Part shown: positions 1-64,000 of the stretch, one piece after another
Layout of the letters: each line of letters starts with the position of its first letter
How positions within the stretch are numbered: position 1 is the first letter of the stretch
Assembly: GCF_003334255.1 (NCBI RefSeq)
Contig: NZ_QOWU01000002.1
Origin: Escherichia coli
GTDB taxonomy: Bacteria > Pseudomonadota > Gammaproteobacteria > Enterobacterales > Enterobacteriaceae
Reading direction: 5' to 3' (one strand)
Length of the DNA stretch: 64,000 nucleotides
The notes under the pieces: model-generated
Seen by the model: only the letters and a program-made list of their open reading frames with translations
Told to the model about the DNA's origin: nothing
The model's database searches: none
Program-made: the position numbers and the translations under genes

Positions 1-50
1 TGCGCCGGTGCACCCGTTGCCGCTACCGCATCAGAAATAAAAAAGCTCAT
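1..50 (-). CDS. yajC: Preprotein translocase subunit YajC, N-terminal fragment; gene runs off the window start
   Basis: Minus-strand ATG at 48-50 with GAGGG SD; reads MSFFISDAVAATGAPA, matching the YajC N-terminus; lies 22 bp downstream of tgt. Confidence 0.8.
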   Translation of the reverse strand, partial: MSFFISDAVAATGAPA

Positions 51-72
51 TAAATTTCCCTCATTATTAATA

Positions 73-1215
<1,143 letters not shown>

Positions 1216-1255
1216 TCAGAAAAACAGTCCAACGTTTTAAACCAGCGCCGCGGAA

Positions 1256-2326
1256 TTACTCCCCGACGCGCTCATTAATTGCCTGCGGATTGTACGTGAT
1301 AAACATCGCATCACCGTAACTAAAAAAGCGATATTTCTCTTCTACCGCTGCTTTATAGGCGTTCATGGTGTGTTGATAACCGGCAAAGGCCGAAACCAGC
1401 ATAATCAGCGTCGACTCTGGCAAGTGGAAGTTCGTCACCAGCGCATCGACCACTTTGTACTGGAAGCCCGGATAGATAAAGATTTGGGTATCGTCGAAGA
1501 ACGGTTCAATGAGATCGTTTTTCGCTGCCTGAGCCGCGCTTTCCAGCGAACGGACTGAAGTGGTGCCAACCGCAATCACCCGGTTACCGCGCGCTTTCGC
1601 CGCCAGTACCGCGTCTACCACATCCTGCGGTACTTCAGCGTATTCCGAGTGCATGATGTGATCTTCAATGGTGTCGACGCGCACCGGCTGGAAGGTGCCC
1701 GCACCAACGTGCAACGTCACAAACGCCATCTCCACGCCTTTGGCGCGCAATTTTTCCAGCAAAGGCTCGTCAAAATGCAGACCTGCGGTCGGGGCTGCAA
1801 CCGCGCCCGGTTTTTCGCTATAAACGGTTTGATAAAGTTCGCGGTCAGCGTCTTCGTCCGGACGGTCGATATACGGCGGCAGCGGCATATGGCCGATGCT
1901 GTTGAGAATATCCAGCACCGAGCGTTCATCATTAAATTCGACTTCAAACAGTGCGCCGTGGCGCGCGGTCATTGTTGCGTTAATACTTTCGTCATCGCCC
2001 AGCAGCAGTTCTGCGCCAGGTTTTGGCGCTTTCGAGGCGCGAATATGCGCAAGAATGCGTTTGTCGTCGAGCATCCGTTCAACCAGCACTTCAATCTTGC
2101 CGCCGCTGGCTTTACGCCCAAACAGGCGCGCCGGGATCACGCGGGTATTATTAAAAACCAGAAGATCGCCGGGGTTGAGCTTATCAAGTAAATCGGTGAA
2201 AGTACCGTGCGTCAGCGCGCCCGTCGGCCCGTCCAGCGACAGTAAACGACAGCTACTGCGTTCAGGCATGGGATAGTGGGCAATCAGGGATTCGGGCAAT
2301 TCAAAGGAGAAATCGGTAACGCGCAT
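1256..2326 (-). CDS. queA: S-adenosylmethionine:tRNA ribosyltransferase-isomerase
   Basis: 356-aa [32 protein letters not shown]; immediately upstream of tgt. Confidence 0.96.
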
Positions 2327-2418
2327 GACACTGACTCAGACTAAAATAAGAGGCGGGTAGTCTAGTGCCGGGGCGCTCTCCCTGCAACCTTTACCCCCTT
2401 TTGGATAGAATATAATCG

Positions 2419-3000
2419 ATGAATTTTTTAGCTCACCTGCATTTAGCCCATCTCGCGGAAAGCTCGCTTTCCGGCAATTTACTGGCTGATTTCGTACGCG
2501 GAAATCCTGAAGAAAGTTTTCCGCCCGACGTCGTGGCTGGCATTCATATGCATCGACGTATCGACGTATTGACTGACAATCTGCCGGAAGTCCGCGAAGC
2601 ACGGGAGTGGTTTCGTAGTGAAACGCGCCGCGTTGCGCCTATTACGCTGGATGTCATGTGGGATCACTTTCTTTCCCGCCACTGGTCGCAGCTGTCGCCG
2701 GACTTTCCGCTACAGGAATTTGTCTGTTATGCCCGCGAGCAAGTGATGACGATTTTGCCGGACTCACCGCCACGTTTTATCAATCTGAACAATTACTTGT
2801 GGTCAGAGCAGTGGCTGGTGCGCTATCGCGATATGGATTTCATCCAGAACGTGTTAAACGGCATGGCAAGCCGCCGCCCACGTCTGGATGCCCTGCGTGA
2901 CTCCTGGTACGATTTAGACGCTCATTATGACGCCCTCGAAACCCGCTTCTGGCAGTTTTATCCGCGGATGATGGCGCAGGCGTCACGCAAGGCGTTATAA
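2419..3000 (+). CDS. acpH: Acyl carrier protein phosphodiesterase
   Basis: 193-aa [35 protein letters not shown]; divergent from queA. Confidence 0.93.
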
Positions 3001-3004
3001 AACG

Positions 3005-4819
3005 TTAGTTCATCCATACCGTAGCCGAAATGGCAGGCAAAGCCAGAATCCCGTCAGTCAGTTGCCCATGCCCTTCTTTGCATTGCCATTGCACGGCATT
3101 GAGAAACGGTGACGCGGGTAGCACCACTTCACAGGCCTCGCCACGGTTGATTGCCACCAGTACACGTTGCTGATTCAGCACGCGGACAAATACCACCACG
3201 TTATCTTCCGCATACAGCACCTGACAGCCGCCATGACGTAGCGCCTGACTTTTCTTACGCAGCGCAATCATTCGCTGGTACAGCGCGAATAACGCCGTAT
3301 CCTGCTTTTCCACCTGCCAGGGGAACGGTTTACGGCAAAACGGATCGTTTTTGCCATCCAGTCCTACTTCATCACCGTAATAAATGCACGGTACACCAGG
3401 CCAGGTGAACAGCCAGACCACCGCCAGCGGCAGGCGCGCAATATCCCGACCGAGCAGCGTTTTAAATCGCGCAGTATCGTGGCTGTCGAGCTGATTAAAC
3501 ATACGTAATTGTTGTTGATGAGAAAGCCCTGCGCGGTAATTATCCATCCAGGCCATACAGGTTTGGGCATCAATTTGCTGCGGATCGTAAGAGATATCGG
3601 TATTGGCAAGAAATCCCCACAACGGGAATGTGAAGCCACGATAGTTCATGGCGGCATCTTCCACATCGGCCTGTAACCATTGCCGTGCATCGCCAAAATG
3701 TTCGCCGACAATATACGCTTCCGGCTGGGTTTCTTTCGCCGCTTCGGTGATCCCGGCAACGTGCTGCATATTATTGCGCGCCCCACCCGCCTCCCCCAGC
3801 ATATGCACCACATCCAGCCGCCAGCCGTCCATATTCCACGGCGCTTTCAGCCAGTGGCGGACAATACTGTCTTCCCCGCGATAAATTTCATTCACCAGAC
3901 TTTCCGACTGATAATCCAGCTTCGGCAAGCTGGCATAGCCAAGCCAGTCGAGCGCCGTGCCATCATCACTAAACGAGTACCAGTCGCGCCAGGGCGATTC
4001 GGGGTTGTGACAAGCACCACCCGTGCCACGATTATGCCTGTCAAACCAGGCATGGGAATCGCCACTGTGGTTAAACACGCCGTCCAGCACCAGCCGCATT
4101 CCCAGCTGCTGCGTATTGTGTCGCAAACGCAGCAACGCCCCATCACCGCCAAACTGCGGATCGACATGGCGATAATCCTCGGTATCGTATTTATGTACGC
4201 TGGGAGCTTTAAACACCGGATTGAGATACAGCGCTGTCACGCCAAGCTTTTTCAGATACGGCAGTTTTTCGCTTATCCCGTCCAGATCGCCGCCATAGAA
4301 CGTTGATCCGCCCGCCTGCGCCGTGACCGGTTCATCCCAGTCACGCAAGATGATCTCTTGTCCGGCTGCATGATGGTAATAGACATGATCCTGTTCAGCT
4401 TCACGAGGAAGACTACGCGCAAAACGATCAGGGAAGATCTGATAAAAAATCTGATCCGCAGCCCATTGTGGGCCGATATCCGGTACATCGACGGCAAACT
4501 GCTCCAGTCGTGCCGGCGGCATTCGGCTGAAGCCCTGCGGTGTAAACCAACGCTGGCGATCGTGCCACAGCAGTTTGAAACTGTAACGCCGCCGGGGTTG
4601 TCCGCTGGAGAGATCAATCGCCGCACGCCATGCGGTGACGCCAGGCTGCGGCTGACTGCGCTGCTTATGCATCGGTACTGACATTTCTTCGTTATCGTGT
4701 TCTGTACGCAGCATAATGCGCTGCGGTGGGTCTTCGCCCGTCAGCCACAGTGTAATGAGCAGTTGATCTTTGCTTTGTTTAACAAATGGGGGCACCGGCA
4801 GGTGCCATGCATTTAACAT
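3005..4819 (-). CDS. malZ: Maltodextrin glucosidase
   Basis: ORF of 605 aa beginning [18 protein letters not shown]; glycoside hydrolase family 13 features; start taken at the second ATG (604 aa), the first ATG at 4822 is also possible. Confidence 0.93.
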
Positions 4820-4977
4820 CATAATTCCCCTGTGATGAAAATCTGATCACCTTGCCATAGCCTAATGCAGGATCACTCATCATCTGAAGGATATTTGGGG
4901 GAGGAGGACGGGGGCGGATAACTTTCGGAATAGCCGGATCAGGATTTCCTCCTGAACCGGCTTACAGAACGCAAGGA

Positions 4978-6351
4978 TTACTGGTTTTCAGCCAGCTGAC
5001 GATCGTGGCGGCGTTTAAACATCCAGCCAATCAACAGCACAACAATCCACGCGAAACCGACATACAGCGAGATACGCGTATCCGGGTGATAACCAATCAA
5101 CCCGATAATAAAGAGCAGGAAAATCAGCCCGCCGATGGTCGTTGCTACCCCACCCGGCACTTTAAATTTCAGCGCCTTAACTTCTTCTGGCGGCAAACGG
5201 CGACGGAAGGCAATTTGCGACAGCAGGATCATAATCCACACCCACACCGTGGCGAAGGTTGCCAGCGAAGCGATCACCAGGAAGACGTTTTCCGGCATGA
5301 TGTAGTTCAGATACACCGCAAACAGCAGCGCGGTAGTCATCACCAGCACCGTAACCCACGGAATACCGCGACGCGACGTTTTGCTGAAAATTTTCGGCGC
5401 GCTGCCCTGCTCTGCCATACCGTGGAGCATACGGCCTACGCCAAATACATCACTGTTAATTGCCGACAGCGAAGCAGTCAGCACAACAAAGTTAAGAATG
5501 CTGGCGGCAAAGGTAATGCCCATATGCTGGAACGTCAGCACGAACGGGCTACCGGCAGTGCCAACCTGATTCCACGGGTAGATAGACATAATGACGAACA
5601 GCGTACCGACGTAGAACACCAGAATACGCATCGGCACGGAGTTAATCGCACGCGGTATCGATTTCTCAGGATCTTTCGCTTCACCGGCGGTAATCCCGAT
5701 AATTTCGATCCCACCGTAAGCAAACATCACCATTTGCAACGACATTACCATGCCAAGCCAGCCGTTACTGAAGAAGCCGCCGTTGCTCCACAGGTTATGA
5801 ATACCGGTCGGTTGCCCGCCGTTGCCAATCCCCCAGATGATGATGCCGAAACCGGCGACAATCATGATGATGATGGTGGCGACTTTAAAGAACGAGAACC
5901 AGAATTCCAGCTCACCGAATACCTTCACGCTCATCAGGTTTACGGCGCAAATGATCAGCACCACGCTCAGTACCCAAATCCAGTGCGGCACCGTCGGGAA
6001 CCAGACACCCATATAGATACCAAAAGCGGTCACATCGGCGATGGCGACAATAAGGATTTCAAAGCAGTAGGTCCAGCCGGTAATGTAACCTGCCAGCGGG
6101 CCGAGGTTTTCCTGCGCATAACGCGAGAAAGAGCTGGCGGCCGGGTTATGTACCGACATTTCCCCCAGCGCACGCATAATGATATACGCCGCGATACCAC
6201 CGATAATATAGGCCAACAACACGCTCGGACCGGCCATTTTGATGGCGTCTGCCGAACCGTAAAACAGCCCGGTGCCAATTGCTGAACCCAGTGCCATAAA
6301 GCGTATGTGGCGGGTACTTAGCCCACGCTTTAGCTTGTTCTTACTTTCCAT
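4978..6351 (-). CDS. proY: Proline-specific permease (APC family amino acid transporter)
   Basis: Track ORF begins at TTG 6354; ATG one codon downstream gives 457 aa, [30 protein letters not shown]. Confidence 0.94.
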
Positions 6352-6426
6352 CAATTCCTAACCCATCAACACAATAAAAAACCACGGGGCATCGCAGCCC
6401 CGTGGTTAAAACAAATGTTCAGTGAT

Positions 6427-7746
6427 TTAGTGAGCGCTGGAGGTCACCTGACGACCTGCCGCGCGATCCCAGATAATGGCCAGAACCACCATCACCACTG
6501 TTGGCATTAACCACGCCAGACCTTGTTCGGCCAGCGGTAAACGCTGCGCCCAGGACGGTAAGATATCGCTGAATGCAGATGCTTTGATCCCGTCGAGAAT
6601 ACCAAAAAGCAGGCTGATAAACATCGGCGGAGCAATCACGCGGGACGAATTATGCCACCATGAGCGTGTAAAACTTAATACAACCAGTGCGATACACGGC
6701 GGATAAATAGCGGTCAGCACCGGTACGGAGATCTGGATCAGCTGGCTTAAGCCGAGGTTAGAAACCACCATCGAGAAGCCGCCGAGGATAAACACCAGCG
6801 TACGATAAGAGAGCGGTACGTACTGGGCAAAGAATTCTGCACAAGCACAGGTCAGGCCAACTGCCGTTACCAGGCAGGCGATGAAGATTAACGCCGCCAG
6901 CAGGAAGCTACCGCCGCCGCCAAAGGTGTGCTGAACGTAAGCATGCAGAATAGCAGCGCCGTTTGCAGACTGATCGACCAGCGACGCGCTGTCTGACCCC
7001 AGACGGAACAGCGCCAGGTACAGCAGAGTCAGACCAACACCCGCCATCAGGCCAGCCCAGACGGTATAACGGGTCAGCAGACGCGCTTCGGTAACGCCAC
7101 GAGAACGCGCCGCGTTAACAATAACGATACCAAACACCATTGCGCCCAGCGTATCCATGGTCAGATAGCCGTTAACGAAGCCGTTAGAAAACGCAGCGTT
7201 TTGATAAGCCTCAGTCGCCGTGCTGATAGAACCCGCCGGCCAGACAATAGCGGCAACAGACAGGATGACCAGCGCGATAATTTTCAGCGGCGCAAGGAAG
7301 TTGCCCACGGTATCCAGCAGCTTGCCCGGATAGAGCGAAACCAGAATAACGATAGCGAAATAGACCAGGCTGTAGATAAACAGCGGCAGCGCGGAATCAC
7401 CCGTCAGCGGCGCAATCCCCACTTCAAAGGAAACGGTAGCTGTACGCGGCGTAGCGAAAAGCGGCCCCACCGCCAGGTAACAAACCGTTGCCAGCAGTAC
7501 GCCAGCGACTTTACCGATTGGCGTGCTGAGGCTGTCAACACCGCCGCCAACTTTTGCCAGCGCCACTACCGTTAATACCGGCAGGCCAACGGCAGTAATG
7601 AGGAAGCCGAATGCCGCAGTCCAGACGTGTTCGCCTGCCTGTAAGCCGACCATTGGAGGGAAAATAATGTTACCTGCGCCGACGAACAACGCAAATGTCA
7701 TAAAGCCCAGAGCGATGATATCGCGCGATCTTAATTGATGGGTCAT
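6427..7746 (-). CDS. brnQ: Branched-chain amino acid transport system II carrier (LIVCS family)
   Basis: 439-aa polytopic membrane [37 protein letters not shown]. Confidence 0.94.
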
Positions 7747-8093
7747 AAATCATACTGCCTGTGGATGTGGTGTTGTAACGTTAAATTTTTGTGCCAATCC
7801 CTGGGGATGATACAGCGGTATATTTAAACAATTTTAGCGGGAAATACTCCCAACCAGGCGCGGCGAAGAATAGTTTTTCGATTTACCGCGTTAATGCAGT
7901 CAGTATGACAGCACCTGAAGCGCAATTTAAACGCTTATAACGTTTTAAAGCAAGGAGGGATCTAAAAACCAGAGGTATATAGCGATAAGAAATCACCAAC
8001 CAGTATAAAACACTATTTCCGTGAAAAAGACATGGCTAATCATGCGAACAAAAAATCACCAACCGTTGTAAAATCTAACGCCCGTATTTTGAC

Positions 8094-8127
8094 TGCAAAG
8101 AAAATAAGCCAGCATCGACTGGCTTAT
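8094..8127 (-). terminator. Candidate rho-independent terminator of the phoBR operon
   Basis: Perfect 9-bp stem ATAAGCCAG/CTGGCTTAT with 6-nt loop, about 26 bp after the phoR stop, followed on the minus strand by TTTTCTTT. Confidence 0.55.
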
Positions 8128-8152
8128 GGCAATAAAAGATGACAAAGGCGGA

Positions 8153-9448
8153 TTAATCGCTGTTTTTGGCAATTAAACGTTCCGGGATAACAAAACTGAA
8201 ACGTGTTCCTTTTCCTACTGTACTCTCAATATTCAGGCGACTTTCGTGATGATTCACAGCATGTTTCACGATCGCTAACCCTAATCCGCTACCGCCGGTT
8301 TGCCGGGAACGCGCTTTATCAACGCGATAAAAACGCTCGGTCAGGCGCGGAATATGCTCCGGTGCAATGCCCGGTCCGTTATCTTCAACGCTAAATTCGG
8401 CACCGTGCGGCACTCGCTGCCAGCGTACGGTGATATGCGTGCCTTCCGGCGTATGATTCACGGCGTTATAGACCAGGTTCGAAATCGCACTGCGTAGCTG
8501 ATCTTCGTTGCCAGACACCTTGAGGCCGTTATCTATCTCAAAGGTAAATGTCTGTTTTTTCTGACTCAGAGTCTGAGCCTCGCGCTCAACAACGCGCAGC
8601 ATCATCGGCACATCAACCTTTTCATTGAGCAAATGCGTCGGTGCGGCTTCTATTTTCGACAGCGTCAGCAATTGCTTCACCAGTCCTTCCATCCGCTGGG
8701 TCTGCTCGCGCATGGTGTGCAACGCTTTTTCGCGTACCGCGCCTTCCAGCGGCTGCTCATTCATCATCTCCAGGTAACCCTGTAACACGGTCAATGGCGT
8801 ACGTAACTCATGGCTCACGTTGGCAAAAAAGTTACGCCGCGCCCCTTCCAGTTGATGCATTTGCGTGACATCACGCGCCACCATCAGCAACTGTTTGTGG
8901 GTATAAGGCATGACGCGAATTTCCAGATGCCACCCGGTGTTGAGCACCAGATTGAGCGGGCGAGAAAAATCACGCGTTTTCAGATATTGCGTAAACTCCG
9001 GGTAACGCAGTAGGTTAAGGATGTTCTGCCCGTTATCTTCCGGCCAGCGCAAACCAAGAATTTGTTGCGCCAGACCGTTACACCAGAAAATACCGCCCTC
9101 TTCCGTGGTCAGCACCACCGCGTCGGGCAGCGACTCCGCGCCGCTACGAAAGCGTTTAATCAGATTGCCCAGTTCACGGCGGCGTTTTTTATTTCGCAGC
9201 TGCATCTGGTGTAAGCCGTATAGTAGCGGTTCCCAGCTACCACGCCCCGGTGGCGGGGTCATACTGCGATCCACCCACAGCCACCATGAAAGGCGCAATA
9301 AATTCCAGAAATGCCAGATAAGCAGTCCTGTTACCGATGCCAGCAAAAACCAGGGCAGGTAACCAAAAAATGCACCCAGGATGAAAGCCGGGAGGCAGCA
9401 AAGTAGCAGCTCCAGCACCAGCCTTTTCCACGACAGCCGTTCCAGCAC
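8153..9448 (-). CDS. phoR: Phosphate regulon sensor histidine kinase
   Basis: 431-aa [21 protein letters not shown]; H-box SHELRTPL and HATPase region; directly downstream of phoB. Confidence 0.96.
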
Positions 9449-9505
9449 GTAAGATACTCCAGTTAAGAAATCATAAGCCCTGCTCTGCGTCCGATGAGCA
9501 AGGCG

Positions 9506-10195
9506 TTAAAAGCGGGTTGAAAAACGATATCCTGTACCGCGCACGGTCTGCACCATGCGGTCATGCCCGCCGGGCTCCAGTGCTTTACGCAGGCGACGAA
9601 TGTGGACATCGACCGTGCGGTCTTCCACATACACGTTAGTTCCCCAGACGTGGTTTAACAGCTGCTCGCGGCTGTACACGCGCTCAGGATGCGTCATAAA
9701 AAAGTGCAGCAGTTTAAATTCTGTCGGCCCCATCTCCAGCGGCTCTTCGCCCGCCATCACTCGGTGAGATGTCGGGTCGAGACTTAATCCCTGCATCTCA
9801 ATCACCTCTTCCACCGCCATTGGCGAAATACGGCGCATTACCGCTTTGATTCGCGCCACCAGCTCCTTCGGCGAAAACGGCTTGGTGATATAGTCATCCG
9901 CGCCGGTTTCAAGGCCGCGCACGCGATCTTCTTCTTCCCCTCTGGCGGTCAACATCACCACTGGAATATCCCGGGTCATCGACTCGCGCTTGAGGTGTTT
10001 GATGAACTGGATACCGGAGCCGCCAGGTAACATCCAGTCAAGGAGAATTAAATCCGGCCAGGGTTCATTCAGTTGATTCACAGCACTGTCATAATCTTCC
10101 GCTTCGACCGGCTGAAAGCCATTTTGTTCGAGCACGAAGCAGACCATTTCGCGAATTGGAGCTTCATCTTCTACGACCAGAATACGTCTCGCCAT
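9506..10195 (-). CDS. phoB: Phosphate regulon response regulator (OmpR family)
   Basis: 229-aa [30 protein letters not shown]; receiver domain plus winged-helix C-terminus. Confidence 0.96.
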
Positions 10196-10248
10196 GATTT
10201 GCCCTGTTGTAATAAATAGGTTGCGATCATTAATGCGACGTCATTATG

Positions 10249-10278
10249 CGTCAGATTTATGACAGATTTATGAAAAGC
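10249..10278 (-). promoter_or_regulatory. Pho box of the phoB promoter (PhoB~P binding site)
   Basis: Minus strand reads CTTTTCATAAATCTGTCATAAATCTGAC: two direct 7-bp CTGTCAT-like repeats on 11-bp spacing, about 60-90 bp upstream of the phoB ATG. Confidence 0.7.
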
Positions 10279-10384
10279 TCGTCGCACATATCTTCAGGTT
10301 ATTGATTTCCGTGGCGCAGAAAAAAGCAAATGGCACATCTGTTTGGGTATAATCGCGCCCATGCTTTTTCGCCAGGGAACCGTT

Positions 10385-11587
10385 ATGCGCATCCTTCACA
10401 CCTCAGACTGGCATCTCGGCCAGAACTTCTACAGTAAAAGCCGCGAAGCTGAACATCAGGCTTTTCTTGACTGGCTGCTGGAGACAGCACAAACCCATCA
10501 GGTGGATGCGATTATTGTTGCCGGTGATGTTTTCGATACCGGCTCGCCGCCCAGTTACGCCCGCACGTTATACAACCGTTTTGTTGTCAATTTACAGCAA
10601 ACTGGCTGTCATCTGGTGGTACTGGCAGGAAACCATGACTCGGTCGCCACGCTGAATGAATCGCGCGATATCATGGCGTTCCTCAATACTACCGTGGTCG
10701 CCAGCGCCGGACATGCGCCGCAAATCTTGCCTCGTCGCGACGGGACGCCAGGCGCAGTGCTGTGCCCCATTCCGTTTTTACGTCCGCGTGACATTATTAC
10801 CAGCCAGGCGGGGCTTAACGGTATTGAAAAACAGCAGCATTTACTGGCAGCGATTACCGATTATTACCAACAACACTATGCCGATGCCTGCAAACTGCGC
10901 GGCGATCAGCCTCTGCCCATCATCGCCACGGGACATTTAACGACCGTGGGGGCCAGTAAAAGTGACGCCGTGCGTGACATTTATATTGGCACGCTGGACG
11001 CGTTTCCGGCACAAAACTTTCCACCAGCCGACTACATCGCGCTCGGGCATATTCACCGCGCACAGATTATTGGCGGCATGGAACATGTTCGCTATTGCGG
11101 CTCCCCCATTCCACTGAGTTTTGATGAATGCGGTAAGAGTAAATATGTCCATCTGGTGACATTTTCAAACGGCAAATTAGAGAGCGTGGAAAACCTGAAC
11201 GTACCGGTAACGCAACCCATGGCAGTGCTGAAAGGCGATCTGGCGTCGATTACCGCACAGCTGGAACAGTGGCGCGATGTATCGCAGGAGCCACCTGTCT
11301 GGCTGGATATCGAAATCACTACTGATGAGTATCTGCATGATATTCAGCGCAAAATCCAGGCATTAACCGAATCATTGCCTGTCGAAGTATTGCTGGTACG
11401 TCGGAGTCGTGAACAGCGCGAGCGTGTGTTAGCCAGCCAACAGCGTGAAACCCTCAGCGAACTCAGCGTCGAAGAGGTGTTCAATCGCCGTCTGGCACTG
11501 GAAGAACTGGATGAATCGCAGCAGCAACGTCTGCAGCATCTTTTCACCACGACGTTGCATACCCTCGCCGGAGAACACGAAGCATGA
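10385..11587 (+). CDS. sbcD: SbcCD nuclease subunit D (Mre11-like phosphoesterase)
   Basis: Track ORF starts at TTG 10343; in-frame ATG at 10385 gives 400 aa, [21 protein letters not shown] (calcineurin-like phosphoesterase motifs); 4-bp ATGA overlap with sbcC. Confidence 0.93.
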
Positions 11588-14500
11588 AAATTCTCAGCCT
11601 GCGCCTGAAAAACCTGAACTCATTAAAAGGCGAATGGAAGATTGATTTCACCCGCGAGCCGTTCGCCAGCAACGGGCTGTTTGCTATTACCGGCCCAACA
11701 GGTGCGGGGAAAACCACCCTGCTGGACGCCATTTGTCTGGCGCTGTATCACGAAACTCCGCGTCTCTCTAACGTTTCACAATCGCAAAATGATCTCATGA
11801 CCCGCGATACCGCCGAATGTCTGGCGGAGGTGGAGTTTGAAGTGAAAGGTGAAGCGTACCGTGCATTCTGGAGCCAGAATCGGGCGCGTAACCAACCCGA
11901 CGGTAATTTGCAGGTGCCACGCGTAGAGCTGGCGCGCTGCGCCGACGGCAAAATTCTCGCCGACAAAGTGAAAGATAAGCTGGAACTGACAGCGACGTTA
12001 ACCGGGCTGGATTACGGGCGCTTCACCCGTTCGATGCTGCTTTCGCAGGGGCAATTTGCTGCCTTCCTGAATGCCAAACCCAAAGAACGCGCGGAATTGC
12101 TCGAGGAGTTAACCGGCACTGAAATCTACGGGCAAATCTCGGCGATGGTTTTTGAGCAGCACAAATCGGCCCGCACAGAGCTGGAGAAGCTGCAAGCGCA
12201 GGCCAGCGGCGTCACGTTGCTCACGCCGGAACAAGTGCAATCGCTGACAGCGAGTTTGCAGGTACTTACTGACGAAGAAAAACAGTTAATTACCGCGCAG
12301 CAGCAAGAACAACAATCGCTAAACTGGTTAACGCGTCAGGACGAATTGCAGCAAGAAGCCAGCCGCCGTCAGCAGGCCTTGCAACAGGCGTTAGCCGAAG
12401 AAGAAAAAGCGCAACCTCAACTGGCGGCGCTTAGTCTGGCACAACCGGCACGAAATCTTCGTCCACACTGGGAACGCATCGCAGAACACAGCGCGGCGCT
12501 GGCGCATATTCGCCAGCAGATTGAAGAAGTAAATACTCGCTTACAGAGCACAATGGCGCTTCGCGCGAGCATTCGCCACCACGCGGCGAAGCAGTCAGCA
12601 GAATTACAGCAGCAGCAACAAAGCCTGAATACCTGGTTACAGGAACACGACCGCTTCCGTCAGTGGAACAACGAACCGGCGGGTTGGCGTGCGCAGTTCT
12701 CCCAACAAACCAGCGATCGCGAGCATCTGCGGCAATGGCAGCAACAGTTAACCCATGCTGAGCAAAAACTTAATGCGCTTGCGGCGATCACGTTGACGTT
12801 AACCGCCGATGAAGTTGCTACCGCCCTGGCGCAACATGCTGAGCAACGCCCACTGCGTCAGCACCTGGTCGCGCTGCATGGACAGATTGTTCCCCAACAA
12901 AAACGTCTGGCGCAGTTACAGGTCGCTATCCAGAATGTCACGCAAGAACAGACGCAACGTAACGCCGCACTTAACGAAATGCGCCAGCGTTATAAAGAAA
13001 AGACGCAGCAACTTGCCGATGTGAAAACCATTTGCGAGCAGGAAGCGCGCATCAAAACGCTGGAAGCTCAACGTGCACAGTTACAGGCGGGTCAGCCTTG
13101 CCCACTTTGTGGTTCCACCAGCCACCCGGCGGTCGAGGCGTATCAGGCGCTGGAGCCTGGCGTTAATCAGTCTCGATTACTGGCGCTGGAAAACGAAGTT
13201 AAAAAGCTCGGTGAAGAAGGTGCGACGCTACGTGGGCAACTGGACGCCATAACAAAGCAGCTTCAGCGTGATGAAAACGAAGCGCAAAGCCTCCGACAAG
13301 ATGAGCAAGCACTTACTCAACAATGGCAAGCCGTCACGGCCAGCCTCAATATCACCTTGCAGCCACTGGACGATATTCAACCGTGGCTGGATGCACAAGA
13401 TGAGCACGAACGCCAGCTGCGGTTACTCAGCCAACGGCATGAATTACAAGGGCAGATTGCCGCGCATAATCAGCAAATTATCCAGTATCAACAGCAAATT
13501 GAACAACGCCAGCAACTACTTTTAACGACATTGACGGGTTATGCACTGACATTGCCACAGGAAGATGAAGAAGAGAGCTGGTTGGCGACACGTCAGCAAG
13601 AAGCGCAGAGCTGGCAGCAACGCCAGAACGAATTAACCGCGCTGCAAAACCGTATTCAGCAGCTGACGCCGATTCTGGAAACGTTGCCGCAAAGTGATGA
13701 ACTCCCGCACTGCGAAGAAACTGTGGTATTGGAAAACTGGCGGCAGGTACATGAACAATGTCTCGCATTACACAGCCAGCAGCAGACGTTACAGCAACAG
13801 GATGTTCTGGCGGCGCAAAGTCTGCAAAAAGCCCAGGCGCAGTTTGACACCGCGCTACAGGCCAGCGTCTTTGACGATCAGCAGGCGTTCCTTGCGGCGC
13901 TAATGGATGAACAAACACTAACGCAGCTGGAACAGCTCAAGCAGAATCTGGAAAACCAGCGCCGTCAGGCGCAAACTCTGGTCACTCAGACAGCAGAAAC
14001 GCTGGCACAGCATCAACAACACCGACCTGACGACGGGTTGGCTCTCACTGTGACGGTGGAGCAGATTCAGCAAGAGTTAGCGCAAACTCACCAAAAGTTG
14101 CGTGAAAACACCACGAGTCAAGGCGAGATTCGCCAGCAGCTGAAGCAGGATGCAGATAACCGTCAGCAACAACAAACCTTAATGCAGCAAATTGCTCAAA
14201 TGACGCAGCAGGTTGAGGACTGGGGATATCTGAATTCGCTAATAGGTTCCAAAGAGGGCGATAAATTCCGCAAGTTTGCCCAGGGGCTGACGCTGGATAA
14301 TTTAGTCCATCTCGCTAATCAGCAACTTACCCGGCTGCACGGGCGCTATCTGTTACAGCGCAAAGCCAGCGAGGCGCTGGAAGTCGAGGTTGTTGATACC
14401 TGGCAGGCAGATGCGGTACGCGATACCCGTACCCTTTCCGGCGGCGAAAGTTTCCTCGTTAGTCTGGCGCTGGCGCTGGCGCTTTCGGATCTGGTCAGCC

Positions 14501-14730
14501 ATAAAACACGTATTGACTCGCTGTTCCTTGATGAAGGTTTTGGCACGCTGGATAGCGAAACGCTGGATACCGCCCTTGATGCGCTGGATGCCCTGAACGC
14601 CAGTGGCAAAACCATCGGTGTGATTAGCCACGTAGAAGCGATGAAAGAGCGTATTCCGGTGCAGATCAAAGTGAAAAAGATCAACGGCCTGGGCTACAGC
14701 AAACTGGAAAGTACGTTTGCAGTGAAATAA
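11584..14730 (+). CDS. sbcC: SbcCD nuclease ATPase subunit C (Rad50-like SMC protein)
   Basis: 1048-aa ORF with N-terminal Walker [10 protein letters not shown], long Q/E/L-rich coiled coil with central CPLCG zinc hook, C-terminal signature/Walker B ([12 protein letters not shown]...[11 protein letters not shown]). Confidence 0.96.
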
Positions 14731-14855
14731 CTATTCAGCAGGATAATGAATACAGAGGGGCGAATTATCTCTTGGCCTTGCTGGTCGTTATCCTGCAAGC
14801 TATCACTTTATTGGCTACGGTGATTGGTAGCCGTTCTGGTGGTTGTGATGGTGGT

Positions 14856-16040
14856 ATGAAAAAAGTCATTTTATCTTTGGCTCTGGGCACGTTTGGTTTG
14901 GGGATGGCCGAATTTGGCATTATGGGCGTGCTCACGGAGCTGGCGCATAACGTAGGAATTTCGATTCCTGCCGCCGGGCATATGATCTCGTATTATGCAC
15001 TGGGGGTGGTGGTCGGTGCGCCAATCATCGCACTCTTTTCCAGCCGCTACTCACTCAAACATATCTTGTTGTTTCTGGTGGCGTTGTGCGTCATTGGCAA
15101 CGCCATGTTCACGCTCTCTTCGTCTTACCTGATGCTCGCCATTGGTCGGCTGGTATCCGGCTTTCCGCATGGCGCATTTTTTGGCGTCGGAGCGATCGTG
15201 TTATCAAAAATTATCAAACCCGGAAAAGTCACCGCCGCCGTGGCGGGGATGGTTTCCGGGATGACAGTCGCCAATTTGCTGGGCATTCCGCTGGGAACGT
15301 ATTTAAGTCAGGAATTTAGCTGGCGTTACACCTTTTTATTGATCGCTGTTTTTAATATTGCGGTGATGGCATCGGTCTATTTTTGGGTGCCAGATATTCG
15401 CGACGAGGCGAAAGGAAATCTGCGCGAACAATTTCACTTTTTGCGCAGCCCGGCCCCGTGGTTAATTTTCGCCGCCACGATGTTTGGCAACGCAGGTGTG
15501 TTTGCCTGGTTCAGCTACGTAAAGCCATACATGATGTTTATTTCCGGTTTTTCGGAAACGGCGATGACCTTTATTATGATGTTAGTTGGGCTAGGGATGG
15601 TGCTGGGAAATATGCTAAGTGGCAGGATTTCAGGACGTTATTCACCACTGCGCATTGCAGCAGTGACTGACTTTATAATTGTACTGGCACTGCTGATGCT
15701 CTTTTTCTGCGGCGGCATGAAAACAACGTCGCTTATTTTTGCTTTTATTTGTTGCGCGGGATTATTTGCCCTTTCAGCACCGCTACAAATATTGTTACTA
15801 CAAAACGCCAAAGGCGGAGAGTTATTAGGTGCCGCAGGTGGGCAAATAGCGTTTAACCTCGGTAGCGCCGTCGGCGCATATTGCGGAGGTATGATGCTGA
15901 CGCTGGGGCTGGCATATAATTACGTGGCGCTGCCTGCCGCCCTGCTTTCGTTTGCTGCGATGTCGTCGTTGCTGCTGTATGGTCGCTATAAGCGCCAGCA
16001 AGCGGCGGATACTCCGGTGCTGGCGAAACCACTGGGGTAG
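14856..16040 (+). CDS. araJ: MFS transporter AraJ
   Basis: Track ORF is TTG-extended; ATG at 14856 gives 394 aa, MKKVILSLALGTFGLGMAEFGIMGVL; 12-TM MFS-like. Confidence 0.88.
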   Translation: MKKVILSLALGTFGLGMAEFGIMGVLTELAHNVGISIPAAGHMISYYALGVVVGAPIIALFSSRYSLKHILLFLVALCVIGNAMFTLSSSYLMLAIGRLVSGFPHGAFFGVGAIVLSKIIKPGKVTAAVAGMVSGMTVANLLGIPLGTYLSQEFSWRYTFLLIAVFNIAVMASVYFWVPDIRDEAKGNLREQFHFLRSPAPWLIFAATMFGNAGVFAWFSYVKPYMMFISGFSETAMTFIMMLVGLGMVLGNMLSGRISGRYSPLRIAAVTDFIIVLALLMLFFCGGMKTTSLIFAFICCAGLFALSAPLQILLLQNAKGGELLGAAGGQIAFNLGSAVGAYCGGMMLTLGLAYNYVALPAALLSFAAMSSLLLYGRYKRQQAADTPVLAKPLG

Positions 16041-16068
16041 GTTATAGTCTCGGTGCTCATTACTTATT

Positions 16069-16160
16069 GCCGGATGCGGCGTGAACGCCTTATCCGCCCT
16101 ACGCGGTTCTGGCACATTTTGCAGGCCTGATAAGACGCGGCAAGCGTCGCATCAGGCATG
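16069..16160. repeat. REP pair (BIME-like) between convergent araJ and mak
   Basis: GCCGGATGCGGCGTGAACGCCTTATCCGCCCTAC and inverted GCCTGATAAGACGCGGCAAGCGTCGCATCAGGC, matching the REP consensus. Confidence 0.75.
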
Positions 16161-16182
16161 ATGCGCCAATTGCCTACGTTTT

Positions 16183-17091
16183 TTACTCTTGTGGCCATAA
16201 CCACGCAGCGCCGCGTACGCCGCTGGAATCACCGTGCTTCGCCTTACGCACCGGCGTTTCACATTCGCCGCCGAAGACAAATTGTTTAATCAACTGCCCA
16301 ACCGTTTGATATAAACGGTCTACATTGCTCATCCCGCCCCCCAGGACAATCACATCCGGATCGAGAATATTCACGACATGTGCCAGCGATTTTGCCAGCC
16401 GCAGCTCGTAGCGACGCAATGCCAGTTCCGCTACCGGATCGCTTTCTTCAACCAGGCGGATAATTTCACTGCCTTTCAGCGCATGTCCGCTCAAACGACG
16501 ATAATCCATCGCGAATCCCGTGCCCGAAATAAAGGTTTCAATACAACCTTGTTTACCGCAATAACAAGGGACTTCCTCGCGATAACGCAGTTCGTCTTCG
16601 TCCATCCACGGTAGCGGATTGTGTCCCCACTCACCTGCCGTGCCATTGCCGCCGATATGCGCCCGCCCATTGAATGCCACGCCCGCGCCGCATCCCGTGC
16701 CGATAATCACGGCAAATACCGTCTGCGCTCCCGCTGCCGCGCCATCTACTGCTTCTGAAACCGCCAGACAGTTAGCGTCATTTGCCAGCCGCACTTCCCG
16801 CTGCAACCTCGCGCTTAAGTCTTTATCGAATGGCTGACCGTTGAGCCAGGTTGAATTGGCATTCTTCACCACACCGGTGTAAGGCGAAATTGAGCCAGGA
16901 ATGCCCATACCTACCGTTCCGCGCTGCCCCGTCGCCTGCTCCGCCATATCAACCAACGTGGCGATCGTTTCAATAGTCTGCCGGTAATCATCACGCGGCG
17001 TGGGCAGACGATGGCGGTACAACTGCTCCCCTGCATCGCCCAGTGCAATCACTTCAGTTTTGGTGCCGCCTAAATCGATACCTATACGCAC
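16183..17091 (-). CDS. mak: Manno(fructo)kinase, ROK family
   Basis: GTG start at 17091 with AAGGAGA SD gives 302 aa, [21 protein letters not shown]; ROK signature; the track ORF is an upstream extension. Confidence 0.88.
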
Positions 17092-17215
17092 GGTACTCTC
17101 CTTATTTTTTTCAATATCAATAGCGTAGAGACGGACAACCGGATTGGCAATGCAAGGCCGCCGACAATTCGTTATCATGCCCGCTAAATTTAACGACAAG
17201 GCCGTGGAAATTATC

Positions 17216-18127
17216 ATGCTGTGGTTCAAAAATTTAATGGTTTACCGTCTTAGCCGCGAGATTTCGCTGCGTGCAGAAGAGATGGAAAAACAGCTAGCCT
17301 CGATGGCATTTACCCCATGCGGCAGCCAGGACATGGCGAAGATGGGCTGGGTTCCTCCGATGGGATCGCACAGCGATGCGTTAACGCACGTTGCCAATGG
17401 TCAAATTGTTATCTGCGCGCGCAAAGAAGAAAAAATCCTCCCGTCTCCGGTGATTAAACAGGCGCTGGAAGCGAAAATCGCCAAACTGGAAGCGGAACAG
17501 GCGCGTAAGCTGAAGAAAACCGAAAAAGATTCGCTGAAAGACGAAGTGCTGCACTCTCTGCTGCCGCGTGCTTTCAGCCGTTTTAGCCAGACAATGATGT
17601 GGATCGACACGGTTAACGGTTTGATTATGGTGGACTGCGCCAGTGCCAAAAAAGCGGAAGATACGCTGGCATTACTGCGTAAAAGCCTGGGGTCGTTACC
17701 GGTTGTACCATTGAGCATGGAAAACCCGATTGAACTGACGCTGACCGAATGGGTTCGCTCCGGTAGTGCGGCACAGGGCTTCCAGCTGCTTGATGAAGCC
17801 GAGCTGAAATCGTTGCTGGAAGATGGCGGCGTGATCCGCGCGAAGAAACAAGATCTGACCAGCGAAGAGATCACCAATCACATTGAAGCCGGAAAAGTGG
17901 TGACTAAACTGGCGCTCGACTGGCAGCAGCGCATTCAGTTTGTGATGTGCGACGATGGTTCGCTCAAGCGTCTGAAGTTCTGCGACGAGCTGCGCGATCA
18001 AAACGAAGATATCGACCGTGAAGATTTCGCCCAGCGTTTTGATGCCGATTTCATCCTGATGACTGGTGAACTGGCAGCGTTAATTCAAAACCTGATTGAA
18101 GGATTAGGTGGCGAAGCACAACGTTAA
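17216..18127 (+). CDS. rdgC: Recombination-associated protein RdgC
   Basis: In-frame ATG at 17216 gives 303 aa, [27 protein letters not shown]. Confidence 0.92.
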
Positions 18128-18146
18128 TTGCTGATTTTCCTTTAAT

Positions 18147-18184
18147 GCCGGATGCGACGCCTGCCGCGTCTTATCCGGCGTACG
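18147..18184. repeat. REP element downstream of rdgC
   Basis: GCCGGATGCGACGCCTGCCGCGTCTTATCCGGCGTAC, an imperfect palindrome matching REP. Confidence 0.65.
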
Positions 18185-18284
18185 AAGCCACACCAGGCAT
18201 ATAATTATTCGCTACGGCGAGCAATAATTTTTAGCGCAGCAATATTATGCGTTTTACGCTGTAACTTGCTCCATGGACGTTGTG

Positions 18285-18566
18285 TCATTGTTTTTCCTCA
18301 AGCCGGTGACGCGCTTCACTGCGAATTTTCCGCGTTGCCCCGGTTTTCACTAAATCACGTAACAGCGAAAGATCGGGTTGTTCGACAAATAAGAGTAATG
18401 ATGGATCCTCTTTTAACCACGCCGTTTTCACATCGGCAGCCAGCTGTGGATTATTAATAGCCAGCGACCGATCCTGAGGCTCAGTCAATGTCGTTAACAA
18501 CAACGCCGGGGTATGTGCGTTGCGCAATGCCGTTTGGCGTAAATGATCATTGCGACTTTGCAGCAA
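18285..18566 (-). CDS. Hypothetical small protein, possibly the positional equivalent of ykiA; start uncertain
   Basis: 93-aa ORF, MLQSRNDHLRQTALRNAHTPALLL, that begins with TTG; no ATG or clear SD; may be non-coding. Confidence 0.3.
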   Translation of the reverse strand: MLQSRNDHLRQTALRNAHTPALLLTTLTEPQDRSLAINNPQLAADVKTAWLKEDPSLLLFVEQPDLSLLRDLVKTGATRKIRSEARHRLEEKQ

Positions 18567-18773
18567 TGCACGCCACCATTCATCATCTGATTTATCTTTT
18601 ATCGTAGCCAGTTCCGCAACAATATCTGGAGATCTTCACTGATATTTATATCAACCTTGATAAATTATGAATATATCGGAAATTGAAAAAATCGCAGCAA
18701 AGGAAATATTATTATGGGCTAAAGAAAGGATATTTCAGAAAAATGCCCTCCCGTTCAAGGGGAAGGCGAGGAA

Positions 18774-19058
18774 TTACAGATAGCGGCACAGATAAGAGGT
18801 GGGTTCGGCAACTTGCAGATGAAACTCACTGTGACCGGGAACATTAAACACCGAACCGGCTTCATACACCTGCCAGTCGGTCGCGTCAGGCAGTAACACA
18901 TTCAGCGCGCCACTGATTACCGTCATCTCTTCCGGCTCAGCGGTGCTGAAGGTGTATTCGCCTTCAACCATAACACCCACGCTGGCGCGACCAGTGCTGC
19001 TGCTGGAAAAGCCGATTGATTTCACTTTGCCGGAAAAGTACTCATTACTTTGAAGCAT
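18774..19058 (-). CDS. ppnP: Pyrimidine/purine nucleoside phosphorylase PpnP (YaiE, cupin fold)
   Basis: 94-aa [40 protein letters not shown]. Confidence 0.9.
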
Positions 19059-19129
19059 AAACTGGCCCTGTTTGGTAGTTGAACATCTACTTCACTATAG
19101 GGGCCAGAGGCGCTGGCTGTCACGCAAAA

Positions 19130-19807
19130 TTACACCAGTAATTCCGCAGCCAGCCGTGCAATCAATACGTTAGACAGCAAGACAGGAACATCGAGCTGTT
19201 TTTGCAGTAAATCGCGATGACGTTGGTGAAATCCTAAACAATCCAGCATGATGACATCAGCCCCTTTTGCCAGTAATTCTTTCCCGGCATCAATGATTTT
19301 TTGTTCTGAATCATGAATGGGGTTACCCAATGAAAATACCGGCGATTTCTGCAAAATTTGCCATTTTTGCGCCTGAACGGGCAGCATCTCCTCAACCGGA
19401 ACGATAACCCCCACCTGATGATCTTCAACAATAGAGGAAACCAGTGGAGGCAATATTCGCGACGGCTCAAGAAAGATCGTATTACGCGCAGTCATACTAC
19501 TAATGTTTGCTGTACTCATTAATAAAATGACGTCATAACCCTGATTATCGAGCACTTCAACCACACCTTGCAGGTCACGCTCCACTTTGCGACGCGAAAC
19601 ATGGGCCAGCTGGTTGTCATTTAATAATGTGAGAATGGTGTCTTCGCCTGCTTCTGGCGCGTACTCCGCCATCACTTCTTCACGACTTAACTTCCCCAGC
19701 AGGCTATGATGGGAAATATTATCTTCGTCAATGTATTCCGTCAGGAGCGGCAAAACTTCCTGCATAGGTACAATGCCGATGGTCAGGATCGCCAACGACG
19801 CACTCAT
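19130..19807 (-). CDS. aroM: AroM family protein (function unknown; part of aroL-yaiA-aroM)
   Basis: 225-aa [30 protein letters not shown]. Confidence 0.88.
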
Positions 19808-20064
19808 TGTTCATCCACCTTACTTTTCTTTCGTCGTTAATTACCGGGCAAGTGTGAAGCACCACTGCTGACACTTACTTGTGCTACAAATGACAAAAAG
19901 CGTAGCAGCAGACGTGCACGGCATAATGTAAAGATTCCAAATGATTCCAGTAATGGATTGTTATTGTTTAATATTCTAATTATTAGAAAAACATGAATTA
20001 TGAAAAATGTGACGCAGATCCCTTGTAGTGGCACTCAGAATCCCTTCCGAGCAGTCTGATGCGG

Positions 20065-20265
<201 letters not shown>

Positions 20266-20305
20266 TTATTTCACGGGATGAACGTTAAGTATAGGCGCTC
20301 GAAAA

Positions 20306-20830
20306 TCAACAATTGATCGTCTGTGCCAGGGCGCTGCGAATTTCAGAAATCACCTGGCTGGGTTCGTTTGTTGCGTCGATGATAATATGCGCAACTTCGC
20401 GATATAGCGCATCGCGTTCTTCCAGCACTTCCTGAACTTCTTCGCTCAGCGGTTTTCCCGTTAAGGTTGGCCGTAAATCTTCTTCCGGTGCAGCTTGCAG
20501 TCGGTTAACCAGGACTGATACTGGCGCACACAAATAAACCACGATCCCGTTATTTTGCATGAAGTGACGATTAAATTCCGTCAGAATAATGCCGCCGCCT
20601 GTAGCGATAACGGTGGATGGCGCAGTTACCGCTTCCAGCGCCGCCGTTTCTCTGGCGCGAAATCCCGCCCACTCTTCCCTTTCGACGATCTCCGCGACCG
20701 TCATATTGAGCTGTGATTGCAACCACTGATCGGTATCGACAAACCGACGGTTAAGCGAATCGGCAAGGGCCATTCCGACCGTTGTTTTACCACAGCCCCG
20801 AGGCCCGATCAGAAAAAGAGGTTGTGTCAT
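20306..20830 (-). CDS. aroL: Shikimate kinase II
   Basis: 174-aa [29 protein letters not shown] (Walker A). Confidence 0.95.
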
Positions 20831-20904
20831 CGTGGGTTTTCCCCAATAGGTCGCAATGCGGCGAAAGCCGGTGTCATGGGAATAGCGATCATACCATCAA
20901 ACTA

Positions 20905-21011
20905 GTACAATTTCTATTGTAAAGAAAAAATTCCACTTAAAGTGAAAATCTCAATACACCCCTTACTATACCAATAAATATTCAAGAATGAAGTGTAAAT
21001 AATAAATTACA
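20905..21011 (-). promoter_or_regulatory. aroL regulatory region with candidate TyrR boxes
   Basis: TGTAAATAATAAATTACA (20994-21011) matches TGTAAA-N6-TTTACA at 11/12; weaker TGTAAAGAAAAAATTCCA at 20918-20935; palindrome CACTTAAAGTG nearby. Confidence 0.4.
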
Positions 21012-21012
21012 T

Positions 21013-21471
21013 TTAGCCACGACTACGTTGCACTTCCAGCCACCACTTCTCCAGCTCCGCGGCAAAGGCCTGGCGGTCACGTTGTGAAAGGCTATCTGGT
21101 CCGCCGGTCTGGATCCCACTGGCACGTAAGGTATCCATAAAATCGCGCATCGTCAGGCGCTCACGAATGGTCGCTGGCGTGTAACGTTCGCCGCGCGGAT
21201 TAAGCGCCGCAGCGCCTTTCTCGATGGCTTCAGCAGCCAAAGGTATATCTGCGGTGATCACCAAATCGCCCGCTTCACACTGCCGGACAATTTCGTTATC
21301 GGCAACGTCGAAACCTGCCGCGACGCGCAGCGTACGAATAAATCGCGATGGCGGCACGCGTAAACTCTGGTTTGCTACCAGTACCAGCGGCATCTGCATA
21401 CGTTCCGCCGCGCGATACAAAATCTCTTTAATTACATTGGGACACGCGTCGGCATCCACCCAAATTGTCAT
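21013..21471 (-). CDS. yaiI: UPF0178 family protein YaiI
   Basis: ATG at 21471 gives 152 aa, [26 protein letters not shown]; the track ORF is an N-terminal extension overlapping proC. Confidence 0.85.
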
Positions 21472-21590
21472 AAAGTCATCCTTTGTTGGGTAATCCTCTA
21501 TTGTGTCGCGCTTTTGCCTTCCGGCATAGTTCTGTTTATGCTTCTGCCAGCGATTATCAAAACAATGAATTTCACGGCAGGAGTGAGGCA

Positions 21591-22400
21591 ATGGAAAAGA
21601 AAATCGGTTTTATTGGCTGCGGCAATATGGGAAAAGCCATTCTCGGCGGTCTGATTGCCAGCGGTCAGGTGCTTCCAGGGCAAATCTGGGTATACACCCC
21701 CTCCCCGGATAAAGTCGCCGCCCTGCATGACCAGTTCGGCATCAACGCCGCAGAATCGGCGCAAGAAGTGGCGCAAATCGCCGACATCATTTTTGCTGCC
21801 GTTAAACCTGGCATCATGATTAAAGTGCTTAGCGAAATCACCTCCAGCCTGAATAAAGACTCTCTGGTCGTTTCTATTGCTGCAGGTGTCACGCTCGACC
21901 AGCTTGCCCGCGCGCTGGGCCATGACCGGAAAATTATCCGCGCCATGCCGAACACTCCCGCACTGGTTAATGCCGGGATGACCTCCGTAACGCCAAACGC
22001 GCTGGTAACCCCAGAAGATACCGCTGATGTGCTGAATATTTTCCGCTGCTTTGGCGAAGCGGAAGTAATTGCTGAGCCGATGATCCACCCGGTGGTCGGT
22101 GTGAGCGGTTCTTCGCCAGCCTACGTATTTATGTTTATCGAAGCGATGGCCGACGCCGCCGTGCTGGGCGGGATGCCACGCGCCCAGGCGTATAAATTTG
22201 CCGCTCAGGCGGTAATGGGTTCCGCAAAAATGGTGCTGGAAACGGGAGAACATCCGGGGGCACTGAAAGATATGGTCTGCTCACCGGGAGGCACCACCAT
22301 TGAAGCGGTACGCGTACTGGAAGAGAAAGGCTTCCGTGCTGCAGTGATCGAAGCGATGACGAAGTGTATGGAAAAATCAGAAAAACTCAGCAAATCCTGA
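21591..22400 (+). CDS. proC: Pyrroline-5-carboxylate reductase
   Basis: ATG at 21591 gives 269 aa, [26 protein letters not shown] (NADP-binding GxGxxG). Confidence 0.95.
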
Positions 22401-22416
22401 TGACTTTCGCCGGACG

Positions 22417-23532
22417 TCAGGCCGCCACTTCGGTGCGGTTACGTCCGGCTTTCTTTGCTTTGTAAAGCGCCAAATCTGCCGATTTCAACCACTCACGATA
22501 GTGACTCATTTGTGGGTTCAGCGGCGCAACCCCCACACTAATCCGTAAAGTTACCTGTGGCGTATTCGGCAAACGTAATGTATTTAGCCCTTCATGCACC
22601 CGTAACATGGCGGTAATGGCGCTCTCAGCTGGCGTACCGGACATGATTACTGCAAACTCATCGCCGCCAAACCGACCAATCACATCGCTACCGCGCAGGG
22701 TAATTTGTAACTGTCGGGTAAGCGCCACAATCGCTTCATCGCCCACATCATGGCCCCAGGTATCGTTGATGCTCTTGAAATGGTCGATATCGATAATCAG
22801 TAACGTTGCATCGCGATTATGCCGCCGACAGTTATCAAATTCATTGCGTAACATAGTTTCCCAATGACGTCGGTTATACACGCCCGTCATGCCGTCGCGG
22901 GTACTCATGACCTGCAACCTGCGTTTATGTTCCGCCAGTTTGGTTGCCGTCTGGTAGCTGACCCAGCCAAACAGCAGAGGATAAATGACAATAATGGGAA
23001 GGGAGAGCCACCATTCCAGCGGCGCACTATTGAACGACACGGTAATGCCCGTCAGCTCGAGGGTGACAAGGCAGGAAACCACCATCAACACCAGACCCGC
23101 GACAAACAGACGGGGGCCGCCTGCCCCCATCAAATTCAGACACATAATCATCAACATCGCGGTGGAAGGCAGCACGTTTACGCCCATTACGCCTACCCAC
23201 ATTCCCGCTAATACTGCATCGGTTTTTAAGTTGTAAATTTCCCGGCTAAGCGGATCGACGGCCCTGCTCGCTATCTGCCAGGCTAAATGCGGCCAGACGA
23301 ACGCCCAGCCGACCAACACCAGCCACCACCAGCCCGGCGGCGGGTGTGAAACCAGCGTTGAAGCAATCGGTAAGAACATGCCAGCCAGGCCAACCGCACG
23401 GGGTAGTCTGACGCGACGGGCGAAGCGCAGCCCGGACCGCTGATGTTCGTTTTGAGGAGTTAAAGGAGGTTCCTCCCCGTGCGCCGCCGCTTTTTTGAAA
23501 AAGTTTTCATCATTCATTATTTTTGGGAACAT
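22417..23532 (-). CDS. dgcC: Diguanylate cyclase DgcC (AdrA/YaiC); MASE2 membrane domain plus GGDEF
   Basis: 371-aa ORF with N-terminal TM helices and C-terminal GGDEF motif (RFGGDEFAVI). Confidence 0.92.
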   Translation of the reverse strand: MFPKIMNDENFFKKAAAHGEEPPLTPQNEHQRSGLRFARRVRLPRAVGLAGMFLPIASTLVSHPPPGWWWLVLVGWAFVWPHLAWQIASRAVDPLSREIYNLKTDAVLAGMWVGVMGVNVLPSTAMLMIMCLNLMGAGGPRLFVAGLVLMVVSCLVTLELTGITVSFNSAPLEWWLSLPIIVIYPLLFGWVSYQTATKLAEHKRRLQVMSTRDGMTGVYNRRHWETMLRNEFDNCRRHNRDATLLIIDIDHFKSINDTWGHDVGDEAIVALTRQLQITLRGSDVIGRFGGDEFAVIMSGTPAESAITAMLRVHEGLNTLRLPNTPQVTLRISVGVAPLNPQMSHYREWLKSADLALYKAKKAGRNRTEVAA

Positions 23533-23633
23533 TCAGAAACAATTTTCCCAAATTATAGAGACGGAGCTAAAGGCAGAAGTATGATATTTCGGGTGAGCCA
23601 TTTTCGTAGCTCACCCGTTAGCACTATCAGGTA

Positions 23634-23954
23634 TCAGGCGGCTTTCTTGAGGCAGGCACTCATAAACTTATTACGATCATCACCTTTCAGAGATTGTTGT
23701 GTTGCTTGATTATTGCATTCGCGCATCTTTTGCTGCTGTGGCGTCAAACTTTTTTCGCCAGGCGCAGACTTGCTGTTCTTCAGGCAATCACTCATGTAGG
23801 TCTTACGAGCATCCCCTTTCAACGCCTGCGCCGTCGCCTGCTGATTACAGGAGGTCATACGCTGTTGTTGTGGGGTTAAAGTTCTCTCGGCAGCGCCGAC
23901 GGTGGTTAAAAAAACCAGACCGAAAAGCAAGGTAACCAGTAATGTTATTTTCAT
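23634..23954 (-). CDS. psiF: Phosphate starvation-inducible secreted protein PsiF
   Basis: 106 aa from ATG 23954, MKITLLVTLLFGLVFLTTVGAAE (signal peptide); contains an internal ~35-aa tandem duplication. Confidence 0.88.
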   Translation of the reverse strand: MKITLLVTLLFGLVFLTTVGAAERTLTPQQQRMTSCNQQATAQALKGDARKTYMSDCLKNSKSAPGEKSLTPQQQKMRECNNQATQQSLKGDDRNKFMSACLKKAA

Positions 23955-24028
23955 AGCACCATCCCTCTTCATGTTTTAACCATGAGCGTATGCGCCCGTG
24001 ATCTGCCATTAAGTCTGGTTGCTAACAG

Positions 24029-24065
24029 CAAAAAAACCACCCGGCAGCGAAAATTCACTGCCGGG
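24029..24065 (-). terminator. Rho-independent terminator/attenuator between phoA and psiF
   Basis: Minus strand CCCGGCAG-N10-CTGCCGGG hairpin followed by TGGTTTTTTT, directly after the phoA stop. Confidence 0.6.
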
Positions 24066-24072
24066 CGCGGTT

Positions 24073-25488
24073 TTATTTCAGCCCCAGAGCGGCTTTCATG
24101 GTGTAGAAGAGATCGGTCTGGTCGGTCAGTCCAACAACATTGGCGGCATGCGGGCCATACGCCGCAATACGCAACTGACTGCCGGTATGTTCTTGTGAAT
24201 CCTCTTCGGAGTTCCCGTAACTCATCACCATCACTGCGCCATCTTTGGTATTTAGCGCCTGGGTGAGGCCCGGAGCTTTGGTATCCGGCGCAACAATCTG
24301 GCTGGCGTGGGCGTGATCAGCGGTGACTATGACCAGCGTGTTACCCTCCTTTTTAGCGAATTCCAGCGCCCGTTGTACGGCTTCATCGAGATCGACCGTC
24401 TCGCCAATTTGCCCACAAGGATTCGCAGCATGATCCTGTTTATCGATTGACGCACCTTCAACTTGCAGGAAAAAGCCTTTCTCATTTTTACTCAACAATT
24501 CAATGGCTTTGTCGGTCATCTGCGCCAGGGTTGGTACACTGTCATTACGTTGCGGATTTGGCGTACAGGTGACTGCGGGCTTATCGATATTGCCATGGTA
24601 CGTTGCTTTCGGTCCTAGCCAGCGCACTGGCATATTGCCGTCAGCAAACAGGCCAAGCAGGGGTTTTTGCTGATTCGCTTCCGTCACCGAATTCAGTGAG
24701 GCAGCATCGCTCACCAACTGATAACCACGCGCCTGTGCCTGTTCACGCAGCGTTTTTCCCTGCCATTCACCAGCGGTTGCCGTTTCAGCAAAGGTTTTTG
24801 CGCCGCCGCCAAGCGTAACGTCGGCACGAGCGTTAAGCAGCTGTTCGGTAATCGATCCTTTTCCGCCTTTTTCCAGAGCGTTACCCGGACATTTTTCACT
24901 GGTCGCGCTCGGACCGTAGCATTTGCGCGAGGTCACATGTGCCACCAGCGCAGCGGGCGTGGCATCCTGCAACTCTGCGGTAGAAACGTTACCGGTCGCC
25001 AGACCTGCGGCTTTTGCCATTTCCAGAATCGTTGGGTGATCTTTTTCGTGAATATCGACGCCCAGCGCGCCGTTATAGGTTTTGACACCGGTTGACCAGG
25101 CGGTTGCTGATGCAGCCGAGTCGGTGACGTAGTCCGGTTTGCCGGTTTTTTTATTCAGCGCATAGTGAGTGTATTGCCCGGTAAGCGGTAAGGCATCTAT
25201 ACCTTTAAAAAAGCCGCCCGCACCTTCGGCATAATTACGTGCGGCAGTAATTTCCGAGTCCCCCATCCCATCGCCAATCAGCAAAATAATATTTTTTGCA
25301 GGTTTATCGCTAAGAGAATCACGCAGAGCGGCAGTCTGATCACCCGTTAAACGGCGAGCACCGCCGGGTGCAGTAATATCGCCCTGAGCAGCCCGGTTTT
25401 CCAGAACAGGCATTTCTGGTGTCCGGGCTTTTGTCACAGGGGTAAACAGTAACGGTAAGAGTGCCAGTGCAATAGTGCTTTGTTTCAC
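24073..25488 (-). CDS. phoA: Alkaline phosphatase
   Basis: GTG start at 25488 with GGAGAAAATAAA upstream gives 471 aa, [36 protein letters not shown]; the track ORF is an upstream extension. Confidence 0.96.
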
Positions 25489-25550
25489 TTTATTTTCTCC
25501 ATGTACAAATACATTAAAAAATAAAAACAAAGCGACTATAAGTCTCGGCC

Positions 25551-25568
25551 GTGACAACTTTATGACAG
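25551..25568 (-). promoter_or_regulatory. phoA Pho box and promoter
   Basis: Minus strand reads CTGTCATAAAGTTGTCAC followed by GGCCGAGACTTATAGTCGCTTTG (-10 TATAGT); canonical Pho box sequence. Confidence 0.8.
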
Positions 25569-25588
25569 CTGTTGAAAAGATTAACTTT

Positions 25589-25849
25589 TTACTGACGAGG
25601 ATGCTTCAATAACTTCTTTACGTAATCGCGCAGCAGCTCCGTATCGTCGTCAGGAATGCTGGCATCGGGCTTTACCTCGTACAGCGCCCCCTCTACCTGA
25701 TCAATCAACCGCTGTTGGTCATTTTGCGCCATATTGCGAAGCATTGCAGTGACGATAATCTCCAAAGCTTCTACCTGCGCACACAGTTCTTTCGACTCTT
25801 CTTCTTTTTGGGCAAGCTTAAATAACAACTCAGCAATGAGATTTTTCAT
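25589..25849 (-). CDS. iraP: Anti-adaptor protein IraP (RpoS stabiliser)
   Basis: 86-aa [42 protein letters not shown]. Confidence 0.9.
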
Positions 25850-26311
25850 GTCTGTATTTCCTTATCCAAAGTATGGAGAAGTTAACATTATGTTTCACAA
25901 CTTCATAGTGTCTGGAAGTATTATTTTTATGACAAAGGAAATACTTTGCGCAAATATTTTTTGTTTGATTACCAGCGAAACGTTTCTCTTATTTAAATAA
26001 TTACCCACACAAAATATAGGCTTTTAATTATCAACCTTTATTATAAATAAAAGTTATGAAATATATTCTCTTCGTTAACTTATAATTAAGAGAAAAAAAC
26101 TCACCGCATGGCCATTTAAGCCAGGAATAAATTAGCTTCCCGTTCATCATTTTTGTGATCTTGCGCACATCTTTGAGATAACGCACTTTCTTCACCAGTA
26201 CGTTGCACGCTTTGTCAGCAGAAGATTGCAACAATCTTTCAGAAGGCCGCGAATCCCCCGTTTTGTCGTGGTAATGTATGCACTTTGTGTTAGACGGGAT
26301 AGGTTTTTAAG

Positions 26312-27406
26312 ATGGAAAAACTGCGGGTAGGAATCGTTTTTGGTGGTAAATCAGCGGAACATGAAGTGTCTCTGCAATCGGCAAAAAACATTGTCGATGC
26401 CATTGATAAAAGTCGCTTCGACGTTGTGCTGCTGGGCATTGATAAACAAGGGCAATGGCACGTCAGCGATGCCAGCAATTATCTGCTAAATGCAGACGAT
26501 CCTGCCCATATTGCGTTGCGCCCTTCGGCGACCAGCCTTGCGCAGGTGCCAGGTAAACATGAGCATCAGCTTATCGACGCGCAAAACGGTCAGCCGTTGC
26601 CGACGGTGGATGTCATTTTCCCGATTGTCCACGGTACGCTGGGCGAAGATGGTTCCTTGCAGGGAATGCTGCGGGTCGCCAATTTACCGTTTGTAGGTTC
26701 TGATGTTCTGGCTTCAGCAGCCTGTATGGACAAAGATGTCACCAAACGTCTGCTACGCGATGCCGGGCTGAACATTGCGCCATTTATTACCCTGACGCGC
26801 GCCAATCGTCACAACATTAGTTTTGCCGAAGTGGAGTCTAAACTGGGGTTACCACTGTTTGTAAAACCGGCTAATCAGGGCTCTTCTGTTGGTGTCAGCA
26901 AAGTAACCAGTGAAGAACAGTACGCAATTGCCGTCGATCTGGCGTTCGAGTTCGATCATAAAGTGATCGTTGAGCAAGGGATCAAAGGTCGTGAGATCGA
27001 ATGCGCAGTTCTGGGCAACGACAATCCGCAAGCCAGCACCTGTGGAGAGATCGTACTCACCAGCGATTTCTATGCCTACGACACCAAGTACATTGACGAA
27101 GATGGCGCGAAAGTGGTAGTTCCGGCAGCCATTGCGCCAGAAATCAACGATAAGATCCGGGCGATTGCCGTTCAGGCTTATCAAACGTTGGGATGCGCAG
27201 GCATGGCGCGTGTAGACGTGTTTTTAACCCCAGAGAACGAAGTGGTGATCAACGAGATCAACACCCTGCCTGGCTTCACTAATATCAGTATGTATCCGAA
27301 GCTGTGGCAAGCCAGCGGTCTGGGTTACACCGATCTGATCACACGTTTGATTGAACTGGCGCTGGAGCGTCACGCTGCGGATAACGCATTGAAAACCACA
27401 ATGTAA
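26312..27406 (+). CDS. ddlA: D-alanine--D-alanine ligase A
   Basis: 364-aa [35 protein letters not shown]; ATP-grasp. Confidence 0.95.
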
Positions 27407-27429
27407 TATTTTAACGCCCGATAATATTC

Positions 27430-27642
27430 TTATTGGGCGTTTTCAGTTTCTTCATCGCGACGACGAATAATCAACCCCGCCAGCCAGAAACTAATCACCC
27501 ACGTCACCAGACCGACGGCATAGGTCTGCCAACCTTTTGCTTCAAATCCCAGTAACCCCACCACGCCATTAAGAATGAATATAAGGCCAATGGCGAACGC
27601 ATAGTAGTGCCAGTCACGGCGGATTTTTACAGGCAGATTCAT
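27430..27642 (-). CDS. yaiZ: Small inner-membrane protein YaiZ
   Basis: ATG at 27642 gives 70 aa, MNLPVKIRRDWHYYAFAIGLIFILNGVVGLLGFEAK (two predicted TM helices). Confidence 0.8.
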   Translation of the reverse strand: MNLPVKIRRDWHYYAFAIGLIFILNGVVGLLGFEAKGWQTYAVGLVTWVISFWLAGLIIRRRDEETENAQ

Positions 27643-27901
27643 GGCAGCTCCGTTAACGAAAAACAACATCCTTGCATATTCTGCAACAACCGTCTGTGGT
27701 GTAGACAACATTTTCGTAATTGTTAATAAATTTAACTTAAGGTTGCCATTTTGTGACTCACAACGAAGATTCACGCTTCGGGAATATTCCCAACATCAAT
27801 TTACCATGATTCTGATATTGACAATCTAAATGACCTGTCAGACTTGCCATAAGCCGCTGGTATCACACCAGAAGAGAAGCAGATGACTTCCGGAGGTTTT
27901 T

Positions 27902-28210
27902 ATGGCTGATTTCACCCTGTCAAAATCGCTGTTTAGCGGAAAATATCGCAATGCCTCTTCAACGCCTGGCAACATTGCCTATGCGTTGTTTGTGCTGTTT
28001 TGCTTTTGGGCTGGGGCGCAATTGCTGAACCTGTTAGTGCATGCGCCCGGCGTCTATGAGCGTTTAATGCAGGTCCAGGAAACAGGTCGCCCACGGGTGG
28101 AAATTGGTTTAGGTGTCGGCACCATTTTCGGGCTGATCCCGTTTTTAGTAGGCTGCCTCATTTTTGCAGTGGTGGCGCTATGGCTGCACTGGCGACATCG
28201 CCGCCAGTAA
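27902..28210 (+). CDS. yaiY: Small inner-membrane protein YaiY
   Basis: 102-aa [45 protein letters not shown]. Confidence 0.8.
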
Positions 28211-28221
28211 GTTTTACATTG

Positions 28222-28252
28222 TCAGATGCGGCCTGAAACGCCTTATCTGGCC
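28222..28252. repeat. REP-like element downstream of yaiY
   Basis: CAGATGCGGCCTGAAACGCCTTATCTGGCCTGAC resembles the REP consensus. Confidence 0.4.
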
Positions 28253-28268
28253 TGACATTCCTGTTTGA

Positions 28269-29363
28269 TCACTGTTTCATACAACGCGCCCGCCGTTCGT
28301 CTACGCGCTTCGCAAACCAGGCCGTAGTCAGGTTGCGGGTGATTTTCGGGCTTTCCAGTTGAATGCCAGGCAACATTTCGCGGGGGAGTGATTTACCCGT
28401 TTTCGTTTCGGCAAGTTGATAAACTTTCTTGTACAGCGCCGTCTCCTCAAAAGAGAAGCTGTCACCTTTCTCTAACTGACGGCGAATTTCGCTGTCGCTC
28501 ATCCCCAGTTTTGCAGCCAGTTTGCGCGTTGCCAGTTCGGTTTTCCCGGGTTCTTTACTGTCGTAACGAATTAAATCACCGTCCAGTGCCAGCTTCACGC
28601 CGCTGGCCTTACTGACCGCGTTCTGAAACGCGGCATTACGGCTGGCGTACCAGCCAGCGTTAAAATCAGCAAAACGGTATATCGGTGCGCTATAACTGGC
28701 GGGATAATTCAGTAAATGGTAAGTACCAAACCACAACCCGCCGCGGCGACTGAAGACTTCCTGACGGACTGTACCGTCCATTTTCCACGGATACCCTTTG
28801 GTATGCTGTTCGGCAAAAGCAATGCTGACCTGCATCGGCCCACCGGTGCGCACCGGATTGAGCGAACCAAACAGCGTCTGCCCCATTGGCACCATGTTGA
28901 TCAGATCGTCAAAAATCGCGCTCAATTGCTTTTCTGTACGCACCGAATCTAACCGTTCGCTATAACTTTTGCCGTTTGGCGATTTGATTTTTAGCGCGGT
29001 ATGAACCAGAAAAGCAGGAATGTGCATCCGTTCAGCACGACGGTCAATCTCTTGCCAGGCGATCTTGCTTAAGCCCGGAACGGCCGGATCTGCCTGATAA
29101 TTTGACTCCTGCTGCGCCACCGCCAGCACCGAGCAGACGTTTTCCAGCGTCGGTGCCAGCCCCTGACTTTCAAAGGTGGTGGCGAGATCTTTCGCCCAGG
29201 CATCGCGGTCTTTCACGCTCGCAGGCATCTTCTGCCGCACGACGCTCGCTACATCTATCGCTTTTTCGCCCTTTTTCAACGGTTGCGGAGCCTGACTACT
29301 ACACCCCGCTAAAACCAGAACCGCCAACAATGACAGCGAAGATAGAGGATTGACGCGCGACAT
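28269..29363 (-). CDS. yaiW: Surface-exposed outer-membrane lipoprotein YaiW
   Basis: 364-aa ORF with lipoprotein signal MSRVNPLSSLSLLAVLVLAGCSS (lipobox LAGC); 12 bp downstream of sbmA. Confidence 0.9.
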   Translation of the reverse strand: MSRVNPLSSLSLLAVLVLAGCSSQAPQPLKKGEKAIDVASVVRQKMPASVKDRDAWAKDLATTFESQGLAPTLENVCSVLAVAQQESNYQADPAVPGLSKIAWQEIDRRAERMHIPAFLVHTALKIKSPNGKSYSERLDSVRTEKQLSAIFDDLINMVPMGQTLFGSLNPVRTGGPMQVSIAFAEQHTKGYPWKMDGTVRQEVFSRRGGLWFGTYHLLNYPASYSAPIYRFADFNAGWYASRNAAFQNAVSKASGVKLALDGDLIRYDSKEPGKTELATRKLAAKLGMSDSEIRRQLEKGDSFSFEETALYKKVYQLAETKTGKSLPREMLPGIQLESPKITRNLTTAWFAKRVDERRARCMKQ

Positions 29364-29375
29364 TACTTCTCCTTT

Positions 29376-30596
29376 TTAGCTCAAGGTATGGGTTACTTCC
29401 TGAATTTTGTCACCATCCAGCTCATGTTCAAAGCTGCGCAGACGTTTGTAGATAGACATCAACTCAACCAGTGTGGTCCATGAGTTAATCAGGTACTGGA
29501 AAGCACCGCGAACCTGACCAAAAACGTTGGTAATCTGCGTCATCAGGCCGAGCGTAATCGTACCGGCAACAATTGACGGAAACAGCAAGAACAAACCGAA
29601 AACGTTATCGACCTGCAAATAGAGAATGCGGGCGATGTTGAAATACATATAGTGAAAATAGAGGCGGAAATAGTTTTTCCGTACGGCGCTAAACAGCTCG
29701 CGTACCGTAGGCGGCGTCGCGCGCGTGGCATCGTCTTCACCATAAACCAGCTCTTTACGGTAGGCAGCCTCTACACGCTGGTTTTTAAACTCCAGCCCCG
29801 GCAGTTTGATCCCTACCACTGCCAGCAATCCGGTCCCCATCAGCGACCAGACGATTGTGGCAATCACCAGACCATACGGAATGTGCCCGATAATCGGCAG
29901 CTCCGGCACATGCGCGGAGAGCGTTACCAGCACCGGCAGGAAGGCGATCAACGTCATGATGGCGTTGATAAAACTGACGCCCATATTCTCCAGCGTTGAA
30001 GCAAAACGCATGGTGTCTTCCTGCACACGCTGTGCGGCCCCTTCGATATGACGCAGTTGTTGCCAGTTCGCCATGTAATATTCGTTCATCGCTGTACGCC
30101 AGCGGAACACGTAGTGACTGACAAAGAAGTTGTTCAGCACACTGATCACCACAGCGATCAGCGCAATCCCCAGAAAGACGCCCACTTCGCGGTAAAATTG
30201 TTCGATGGTGACTTTATGCGGCGAACTTAGCGCGGTTTGAATCAGATCATAGAACGGCGCATACCAGGCGTTGACGGCGACCCCGACTTCCACCAAAAAC
30301 CAGGTGACGAAGATGATCAGTGCAGTACCGAGTATTGACCAGTATTGCCAACGATGCGGGCTGTAGATAAACCAGAACAATGCAAAAAGTCCTACGCAAA
30401 CAATGTAGTAAGCGTAAAAAATCAGGAAATCCAACGACCAGAAACGCGCGGCGCTAATCGGGATCTGCCCGGAAGCGCCGGTGATACGCGCCACCCAGTC
30501 ACCCCCACCGGCTTGCCAGAAGATAACGGCAATCAATGCCCAAACGAAGGCCGAGAGAAAAAACGTTCCCGGCTTTGGGAAAAAAGACTTAAACAT
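29376..30596 (-). CDS. sbmA: Peptide antibiotic/antimicrobial peptide transporter SbmA
   Basis: 406 aa from ATG 30596, [34 protein letters not shown]; ABC-like transmembrane domain without an ATPase. Confidence 0.93.
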
Positions 30597-30947
30597 ATGC
30601 ACTCCTGCTAACTTCTTATCGTTTTAACAACTGCTGTGTATTAACCGCATGACCGCTACAAAGCGTCAGCCAAATGAAACCGCCCATTGTGACCCATAGC
30701 AAGGCGCTTAGTTCGCCAGCCTGACCATAAGAATTGTTTCGACGGATTTCACAAACCAAAGATTGTTTACATAAGCGGATTAACACGCGCAGGATCACAA
30801 ATGCAGGCATTGGTGAGCAGGAAAAAGATCGTGTTTACGCGCCGTTACGTTTTTAACACTATTATTGCACTAATTCGCCCTTTGCAATCTATCAATGAGT
30901 AGTATAAATACGCTCAGTTACCTTCATTCAATCTATGGACACCACCG

Positions 30948-32105
30948 TTGAAACGTAGTCTGCTTTTTTCTGCCGTGCTGTGTGCGGCGTCATTGACCTC
31001 CGTCCATGCGGCGCAGCCGATCACTGAACCGGAGTTTGCCTCTGATATTGTCGATCGTTATGCCGATCATATTTTTTACGGCAGCGGTGCCACGGGGATG
31101 GCTCTGGTTGTTATCGACGGTAACCAGCGCGTCTTTCGCAGTTATGGCGAAACGCGACCTGGTAATAACGTTCGCCCGCAGCTGGATTCGGTCGTGCGTA
31201 TTGCTTCCCTCACCAAGCTAATGACCAGTGAGATGCTGGTGAAATTGCTCGACCAGGGGACCGTGAAGTTAAACGATCCGCTAAGTAAATATGCTCCGCC
31301 AGGCGCACGCGTGCCAACCTACAATGGGACGCCCATTACGCTGGTCAATCTGGCAACCCATACCAGCGCCCTGCCCCGTGAACAGCCCGGTGGCGCGGCA
31401 CATCGTCCGGTGTTTGTCTGGCCAACGCGCGAGCAACGCTGGAAATACCTTTCTACGGCGAAGCTGAAAGCCGCGCCAGGCAGTCAGGCGGCGTACTCTA
31501 ACCTTGCGTTCGACCTGCTGGCAGATGCACTGGCGAATGCGTCCGGCAAGCCTTATACCCAGTTGTTTGAAGAGCAGATTACCCGTCCATTGGGGATGAA
31601 AGACACCACCTACACCCCCTCACCGGATCAGTGCCGCCGTTTAATGGTTGCTGAGCGCGGTGCCAGTCCGTGCAATAACACGCTGGCGGCAATTGGCAGC
31701 GGCGGCGTCTATTCCACGCCTGGCGATATGATGCGCTGGATGCAGCAGTATTTGTCATCTGATTTTTATCAGCGCAGTAACCAGGCAGATCGCATGCAGA
31801 CGTTGATTTATCAGCGCGCGCAGTTTACGAAAGTGATTGGCATGGATGTCCCCGGCAAAGCGGATGCGCTTGGTTTAGGTTGGGTATATATGGCCCCGAA
31901 AGAGGGTCGTCCGGGGATTATTCAGAAGACAGGCGGTGGTGGCGGTTTCATTACCTATATGGCGATGATCCCGCAGAAGAATATTGGCGCGTTTGTGGTG
32001 GTCACTCGTTCGCCGTTGACGCGCTTTAAAAATATGAGCGATGGCATCAATGACCTGGTGACCGAGCTAAGCGGGAATAAACCGTTGGTTATCCCCGCGT
32101 CCTGA
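30948..32105 (+). CDS. ampH: D-alanyl-D-alanine carboxypeptidase/endopeptidase AmpH (class C beta-lactamase fold penicillin-binding protein)
   Basis: 385-aa ORF with signal peptide MKRSLLFSAVLCAASLTSVHA and active-site SxxK (SLTK). Confidence 0.93.
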   Translation: MKRSLLFSAVLCAASLTSVHAAQPITEPEFASDIVDRYADHIFYGSGATGMALVVIDGNQRVFRSYGETRPGNNVRPQLDSVVRIASLTKLMTSEMLVKLLDQGTVKLNDPLSKYAPPGARVPTYNGTPITLVNLATHTSALPREQPGGAAHRPVFVWPTREQRWKYLSTAKLKAAPGSQAAYSNLAFDLLADALANASGKPYTQLFEEQITRPLGMKDTTYTPSPDQCRRLMVAERGASPCNNTLAAIGSGGVYSTPGDMMRWMQQYLSSDFYQRSNQADRMQTLIYQRAQFTKVIGMDVPGKADALGLGWVYMAPKEGRPGIIQKTGGGGGFITYMAMIPQKNIGAFVVVTRSPLTRFKNMSDGINDLVTELSGNKPLVIPAS

Positions 32106-32794
<689 letters not shown>

Positions 32795-32795
32795 T

Positions 32796-35717
<2,922 letters not shown>

Positions 35718-36240
35718 TTGTCATCCCTCCTCAGGGACGTAATAAGTTGATCCATCAATTATCAATGCATAGAAAACATATTATGTTTCGCGCTAACGAT
35801 TATGCTGCGTTACAGACGAATGGTTCAATTATTCTTTCCCCTAAGTCCGAATGTGGACATATATAATTTATGGAGAAAAACACGCATCAAATTCATAAAA
35901 GCACAGTATTTCAACATATTGCAGATAATTTTGTTTTTGAAGCATACGCATAATAAATATCACAAACACAAACCAGATAAATATCCTATGAATATGCAAC
36001 AAAGTTTTAATTATTCAATTTATAGCAGCGCAACCAAACTCCAAAAAATAATAACCAACAGCTATAAATAAAGATTAAAAATATTTTCAGTGAATATAAA
36101 ATTATTGCTGTTTCTATTAAAAAGATGTCCTGGCCTCTCTTCCATTCTCTTCTTGTCAACATCGCGACAACTTTCGTAAAACATCCCTACCCTGCTTCAG
36201 GTATACTATGCCCCTCGATTCCACAAACATCAGGCAGACC

Positions 36241-37215
36241 ATGACAGACTTAATCCAACGCCCTCGTCGCCTGCGCAAATCTCCTGCGCTGCGCGCTATG
36301 TTTGAAGAGACAACACTTAGCCTTAACGACCTGGTGTTGCCGATCTTTGTTGAAGAAGAAATTGACGACTACAAAGCCGTTGAAGCCATGCCAGGCGTGA
36401 TGCGCATTCCAGAGAAACATCTGGCACGCGAAATTGAACGCATCGCCAACGCCGGTATTCGTTCCGTGATGACTTTTGGCATCTCTCACCATACCGATGA
36501 AACCGGCAGCGATGCCTGGCGGGAAGATGGACTGGTGGCGCGTATGTCGCGCATCTGCAAGCAGACCGTGCCAGAAATGATCGTTATGTCAGACACCTGC
36601 TTCTGTGAATACACTTCTCACGGTCACTGCGGTGTGCTGTGCGAGCATGGCGTCGACAACGACGCGACTCTGGAAAATTTAGGCAAGCAAGCCGTGGTTG
36701 CAGCTGCTGCAGGTGCAGACTTCATCGCCCCTTCCGCCGCGATGGACGGCCAGGTACAGGCGATTCGTCAGGCGCTGGACGCTGCGGGATTTAAAGATAC
36801 GGCGATTATGTCGTATTCGACCAAGTTCGCCTCCTCCTTTTATGGCCCGTTCCGTGAAGCTGCCGGAAGCGCATTAAAAGGCGACCGCAAAAGCTATCAG
36901 ATGAACCCAATGAACCGTCGTGAGGCGATTCGTGAATCACTGCTGGATGAAGCCCAGGGCGCAGACTGCCTGATGGTTAAACCTGCTGGAGCGTACCTCG
37001 ACATCGTGCGTGAGCTGCGTGAACGTACTGAATTGCCGATTGGCGCGTATCAGGTGAGCGGTGAGTATGCGATGATTAAGTTCGCCGCGCTGGCGGGTGC
37101 TATAGATGAAGAGAAAGTCGTGCTCGAAAGCTTAGGTTCGATTAAGCGTGCGGGTGCGGATCTGATTTTCAGCTACTTTGCGCTGGATTTGGCTGAGAAG
37201 AAGATTCTGCGTTAA
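36241..37215 (+). CDS. hemB: Porphobilinogen synthase (delta-aminolevulinic acid dehydratase)
   Basis: ATG at 36241 gives 324 aa, [37 protein letters not shown]. Confidence 0.95.
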
Positions 37216-37262
37216 TTTTGTTTCCTCTCAGAAAGGGGGAGTTAACCTGTTGAAAGTACGGT

Positions 37263-37310
37263 GAACGCCCCCTCACCCTAACCCTCTCCCCAAGGGGGCG
37301 AGGGGACCGT
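37263..37310. repeat. GC-rich imperfect palindromic element between convergent hemB and tauD
   Basis: CGCCCCCTCACCCTAACCCTCTCCCCAAGGGGGCGAGGGGACC; arms CCTCTCCCC/GGGGCGAGG can pair; no flanking T-run. Confidence 0.4.
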
Positions 37311-37321
37311 CCACTCTCGTA

Positions 37322-38173
37322 TTACCCCGCCCGATAAAACGGTTTATCCCCAAGGATCGTCGCCCGATGCATTATCCGTCGCTGTGGCAGGTAATCGGCA
37401 TTGGCATAGTGCTGGGTCACGCGGTTATCCCAAATCGCAATATCATTTGGTTGCCAGCGCCAGCGCACCTGAAACTCCGGTTTGGTGATATGGGCAAACA
37501 AAAAACTTAACAAGGCTTCGCTCTCTTTCTCGCTCACATCAACAATTCGCGTAGTAAAGCCTTCATTCACAAACAGCGCCTGTTTACCGCTCACCGGATG
37601 CGTTCGCACCACCGGATGTAGCAACGGCGGGTTTTTCGCGACCGCCTCGCGCCAGCGTTGATGTTCCTCCTCGGTTTTGCGGTATTTGTATTCCGGGAAC
37701 GATTTACGGAAATCATGCTCCGCACGCAGCCCACTCAGCAGCTGGCGGAAGGGAACAGAGAGCGCCTCATAGGCCGCAATACCGCTGGTCCAGAGCGTAT
37801 CACCGCCGGTCGAAGGTAACTCTTTAGCTGCCAGAATCGCCCCTGCGGGTGGCGTTTCAATAAATGTCACATCGGTATGCCAGTTGTCGTTATCTGGCGG
37901 ATTATCGTTATGGGTATCCAGCACGATGATCTCGTCAACCCCTTCGGCATGCGGGTAAACAGGGTGAATATGCAATTCGCCAAAACGCTGGGCCAGCGCG
38001 CGTTGCTGCTGCGGCGTAATAGCTTGATCGCGTAGAAACACCACCTGATGGCGCAGCACCGCATGGTAAAGCTGTTCAAACTGATTATCGCTTAACGGGC
38101 GCGTCAGGTCGGCACCCGAAATTTGTGCGCCGATATACGGCCCCAGCGGGGTAATGCTCAGACGTTCACTCAT
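37322..38173 (-). CDS. tauD: Taurine dioxygenase (Fe(II)/2-oxoglutarate dependent)
   Basis: 283-aa [38 protein letters not shown]. Confidence 0.96.
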
Positions 38174-38997
38174 TGTACTTCTCCATGCCAGGGCGTCAGG
38201 CGGCGCTGTAACGCGCGCAGACCCAGTTCTAAAAGAAAGGCGATAATCGCAATCACCGCGATCCCCGCCAGCACCACGTCAGTTGCGAGAAATTCACCCG
38301 CTGACTGAACCATAAATCCTAAACCGCGCGTCGCGGCAATCAGCTCCGCCGCCACCAGCGTAGACCAGCCCACCCCCAGACCAATACGTAATCCGGTGAG
38401 GATTTCCGGCAGCGCACCGGGCAAAATGACAAACCACAGCACCTGCGCACGGCTGGCACCCAGCGACTGGGCGGCACGAATGCGAACCTGCTGCACGCTT
38501 TTCACCCCCGCCAGCGCCGACATCGCCACCGGTGCAAAAATCGCTAAATAGATCAGTAAGATCTTCGAGGTTTCACCAATACCAAACCAGATCACCATCA
38601 GCGGCAAATAAGCCAGCGGCGGCACCGGACGATAAAGCTCGATTATCGGATCCAGAATGCCGCGTACCGTAGGGCTAAGTCCCATCGCGATCCCGACCGG
38701 AATACCGAACAACACCGCTGCAAATAGCGCCAGCATAATGCGCGTCAGACTGGCTGCCAGATGCTGCCACAGCGTGGCGTCCATAAAGCCTTGCGGTCCG
38801 GCAATGGTGAGTAGTTTTTCCAGTACCTGTTGCGGCGGCGGCAAAAATAGCGGGCTAATCAGTTGCAGCGTCGCCACCGTCCACCATACGGTGAGTAAAA
38901 CCGCTAACGTGCCAATGCTTAAGGTCACCTGACGCGAGAGCGGCCAGCGCCATTTCAGCCGCCGCGAATGCAGTTTTTCATTAATGAGCACACTCAT
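38170..38997 (-). CDS. tauC: Taurine ABC transporter permease
   Basis: 275-aa [26 protein letters not shown]; 4-bp overlaps with tauB and tauD. Confidence 0.95.
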
Positions 38998-39761
38998 GAG
39001 AACGCCTCCCGTTGCTCAAATACGCGGCTTAAAACATATTCGCGCATGGCGATGAATTGTGGATCGGACTTGATGCTGCGGCTCGACTCTCCCGCAACAA
39101 AGCGGCGAGCAAAGTTGAGCGGCAGCCGCTCCAGCACACGGCCAGGGCCGGATGAAAGCAGAACCAGTTCAGTCGCCATAAACACCGCTTCTTCTATATC
39201 GTGGGTAATCAACAGCACCTGCTTGCCCGTCTCCTGCCAGAGTTTCAGCAGCAGGGTTTGCATCTGGTCGCGGGTGAAGGCGTCCAGCGCACCAAACGGT
39301 TCGTCGAGTAATAACAGCTGGGGATTCGCCGCCAGCGCACGAGCAATCCCCACCCGCTGACGTTGACCACCGGAAAGCTGCCAGATGTAGCGTTTTTCTG
39401 CGCCTTCCAGCCCCACTTTTTTCAGCATCTGGTGCGCGATTTCCAGTCGCTGCATTTTCTCTATACCTGCCAATTGCAGGCCGAACGCCACGTTGTCCTG
39501 TACATTGCGCCACGGTAGTAGCCCTTCATTCTGAAAAACTACGCCACGCTCTGCTCCCGGTCCCTCAATACGCTTACCCGCCAGTTGAATGCTGCCATGC
39601 TGATAAGGCACAAAACCGGCAATCAGATTCAGCAGGGTGGTTTTACCGCAGCCGGACGGCCCCAGCACCACCAGTAGCTCGCCGCTTTCCAGCGTCAGGT
39701 TGATATCTTCCAGTGCCGGTTTGCCGCCATAATCGGCGTAAAGATGAGAGATTTGCAGCAT
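38994..39761 (-). CDS. tauB: Taurine ABC transporter ATP-binding protein
   Basis: 255-aa ORF with Walker [10 protein letters not shown] and ABC signature LSGGQRQR. Confidence 0.95.
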
Positions 39762-39773
39762 CTGCGCCTCCTT

Positions 39774-40736
39774 TTATTGCACGAAGCGCGAGGTAACGTA
39801 CTGGCTGTAATCATTCGCTACAGCCGGGACCTTGCCCTGCTCTTTCAAAAACTGCGCGGTGTCGATGATCGCTTTGTTCACCGGTCCGGTCAGTTCTGCC
39901 GTTTGTTGCTGCGGCGTCAGATAGGTATTCCCCTTCACCAGCCCCGGAACGTCACCTTCAGGCACGCCGCTTAAACGCGCCAGTTTGCTGATGTTTTCCG
40001 GCTGTTTCAGCCACACGTCTGGGTTAGCAATGTACGGTTGCTGAGCATCGATGGCGCTTTTAGCGAACGCTTTCACGACCTCAGGATGTTTCTCGGCAAA
40101 ATCTTTGCGCACCACCCAGACGTCCAGCGTTGGCGCGCCCCACTGCCCGACCTGTTCAGAATCGGTCAACACCTTGCCGTCTTTTTCCAGGGCGTTAACC
40201 GCCGGTGCCCAGACATAAGCACCATCAATATCTCCCCGCTGCCAGGCAGCGATAATCGCGGGCGGCTGCAGGTTCACAATCTCCACTTGCCCGGGTTTAA
40301 TGCCCCAGTGTTTCAGTGCCGCCAGCAGGCTGTAGTGGGTGGTGGAGATAAACGGTACGGCGATGCGTTTGCCAATCAGATCTTCCGGTTTGCTGATAGT
40401 TTTCTTTACCACCAGCGCTTCGGAGTTACCCAGTTTTGACGCCAGCAAGAAGACTTCAATCGGCACCTGTTGGCTGGCTGCAACCGCTAACGGGCTGGAA
40501 CCGAGGTTGCCGATTTGCACGTCGCCTGAAGCCAGCGCCCGCACGATGCTGGCTCCGCTGTCAAACTTACGCCAGTCCACGGTTGCTCCGCTTTCTTTAG
40601 CAAAGGTGTTGTCGGCCTGAGCCACTTTCGCCGGTTCGGCTGAGGTTTGATACGCCACGGTGACGTTCACCGCCTGTGCCTGAAAAGCGATGAATGCCAG
40701 TGCGGCAAGAAGTGTGTTACGCGATGAAATTGCCAT
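39774..40736 (-). CDS. tauA: Taurine ABC transporter periplasmic binding protein
   Basis: ATG at 40736 gives 320 aa, MAISSRNTLLAALAFIAFQAQA (signal peptide); the track ORF is an extension. Confidence 0.93.
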   Translation of the reverse strand: MAISSRNTLLAALAFIAFQAQAVNVTVAYQTSAEPAKVAQADNTFAKESGATVDWRKFDSGASIVRALASGDVQIGNLGSSPLAVAASQQVPIEVFLLASKLGNSEALVVKKTISKPEDLIGKRIAVPFISTTHYSLLAALKHWGIKPGQVEIVNLQPPAIIAAWQRGDIDGAYVWAPAVNALEKDGKVLTDSEQVGQWGAPTLDVWVVRKDFAEKHPEVVKAFAKSAIDAQQPYIANPDVWLKQPENISKLARLSGVPEGDVPGLVKGNTYLTPQQQTAELTGPVNKAIIDTAQFLKEQGKVPAVANDYSQYVTSRFVQ

Positions 40737-41351
40737 GATTGTCTGCTCCCCTGTCTTGTTATGGGAGCAGTATTCAGGAATAAAAACATTCATTAAAAGA
40801 ATTAGTCGTTATCGCACAGATGATTTTATTCTTAGCAAAAAAACGGCTAAGGAAAGATTAAATATGCAATTACTCCGTTCTAACAATTGGGAAAATTACT
40901 ACACTTCATTTTAGTGATGCATAAACAACCACATTACGAGATTTATTACTTCATTATTTCTATCAATATCAATACATATAATAAAACTATTATATTCGCA
41001 TTGTATATATCACTGTATCATTCTCAATCACTCGCATATTACATTCACATAATGTATATAAACAATGCTTGTTCACAGAACATATTTTTTAAATGCAATT
41101 AATTGACAAACTAAATCACATCTAAATACAATGTATAAAACAAAATAACTATACATACCAAACATACAAACACTTAACATATGAATTGCATAGAAACATT
41201 ACCCAGTCGAACCCACGGGTCTGAAAGCCCTTGCTTTTCAGTTATTAGCAACATTTAACATTTATAAATTAACATCTGGCTGCGCCAGAGATTACGTCTC
41301 TGAGTGCATCGTTGTGCTTGTAGTATAATAAATAAAATGGAGTGTCATTAA

Positions 41352-64000: not shown

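Follow-up and report, generated by a model that had tools for sequence, protein, structure and literature searches.

An intergenic spacer of Escherichia coli, lying between phoR and brnQ, carries the same 12-bp sequence twice in the same orientation, and the question raised by this locus is whether the two copies are paired binding sites for a regulator of brnQ. Such a role had been proposed in a preliminary description of this DNA, with Lrp named as the candidate. The window, that is the whole stretch of DNA that was analysed, is 64 kb long, and the genes and the terminator that frame the spacer are placed in it as follows.

6427-7746, minus strand: brnQ coding sequence, with brnQ annotated at the equivalent MG1655 position
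8097-8127, minus strand: phoBR intrinsic terminator, a 10-bp stem (8127-8104) followed by a T-rich tail
8153-9448, minus strand: phoR
9506-10195, minus strand: phoB

The spacer covers 406 bp (7747-8152), and 5425 of 5426 complete E. coli genomes contain it at 95-100% identity. No annotated features are present within 7747-8152 in these genomes, or between phoR and brnQ in MG1655, and an Rfam scan of 7500-8400 at E <= 10 returned a spurious tmRNA fragment only. Two further elements, both recognised from sequence, are needed to describe the position of the repeats.

7924-7953, minus strand: putative brnQ sigma-70 promoter, -35 element TTGCTT (7948-7953) and -10 element TAAATT (7924-7929), 18-bp spacer
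7747-7917, minus strand: putative brnQ 5' UTR with conserved hairpins and an invariant CA-rich element (7754-7775)

The putative promoter is nearly invariant across all genera compared and is situated in a conserved block of about 60 bp, which is consistent with its being the brnQ promoter. A consensus promoter scan with stricter criteria called no promoter site, and a literature search for the brnQ promoter or its transcription start found no paper. An invariant palindrome, AAACG-N7-CGTTT (7929-7945, minus strand), lies within the spacer of the putative promoter and looks like an operator; RNAalifold applied to the region upstream of the promoter returned only this palindrome, without covariation.

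The two direct repeats with an identical 12-bp core were borne out by a repeat search of the sequence. The core AAATCACCAACC is found at 7990-8001 and at 8053-8064, and the start-to-start distance is 63 bp, which is exactly six helical turns (6.0).

7987-8010, strand not assigned: copy B, promoter-proximal, exact core 7990-8001
8050-8073, strand not assigned: copy A, promoter-distal, exact core 8053-8064

The 24-mers around the cores, AAGAAATCACCAACCAGTATAAAA (7987-8010) and AAAAAATCACCAACCGTTGTAAAA (8050-8073), are identical at 20 of 24 positions, and the 22-mers named originally (7989-8010 and 8052-8073, 41 bp in between) at 18 of 22. The repeats are located 243-327 bp upstream of the brnQ ATG and just past the stem of the phoBR terminator (8104-8127), so that their distance to brnQ and their position beside the terminator were also given correctly. 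Relative to the putative transcription start near 7917 the core centres fall at about -79 and -142. By coordinate conversion the two cores would correspond to 419,263-419,274 and 419,326-419,337 of U00096.3. A third copy of AAATCACCAACC is not present in the 64-kb window even when one mismatch is allowed, no further match of either copy at about 20 nt or longer is found in any of the 5425 E. coli genomes, the 39 bp separating the 24-mers are not themselves repeated, and no inverted repeat was found at either copy.

How unusual such a repeat is depends on the scale at which it is judged. Inside the 406-bp spacer alone an exact 12-mer repeat is improbable (P = 0.007 in dinucleotide shuffles), but at least one close exact 12-mer direct repeat occurs in 44% of shuffled 64-kb windows. 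The actual window contains 12 of them, 7 in two clustered arrays and 5 isolated, and 80 related loci gave 38 close 12-mer repeats in 571 kb, or about 4.3 per 64 kb. For AAATCACCAACC itself the chance expectation is about 0.5 exact copies on the two strands of the MG1655 genome. One such repeat is expected at the level of the scan because the finding came from scanning 64 kb; what is striking within a single spacer is thus ordinary across the window. The other isolated pairs are located at 7284/7404 (inside brnQ), 12754/12835, 13296/13395 and 34789/34873. The clustered arrays at 47104-47284 and 49290-49460 have a period of about 100 bp and are probably REP-type elements.

The history of the repeat was followed in 80 Enterobacteriaceae brnQ loci, one per species, with Escherichia at one end of the range and Cedecea and Buttiauxella at the other. 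Between the terminator and the brnQ ATG the spacer can be aligned nearly gap-free in two dozen species, with zero gaps in the repeat region; both copies therefore lie at homologous positions that already existed, and no duplication has taken place. Identity between the two 24-mers decreases from 20/24 in the window to 17-19 in other Escherichia and 10-14 in the Citrobacter freundii group, and in other genera it is mostly 3-11, which is background. Identity of the 12-mers is already lost in E. albertii (GAATGGTGATTT vs GATTGATGATTT) and in another Escherichia locus, L003 (GTCTGGTGATTT vs GGTTGATTATTT). In a comparison of four Escherichia lineages, variable positions make up 21% of the cores (5 of 24), 11% of the spacer as a whole and about 7% of the promoter and UTR. 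Across 81 sequences the columns of core B are only 0.3-0.7 conserved. Copy A is partly conserved (ACG, TG and a T-run, its last 3 nt falling in a conserved block), its core only at TG, one T and the T-run, and the cores rank among the less conserved stretches of the spacer. In a shift-tolerant test for a second copy, applied to 69 loci, the second copy was significant at 63 bp in the window and in three further loci of Escherichia, significant at 59 bp in two Kluyvera loci, and borderline in three more (p about 0.02-0.05; spacings 62, 81 and 90 bp); it was not significant in the remaining 60 of 69. The Kluyvera loci (L016, L026) have an independent direct repeat at positions equivalent to about 8064-8054 and 8005-7995, namely GTCTGGTTGTT twice in K. 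georgiana and ACGTCTGnnTATTTTTT twice in K. sichuanensis. It is a mild excess over expectation and a mild argument that similarity is favoured at both places, with a 59-bp register that is out of helical phase with 63 bp.

Within E. coli, 4978 of 5425 genomes have the same 36-mer as the window at copy B and 3831 of 5425 at copy A, where one sampled variant is a C>T at 8065, immediately beside the core. Fixation of both cores in the species is nearly complete, which means little because E. coli diversity is too low. Two variants are more informative. In strain A39 (NZ_CP028737.1, locus L082), 1 of the 5425 genomes, exactly 63 bp are deleted (about 8002-8064), so that one repeat unit and the conserved block are gone; the junction lies within the repeat, and what remains on its two sides is copy A's distal flank and copy B's proximal flank. 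Short direct repeats are classical hotspots of spontaneous deletion in E. coli, through slipped-strand or illegitimate recombination, and the loss of exactly one repeat unit in A39 is the signature of deletion between short direct repeats. In contrast to such hotspots, this type of loss is seen in one genome only, as a by-product of the repeat and not as a function. The second variant is an A>G that affects corresponding positions of the two cores (7995 and 8058; L085), carried by 141 genomes including strain 042, in which the cores read AAATCGCCAACT and AAATCGCCAACC. G in the distal copy only is found in 5 genomes, and changes in the proximal copy alone in none. By a rough estimate the chance probability of this parallel change is a few in a thousand; it could reflect a context-dependent hotspot, copying between the copies or selection for identity, and it is the main evidence against simple neutrality.

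Taken as a functional unit, the repeat, real as it is, is one that we lean towards regarding as a lineage-specific coincidence rather than a conserved operator pair, because there was no duplication, the similarity is restricted to a lineage, the cores show no extra constraint, such repeats are common, no motif fits and a single locus is concerned. The 12-mers would have arisen by point substitutions in the Escherichia lineage and would be young and essentially neutral, their neutrality being what we infer from the comparison. They would simply sit in AT-rich control DNA in front of brnQ, with their centres some 80 and 140 bp ahead of the putative transcription start. Regulation of brnQ at this place would run via an Lrp-type site that provides, with its AT-rich part, the flank of the promoter-proximal copy, via a near-invariant 24-bp block between the copies, and via the promoter and a structured, GcvB-targeted leader. 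The consequences of the repeat may be genetic only: it would serve as a substrate for slipped-strand or illegitimate recombination, as in the 63-bp deletion, and it may permit templated copying of a mutation from one copy to the other.

The opposite reading, that these are genuine paired sites for one regulator, either an Lrp octamer on phased sites or another factor, has to be weighed first against what is known of Lrp. Lrp-controlled promoters with upstream Lrp sites include ilvIH, livJ/livK and pap. The brnQ gene is similar to them in being an amino acid transport gene with an AT-rich upstream region, in the reported in vitro binding of Lrp to its spacer and in the presence there of a conserved site that fits YAG-N9-CTR (8001-8015). 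It is unlike them in that its 12-mer is richer in G+C and off the Lrp consensus, and in that only one convincing Lrp-type site is present and no phased array of 30-33 bp is demonstrable. The in vitro binding was reported by Shimada et al. 2015, whose genomic-SELEX placed an Lrp peak at 418,534 in the spacer from phoR to brnQ (PMC5320599, Supplementary Table S1). For conversion, U00096.2-type coordinates were assumed and a 776-bp offset was subtracted from U00096.3 positions; the coordinates of that study do behave like U00096.2, as the trxB-lrp entry falls in the expected spacer. The peak would then correspond to about position 8027 of the window, between the repeats and about 281 bp upstream of the brnQ ATG, with a mapping precision of tens of bp to roughly 100 bp at which assignment to the cores is impossible. 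The consensus used here, YAGHAWATTWTDCTR, is a 15-bp SELEX consensus with an AT-rich centre and AG...CT flanks, and its best match in the spacer is the following.

8001-8015, minus strand: Lrp-type site TAGTGTTTTATACTG, 2 mismatches to YAGHAWATTWTDCTR

This candidate site covers the AT-rich flank of copy B and has one base in common with core B; on U00096.3 it would fall at about 419,312-419,326. Its score alone is not significant, since two or fewer mismatches are reached in 12% of shuffles. In most of the 69 loci the aligned position is among the best-scoring 0.1-4%, and the YRG-N9-CTR flanks are kept in most genera, often with a perfect ATTCT half-site. The 12-bp cores themselves do not match the Lrp consensus at four or fewer mismatches on either core, and the equivalent offset beside copy A has 7-8 mismatches by hand count. 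Involvement of Lrp in the brnQ region, though not via the 12-mer, is therefore plausible, with 8001-8015 as the putative exact site. The earlier suggestion of Lrp as the regulator thus holds for the region, through the genomic-SELEX peak in the spacer and the Lrp-type site, and fails for the 12-mer cores. A hexamer at 7976-7981 (minus strand) reads CATAAT or TATAAT, hence -10-like, in most genera and TATATA in E. coli; it could belong to a second promoter, the -35 region of which would overlap the Lrp-type site.

Other regulators gave no better candidate for the cores. Consensus scans for NtrC, Nac, IHF, CRP, TyrR, PhoB, ArgR, PurR, Fis and sigma-54 found nothing on them. The NtrC (GlnG) dyad TGCACC-N5-GGTGCA was rejected, with only a half-site-like string, TGGTGA, being present and no 17-mer on the repeats coming within 5 mismatches. 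An RpoN+NtrC genomic-SELEX peak at 418,832 (PMC8743547) maps near the brnQ start, about 300 bp from the repeats. Close to this mapped peak lies a sigma-54-like sequence, TGGCACAAAAATTTAA (7781-7796, minus strand), which differs from TGGCAC-N5-TTGCW at 2 positions and is not well conserved beyond Escherichia.

In its fullest form the pairing hypothesis holds that Escherichia, and Kluyvera in a different register, acquired the sites, and that these flank the conserved block so that the DNA ahead of the promoter is wrapped or looped. It can draw on the Lrp peak that maps between the copies, on the spacing of 6.0 helical turns, on the identical A>G in both cores of 141 genomes, on the independent Kluyvera repeat at the same two places and on the low probability of the repeat in the spacer alone. 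Against this, the cores are not kept even in E. albertii and fit none of the consensus motifs tried, the Kluyvera spacing of 59 bp is out of helical phase with 63 bp, an identical mutation in both sites would not restore binding by an unchanged protein, the resolution of SELEX is too coarse to put Lrp on the cores, and the window contains no additional copies. Genuine paired sites are thus rather unlikely. The initial proposal that the repeated core represents paired regulator sites is not upheld, as the cores are poorly conserved, unlike the Lrp consensus and paired only in Escherichia (and, in another register, in some Kluyvera). A narrower version, in which the copies are kept alike on purpose as a lineage-specific pair (in Escherichia and independently in Kluyvera), jointly bound by Lrp or another factor and preserved by concerted change that keeps their identity, seems distinctly improbable.

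Constraint in this part of the spacer is concentrated in the segment lying between the repeats.

8032-8055, minus strand: near-invariant 24-bp block TTTTTTGTTCGCATGATTAGCCAT, conservation 0.8-0.99 across 81 sequences

In a BLAST search of 5426 E. coli genomes the block occurs at one place per genome, and it has no covarying RNA structure, no Rfam match and no match to any consensus motif tried. It carries an ATG on each strand, and one could imagine an unannotated small gene or upstream ORF to which the repeats belong by accident. The brnQ-strand ATG (8041-8043) opens MISHVFFTEIVFYTGW followed by a stop codon inside copy B (ORF 7993-8043), and on the plus strand ATG 8032-8034 opens a frame beginning MANHANKKSPTVV that passes through copy A. 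The region is without indels, and in Citrobacter, Enterobacter, Kluyvera and Phytobacter the brnQ-strand frame runs through 32-38 hydrophobic codons before a stop, but it is truncated at differing places in many genera, all Escherichia included, and lies upstream of the putative promoter. There is no Shine-Dalgarno sequence at a usable distance, the plus-strand ATG is absent in some species and its frame varies from 8 to 60 or more codons, and the annotations of MG1655 and of the PGAP-annotated genomes that were consulted include neither ORF. Since the frames are not kept across genera, small ORFs were rejected for both strands, and a small gene as the reason for the repeats is very improbable. 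The upstream ORF begins MISH.FF in loci L004-L007, L015, L021 and others, and in Escherichia it is cut by a TGA in or beside core B (7993-7995 in the window).

Origin of the copies as remains of a 63-bp tandem duplication would explain why they are direct and close and why their AT-rich flanks match too (20/24), yet orthologous spacers in about 25 genera are equal in length and gap-free through the repeats with unrelated sequence at both positions, and the 39 bp between the 24-mers are unrepeated, so that this explanation was rejected for lack of extra length relative to orthologues and is given only the slightest credence.

The leader of brnQ deserves separate attention, since brnQ has been listed among the targets of the GcvB R1 region (PMC9299463). 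Most of the 170-nt leader is conserved across genera, and two hairpins in it (7839-7915, minus strand) are 84-85% paired, with compensatory changes; no Rfam family exists for this leader.

7886-7890 with 7859-7863, minus strand: leader stem CGYGG/CCRCG, 85% paired, enclosing the conserved loop UAAAUCGAAAAACUAUUCUUCG
7848-7851 with 7839-7842, minus strand: leader stem GGGA/UCCC, 84% paired

Just upstream of the brnQ start codon the CA-rich sequence CAACACCACATCCACAGGCAGT (7754-7775, minus strand) is invariant and is likely to be the pairing site for GcvB R1. With brnQ being a GcvB target and the cores C/A-rich on the plus strand, the 12-mers might likewise be seen as GcvB R1 pairing sites on an unannotated plus-strand transcript with a sponge or target role; the brnQ-strand reading of copy A, ACGGTTGGTGAT, may be compared with GcvB R1 itself (ACGGTTGTGAT). 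The predicted R1 duplexes have energies of -14.6 and -17.0 kcal/mol, and at least as good a value is reached by 37% and 18%, respectively, of 30-mers drawn at random from the window, a consensus promoter scan found no promoter-like site for the plus strand, and the cores are not conserved; the sponge or target was rejected on these unexceptional duplex energies and is barely conceivable. A REP/BIME-type element was dismissed as well, with one detectable match per genome for each copy, no palindrome and no Rfam match: like REP/BIME, ERIC and MITEs the brnQ repeats are intergenic and lie beside a terminator, but unlike them they number two copies only, both in the brnQ spacer, and the arrays near 47.1 and 49.3 kb look quite different.

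A functional pair would be a modest gain, namely a further upstream element in the regulation of a secondary branched-chain amino acid permease. The control region of brnQ has already been reported to bind Lrp in vitro, and the finding of the repeat is an ordinary one. Its value is mainly negative, as comparison of species puts the constrained elements beside the repeat and not in it. The by-products may outweigh the repeat itself, namely the near-invariant 24-bp block, the conserved structured leader of brnQ and a natural strain with a 63-bp deletion.

Follow-up and report, generated by a model that had tools for sequence, protein, structure and literature searches.

The gap between rdgC and ppnP in the Escherichia coli window analysed here (a stretch of 64,000 nucleotides from contig NZ_QOWU01000002.1) is best explained as a decayed two-gene locus that is intact in a minority of E. 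coli genomes and that has suffered three deletions, leaving a pseudogene that corresponds to the tail of ykiA and a translated stump, the small protein YkiD. We assign to this reading a probability of about 0.88. What the region contains is already known, with ykiA as a pseudogene, the described small-protein gene ykiD, a terminator for ppnP and a REP-type element, and the additions made here are only incremental: the anatomy of the deletions at base level, the origin of YkiD as a stump of an SF0329 gene, and the limitation of the DUF2773 model to the part that survives in K-12. The biological weight of an annotated pseudogene beside an annotated small protein is small. Homology, junctions, allele frequencies and relaxed constraint were observed in this work, and promoter activity and detection of YkiD are taken from the literature.

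Composition of the rdgC-ppnP gap

The neighbourhood shows the E. coli K-12-type order mak - rdgC - gap - ppnP - aroM (Table 1). Since rdgC ends at 18127 and the stop codon of ppnP starts at 18774, the gap extends from 18128 to 18773 and measures 646 bp, rather than the about 590 bp given in a first-pass annotation made from the letters of the sequence. A TTG-initiated ORF of 93 aa without an obvious Shine-Dalgarno sequence, reported there as the only sizeable one, was found exactly at 18285-18566 of the minus strand, the sole Shine-Dalgarno-like stretch being a poor GGTGG located 6 nt upstream of the TTG. It is not the only sizeable ORF, as a 101-aa ATG ORF is also present in the plus strand. 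The latter starts inside the REP-type element and is interrupted by stop codons in four of the seven other alleles, and was rejected as spurious. Neither this ORF nor ykiD nor the REP-type element had been noticed in the first-pass annotation.

Table 1. Features of the rdgC-ppnP region, with positions in the window
Feature	Coordinates	Strand	Description
rdgC	17216-18127	+	flanking gene; ORF list and RefSeq annotation
Block 1	18000-18266		98.9% identity to FORC_044
REP-type palindromic element	18133-18180		between convergent rdgC and ykiD
101-aa ATG ORF	18152-18457	+	antisense to ykiD and ykiA; longer than the 93-aa ORF
ykiD	18205-18288	-	27-aa ATG ORF, product MTQRPWSKLQRKTHNIAALKIIARRSE; RefSeq name "protein YkiD"
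Junction C	18257-18266	-	372 bp (124 codons) lost, in frame, in the SF0329 gene; 10-nt repeat AGTTAC(A/G)GCG
Block 2	18257-18626		95.7% identity to FORC_044
ykiA pseudogene	18285-18626	-	113-codon open frame corresponding to ancestral residues 647-759; contains the 93-aa TTG ORF
Surviving ancestral codons 357-362	18615-18631	-	17 nt, CTCCAGATATTGTTGCG
Junction B	18626-18615	-	864 bp (288 codons) lost, in frame, inside the 12-nt near-repeat GATATTGTTGCG / GATATTTTTGCG
Junction A	18632/18631	-	ca. 1070 bp lost, from the T 1 nt before the ATG to codon 357; GAAGAT/CTCCAG
ykiA promoter and 5' UTR of the ancestral DUF2773 gene	18632-18744	-	97.4% identity to the sequence preceding the intact gene in FORC_044
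Block 3	18632-19100		97.4% identity to FORC_044
ppnP intrinsic terminator	18735-18767	-	hairpin 18767-18745, then T-run
ppnP	18774-19058	-	flanking gene; ORF list and RefSeq annotation

The frame of the TTG ORF stays open upstream to 18626, which makes 113 codons, and contains neither an ATG nor a GTG start. Its length alone is weak evidence for a gene, because ORFs of at least 93 aa appear in 7.5% of shuffles of the gap. It is taken as real because of its homology: the 113-aa frame matches PF10971 from model position 1 to 81 of 81 (E = 4.5e-46) and, in BLASTP, is identical at 105 of 113 positions (93%, E = 3e-70) to the segment 647-759 of an intact protein of 759 aa. In RefSeq genomes that are 100% identical here, the equivalent of 18285-18626 is annotated as a "DUF2773 domain-containing protein" pseudogene, incomplete and missing the N-terminus, next to "protein YkiD" at the equivalent of 18205-18288 and to ppnP. 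The fragment lies between ppnP and rdgC, the position expected of a DUF2773 gene, and is devoid of the start codon, the N-terminal signal-like segment, the beta-helix and the full repeat array that an intact gene has. The window thus carries a pseudogene fragment of the DUF2773 family, because the deletions removed codons 1-356, start codon included, as well as codons 363-650. A pseudogene remnant was one of the possibilities raised in the first-pass annotation, which also pointed to ykiA of K-12 at this place; the latter agrees with PMC6001520, whose ykiD entry lies between ykiA and rdgC. In a search of NCBIfam, neither the large protein nor the ykiA frame nor YkiD matched a family.

The start codon of ykiD overlaps the stop codon of the ykiA frame as ATGA, and it is preceded at 7 nt by a good Shine-Dalgarno sequence, GAGGA. 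YkiD has been detected with a chromosomal SPA tag and is listed between ykiA and rdgC in Table 1 of PMC6001520 (VanOrsdel et al. 2018); the 27-aa product of the window is identical in sequence to that entry, and the flanking genes match too. Judging from its alignment, YkiD is an in-frame deletion stump of an SF0329-family (PF25753 / NF049912) gene of about 150 aa, since it consists of residues 1-11 and 136-151 of the 151-aa SF0329 protein P0007 from Shigella, fused in frame. The family-consensus ending ...KIIARRSE is kept, as in the Shigella protein. YkiD falls below the NCBIfam cut-offs and matches none, being a derivative of the SF0329 family and not a member of it.

Upstream of the ykiA frame, the promoter region of the ancestral gene is AT-rich (GC 29-33%) and, with 97% identity to the sequence that precedes the intact gene, was spared by the deletions. 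A sequence scan rendered a sole candidate sigma-70-like site for it, CTGAAA-16-CATAAT, at 18738-18711 of the minus strand. According to PMC3950696, a ykiA promoter lacZ fusion was activated by BglJ-RcsB, being one of ten promoter fusions each activated 4- to 73-fold, the transcription start was mapped by 5'-RACE, and a binding site defined by mutagenesis is centred 79 bp upstream of it. A second target of BglJ-RcsB, molR (yehH), is listed as disrupted in K-12 in Table 1 of the same paper, and therefore at least two of the ten characterised BglJ-RcsB promoters drive decayed genes in the laboratory strain. In the case of ykiA, the gene is listed in the BglJ-RcsB regulon, yet its promoter drives a dead gene in K-12, and the intact target resides in O157-type strains. 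The same AT-rich region holds, in the plus strand, a 38-aa ATG ORF without Shine-Dalgarno sequence (18667-18783) that runs into the 3' end of ppnP and a sigma-70-like site, TTGAAA-18-TATTAT (18683-18712), that points toward it; both are probably chance features of AT-rich DNA.

The first-pass annotation had also suggested that the gap carries the ppnP terminator and an sRNA. The terminator is indeed present: a hairpin beginning 7 nt past the ppnP stop codon, with a G+C-rich stem of eight pairs, six of them G-C, is followed by ATTTTTCTGA, with a folding energy of -15.0 kcal/mol (z = -3.0), so that it has the features of an intrinsic terminator. The sRNA found no such backing. A search of Rfam 15 at permissive E-values over 17900-19300 gave no sRNA family at or above its gathering score, the REP-type element producing only a weak match to the REP-derived naRNA4 (27.8 bits, gathering score 59.5), and the scan of the gap found no promoter/terminator pair that would define an sRNA. 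That element, a palindrome GCCGGATGCG...CGCGTCTTATCCGGC that resembles a REP unit, folds stably as a hairpin in either strand, with -25.8 kcal/mol (z = -4.1) in one and -23.5 kcal/mol in the other. REP elements are imperfect palindromes of ca. 35-40 nt of the type GCCGGATG...CATCCGGC located between convergent genes.

The intact locus and the deletions

The space between rdgC and ppnP amounts to 2,953 bp in the O157:H7-like strain FORC_044 (locus L004) and in ETEC6335, where it is occupied by two intact genes of the minus strand with a 4-bp overlap, encoding a 759-aa "DUF2773 domain-containing protein" and an "SF0329 family protein" of 149-152 aa. Escherichia sp. E4930 bears at the same site a full-length, 73%-identical DUF2773 gene without SF0329. 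A 653-bp gap query was matched in 5,425 of 5,426 complete E. coli genomes. With at least 80% coverage required, the K-12-type remnant was found in 4,544 of the 5,426 (ca. 84%) and the intact locus in 444 (ca. 8%), the remaining genomes being mostly of an SF0329-only type. The SF0329 gene together with the adjacent 3' part of the large gene was covered to at least 80% in 501 genomes, versus the 444 for the whole locus; an intermediate allele combining the ykiA tail with an intact SF0329 gene was not demonstrated, the one extra genome inspected having a fully intact locus. Junction A and the hybrid repeat of junction B recur in a further allele type (L003), which has lost the rest of the ykiA tail and whose SF0329 gene is full-length but frameshifted. 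Insertion sequences were also observed, namely an IS1 inside the ykiA remnant of NZ_CP103515.1 and an IS3-family element inside the otherwise intact DUF2773 gene of NZ_AP027963.1. Comparison of the O157 SF0329 allele (positions 1104-1160 of the FORC_044 locus) with the window (18205-18260) revealed an extra A in an A-run that changes the C-terminus to ...KNYCPP followed by a stop, so this "intact" copy is slightly damaged at its end.

Alignment of the window with FORC_044 resolved three collinear blocks of 95.7-98.9% identity plus an internal match of 18 nt (18615-18632, positions 2744-2761 of the FORC_044 locus), and these define the three junctions of Table 1. Those at B and C lie in short repeats. 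The repeat copies at junction B, GATATTGTTGCG (codons 359-362) and GATATTTTTGCG (codons 647-650), share the motif GATATT(G/T)TTGCG and are two copies of the large protein's own repeat motif, and the copies at junction C, at 18266-18257, are AGTTACAGCG and AGTTACGGCG. Together with a 1-nt indel, deletions A, B and C sum exactly to the 2,307-bp difference in length between the two loci. These deletions cost the large gene its start codon and ca. 646 of 759 codons (85%), and the small gene 124 codons. All seven other remnant alleles inspected, which are 93-98% identical to the query, have the same three junctions; three of them carry an in-frame 3-bp deletion, the sole indel inside the ORF, and one has gained a single nucleotide upstream of the TTG, a codon that is conserved in all the remnant alleles examined.

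The sequence comparisons make deletion, and not insertion, the parsimonious direction of change, because the K-12 pieces, which meet at short repeats, run collinear with parts of two ORFs, because the corresponding site of E4930 is occupied by a full-length gene with 73% identity, and because an exhaustive HMMER search (E <= 1e-3) rendered 169 cluster representatives including dozens of full-length relatives of 735-819 aa. Relatives of 750-800 aa were present in many of the clusters, and full-length family members measure 746-819 aa.

The 759-aa protein starts, as read by eye, with a hydrophobic signal-peptide-like segment, MNRINILVICMVLFFMTGNACA/TEW, and a confident AlphaFold2 model built on a 40-sequence alignment (pLDDT 91.5, pTM 0.80) predicts a beta-helix at ca. 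68-176 and an alpha-solenoid from ca. 240 to 759. The family profile of the full-length protein matches the leucine-rich repeat variant (LRV) structure 1LRV (E = 7e-13), 4-6 of 40 family members give a hit to Pfam LRV or LRV_2 (E <= 0.001), and Foldseek found only generic HEAT/ARM scaffolds for the model. The ancestral large protein would thus have been exported, and the predicted fold is compatible with its having been a binding scaffold outside the cytoplasm. On the intact O157 protein, the 81 positions of PF10971 cover residues 679-759 only (E = 1.5e-39); the score is 155 bits on the K-12 pseudogene fragment and 134 bits on the intact protein (1550-3829 of the FORC_044 locus). This suggests that the Pfam family DUF2773 was seeded on pseudogene fragments, because the model spans the last 81 residues and scores the K-12 fragment higher. 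DUF2773 as it stands in Pfam therefore spans only that end of a parent of ca. 760 aa, the portion left in the K-12 pseudogene.

The O157 neighbour scores 93.7 bits against NF049912 (cut-off 60) and matches PF25753 with E = 4.8e-22. Homologues labelled Prevotellaceae, Paenibacillus and Bradymonadia are 56-68% identical, and SF0329 is, on these comparisons, a widespread and unusually conserved family; its homologues occur in unrelated gene contexts with no conserved gene neighbour. The ATGA overlap between the two genes had raised the idea of a toxin-immunity or other obligate gene pair, which was rejected: E4930 bears the large gene without SF0329, a 49%-identical homologue of the large gene stands alone between sprT and an MFS transporter gene, and the contexts of the SF0329 homologues also argue against it. 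A PADLOC search with both ancestral proteins gave no match to a defence model.

Fate of the remnants and alternative explanations

On the decayed-locus reading, the ancestral locus would have encoded a large protein with a signal-like segment, a beta-helix and an LRV solenoid, and an overlapping SF0329-family protein of ca. 150 aa, and the three deletions between short repeats would have produced the K-12-type sequence. With its promoter and 5' UTR surviving, the locus would still be transcribed, as the published promoter activity indicates. The first ca. 340 nt of the mRNA would be the start-less ykiA tail, after which the SF0329 gene's own Shine-Dalgarno sequence and ATG, with an in-frame stop, would allow the 27-aa YkiD to be translated. 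The large gene, without its start and 85% of its codons, would persist as a 113-codon tail drifting near-neutrally as a pseudogene, and this tail is presumably not productively translated.

Selection was estimated on eight remnant alleles, with kappa from 1 to 6 and a binomial test against neutrality. They contain 15 synonymous and 26 nonsynonymous variable-site events, giving an omega of 0.57-0.87, and the neutral expectation was not rejected (p = 0.06-0.39). In the intact large gene, comparison of O157 with E4930 gave an omega of 0.12 overall and 0.24 over the same 113 codons, and rdgC and ppnP, compared in these strains over pieces of 65 codons, differ by 0-4 synonymous and 0-1 nonsynonymous changes (one flank dN/dS comparison, that of ppnP in L013, was mis-registered and left out). 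Altogether, the evolution of the remnant fits a relaxed, near-neutral regime. Some points go against the pseudogene reading: the 113-codon frame is open in 8/8 alleles, when ca. 1.9 stops would be expected by chance (P(0) ca. 0.15), the point estimates of omega are below 1, and the only internal indel is in frame. It may be, on the basis of only eight alleles, that the remnant is under weak residual constraint or is translated from the TTG or a near-cognate ATT. It can also be the case that recombination with intact alleles lowers its omega.

It is quite unlikely that the BglJ-RcsB-driven transcript has been co-opted, with a role in Rcs envelope stress, either for YkiD, as a fusion of the first and last helices of SF0329, or for a TTG-started LRV-repeat peptide; if true, such a co-option would account for a frame that has stayed open throughout the alleles examined.

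Very unlikely, too, is that the ykiA tail encodes a true small protein at a low level of expression, with 93 aa if it starts at the TTG or ca. 112 aa if it starts at a near-cognate ATT, which keeps a single LRV-repeat module for a function of its own. The open frame, the in-frame character of the only internal indel, the omega estimates below 1, the conservation of the TTG and the transcribed, regulated promoter described in PMC3950696 would all be in line with it. However, the frame offers no ATG or GTG and only the poor GGTGG as a Shine-Dalgarno sequence, 85% of the protein is missing, including its signal-peptide-like N-terminus, and omega does not differ significantly from neutral and is far above the values of the flanks and of the intact gene. 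Moreover, lineages of the L003 type have lost the tail entirely while keeping the neighbouring gene, and one strain has an IS1 in the remnant. The poorly expressed small protein that the first-pass annotation had considered is not, therefore, supported as a bona fide gene, given the loss of the start codon and of 646 of 759 codons and an omega of ca. 0.6-0.9. Of the three options listed there, what stands is the pseudogene remnant, identified as ykiA, and the ppnP terminator, and what lacks support is the small-protein gene and the sRNA.

A highly improbable alternative is that the locus persists thanks to a newly gained function, exerted by YkiD as a small protein induced by BglJ-RcsB or by the ykiA-ykiD transcript as a regulatory RNA. 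YkiD is translated, as its entry in PMC6001520 shows, from a strong Shine-Dalgarno sequence, and the remnant is found with the same junctions in ca. 84% of the genomes; but this high prevalence is explained by an old, vertically inherited deletion, and YkiD is simply the in-frame stump of a larger protein. Among only eight remnant alleles, YkiD is variable at 4 of 27 positions and its stop codon is shifted by one codon (26 vs 27 aa) in four of the seven other alleles, and the transcript matched no known RNA family. YkiD is thus presumably without function: it is a validated "new small protein" and yet the stump of a 150-aa gene, and detection of a product does not imply a function.

A negligible chance is left to the view of the region as a plain non-coding spacer with the ppnP terminator and an unannotated sRNA, the ORF being a chance feature, for although the terminator is real, ORFs of this length do arise in 7.5% of shuffles and a promoter-like site exists in the plus strand (18683-18712), the ORF is clearly homologous to the 759-aa protein and neither an Rfam match nor a promoter-terminator pair delimiting an sRNA was found.

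Comparison with known systems

The decayed locus of the window does not differ in anything from K-12 ykiA (b0392) and is the same locus: the order is ppnP - ykiA - ykiD - rdgC in both, the frame of 113 codons is shared, its length of 113 aa being also the one given in PMC3950696, and the nucleotide sequence is 100% identical to RefSeq genomes annotated in this way; what has been added here is the deletion anatomy and the full-length parent. As for YkiD, the passages of PMC6001520 that deal with ykiD make no mention of the SF0329 origin described above. Among enterobacterial gene remnants that arose by deletion between short direct repeats, another BglJ-RcsB target, molR (yehH), given as "disrupted in K12" in Table 1 of PMC3950696, has likewise kept a regulated promoter while its coding region decayed. 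It belongs to a different gene family, and for ykiA the intact alleles that the species has retained allow the junctions to be reconstructed to the single base.

With the LRV proteins (1LRV of Azotobacter vinelandii; Pfam LRV and LRV_2) the parent protein has in common the alpha-solenoid and the profile match. It differs from 1LRV in adding a signal-peptide-like N-terminus and an N-terminal beta-helix domain (68-176), and the Fe-S domain of 1LRV is absent from it. Of this LRV parent, the K-12 remnant has kept the last few repeats alone.

Follow-up and report, generated by a model that had tools for sequence, protein, structure and literature searches.

Organization of the phoA-psiF locus

The locus is the classical phoA-psiF operon of Escherichia coli. 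Between positions 23400 and 24300, the window, which is the whole 64,000-nucleotide stretch of E. coli DNA that was analyzed, has the same sequence as E. coli K-12 MG1655 (100% identity). The RefSeq annotation of this interval gives phoA, psiF and adrA, and each of the 5,426 complete E. coli genomes has a counterpart of it at 95% identity or more. According to the RefSeq annotation of the identical MG1655 stretch, the genes follow each other on the minus strand in the order iraP-phoA-psiF-adrA, with proC convergent on the plus strand. The coding sequences that concern this study are:

24073..25488, minus strand: phoA, alkaline phosphatase of 471 aa that starts with GTG and stops with TAA at 24073-24075 (RefSeq, from the identical stretch of MG1655; translation checked)
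23634..23954, minus strand: psiF, 106 aa plus stop (RefSeq annotation; NCBIfam NF008560 equivalog)
22417..23532, minus strand: adrA (= yaiC) (RefSeq annotation)

The open reading frame of psiF reaches an upstream ATG at 23972, from which a protein of 112 aa would be made. This codon is not conserved in other genera, whereas AAGGATGGTGCnATG is conserved at 23954, and the start of psiF was therefore placed at 23954.

For comparison, psiF loci were collected from the genomes of 80 Enterobacteriaceae species, using a single PsiF protein as the query, which yielded loci of this family only. By tblastn, a phoA match was found upstream of psiF in 63 of the 80 loci (near full-length in 62, partial in one), iraP-psiF without phoA in 16, and neither arrangement in one.

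The psiF gene, the phoA-psiF operon, its control by PhoB and the PsiF repeat family are already known from databases and papers. What the present analysis adds is a covariation-supported terminator that appears to be leaky, a tight spacing between the phoA stop codon and the terminator stem, a conserved -10-like element in register with the T-run, a one-module variant of PsiF and a predicted fold for the module.

A conserved hairpin and T-run after phoA

The spacer between phoA and psiF carries two adjoining elements:

24038..24067, minus strand: stem-loop of the probable phoA-distal intrinsic terminator, with its core stem at 24039-24066 and the loop AAUU (fold and covariation)
24030..24036, minus strand: T7 tract of the terminator, which also lies at about -26 to -32 of the predicted psiF-proximal promoter

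Read on the minus strand from 24067 to 24038, the stem-loop is CGCCCGGCAGTG-AATT-TTCGCTGCCGGGTG, with 13 pairs (9 of them G-C) and a loop of 4 nt, and it is followed by GTTTTTTTG. The stem starts 5 nt past the phoA TAA, and an A-tract at 24069-24074, upstream of the stem, is able to pair with the start of the U-tract. A GC-rich stem-loop with T7 directly after it, 5 nt downstream of a stop codon, has the anatomy of an intrinsic terminator. The folding energy of the whole phoA-psiF spacer was -51.4 kcal/mol, compared with -37.2 +/- 3.5 for shuffled sequences (z = -4.1), and none of 200 shuffles folded as well. The only match from an Rfam search was to ClpQY_promoter (E 0.23), which was taken as chance because its 18 bits lie below the gathering score of 42.

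A hairpin with a T-run at dG <= -15 kcal/mol (-15 to -30) was recovered from 54 of the 63 phoA-containing species loci, and some Citrobacter species have a weak hairpin only. In an alignment of 56 Enterobacteriaceae sequences the 12-pair stem was 84% paired, while registers slid along the alignment reached at most 53.5%, and 68 double-sided compensatory cells were counted in the stem against 23.6 in shuffles (0 of 500 as good). This degree of pairing and compensation indicates that the hairpin is real and under selection. The U-tract is kept in nearly every species of the alignment. The distance to the phoA stop codon is also narrowly distributed: the spacing from stop to stem core was 6-8 nt in 47 of 51 species, and the hairpin starts 5-8 nt past the stop in nearly all species. 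The strong hairpin and T-run that the first-pass annotation had noticed between phoA and psiF are thus borne out by the stem and T7 themselves, by the folding energy and by the compensatory changes across Enterobacteriaceae.

Read-through from the phoA promoter

The only candidate for direct control by PhoB in this part of the window lies in front of phoA:

25551..25568, minus strand: Pho box of the phoA promoter, CTGTCATAAAGTTGTCAC (pattern search), matching the PhoB ChIP-seq site TGTCATAAAGTTGTCACG (PMC10294691 Table 1)

The Pho-box pattern search of the window returned four matches where 0.13 were expected; the one at 25551-25568 is the sole match near phoA-psiF, and no Pho box was found between phoA and psiF. 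PhoB ChIP-seq placed a site upstream of phoA only (PMC10294691). The transcript levels of the operon were taken from published low-phosphate RNA-seq that compares the wild type with a phoB deletion (Fitzgerald et al., 2023; PMC10294691 Table S1), whose DESeq2 counts are not length-normalized according to its methods and were divided by gene length here. In the wild type, the densities were 219 counts per nt for phoA, 101.6 for psiF and 0.41 for yaiC; in the phoB deletion they were 1.09, 2.35 and 0.058, respectively (data from PMC10294691). The dependence on PhoB is thus 200-fold for phoA and 43-fold for psiF (log2 fold change of psiF between wild type and phoB deletion, 5.4).

Since psiF depends on PhoB 43-fold and the Pho box and ChIP site are found only upstream of phoA, at least 98% of psiF RNA under phosphate limitation comes from transcripts of the phoA promoter that pass the hairpin. 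As psiF has no Pho box of its own, its control by PhoB is indirect, via read-through. The ratio of psiF to phoA density in the wild type under phosphate limitation was about 0.46 in steady-state RNA, a step that fits a leaky terminator and that differential decay of the two segments could also give.

These results suggest the first part of a plausible model. The phoA gene would end in a conserved intrinsic terminator made of a GC-rich hairpin of 12-13 bp and a U7 tract. That this terminator leaks, so that under phosphate limitation nearly all psiF mRNA originates at the PhoB-activated phoA promoter, appears to be largely shown by the data above, and read-through would leave psiF with about half the RNA density of phoA. 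The cause of the leak may be the ribosome that terminates on phoA, which would cover the 5' arm of the stem, and read-through would then be favored when transcription and translation are coupled. A precedent is terminator tR2: within a few bp of a preceding stop codon it was repressed almost completely, and full efficiency required a distance of more than about 30 bp, because the terminating ribosome blocks the folding of its hairpin (Li et al., 2016, PMC4824070). The spacing conserved after phoA suggests that ribosome occlusion of this kind may also apply to the phoA terminator.

The hairpin might instead be a 3' stabilizer or processing barrier within a single phoA-psiF transcription unit, and the twofold step in RNA density would then result from faster decay of psiF or from endonucleolytic processing. 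The available RNA-seq, being steady-state, is compatible with this, and the short distance between the hairpin and the stop codon may prevent most of the termination. We nevertheless regard this reading as unlikely, because the element has the canonical anatomy of a GC-rich stem with U7, is conserved with covariation, and keeps its U-tract in nearly every species, although a mere stabilizing hairpin needs none.

A leaky terminator thus remains the preferred reading of the step after phoA. A second structure follows psiF itself:

23590..23617, minus strand: 11-bp hairpin downstream of psiF, without a U-tract (fold of an 86-nt stretch)

The 86-nt stretch folds at -23.8 kcal/mol (z = -3.1), and the hairpin marks the end of the abundant RNA of the operon, where the density falls from 101.6 per nt in psiF to 0.41 per nt in yaiC.

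A putative second promoter in front of psiF

Downstream of the T7 tract, the spacer contains one further conserved element, from which a leader can be predicted:

24010..24018, minus strand: CCAGACTTA, a putative -10 region of sigma-S/sigma-70 type, with C at -13, the hexamer CAGACT at 24012-24017 and then TA (conservation)
23955..24005, minus strand: predicted psiF 5'UTR from the proximal promoter (Salmonella TSS register)

The only part of the spacer after the T-run that does not vary widely among the 80 species is CCAGACTTA, which also occurs as CCATCCTTA, CCAAACTTA and similar variants. The motif CCAnn[C/A/T]TTA was present in 77 of the 80 species and exact in 55, and in 69 of these 77 the -10-like hexamer lies 12-13 nt from the end of the T-run. 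A motif of the same type was also found in the 16 species without phoA, in which the upstream sequence is unrelated. The predicted 5'UTR that follows varies, with a small hairpin specific to Escherichia in the fold and lineage-specific inserts in the alignment.

A transcription start site (TSS) of psiF has been mapped in Salmonella SL1344 at position 437138, 64 nt before the ATG (SalCom; PMC7913699 Table 2). The phoA gene is absent from SL1344, and on the identical Salmonella locus of our set this TSS places CAGACT at -12 to -7 with C at -13. A C at -13 together with such a placement is a -10 arrangement of sigma-S type. The E. coli element has the same features: the second and sixth letters of its hexamer are A and T, and a C stands at -13 (C-CAGACT-TA). 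By the Salmonella register the E. coli psiF TSS is predicted near 24004-24006 (about 24005).

Two sets of expression data bear on this promoter. In the phoB deletion, the RNA density of psiF was 2.15 times that of phoA (from PMC10294691), and therefore some psiF RNA does not come from phoA. In stationary-phase EDL933, a mean expression ratio of 73 between wild type and rpoS mutant has been reported for psiF, in a paper whose text does not mention phoA.

The -35 region is less telling. The candidates GTGGTT and TGGTTT match TTGACA at no more than two of six positions at 16-18 nt, and a generic sigma-70 consensus scan returned no minus-strand promoter between phoA and psiF. Promoters of sigma-S often have no good -35. 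Our literature search found no mapping of 5' ends, TSS or 3' ends for E. coli psiF.

Another explanation is that CCAGACTTA in E. coli is not a promoter element and has been conserved as an RNA-level site (RNase E, sRNA) or as a protein-binding site. It would account for the poor -35 and the negative consensus scan; moreover, the TSS evidence is from Salmonella rather than E. coli, and psiF RNA in the phoB deletion amounts to no more than about 2% of what is seen on induction. Against it, the same hexamer is followed in Salmonella, at a distance of exactly 7 nt, by the mapped primary TSS, its second and sixth letters remain A and T with C at -13, species without phoA keep the element with no upstream gene to read through, and psiF is RpoS-dependent. 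On balance, a purely non-promoter function of the element seems improbable to us.

We therefore favor a second promoter for psiF, 12-13 nt past the U-tract, with a conserved -10 of sigma-S type (C-CAGACT-TA), which is largely shown in Salmonella and which we infer for E. coli. This promoter would provide psiF with PhoB-independent, RpoS-dependent transcription and would be the only apparent driver of psiF in species without phoA. The first-pass annotation had proposed that psiF depends on read-through from the phoA promoter or on a promoter of its own, and both routes found support, the former in the 43-fold PhoB dependence and the latter in the psiF/phoA ratio of the phoB deletion, the RpoS dependence, the conserved -10 and the Salmonella TSS.

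The psiF leader and CpxQ

The end of the leader contains a third conserved element:

23952..23970, minus strand: segment from the Shine-Dalgarno (SD) sequence to the AUG, GAAGAGGGAUGGUGCUAUG, with complementarity to the seed of the sRNA CpxQ (RNAduplex)

The sequence flanking the SD in the psiF leader is GGAUGGUG. The duplex between the single-stranded part of CpxQ and psiF 23970-23952 was calculated with RNAduplex at -28.7 kcal/mol, while shuffled leaders gave -15.8 +/- 3.4, with 3 of 2000 as good. The single-stranded 5' part of CpxQ was used for this calculation; full-length CpxQ gives an artefactual -40.6 kcal/mol, in which its own terminator stem pairs. The CpxQ sequence was confirmed directly 3' of cpxP. 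A TRIC-seq preprint of 2025 has reported contacts of CpxQ near the psiF SD, and it also reported that PsiF-3xFLAG was up in a cpxQ deletion and down on CpxQ overexpression. The published repression of PsiF by this Cpx-dependent sRNA, which would act by pairing with the conserved SD/AUG segment, is consistent with our calculation. The conservation of AAGGATGGTGC, which exceeds that of a plain SD, is probably due to pairing with CpxQ.

PsiF is built from a repeated two-cysteine module

The protein itself is divided as follows:

23889..23954, minus strand: putative signal peptide, residues 1 to about 22, MKITLLVTLLFGLVFLTTVGAA then E (read from sequence)
23778..23879, minus strand: PsiF module 1, L26-K59, with C36 and C57 (Pfam, self-alignment, AlphaFold2 helices 28-42 and 47-62)
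23646..23747, minus strand: PsiF module 2, L70-K103, with C80 and C101 (Pfam, self-alignment, AlphaFold2 helices 72-86 and 91-104)

Read directly from the sequence, the N-terminus of PsiF looks like a signal peptide: Lys2 is followed by a hydrophobic core (residues 3-17), and the residues at -3 and -1 are small (VGAA/E). Hydrophobic N-termini are common to PsiF homologues. In a gapless self-alignment of L26-K59 with L70-K103, 24 of 37 positions were identical (E 8e-18), each module being 34 aa long. Pfam PF07769, the "psiF repeat" (PsiF_repeat), matched twice, at residues 27-59 (7e-18) and 71-103 (1.6e-15), and NCBIfam NF008560 (phosphate starvation-inducible protein PsiF) matched residues 1-106 with 234.5 bits against a cut-off of 165.

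Each module contains exactly two cysteines, C36/C57 and C80/C101, and all four are invariant among 57 homologues. In the alignment of these 57 two-module homologues (39-78% identity), the invariant residues are C36, R50, C57, C80, C101 and L102, and Q29, Q30, M33, N37, A40, G47, M54 and L58, with their equivalents in module 2, are nearly invariant.

The description of PsiF as tandem two-cysteine copies therefore holds in the identity of the two repeats and their two PF07769 matches; what does not hold is that they are strictly consecutive, as a linker of 10 aa separates them and the period is 44 aa. The repeat motif as first written was right except for one surplus position, the spacing being R-x3-MS and not R-x4-MS.

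Module number in the PsiF family

A full HMMER scan of 1.84 billion representative sequences gave 1,120 representative proteins (clusters at 50% identity) at E <= 1e-3, and PsiF is thus a widespread as well as a named family. For counting modules, the two E. coli repeats were turned into an HMM, which was run on 147 of the 150 best listed matches. Among these 147 best representatives, two modules were found in 108 proteins, three in 31, four in one, five in one and a single module in six. The search for the single module in other proteins that had been proposed earlier thus shows a module number of 1 to 5 across the PsiF family. In 298 modules pre-selected for exactly two cysteines, the spacing was C-x20-C in 255 and C-x18-C in 40.

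The six single-module sequences among the 147 are mostly fragments or frameshifts. The 62-aa protein P0243 is a genuine single-module PsiF: it consists of a signal peptide and one hybrid module, was formed by an exact in-frame loss of 132 nt, which equals one repeat period, and occurs in iraP-psiF-adrA loci of Salmonella type on 16 contigs. In proteins with three modules, two of the three are often almost identical (e.g., P0129), and the copy number is therefore still changing. Proteins with three, four or five modules and long Ala/Pro-rich linkers are common. The genomic context of four distant PsiF homologues revealed no recurrent neighbor and no functional partner; one of these four loci was again iraP-psiF.

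Predicted structure of the module

AlphaFold2, run with the 57-sequence alignment, predicted helices at residues 28-42, 47-62, 72-86 and 91-104. The mean pLDDT of the two-module model was 81, with 91-97 in the blocks within the modules and about 59 in the linker, and the pTM was 0.41. A module modeled alone from 84 module sequences was again a helix-loop-helix, with a mean pLDDT of 91.8 and a pTM of 0.65. In these models the two helix-loop-helix units are each predicted with confidence, while the way they are arranged relative to each other is undefined. The structure prediction called for by the first-pass annotation thus came out in favor of independent modules, each repeat forming its own helix-loop-helix at pLDDT >90. 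The same annotation had suggested a duplicated, disulfide-stabilized periplasmic module of unknown function, a description that agrees with PF07769, with the signal-peptide-like N-terminus and with the AlphaFold2 models, the disulfide being a prediction.

It is conceivable that the two repeats are not independent and form a single four-helix bundle in which the duplication is structurally obligatory, as four amphipathic helices could in principle pack in this way and exactly two copies are present in 108 of the 147 homologues. The models speak against such a bundle, with a pTM of 0.41 and low confidence in the linker while the modules exceed 90, and with the lone module confidently modeled; so do the common three-, four- and five-module proteins with long Ala/Pro-rich linkers and the one-module variant that persists in the Salmonella lineage. 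We consider an obligatory bundle very unlikely.

Independent modules are therefore retained in our model. A sequence search of the PDB with PsiF and with the module profile found no relative. Foldseek searches of the PDB with the two-module and one-module models gave nothing significant (E >1), only generic helical hairpins, and VBP-8, Luffin P1 and a vicilin leader peptide were among the weak matches.

Intramodule disulfides C36-C57 and C80-C101 are the most likely state of the cysteines, a view that is based on the invariance of the pairs, on the predicted location of one cysteine in each helix and on the presumed export to the oxidizing periplasm. Against this, the two cysteines of a module do not stand quite symmetrically on either side of the loop but are shifted by about 2-4 residues. 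Our literature search found no experiment or paper on disulfides or ligands of PsiF.

The conserved cysteines and methionines (M-x2-C in each helix) could alternatively be metal ligands, for example of Cu(I) or Zn, in which case PsiF would be a periplasmic metal buffer or chaperone. There is no or almost no variation at M33, C36, M54 and C57 and at the corresponding positions of module 2, PhoA is an enzyme that uses Zn and Mg, and a screen for H2O2 resistance yielded overexpression clones of psiF and phoA. Conversely, Met, Phe, Leu and Ala are what the core of a small helical hairpin needs, a conserved pattern of His, Asp or Glu ligands was not seen, psiF is retained where phoA has been lost, and DsbA normally oxidizes the paired cysteines of exported E. 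coli proteins. A role in metal binding is accordingly quite unlikely in our judgment.

With disulfide-bonded hairpins as the preferred reading, the protein part of the model can be stated. PsiF would be exported to the periplasm, and each module of about 34 aa would fold alone into a helix-loop-helix whose core consists of the conserved Met, Phe, Leu and Ala residues and one cysteine per helix. The modules would be beads on a flexible linker, and the number of beads would change freely in evolution. Gln-Gln, Asn and Arg/Lys would be the conserved surface residues of the module, and PsiF is made under starvation. Our best guess, which is speculative and weakly founded, is that every bead acts as a small unit that binds an anionic ligand in the periplasm. 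A more far-reaching idea, which we put forward only tentatively and think is probably wrong as a whole, is that the PsiF module represents an uncharacterized class of stand-alone periplasmic domain, a one-disulfide helix-loop-helix of about 34 aa whose conserved Gln-Gln/Asn/Arg-Lys surface would recognize an anion, for instance phosphate, polyphosphate or some phosphorylated component of the envelope, with a bead number of 1-5 tuning avidity and with Pho, sigma-S and Cpx inputs reaching it via one terminator-promoter-leader cassette of about 120 nt.

Comparison with known systems

Considering all the above results, the best explanation of the whole is a composite control junction, made up of a leaky terminator, a second promoter and CpxQ, in front of a gene for a PsiF protein of independent helical modules; we give this reading a probability of about 0.65. 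The current understanding of the locus is not overturned, since the operon, the Pfam repeat and the control by PhoB are textbook or database knowledge. The phoA-psiF junction may be of wider interest as a natural example in which one short spacer combines three controls over two operon genes: a ribosome-proximal leaky terminator, an internal stress promoter and an sRNA site would together set the ratio of expression and the conditions under which it occurs. For the protein, the confident prediction of independent one-disulfide helical hairpins could be a concrete starting point for the biochemistry of PsiF.

The locus is identical to the phoA-psiF operon of the Pho regulon of E. coli, every phoA-psiF gene of which is co-induced in a PhoB-dependent manner (PMC10294691). 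The papers on phoA-psiF that were examined treat it as a simple operon and do not deal with an internal leaky terminator, a conserved internal promoter of sigma-S-like type or the tight spacing from stop to hairpin. In a literature search on PsiF, studies of its terminator, of its disulfides or of any biochemical activity did not turn up.

With regard to Pfam PF07769 and NCBIfam NF008560, PsiF is that family itself, with no difference. The plant alpha-hairpinins or vicilin-buried peptides (CX3C...CX3C) and the CHCH domains (twin CX9C) resemble the predicted module in being short antiparallel helix-loop-helix structures with cysteines on both helices. The PsiF module differs from them in having one cysteine per helix (C-x20-C or C-x18-C) and not two, and PsiF is bacterial, periplasmic and tandem, and has no sequence relationship to either group. 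Membership of PsiF in the alpha-hairpinins or CHCH domains was rejected on the grounds of its one cysteine per helix and the Foldseek E >1, and the weak likeness to plant hairpin peptides is, for the former reason, a resemblance only.

The closest parallels to the junction are the tR2 reporter and the attenuating terminators found within operons, in which a hairpin and U-tract also lie between co-regulated genes, a few nt past a stop codon, and produce a step-down rather than a stop. The phoA-psiF terminator is unlike those systems in that its U-tract stands in a fixed register with what we propose to be a downstream promoter.

Gene order around psiF

A more distant PsiF (47% identity) was found at 4001-4309 of two psiF loci fetched from other genomes (L089/L090), where it again lies directly 3' of iraP without phoA, its neighbour being an Asp/Arg hydroxylase-like gene. 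Therefore, iraP-psiF pairing has been observed in more lineages than phoA-psiF pairing.

In Enterobacter cloacae complex loci L006 (3207-3500), L063, L067, L068 and L073, phoA was removed by an internal deletion. The scar retains both the Pho box (GTGTCACAGAATTGTCAT) and the promoter region, together with the first and last phoA codons (the latter ...GGGCTGAAATAA), and is followed on its 3' side by a degenerate terminator and then psiF, which suggests that the former phoA promoter may now drive psiF directly. Pho boxes upstream of psiF with no more than 3 mismatches were also retained in L029, L063 and L083, and none survived at this threshold in Salmonella, L033-L035, L039, L040 or L058.

Leader and start codon of psiF

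Two features lie upstream of the annotated psiF start codon, the first identified by folding and cross-species comparison and the second by ORF reading:
23975-24003, minus strand: lineage-specific segment from the -10-like element to the SD, with equivalents in L002, L004 and L015-L021
23955-23972, minus strand: upstream in-frame ATG at 23972, giving a 112-aa ORF

The segment is about 30 nt long in most genera. Escherichia has an additional hairpin of about 26 nt, several Citrobacter carry a long inserted hairpin, and in Salmonella there is a palindrome containing TGGGATATTTCCCA, which has been reported as an RcsB box. PsiF versions of 112, 116 and 124 aa are also present in public collections (P0002, P0003 and P0033); these look like start-codon mis-calls, because the upstream ATG is not conserved.

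Module number in PsiF

A 62-aa PsiF, consisting of a signal peptide and a single hybrid module, was observed in Salmonella-type iraP-psiF-adrA loci (L096-L099, gene 2501-2689), in which one 132-nt repeat period has been lost exactly and in frame; this one-module form occurs on 16 contigs from independent assemblies. Additional material is present in some family proteins. P0152 (291 aa) carries three PsiF modules and, after them, an Ala/Pro-rich region of about 120 aa and a C-terminal Cys-containing segment (...YHFKNNANYGKTKQGAYMCERDAISAGSHAAKN), and in P0121 (262 aa) five modules are connected by charged linkers.

The psiF-adrA gap and other Pho boxes

Folding of the psiF-adrA gap and a Pho-box search of the window gave three further features:
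23590-23617, minus strand: 11-bp hairpin without a U-tract, between psiF and adrA
57520-57537, plus strand: Pho-box match with 3 mismatches, without ChIP support
10248-10276, minus strand: two overlapping Pho-box matches, 2 mismatches each

The 86-nt stretch holding the hairpin folds at -23.8 kcal/mol (z = -3.1), and across the hairpin published counts fall about 250-fold, from 101.6/nt in psiF to 0.41/nt in adrA/yaiC. Despite this drop, adrA, encoding a diguanylate cyclase, remains 7-fold PhoB-dependent in the published counts, suggesting faint read-through that ties c-di-GMP synthesis to the Pho response. The match at 57520-57537 is probably due to chance. Two criteria, distance from phoA and sequence (the PhoB ChIP site TTTCATAAATCTGTCATA, PMC10294691), identify the pair at 10248-10276 as the phoB promoter boxes.

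Follow-up and report, generated by a model that had tools for sequence, protein, structure and literature searches.

A GC-rich palindrome between the convergent hemB and tauD genes of Escherichia coli, identified as a BoxC/PIT/TMECO repeat and most likely a passenger at this locus

Introduction

The convergent genes hemB and tauD of Escherichia coli, whose stop codons lie at 37213-37215 (plus strand) and 37322-37324 (minus strand), are separated by a spacer of 106 bp. All positions refer to the window, that is, the whole stretch of 64,000 nucleotides analysed here. Within the spacer, at 37268-37310, stands the string CGCCCCCTCACCCTAACCCTCTCCCCAAGGGGGCGAGGGGACC, a palindrome of a C-tract and a G-tract. 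The original prediction, which was made from the letters alone, had placed such a palindrome between these two genes, and the string was found there. It had further proposed that the palindrome is either a member of a small intergenic repeat family or a bidirectional RNA-stabilising structure. The locus thus raises the question of what this element is, and whether it serves the expression of hemB or tauD.

The spacer is identical to positions 388,647-388,752 of E. coli K-12 MG1655 (NC_000913.3) in reverse orientation, and window position x converts to MG1655 position 425968 - x. The hemB reading frame at 36208-37215 (plus strand) has 335 codons when counted from its first ATG, compared with 324 aa and a start at 36241 in the RefSeq annotation; this discrepancy is ordinary start-codon ambiguity.

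Identity of the element

A 36-nt segment of the minus strand, CCCTCGCCCCCTTGGGGAGAGGGTTAGGGTGAGGGG, was identical in every base to the type A mm repeat TMECO no. 5, for which Table 1 of Holder et al. 2015 (PMC4666352) gives the position MG1655 388,664-388,699. We confirmed these coordinates against NC_000913.3. According to the same paper, TMECO is identical to BoxC (Bergler et al. 1992) and PIT (Hoyne, Edwards, Viari & Maher 2000), and its consensus is 5'-CCCTCNCCC N3-6 GGGNGAGGG N3 GGGNGAGGG[G/T/C/-]-3'. In the window, this consensus had one exact match (37270-37304, minus strand), and the 31-nt core likewise matched once. For each of the two, 0 matches were expected from 100 shuffles, and no further copy of either was found within the 64 kb. 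The element is intergenic, as TMECO always are. When it was compared with BoxC/PIT/TMECO, the core, the coordinates, the intergenic position, the flank, and the dispersed multi-copy spread were the same, and no difference was left. As judged from its sequence, the element is, beyond reasonable doubt, copy no. 5 of the BoxC/PIT/TMECO repeats of E. coli K-12.

A genome-wide search for similar palindromes had been suggested together with the original prediction. In K-12, all 18 loci of Table 1 of PMC4666352 were fetched, and all 23 copies were recovered from them. Loop 2 of the element, TTA, is shared by 15 of the 23 copies, and its bases at the three variable positions (G, A, T) form the commonest combination in K-12 (14/23 copies). 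BLAST with the spacer against 5,426 complete E. coli genomes found similar copies in all of them, at a median of 17-18 places per genome (range, 1-34), and the places retrieved with the spacer were BoxC copies. The small intergenic repeat family that had been proposed therefore exists. It was already described, in 1992, 2000, and 2015, and as one of its listed copies, the element matters little as a finding. No later work on TMECO or PIT was found in the literature after Holder et al. 2015. In the parts of that paper that were read, we found described neither the allele counts of this locus among the 5,426 genomes nor the published Rho region downstream of the element, both of which are given below.

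Some strains had 1-5 BoxC-like places and others had approximately 30; among the strains listed, the hemB-tauD copy was absent from those with few copies. Strain-to-strain differences in copy number were also reported by Holder et al. 2015 (PMC4666352).

Structure of the repeat unit

The core consists of three blocks that are separated by two loops and followed by a final base (Table 1). The label mm denotes a mismatch: the G at position 6 of block 1 stands opposite an A of block 2. In the triplex model of Holder et al. 2015 (PMC4666352), block 1 pairs with block 2, and block 3 is the third strand. In the predicted RNA hairpin, block 1 instead has block 3 as its partner, because the G of block 1 forms a G-T/G-U wobble there.

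Outside the core, the flank ..ACGGTC ahead of it is common to 10 single type-A copies of K-12, including this one, and G-A-A follows the core in most of these ten. Since the flank is common to other copies, the real unit extends beyond the 36-nt core to ca. 50-56 bp, the length that is given for BoxC (~50-56 bp; PMC2267715). By BLAST, other genomic copies align to approximately 37268-37321 of the window, and the unit comes within 1 nt of the tauD stop codon. The interval 37216-37321 of the original prediction is thus correct as the spacer, while the repeated unit is narrower, with its core at 37269-37304 and the whole unit at approximately 37266-37321.

Table 1 Features of the hemB-tauD locus in window coordinates.
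Feature	Position	Strand	Basis
hemB (porphobilinogen synthase), 324 aa as annotated	36241..37215	+	ORFs, RefSeq annotation
hemB-tauD convergent intergenic spacer, 106 bp, K-12-type allele	37216..37321	.	ORFs and RefSeq annotation of NC_000913.3
Upstream G-block GGGGGAG, complementary to the outer C-block of the element, 26 nt before the core	37235..37241	+	pairing in the plus-strand fold
Whole BoxC repeat unit, ~53-56 bp (core and shared flank; left boundary approximate)	37266..37321	-	alignments of other genomic copies
TMECO/PIT core, 36 nt, CCCTCGCCCCCTTGGGGAGAGGGTTAGGGTGAGGGG, type A mm, copy no. 5	37269..37304	-	match to consensus and published table
Final base G	37269	-	sequence
Block 3, second G-rich arm GGGTGAGGG	37270..37278	-	third strand in triplex model; partner of block 1 in predicted RNA hairpin
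Loop 2, TTA, defining type A	37279..37281	-	sequence, K-12 copies
Block 2, first G-rich arm GGGAGAGGG	37282..37290	-	sequence; Watson-Crick partner of block 1 in triplex model
Loop 1, CCTTG	37291..37295	-	sequence
Block 1, C-rich arm CCCTCGCCC	37296..37304	-	sequence
Conserved BoxC flank TACGAGAGTGGACGGTC, with one copy of the direct repeat GGGGACCGTCC	37305..37321	-	comparison of copies
tauD (taurine dioxygenase)	37322..38173	-	ORFs, RefSeq annotation
Peak of Rho-dependent termination region, hemB strand (MG1655 388,499, minus)	~37469	+	Adams et al. 2021, Supplementary file 2

Alleles of the spacer and local instability

Three alleles of the hemB-tauD spacer occurred among the 5,426 E. coli genomes. 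The 106-nt form of K-12 was found in approximately 3,370 genomes, and a 157/158-nt form, which is the K-12 form with an additional 51 bp, in 229. The third allele, found in 1,819 genomes (e.g., ATCC 25922), has only 39 nt, TGATCATTATGCCGGGTTATCCAACCCGGCATTTCCCCC, contains no BoxC, and shows no similarity to the K-12 spacer. It forms a perfect 10-bp hairpin (z = -4.0 and -3.4) that is followed by only three T, and it fails the terminator scan. In the long form, a direct repeat of GGGGACCGTCC, the sequence with which the BoxC unit ends, flanks the extra 51 bp, and the K-12 form consequently looks like a deletion between the repeat copies.

A comparable pattern was observed at the BoxC locus between adk and hemH. 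The K-12 form was present there in 2,913 genomes, and the other genomes examined had a BoxC-free spacer of 131 nt with a different inverted repeat. The alleles diverge from just past the adk stop codon, indicating the same kind of block replacement. When filled and empty alleles were compared, no target-site duplication or clean empty site was found at hemB-tauD or adk-hemH; at both loci, the alleles differ over the full spacer, beginning directly behind the stop codon, and for this reason no insertion footprint is readable. Holder et al. 2015 (PMC4666352) reported "intergenic changes" in 39% of comparisons of TMECO loci versus <1% of controls. The polymorphism at hemB-tauD fits this reported local instability around TMECO repeats.

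Distribution of the motif and possible recognition of the element

We scanned one genome per species for the motif, and at least 120 stretches carried it. The matches listed lie outside Enterobacteriaceae and indicate phylogenetic breadth, not abundance. Among them, the motif was multi-copy in Polaromonas, Archangium, a verrucomicrobial MAG, Hyphomicrobiales, Candidatus Contendobacter, Armatimonadetes, and others, and the copies from distant phyla had nearly the same 33-36-nt motif, often in inverted pairs. This is consistent with the wide distribution reported in 2015 (Holder et al., PMC4666352). A motif that is almost unchanged across distant phyla is hard to explain by neutral drift, which suggests some conserved constraint or recognition.

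In the MAG GL140_5, a longer repeat surrounds the motif; its flanks are of two fixed types, and a small extra hairpin follows each of them. One stretch, for example, has the motif at 4565-4625 and 5835-5900, and many copies lie at contig ends. A neighbouring ORF of 181 aa is NUDIX-like by eye.

These observations bear on the possibility that BoxC is mobile, as a miniature element, or is bound by a conserved protein, in which case recognition, and not folding alone, would hold its sequence constant. The copies within a genome are near-identical with the flank included, their number varies strongly between strains (from 1 to 34 places), individual loci are polymorphic for presence and absence, and the motif is multi-copy in several phyla, in one MAG inside the longer repeat with its fixed flanks. 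All of this speaks for such an element. It is opposed by the missing target-site duplication and clean empty site at both loci examined, and no transposase adjoined the copies of MAG GL140_5 that were examined. Holder et al. 2015 (PMC4666352) found the repeat not to be linked to transposons, phages, or plasmids, and no protein that binds it is known. We therefore regard this explanation as unlikely.

A bolder reading joins recognition to transcription: BoxC would be recognised by a conserved machine or mobilising enzyme and would replace 3'-end hairpins, and at hemB-like loci termination would shift to Rho, for which the C-rich face of the element would serve in loading. It arises because the three-block motif is near-unchanged across phyla and sits where other strains have a plain hairpin right behind the stop codon. 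We consider this combination quite improbable.

Folding of the two strands

The original prediction had described a GC-rich hairpin. The 52-nt RNA of the G-rich, tauD-sense strand folded at -33.1 kcal/mol (z = -3.72), and none of 200 shuffles was as stable; this hairpin begins 17 nt past the tauD stop codon. In contrast, the 52-nt RNA around the element on the C-rich, hemB-sense strand reached -19.9 kcal/mol (z = -0.74), as well as composition alone does, and in a separate calculation the hemB-sense fold was likewise on par with shuffles (z = -0.41). Therefore, the described hairpin is confirmed, but it is non-random on one strand only, the G-rich one. A search of 36000-38500 against Rfam gave noise only: the best matches over the element scored 17.5 and 14.1 bits (E = 2.8-8.6), where the gathering scores are 40 and 38.

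The G-rich strand also reads GGGG-AGA-GGG-TTA-GGG-TGA-GGGG, a formal four-tract G-quadruplex motif, and the C-rich strand is the i-motif counterpart. The element resembles G-quadruplex/i-motif sequences in this respect and is unlike G-quadruplex sequences in that its adjacent C-block competes. In G-quadruplex-aware folding, the predicted RNA hairpin was more stable than the quadruplex; because the same calculation for DNA mixes parameter sets, no conclusion was drawn from the DNA result.

For DNA, Holder et al. 2015 (PMC4666352) provide direct measurements. By NMR, a TMECO oligonucleotide formed a triplex and not a quadruplex. The isolated G-rich strand in vitro is reported to form a very stable hairpin that is extended to an intramolecular purine-motif triplex, and CD and NMR of type A mm oligonucleotides gave a triplex Tm of 74 +/- 1 C. 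Polymerase arrest and triplex formation in vitro are likewise published there for TMECO. In contrast, neither the duplex form nor footprinting in vivo gave a stable triplex.

Transcript ends and termination at the locus

No hairpin followed by a T-run was found in the spacer on either strand when 36900-37700 was scanned for terminators. The tails after the palindrome are GTCCACTC on the plus strand and GCGTTCAC on the minus strand, and neither has a T-run, in agreement with the original prediction that this is not a classic intrinsic terminator. A promoter scan found no promoter-like site in the spacer. The element resembles intrinsic terminators, including bidirectional ones, in being a GC-rich hairpin between convergent genes; unlike them, it lacks a U-tract on both strands, and no 3' end is mapped to it.

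The transcript ends were taken from Adams et al. 2021 (PMC7815308), who mapped RNA 3' ends of MG1655 in LB at two densities and in M63-glucose. In these Term-seq tables, which are thresholded, no 3' end is assigned to hemB. None is assigned to tauD either, whose operon is repressed in both of these media. Under the three growth conditions, no coordinate falls within MG1655 388,640-388,759. Of 12 other BoxC-adjoining genes that were checked, 11 have no 3' end in the same tables; the exception, fabI, has one at 1,350,208, away from the element.

Supplementary file 2 of the same study contains a Rho-dependent termination region on the hemB strand (Table 1), with a Rho score of 3.8 and p = 2e-9 in bicyclomycin data. 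Coverage was 86 upstream and 33 downstream without bicyclomycin and 146 and 213 with it. The peak lies inside antisense tauD, ca. 165 nt past the core, at a coarse resolution (800-nt windows). Because no 3' end is mapped at the element and the Rho region lies downstream, it seems that transcription of hemB continues across the element until Rho terminates it beyond. The original prediction had named two findings that together would count against it, an element unique in the genome and transcripts that end elsewhere; the hemB-strand transcripts do end elsewhere, and the element is not unique.

With these data, the bidirectional RNA-stabilising structure of the original prediction found no support. 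In such a role, the hairpin in the 3' UTR would stop RNA polymerase in both directions or block 3'-to-5' exonucleases and would thereby stabilise the mRNA of hemB and/or tauD, as REP sequences do. What speaks for it is the strong and non-random tauD-sense hairpin, together with the position of the K-12 loci, of which 8 have convergent neighbours, 8 co-directional ones, and 2 divergent ones, so that 16 of the 18 are downstream of at least one gene. Furthermore, the BoxC-free strains hold another perfect 10-bp hairpin (z about -4), suggesting that a hairpin of some kind is kept in the spacer. Against this stand the missing T-run on both strands, the hemB-sense fold that is no better than shuffles, the Term-seq tables, which have no 3' end in the spacer or for hemB or tauD in three growth conditions and none at the element for the BoxC-adjoining genes checked, and the Rho-dependent termination downstream. 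Moreover, Hoyne & Maher 2002, as cited in PMC4666352, observed neither promoter nor terminator activity and saw RNA polymerase unaffected. A dedicated role at the RNA level is thus very unlikely.

Equally doubtful is the idea that the C-rich, G-poor tract of the hemB-sense RNA, CCCCCUCACCCUAACCCUCUCCCC, is bound by Rho as part of a terminator that replaced an older hairpin: the Rho peak does lie downstream on the hemB strand, the C/G ratio of that strand peaks over the element (2.08 at 37270-37329, approximately the 96th percentile of the window), as does its count of YC dinucleotides, and Rho regions also lie downstream of five more BoxC copies (tldD->aaeR, tusA->zntA, adk->hemH, antisense yihS, and fimH->gntP), but of the six transcribed faces, three are C-rich and three are G-rich, which gives the idea no support from orientation, Rho regions behind convergent genes are common genome-wide in data resolved to ca. 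800 nt, and the predicted fold has one of the C-blocks in a pairing.

Discussion

At this locus, the element is best regarded as a passenger repeat: it most likely serves neither hemB nor tauD expression in any dedicated way. Taken as a whole, the explanation that it is BoxC/PIT/TMECO copy no. 5, that it is a passenger, and that its effect is mainly on the DNA itself, where it makes the spacer unstable, is in our judgement highly probable. According to this explanation, transcription of hemB would pass through the element and would be stopped by Rho further downstream. The main effect would arise at the DNA level, where the G-rich strand may fold whenever the strands are transiently single during replication, repair, or transcription. 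The short repeats that the element brings with it may misalign, and folding and misalignment together would promote small deletions and replacements of the spacer.

The passenger and instability parts of this explanation rest partly on absence: the Term-seq tables apply a threshold, and in both LB and M63-glucose the tau operon is kept repressed. The tauD-sense hairpin, which is beyond chance and starts shortly after the stop codon, counts against a mere passenger, as does the near-constancy of the motif in distant phyla, and a function at 3' ends would also predict the 16 of 18 loci that lie downstream of a gene. The variability of the spacer may reflect gain and loss of the element rather than instability caused by it. 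In addition, Holder et al. 2015 (PMC4666352) saw no triplex footprint in vivo, which counts against the DNA-folding part.

Among other known repeats, REP/BIME (PU) sequences come closest in kind to the element. Both are short, GC-rich, imperfect palindromes that are dispersed and extragenic, lie mostly at the 3' ends of genes, often occur in inverted pairs, and vary between strains. Unlike REP, which has two arms, the element has three blocks, and its sequence is unrelated: by eye, 37216-37321 has no palindrome of the REP-type consensus. For REPs, mRNA-stabilising effects and protein partners are documented. In contrast, no role of this kind is known for BoxC.

The three natural spacers between the same two genes (without BoxC, with BoxC, and with BoxC and a further 51 bp) constitute a small natural experiment. 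These alleles allow direct tests of the effect of the element on mRNA ends, on Rho termination, and on the local mutation rate.

BoxC copies also occur as inverted pairs, of which K-12 has five. These pairs share a common longer composite structure, in which the outer flanks and the spacer are conserved. At hemB-tauD, the plus-strand sequence TTTCCTCTCAGAAAGGGGGAG (37216-37245), which holds the G-block GGGGGAG, sits 26 nt ahead of the core. This G-block is possibly a relic of an inverted partner copy, to which its sequence similarity is weak, and the gap of 26 nt equals the spacer length in some of the inverted A+B pairs of BoxC in K-12.

Follow-up and report, generated by a model that had tools for sequence, protein, structure and literature searches.

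Among the systems that resemble the tauA-yaiS region of Escherichia coli, the bgl operon is the paradigm of a cryptic operon that is silenced by H-NS and activated by insertion of an IS element; neither a nucleation motif nor DNA curvature is obligatory for H-NS binding. Promoter islands form a second related class: they are bound by RNA polymerase and form open complexes, with almost zero full-length RNA. One of the 78 islands listed by Panyukov and Ozoline, 383994_309, is assigned to yaiS(-)/tauA(+); it is H-NS-bound in all three ChIP-chip datasets compared, those of Grainger, Kahramanoglou and Oshima, and its association with foreign genes is marked in three independent predictions (PMC3661553). 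Within the same intergenic region, Shimada et al. reported a genomic-SELEX site for the RpoD holoenzyme and an H-NS SELEX site, and predicted the promoters TTGACA-18-TACAAT for yaiS and TTGAGA-16-TACAAT for tauA (PMC3946193). For tauABCD, the operon on its other flank, activation by Cbl and control by CysB are described in RegulonDB-based and LTTR reviews, both citing van der Ploeg 1997.

We analysed this intergenic region, hereafter the spacer, in a 64-kb window of E. coli DNA, by which we mean the whole stretch under study. Here, tauDCBA on the minus strand are followed by yaiS, yaiP, yaiX and yaiO on the plus strand, and then by frmR (Table 1). Between 36001 and 46633 the window shows near-complete base identity to K-12 MG1655, except that it has no IS2 in yaiX and a C at 41907. 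As the spacer itself is 100% identical between the two strains, published K-12 data apply to it directly. That the spacer is an H-NS-bound promoter island is thus real, and it is already published; as such, the finding adds nothing new to what is catalogued for the best-studied bacterium. The reading that we favour, with a probability of roughly 0.8, regards the spacer as a divergent control region of composite make-up, in which a Cbl/CysB-dependent tauA promoter is joined to an H-NS-coated, AT-rich upstream region that keeps the mobile yaiSPXO cassette quiet, by xenogeneic silencing within a promoter island. The approximately 135 bp beside tauA would comprise the promoter from which tauABCD is expressed during sulfate starvation, with Cbl as its activator and under CysB control, and the other approximately 480 bp would be the AT-rich upstream region belonging to the mobile yaiS-yaiP-yaiX-yaiO cassette. 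This yaiS-side DNA binds RNA polymerase at many promoter-like sites, among which TTGACA-N18-TACAAT is likely to be the real yaiS promoter; H-NS coats the same AT-rich DNA and would thereby hold productive transcription of the cassette at a low level.

Table 1. Features of the tauA-yaiS region and of the adjoining genes (window coordinates).
Feature	Position	Strand	Basis and remarks
tauA, 320 aa	39774..40736	-	True start 40736, not 40793; K-12 annotation
tauA-yaiS divergent intergenic region	40737..41351	.	615 bp, 30.4% GC, 100% identity to MG1655
tauA leader inverted repeat CTGCTCCC-N12-GGGAGCAG	40743..40770	-	Covers the Shine-Dalgarno sequence; within the portion common to all tauA alleles
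Allele-1 tauA promoter/activator block (predicted)	40775..40872	-	About -39 to -136 from the ATG; nearly invariant among yaiSPXO carriers
Segment confined to yaiSPXO carriers, 3,874 bp	40775..44648	+	Junctions 40774/40775 and 44648/44649
Promoter island 383994_309	~40890-41198	.	Coordinate conversion; coincides with the GC minimum
G-free tract, 57 nt	40941-40997	+	Longest-run scan of the window
Promoter-like site TTGAGA-N16-TACAAT facing tauA	41000..41027	-	About 265 bp 5' of the ATG; own scan and RpoD SELEX
Sigma-70-type promoter TTGACA-N18-TACAAT facing yaiS	41103..41132	+	Own scan and RpoD genomic SELEX
G-free, CA-rich tract, 49 nt	41134-41182	+	Opens the predicted yaiS leader; contains the example sequence of the first-pass annotation
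Perfect TATAAT (41324-41329) and GGAG Shine-Dalgarno (41340-41343) before the yaiS GTG at 41352	41324..41351	+	Sequence
yaiS, PIG-L family deacetylase, 223 aa, intact	41352..42023	+	GTG start; protein family match
yaiP, membrane GT2 glycosyltransferase	42033..43229	+	Best NCBIfam match PgaC/IcaA, below curated cut-off
yaiX, hexapeptide-repeat acetyltransferase, intact	43207..43788	+	Protein family match
yaiO, YaiO-family outer-membrane beta-barrel	43790..44563	+	Protein family match

The first-pass annotation, made from the sequence alone, had set the left edge of the spacer at 40794, since it used the longest, over-long tauA ORF; with the start codon of the K-12 annotation, the spacer grows from 558 to 615 bp. 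Its description of the region as strongly AT-rich relative to the surroundings is confirmed by computation, as the GC content is 30.4% over 40737-41351, 29.4% over 40794-41351 and 24.8% over 40889-41198, with a core down to 24%, against 51.7% for the window. This makes the spacer the GC minimum of the entire 64 kb at both the 300-bp and the 600-bp scale, about 4.5 sd under the mean. The dinucleotide TpA occurs 11.4 times per 100 nt, compared to 4.6 in the window (2.5x), so that the spacer has the AT- and TpA-rich composition expected of a target of xenogeneic silencing by H-NS. The region had also been called full of ACATA, ATACA and TATAT motifs. The example sequence quoted for them is present, at 41154-41183, but dinucleotide-preserving shuffles reveal no excess of the motifs over composition: ATACA (4 versus 2.8 expected) and TATAT (4 versus 3.1) are not enriched in the spacer, and ACATA is marginal only (6 versus 2.8, p ~0.05).

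Converted to window coordinates, the published island occupies the GC minimum at the centre of the spacer. For this conversion we used the old tauA start, which we take to be 384,456, a value that agrees with the offset of 776 derived from the K-12 annotation. The nucleoid-protein binding that had been proposed from composition is therefore borne out by the published record, with H-NS bound to the island in all the ChIP-chip studies compared and an H-NS SELEX site in the spacer; the comparison with H-NS ChIP data that had been suggested as a check yields reported occupancy over the island, in a K-12 sequence identical to ours. Our consensus scan returned the same two promoter sites as the RpoD SELEX study, at 41103-41132 on the plus and 41027-41000 on the minus strand. 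With relaxed criteria, a crude hexamer scan (not PlatProm) counts 11 promoter-like sites per 300 bp, the fourth-highest value in the 64 kb, where the mean is 1.8 (sd 2.1). Together with the published listing, this documents the extreme density of potential start points over at least 300 bp that characterizes promoter islands, and like these, the spacer adjoins horizontally acquired genes. Strict full promoter matches in the spacer are no commoner than in shuffles (3 versus 3.7), which marks the high site density as a by-product of AT-richness. Likewise, the high-affinity H-NS 10-mer (TCGATAAATT-like) is not enriched, the spacer containing only two matches with two mismatches, and the 10-11 bp periodicity of AA/TT, a proxy for A-tract phasing and curvature, is below that of shuffles, so that strong intrinsic curvature, which the first-pass annotation had wanted checked, is not predicted. 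Without an enriched 10-mer or phasing, the spacer seems to be a generic AT-rich H-NS substrate rather than a curved or motif-bearing nucleation site. Other AT-rich stretches in the window, at about 35230-36100, 32266-32560 and 25800-26100 (27% GC at 35821 and 25801, 36% at 32401), have 16, 13, 12 and 10 promoter-like sites per 300 bp, equal to or above the tauA-yaiS spacer; located near hemB and the ehaB/yaiT autotransporter, they may represent further regions of the H-NS or promoter-island type.

The cassette side of the spacer is variable in the population. In strains with an empty site, 164 bp replace the 3,874-bp segment; in O157-type strains another island takes its place. Of 5,420 complete E. 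coli genomes that gave a match, 4,240 (~78%) have the yaiS-side spacer, which we used as a marker for the cassette; about 3,200 of these carriers are at least 95% identical, and about 1,000 constitute an IAI39-like lineage that has diverged by ~10% and in which yaiS is a pseudogene. The empty site, in which tauA is divergent straight to frmR over 305 bp, was found in 594 of the 5,420 genomes (11%), ST131 and others. The remaining genomes include O157-type strains with another island, encoding a response regulator, a MASE1 kinase, a UhpC-like protein and an ABC transporter, as well as IS1-mediated disruptions. Among 80 species-level TauA loci, only that of E. whittamii also has yaiSPXO beside tauA, and in E. 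albertii and Escherichia sp. E1V33 the site is empty. YaiS homologues led us to this four-gene cassette in E. fergusonii, again next to tauA, and at unrelated loci in Citrobacter braakii and in one Yersinia enterocolitica assembly. Variable presence and sharp junctions are properties of a classical genomic island; no direct or inverted repeats flank the segment, there are no mobility genes among its four ORFs, and the cassette presumably spread via homologous recombination of its flanks. In every context examined, the ~400 bp 5' of yaiS have a GC content of 25-30%, and this although the DNA no longer aligns past ~20 nt outside Escherichia. AT-richness is thus a property that the cassette has kept, and not an accident of the locus.

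Some further features of the locus are recorded here in their own right. In natural isolates, independent IS1 events recur in or beside the spacer (loci L093, L094, L003 and L008), two of the four being IS1-bounded deletions that remove yaiS; the IS1 sites are at 40706-40717, at 40945-40960 and up to 42065, and comprise an insertion in the signal-peptide codons of tauA (NCTC9040) and one inside the promoter island (CM IVRI KOL-1). A poly-C tract 3' of yaiO, just within the right junction (44610-44620), varies in length between strains, with 11 residues in this window as against 10 in MG1655; in two other genomes it has 8 and 9. Directly 5' of frmR, at 44675-44727, genomes with and without the cassette have in common a perfect 19-nt inverted repeat, ATATACTATAGGGGGGTAT / ATACCCCCCTATAGTATAT, presumably the FrmR operator. 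In an empty tauA-frmR site, a REP-like element (L007:6293-6335) is situated exactly where other strains have the cassette, and related copies occur in the window at about 16118-16157, 47162-47198, 47262-47298, 49314-49353 and 49415-49457.

When K-12-type and IAI39-type E. coli, E. whittamii and E. fergusonii are compared, conservation of the spacer peaks at 40737-40856 and at 41097-41176. The latter block of ~80 bp is 85-98% identical across three Escherichia species and contains the promoter hexamers facing yaiS and the first ~40 nt of the predicted transcript; its first part, 41097-41136, is 90% and the next 40-nt bin 85% identical to E. fergusonii, compared to 42-68% for the rest of the yaiS-side spacer. 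Because it lies within this peak, we consider the near-consensus TTGACA-N18-TACAAT, which is also supported by RpoD SELEX, to be the most likely real yaiS promoter, in line with the promoter towards yaiS that had been anticipated in the spacer. Transcription from it is predicted to start near 41139-41141, resulting in a leader of ~212 nt. We considered a structured yaiS leader and rejected it, since the fold z of -0.73 is not significant. Closer to the gene, E. coli and E. whittamii share a conserved stretch formed by the last ~95 bp 5' of yaiS, with the perfect TATAAT and the GGAG. Conservation is poor in the GC-richer patch at 41200-41240. An RpoS-holoenzyme SELEX peak published at 383868 converts to ~41324, right beside this TATAAT. 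A mini-ORF of four codons, ATG GAG TGT CAT TAA (41337-41351), overlaps the yaiS Shine-Dalgarno sequence and stops directly before the GTG; it is likewise conserved in E. coli and E. whittamii.

The cassette is whole in this strain and doubly broken in MG1655. At 41907, MG1655 has a T in place of the C found here, which creates a stop at codon 186 and reduces yaiS to 185 codons, and yaiX, split by IS2 in K-12, is uninterrupted (about 43373-43378). These two lesions explain the crypticity of the operon in K-12 without invoking silencing. The first-pass annotation had suggested silencing as the reason why the operon has no known phenotype. The absence of any phenotype is not strictly correct, as a yaiS knockout has been reported as thermosensitive at 46 °C. 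That H-NS represses yaiSPXO itself is our inference. Judging by the protein families, the cassette probably makes and exports a modified polysaccharide, the NCBIfam scores of its proteins being all below the curated cut-offs.

It is also conceivable that the cassette is silenced after initiation. The yaiS leader, G-poor, richer in C than in G, unstructured and untranslated over its ~212 nt, would then be a Rho loading (rut) site, yaiS transcripts would end before or within yaiS, and H-NS would be accessory. Rho and H-NS are known to co-silence foreign DNA in E. coli, a general observation that counts in favour of this mechanism. The strand asymmetry on which it is based is what sets the spacer apart beyond its AT-richness: between 40900 and 41200, the plus strand, which is the yaiS-sense strand, contains 6% G and 18% C, and the two longest plus-strand G-free runs of the 64 kb as well as the two top-ranking 78-nt segments in C/G ratio all fall in the spacer. 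The asymmetry is retained in IAI39-type E. coli, E. whittamii and E. fergusonii, and the predicted leader is not significantly structured. However, the DNA preceding the cassette in Y. enterocolitica and C. braakii lacks the asymmetry, which in Yersinia is even reversed, and YC dimers are few in the first 68 nt. We therefore rejected a G-poor leader as a universal cassette feature; as the asymmetry is not a general property of the cassette, a contribution of Rho is plausible but weakly supported. Termination by Rho is compatible with the composite, H-NS-coated control region that we favour, and as the principal cause of silencing we regard it as unlikely.

Alternatively, the spacer beyond the tauA promoter could be functionless, its AT-richness stemming from mutational bias and relaxed selection in a decaying island, with passive binding of H-NS and RNA polymerase. 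The pentamers and promoter matches are indeed accounted for by composition, much of the spacer has diverged by 15-50% between lineages, K-12 and IAI39-type strains carry the operon in pseudogenised form, and IS1 insertions and deletions recur at the spacer. Nevertheless, the 41097-41176 block is 85-98% identical in three species and flanked by sequence that is 42-68% identical to E. fergusonii, and ~400 bp of AT-rich DNA are found with the cassette at unrelated loci even where they are unalignable. This points to selection on composition or function, and we consider an absence of function improbable. A hidden gene in the conserved core, either a small RNA or a hydrophobic 35-codon ORF running on the minus strand from 41180 to 41073 (MLSVCMFGMYSYFVLYIVFRCDLVCQLIAFKKYVL), is the least credible proposal: all five Escherichia lineages that we compared keep a related reading frame open on the minus strand, but the ATG of the 35-codon ORF lacks a Shine-Dalgarno sequence, the lineages differ, by inspection, by four nonsynonymous changes and a premature stop versus two synonymous changes, the N-terminus is different in E. 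fergusonii, the conserved part is exactly that of the promoter hexamers, a 71-aa plus-strand ORF is broken in other lineages, an Rfam scan of 40000-42200 gave zero matches at E<=1, and the current MG1655 RefSeq annotation, which includes small proteins such as ykiC, has nothing here. Without a purifying pattern of substitutions, the 35-codon ORF, which runs antisense across the block with the yaiS promoter, probably stays open only as a side effect of the conservation of that promoter. Plus-strand ORFs of 71 and 52 aa were rejected as coding, as they are not conserved.

On the tauA side, the earlier placement of a Cbl/CysB-controlled tauABCD promoter in the spacer is supported by the reviews, and the tauA-proximal ~135 bp are the best-conserved block of the spacer. 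The tauA ATG, its Shine-Dalgarno sequence GGGGAGCAG and the first codons are conserved in ~60 enterobacterial species. The Cbl and CysB sites would be located within 40775-40900 and, together with the tauA -35 region, probably within 40775-40872, and AATACT at -37 to -32 would be the -10 element; the conservation of 40775-40872 agrees with such regulation. The TTGAGA-N16-TACAAT site, ~265 bp 5' of the ATG, is not the Cbl-dependent promoter and shows no conservation in E. fergusonii. The inverted repeat in the tauA leader, a candidate regulatory RNA, has a significant fold of -14.5 kcal/mol (z -3.66) and would sequester the Shine-Dalgarno sequence. It is conserved in ~60 species, its 5' arm varying without compensatory changes, and may lie 5' of the transcription start.

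Homology between carriers and non-carriers of the cassette breaks 38 nt 5' of the tauA ATG. Beyond this point, allele 1 (K-12) and allele 2 (cassette-free E. coli) are 58% identical over the 97 bp from -39 to -135, as determined by comparing 40775-40872 of the window with L007:6176-6275, L017 and L020; over the first 300 nt of the tauA coding sequence, identity between the two groups rises to 97%. Allele 2, which has 81-86% identity to Citrobacter and 72-76% to Klebsiella, Enterobacter and Leclercia, is by these alignments the form of the tauA promoter conserved across Enterobacteriaceae. Allele 1 occurs only alongside yaiSPXO, in E. coli, E. whittamii and E. fergusonii. It is under constraint, for it hardly varies between the two cassette-bearing lineages of E. 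coli, in spite of differences of 10-50% in the remainder of the spacer. Both alleles have in common a T-run followed by CTAA, TAATTC-TTTA, and AATACTGC immediately 5' of the leader.

These comparisons suggest a reading that we offer tentatively and with more doubt than conviction, namely that the K-12 tauA promoter is not ancestral in Escherichia and instead is a diverged allele that travels with yaiSPXO and abuts H-NS-coated DNA. If true, there would be heritable differences between E. coli lineages in how sulfur starvation, H-NS or the two together affect taurine utilisation, and the positions common to the two alleles would represent the minimal contacts of Cbl, CysB and RNA polymerase. A literature search for tauA in connection with H-NS returned nothing specific, and the cassette-linked diverged tauA allele is the sole element of this locus for which we found no description in the literature; it should be of moderate interest to specialists. 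The textbook K-12 tauA promoter is the cassette-linked allele and not the family-conserved form. More generally, the locus is a clean natural case of a mobile cassette, with its own AT-rich, H-NS-recruiting upstream region, set against a housekeeping regulatory region. Strains of the K-12, O157 and ST131 types provide a natural comparison by which one can ask whether xenogeneic silencing spills onto a neighbouring core promoter, and the comparison of alleles should indicate the promoter positions that Cbl and CysB need.

Compared to known systems, the cassette resembles synthase-dependent exopolysaccharide operons of the pgaABCD type, in that it combines a GT2 synthase, with PgaC/IcaA as the best match, a deacetylase and an outer-membrane barrel in one operon. 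The likeness is a functional analogy. All its NCBIfam scores fall well short of the curated cut-offs, its deacetylase is PIG-L/BshB-like and not of the PgaB type, and YaiO is unrelated to PgaA. With bgl-type operons, yaiSPXO shares its crypticity, its relation to sugars, an AT-rich, H-NS-bound upstream region and natural IS1 insertions within that region. It differs from bgl in that two of the four IS1 events delete yaiS, and in that no downstream silencer is defined. As for the sulfate-starvation promoters under Cbl/CysB control, such as those of tauA and ssuE, the tauA-proximal block of the spacer is the K-12 tauA promoter itself, yet 5' of -38 the K-12 sequence shares no more than 58% identity with its counterpart in yaiSPXO-free E. 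coli. The closest correspondence is with the promoter islands (PMC3661553), of which the spacer is a listed member, AT-rich, dense in promoter-like sites, bound by RNA polymerase and H-NS, and located beside acquired genes. From these it does not differ in kind. To the record of this island, our analysis adds that the island proper is only the central ~310 bp of the spacer, that one of its internal promoters is phylogenetically conserved, and that the tauA promoter flanking it is a cassette-linked allele.
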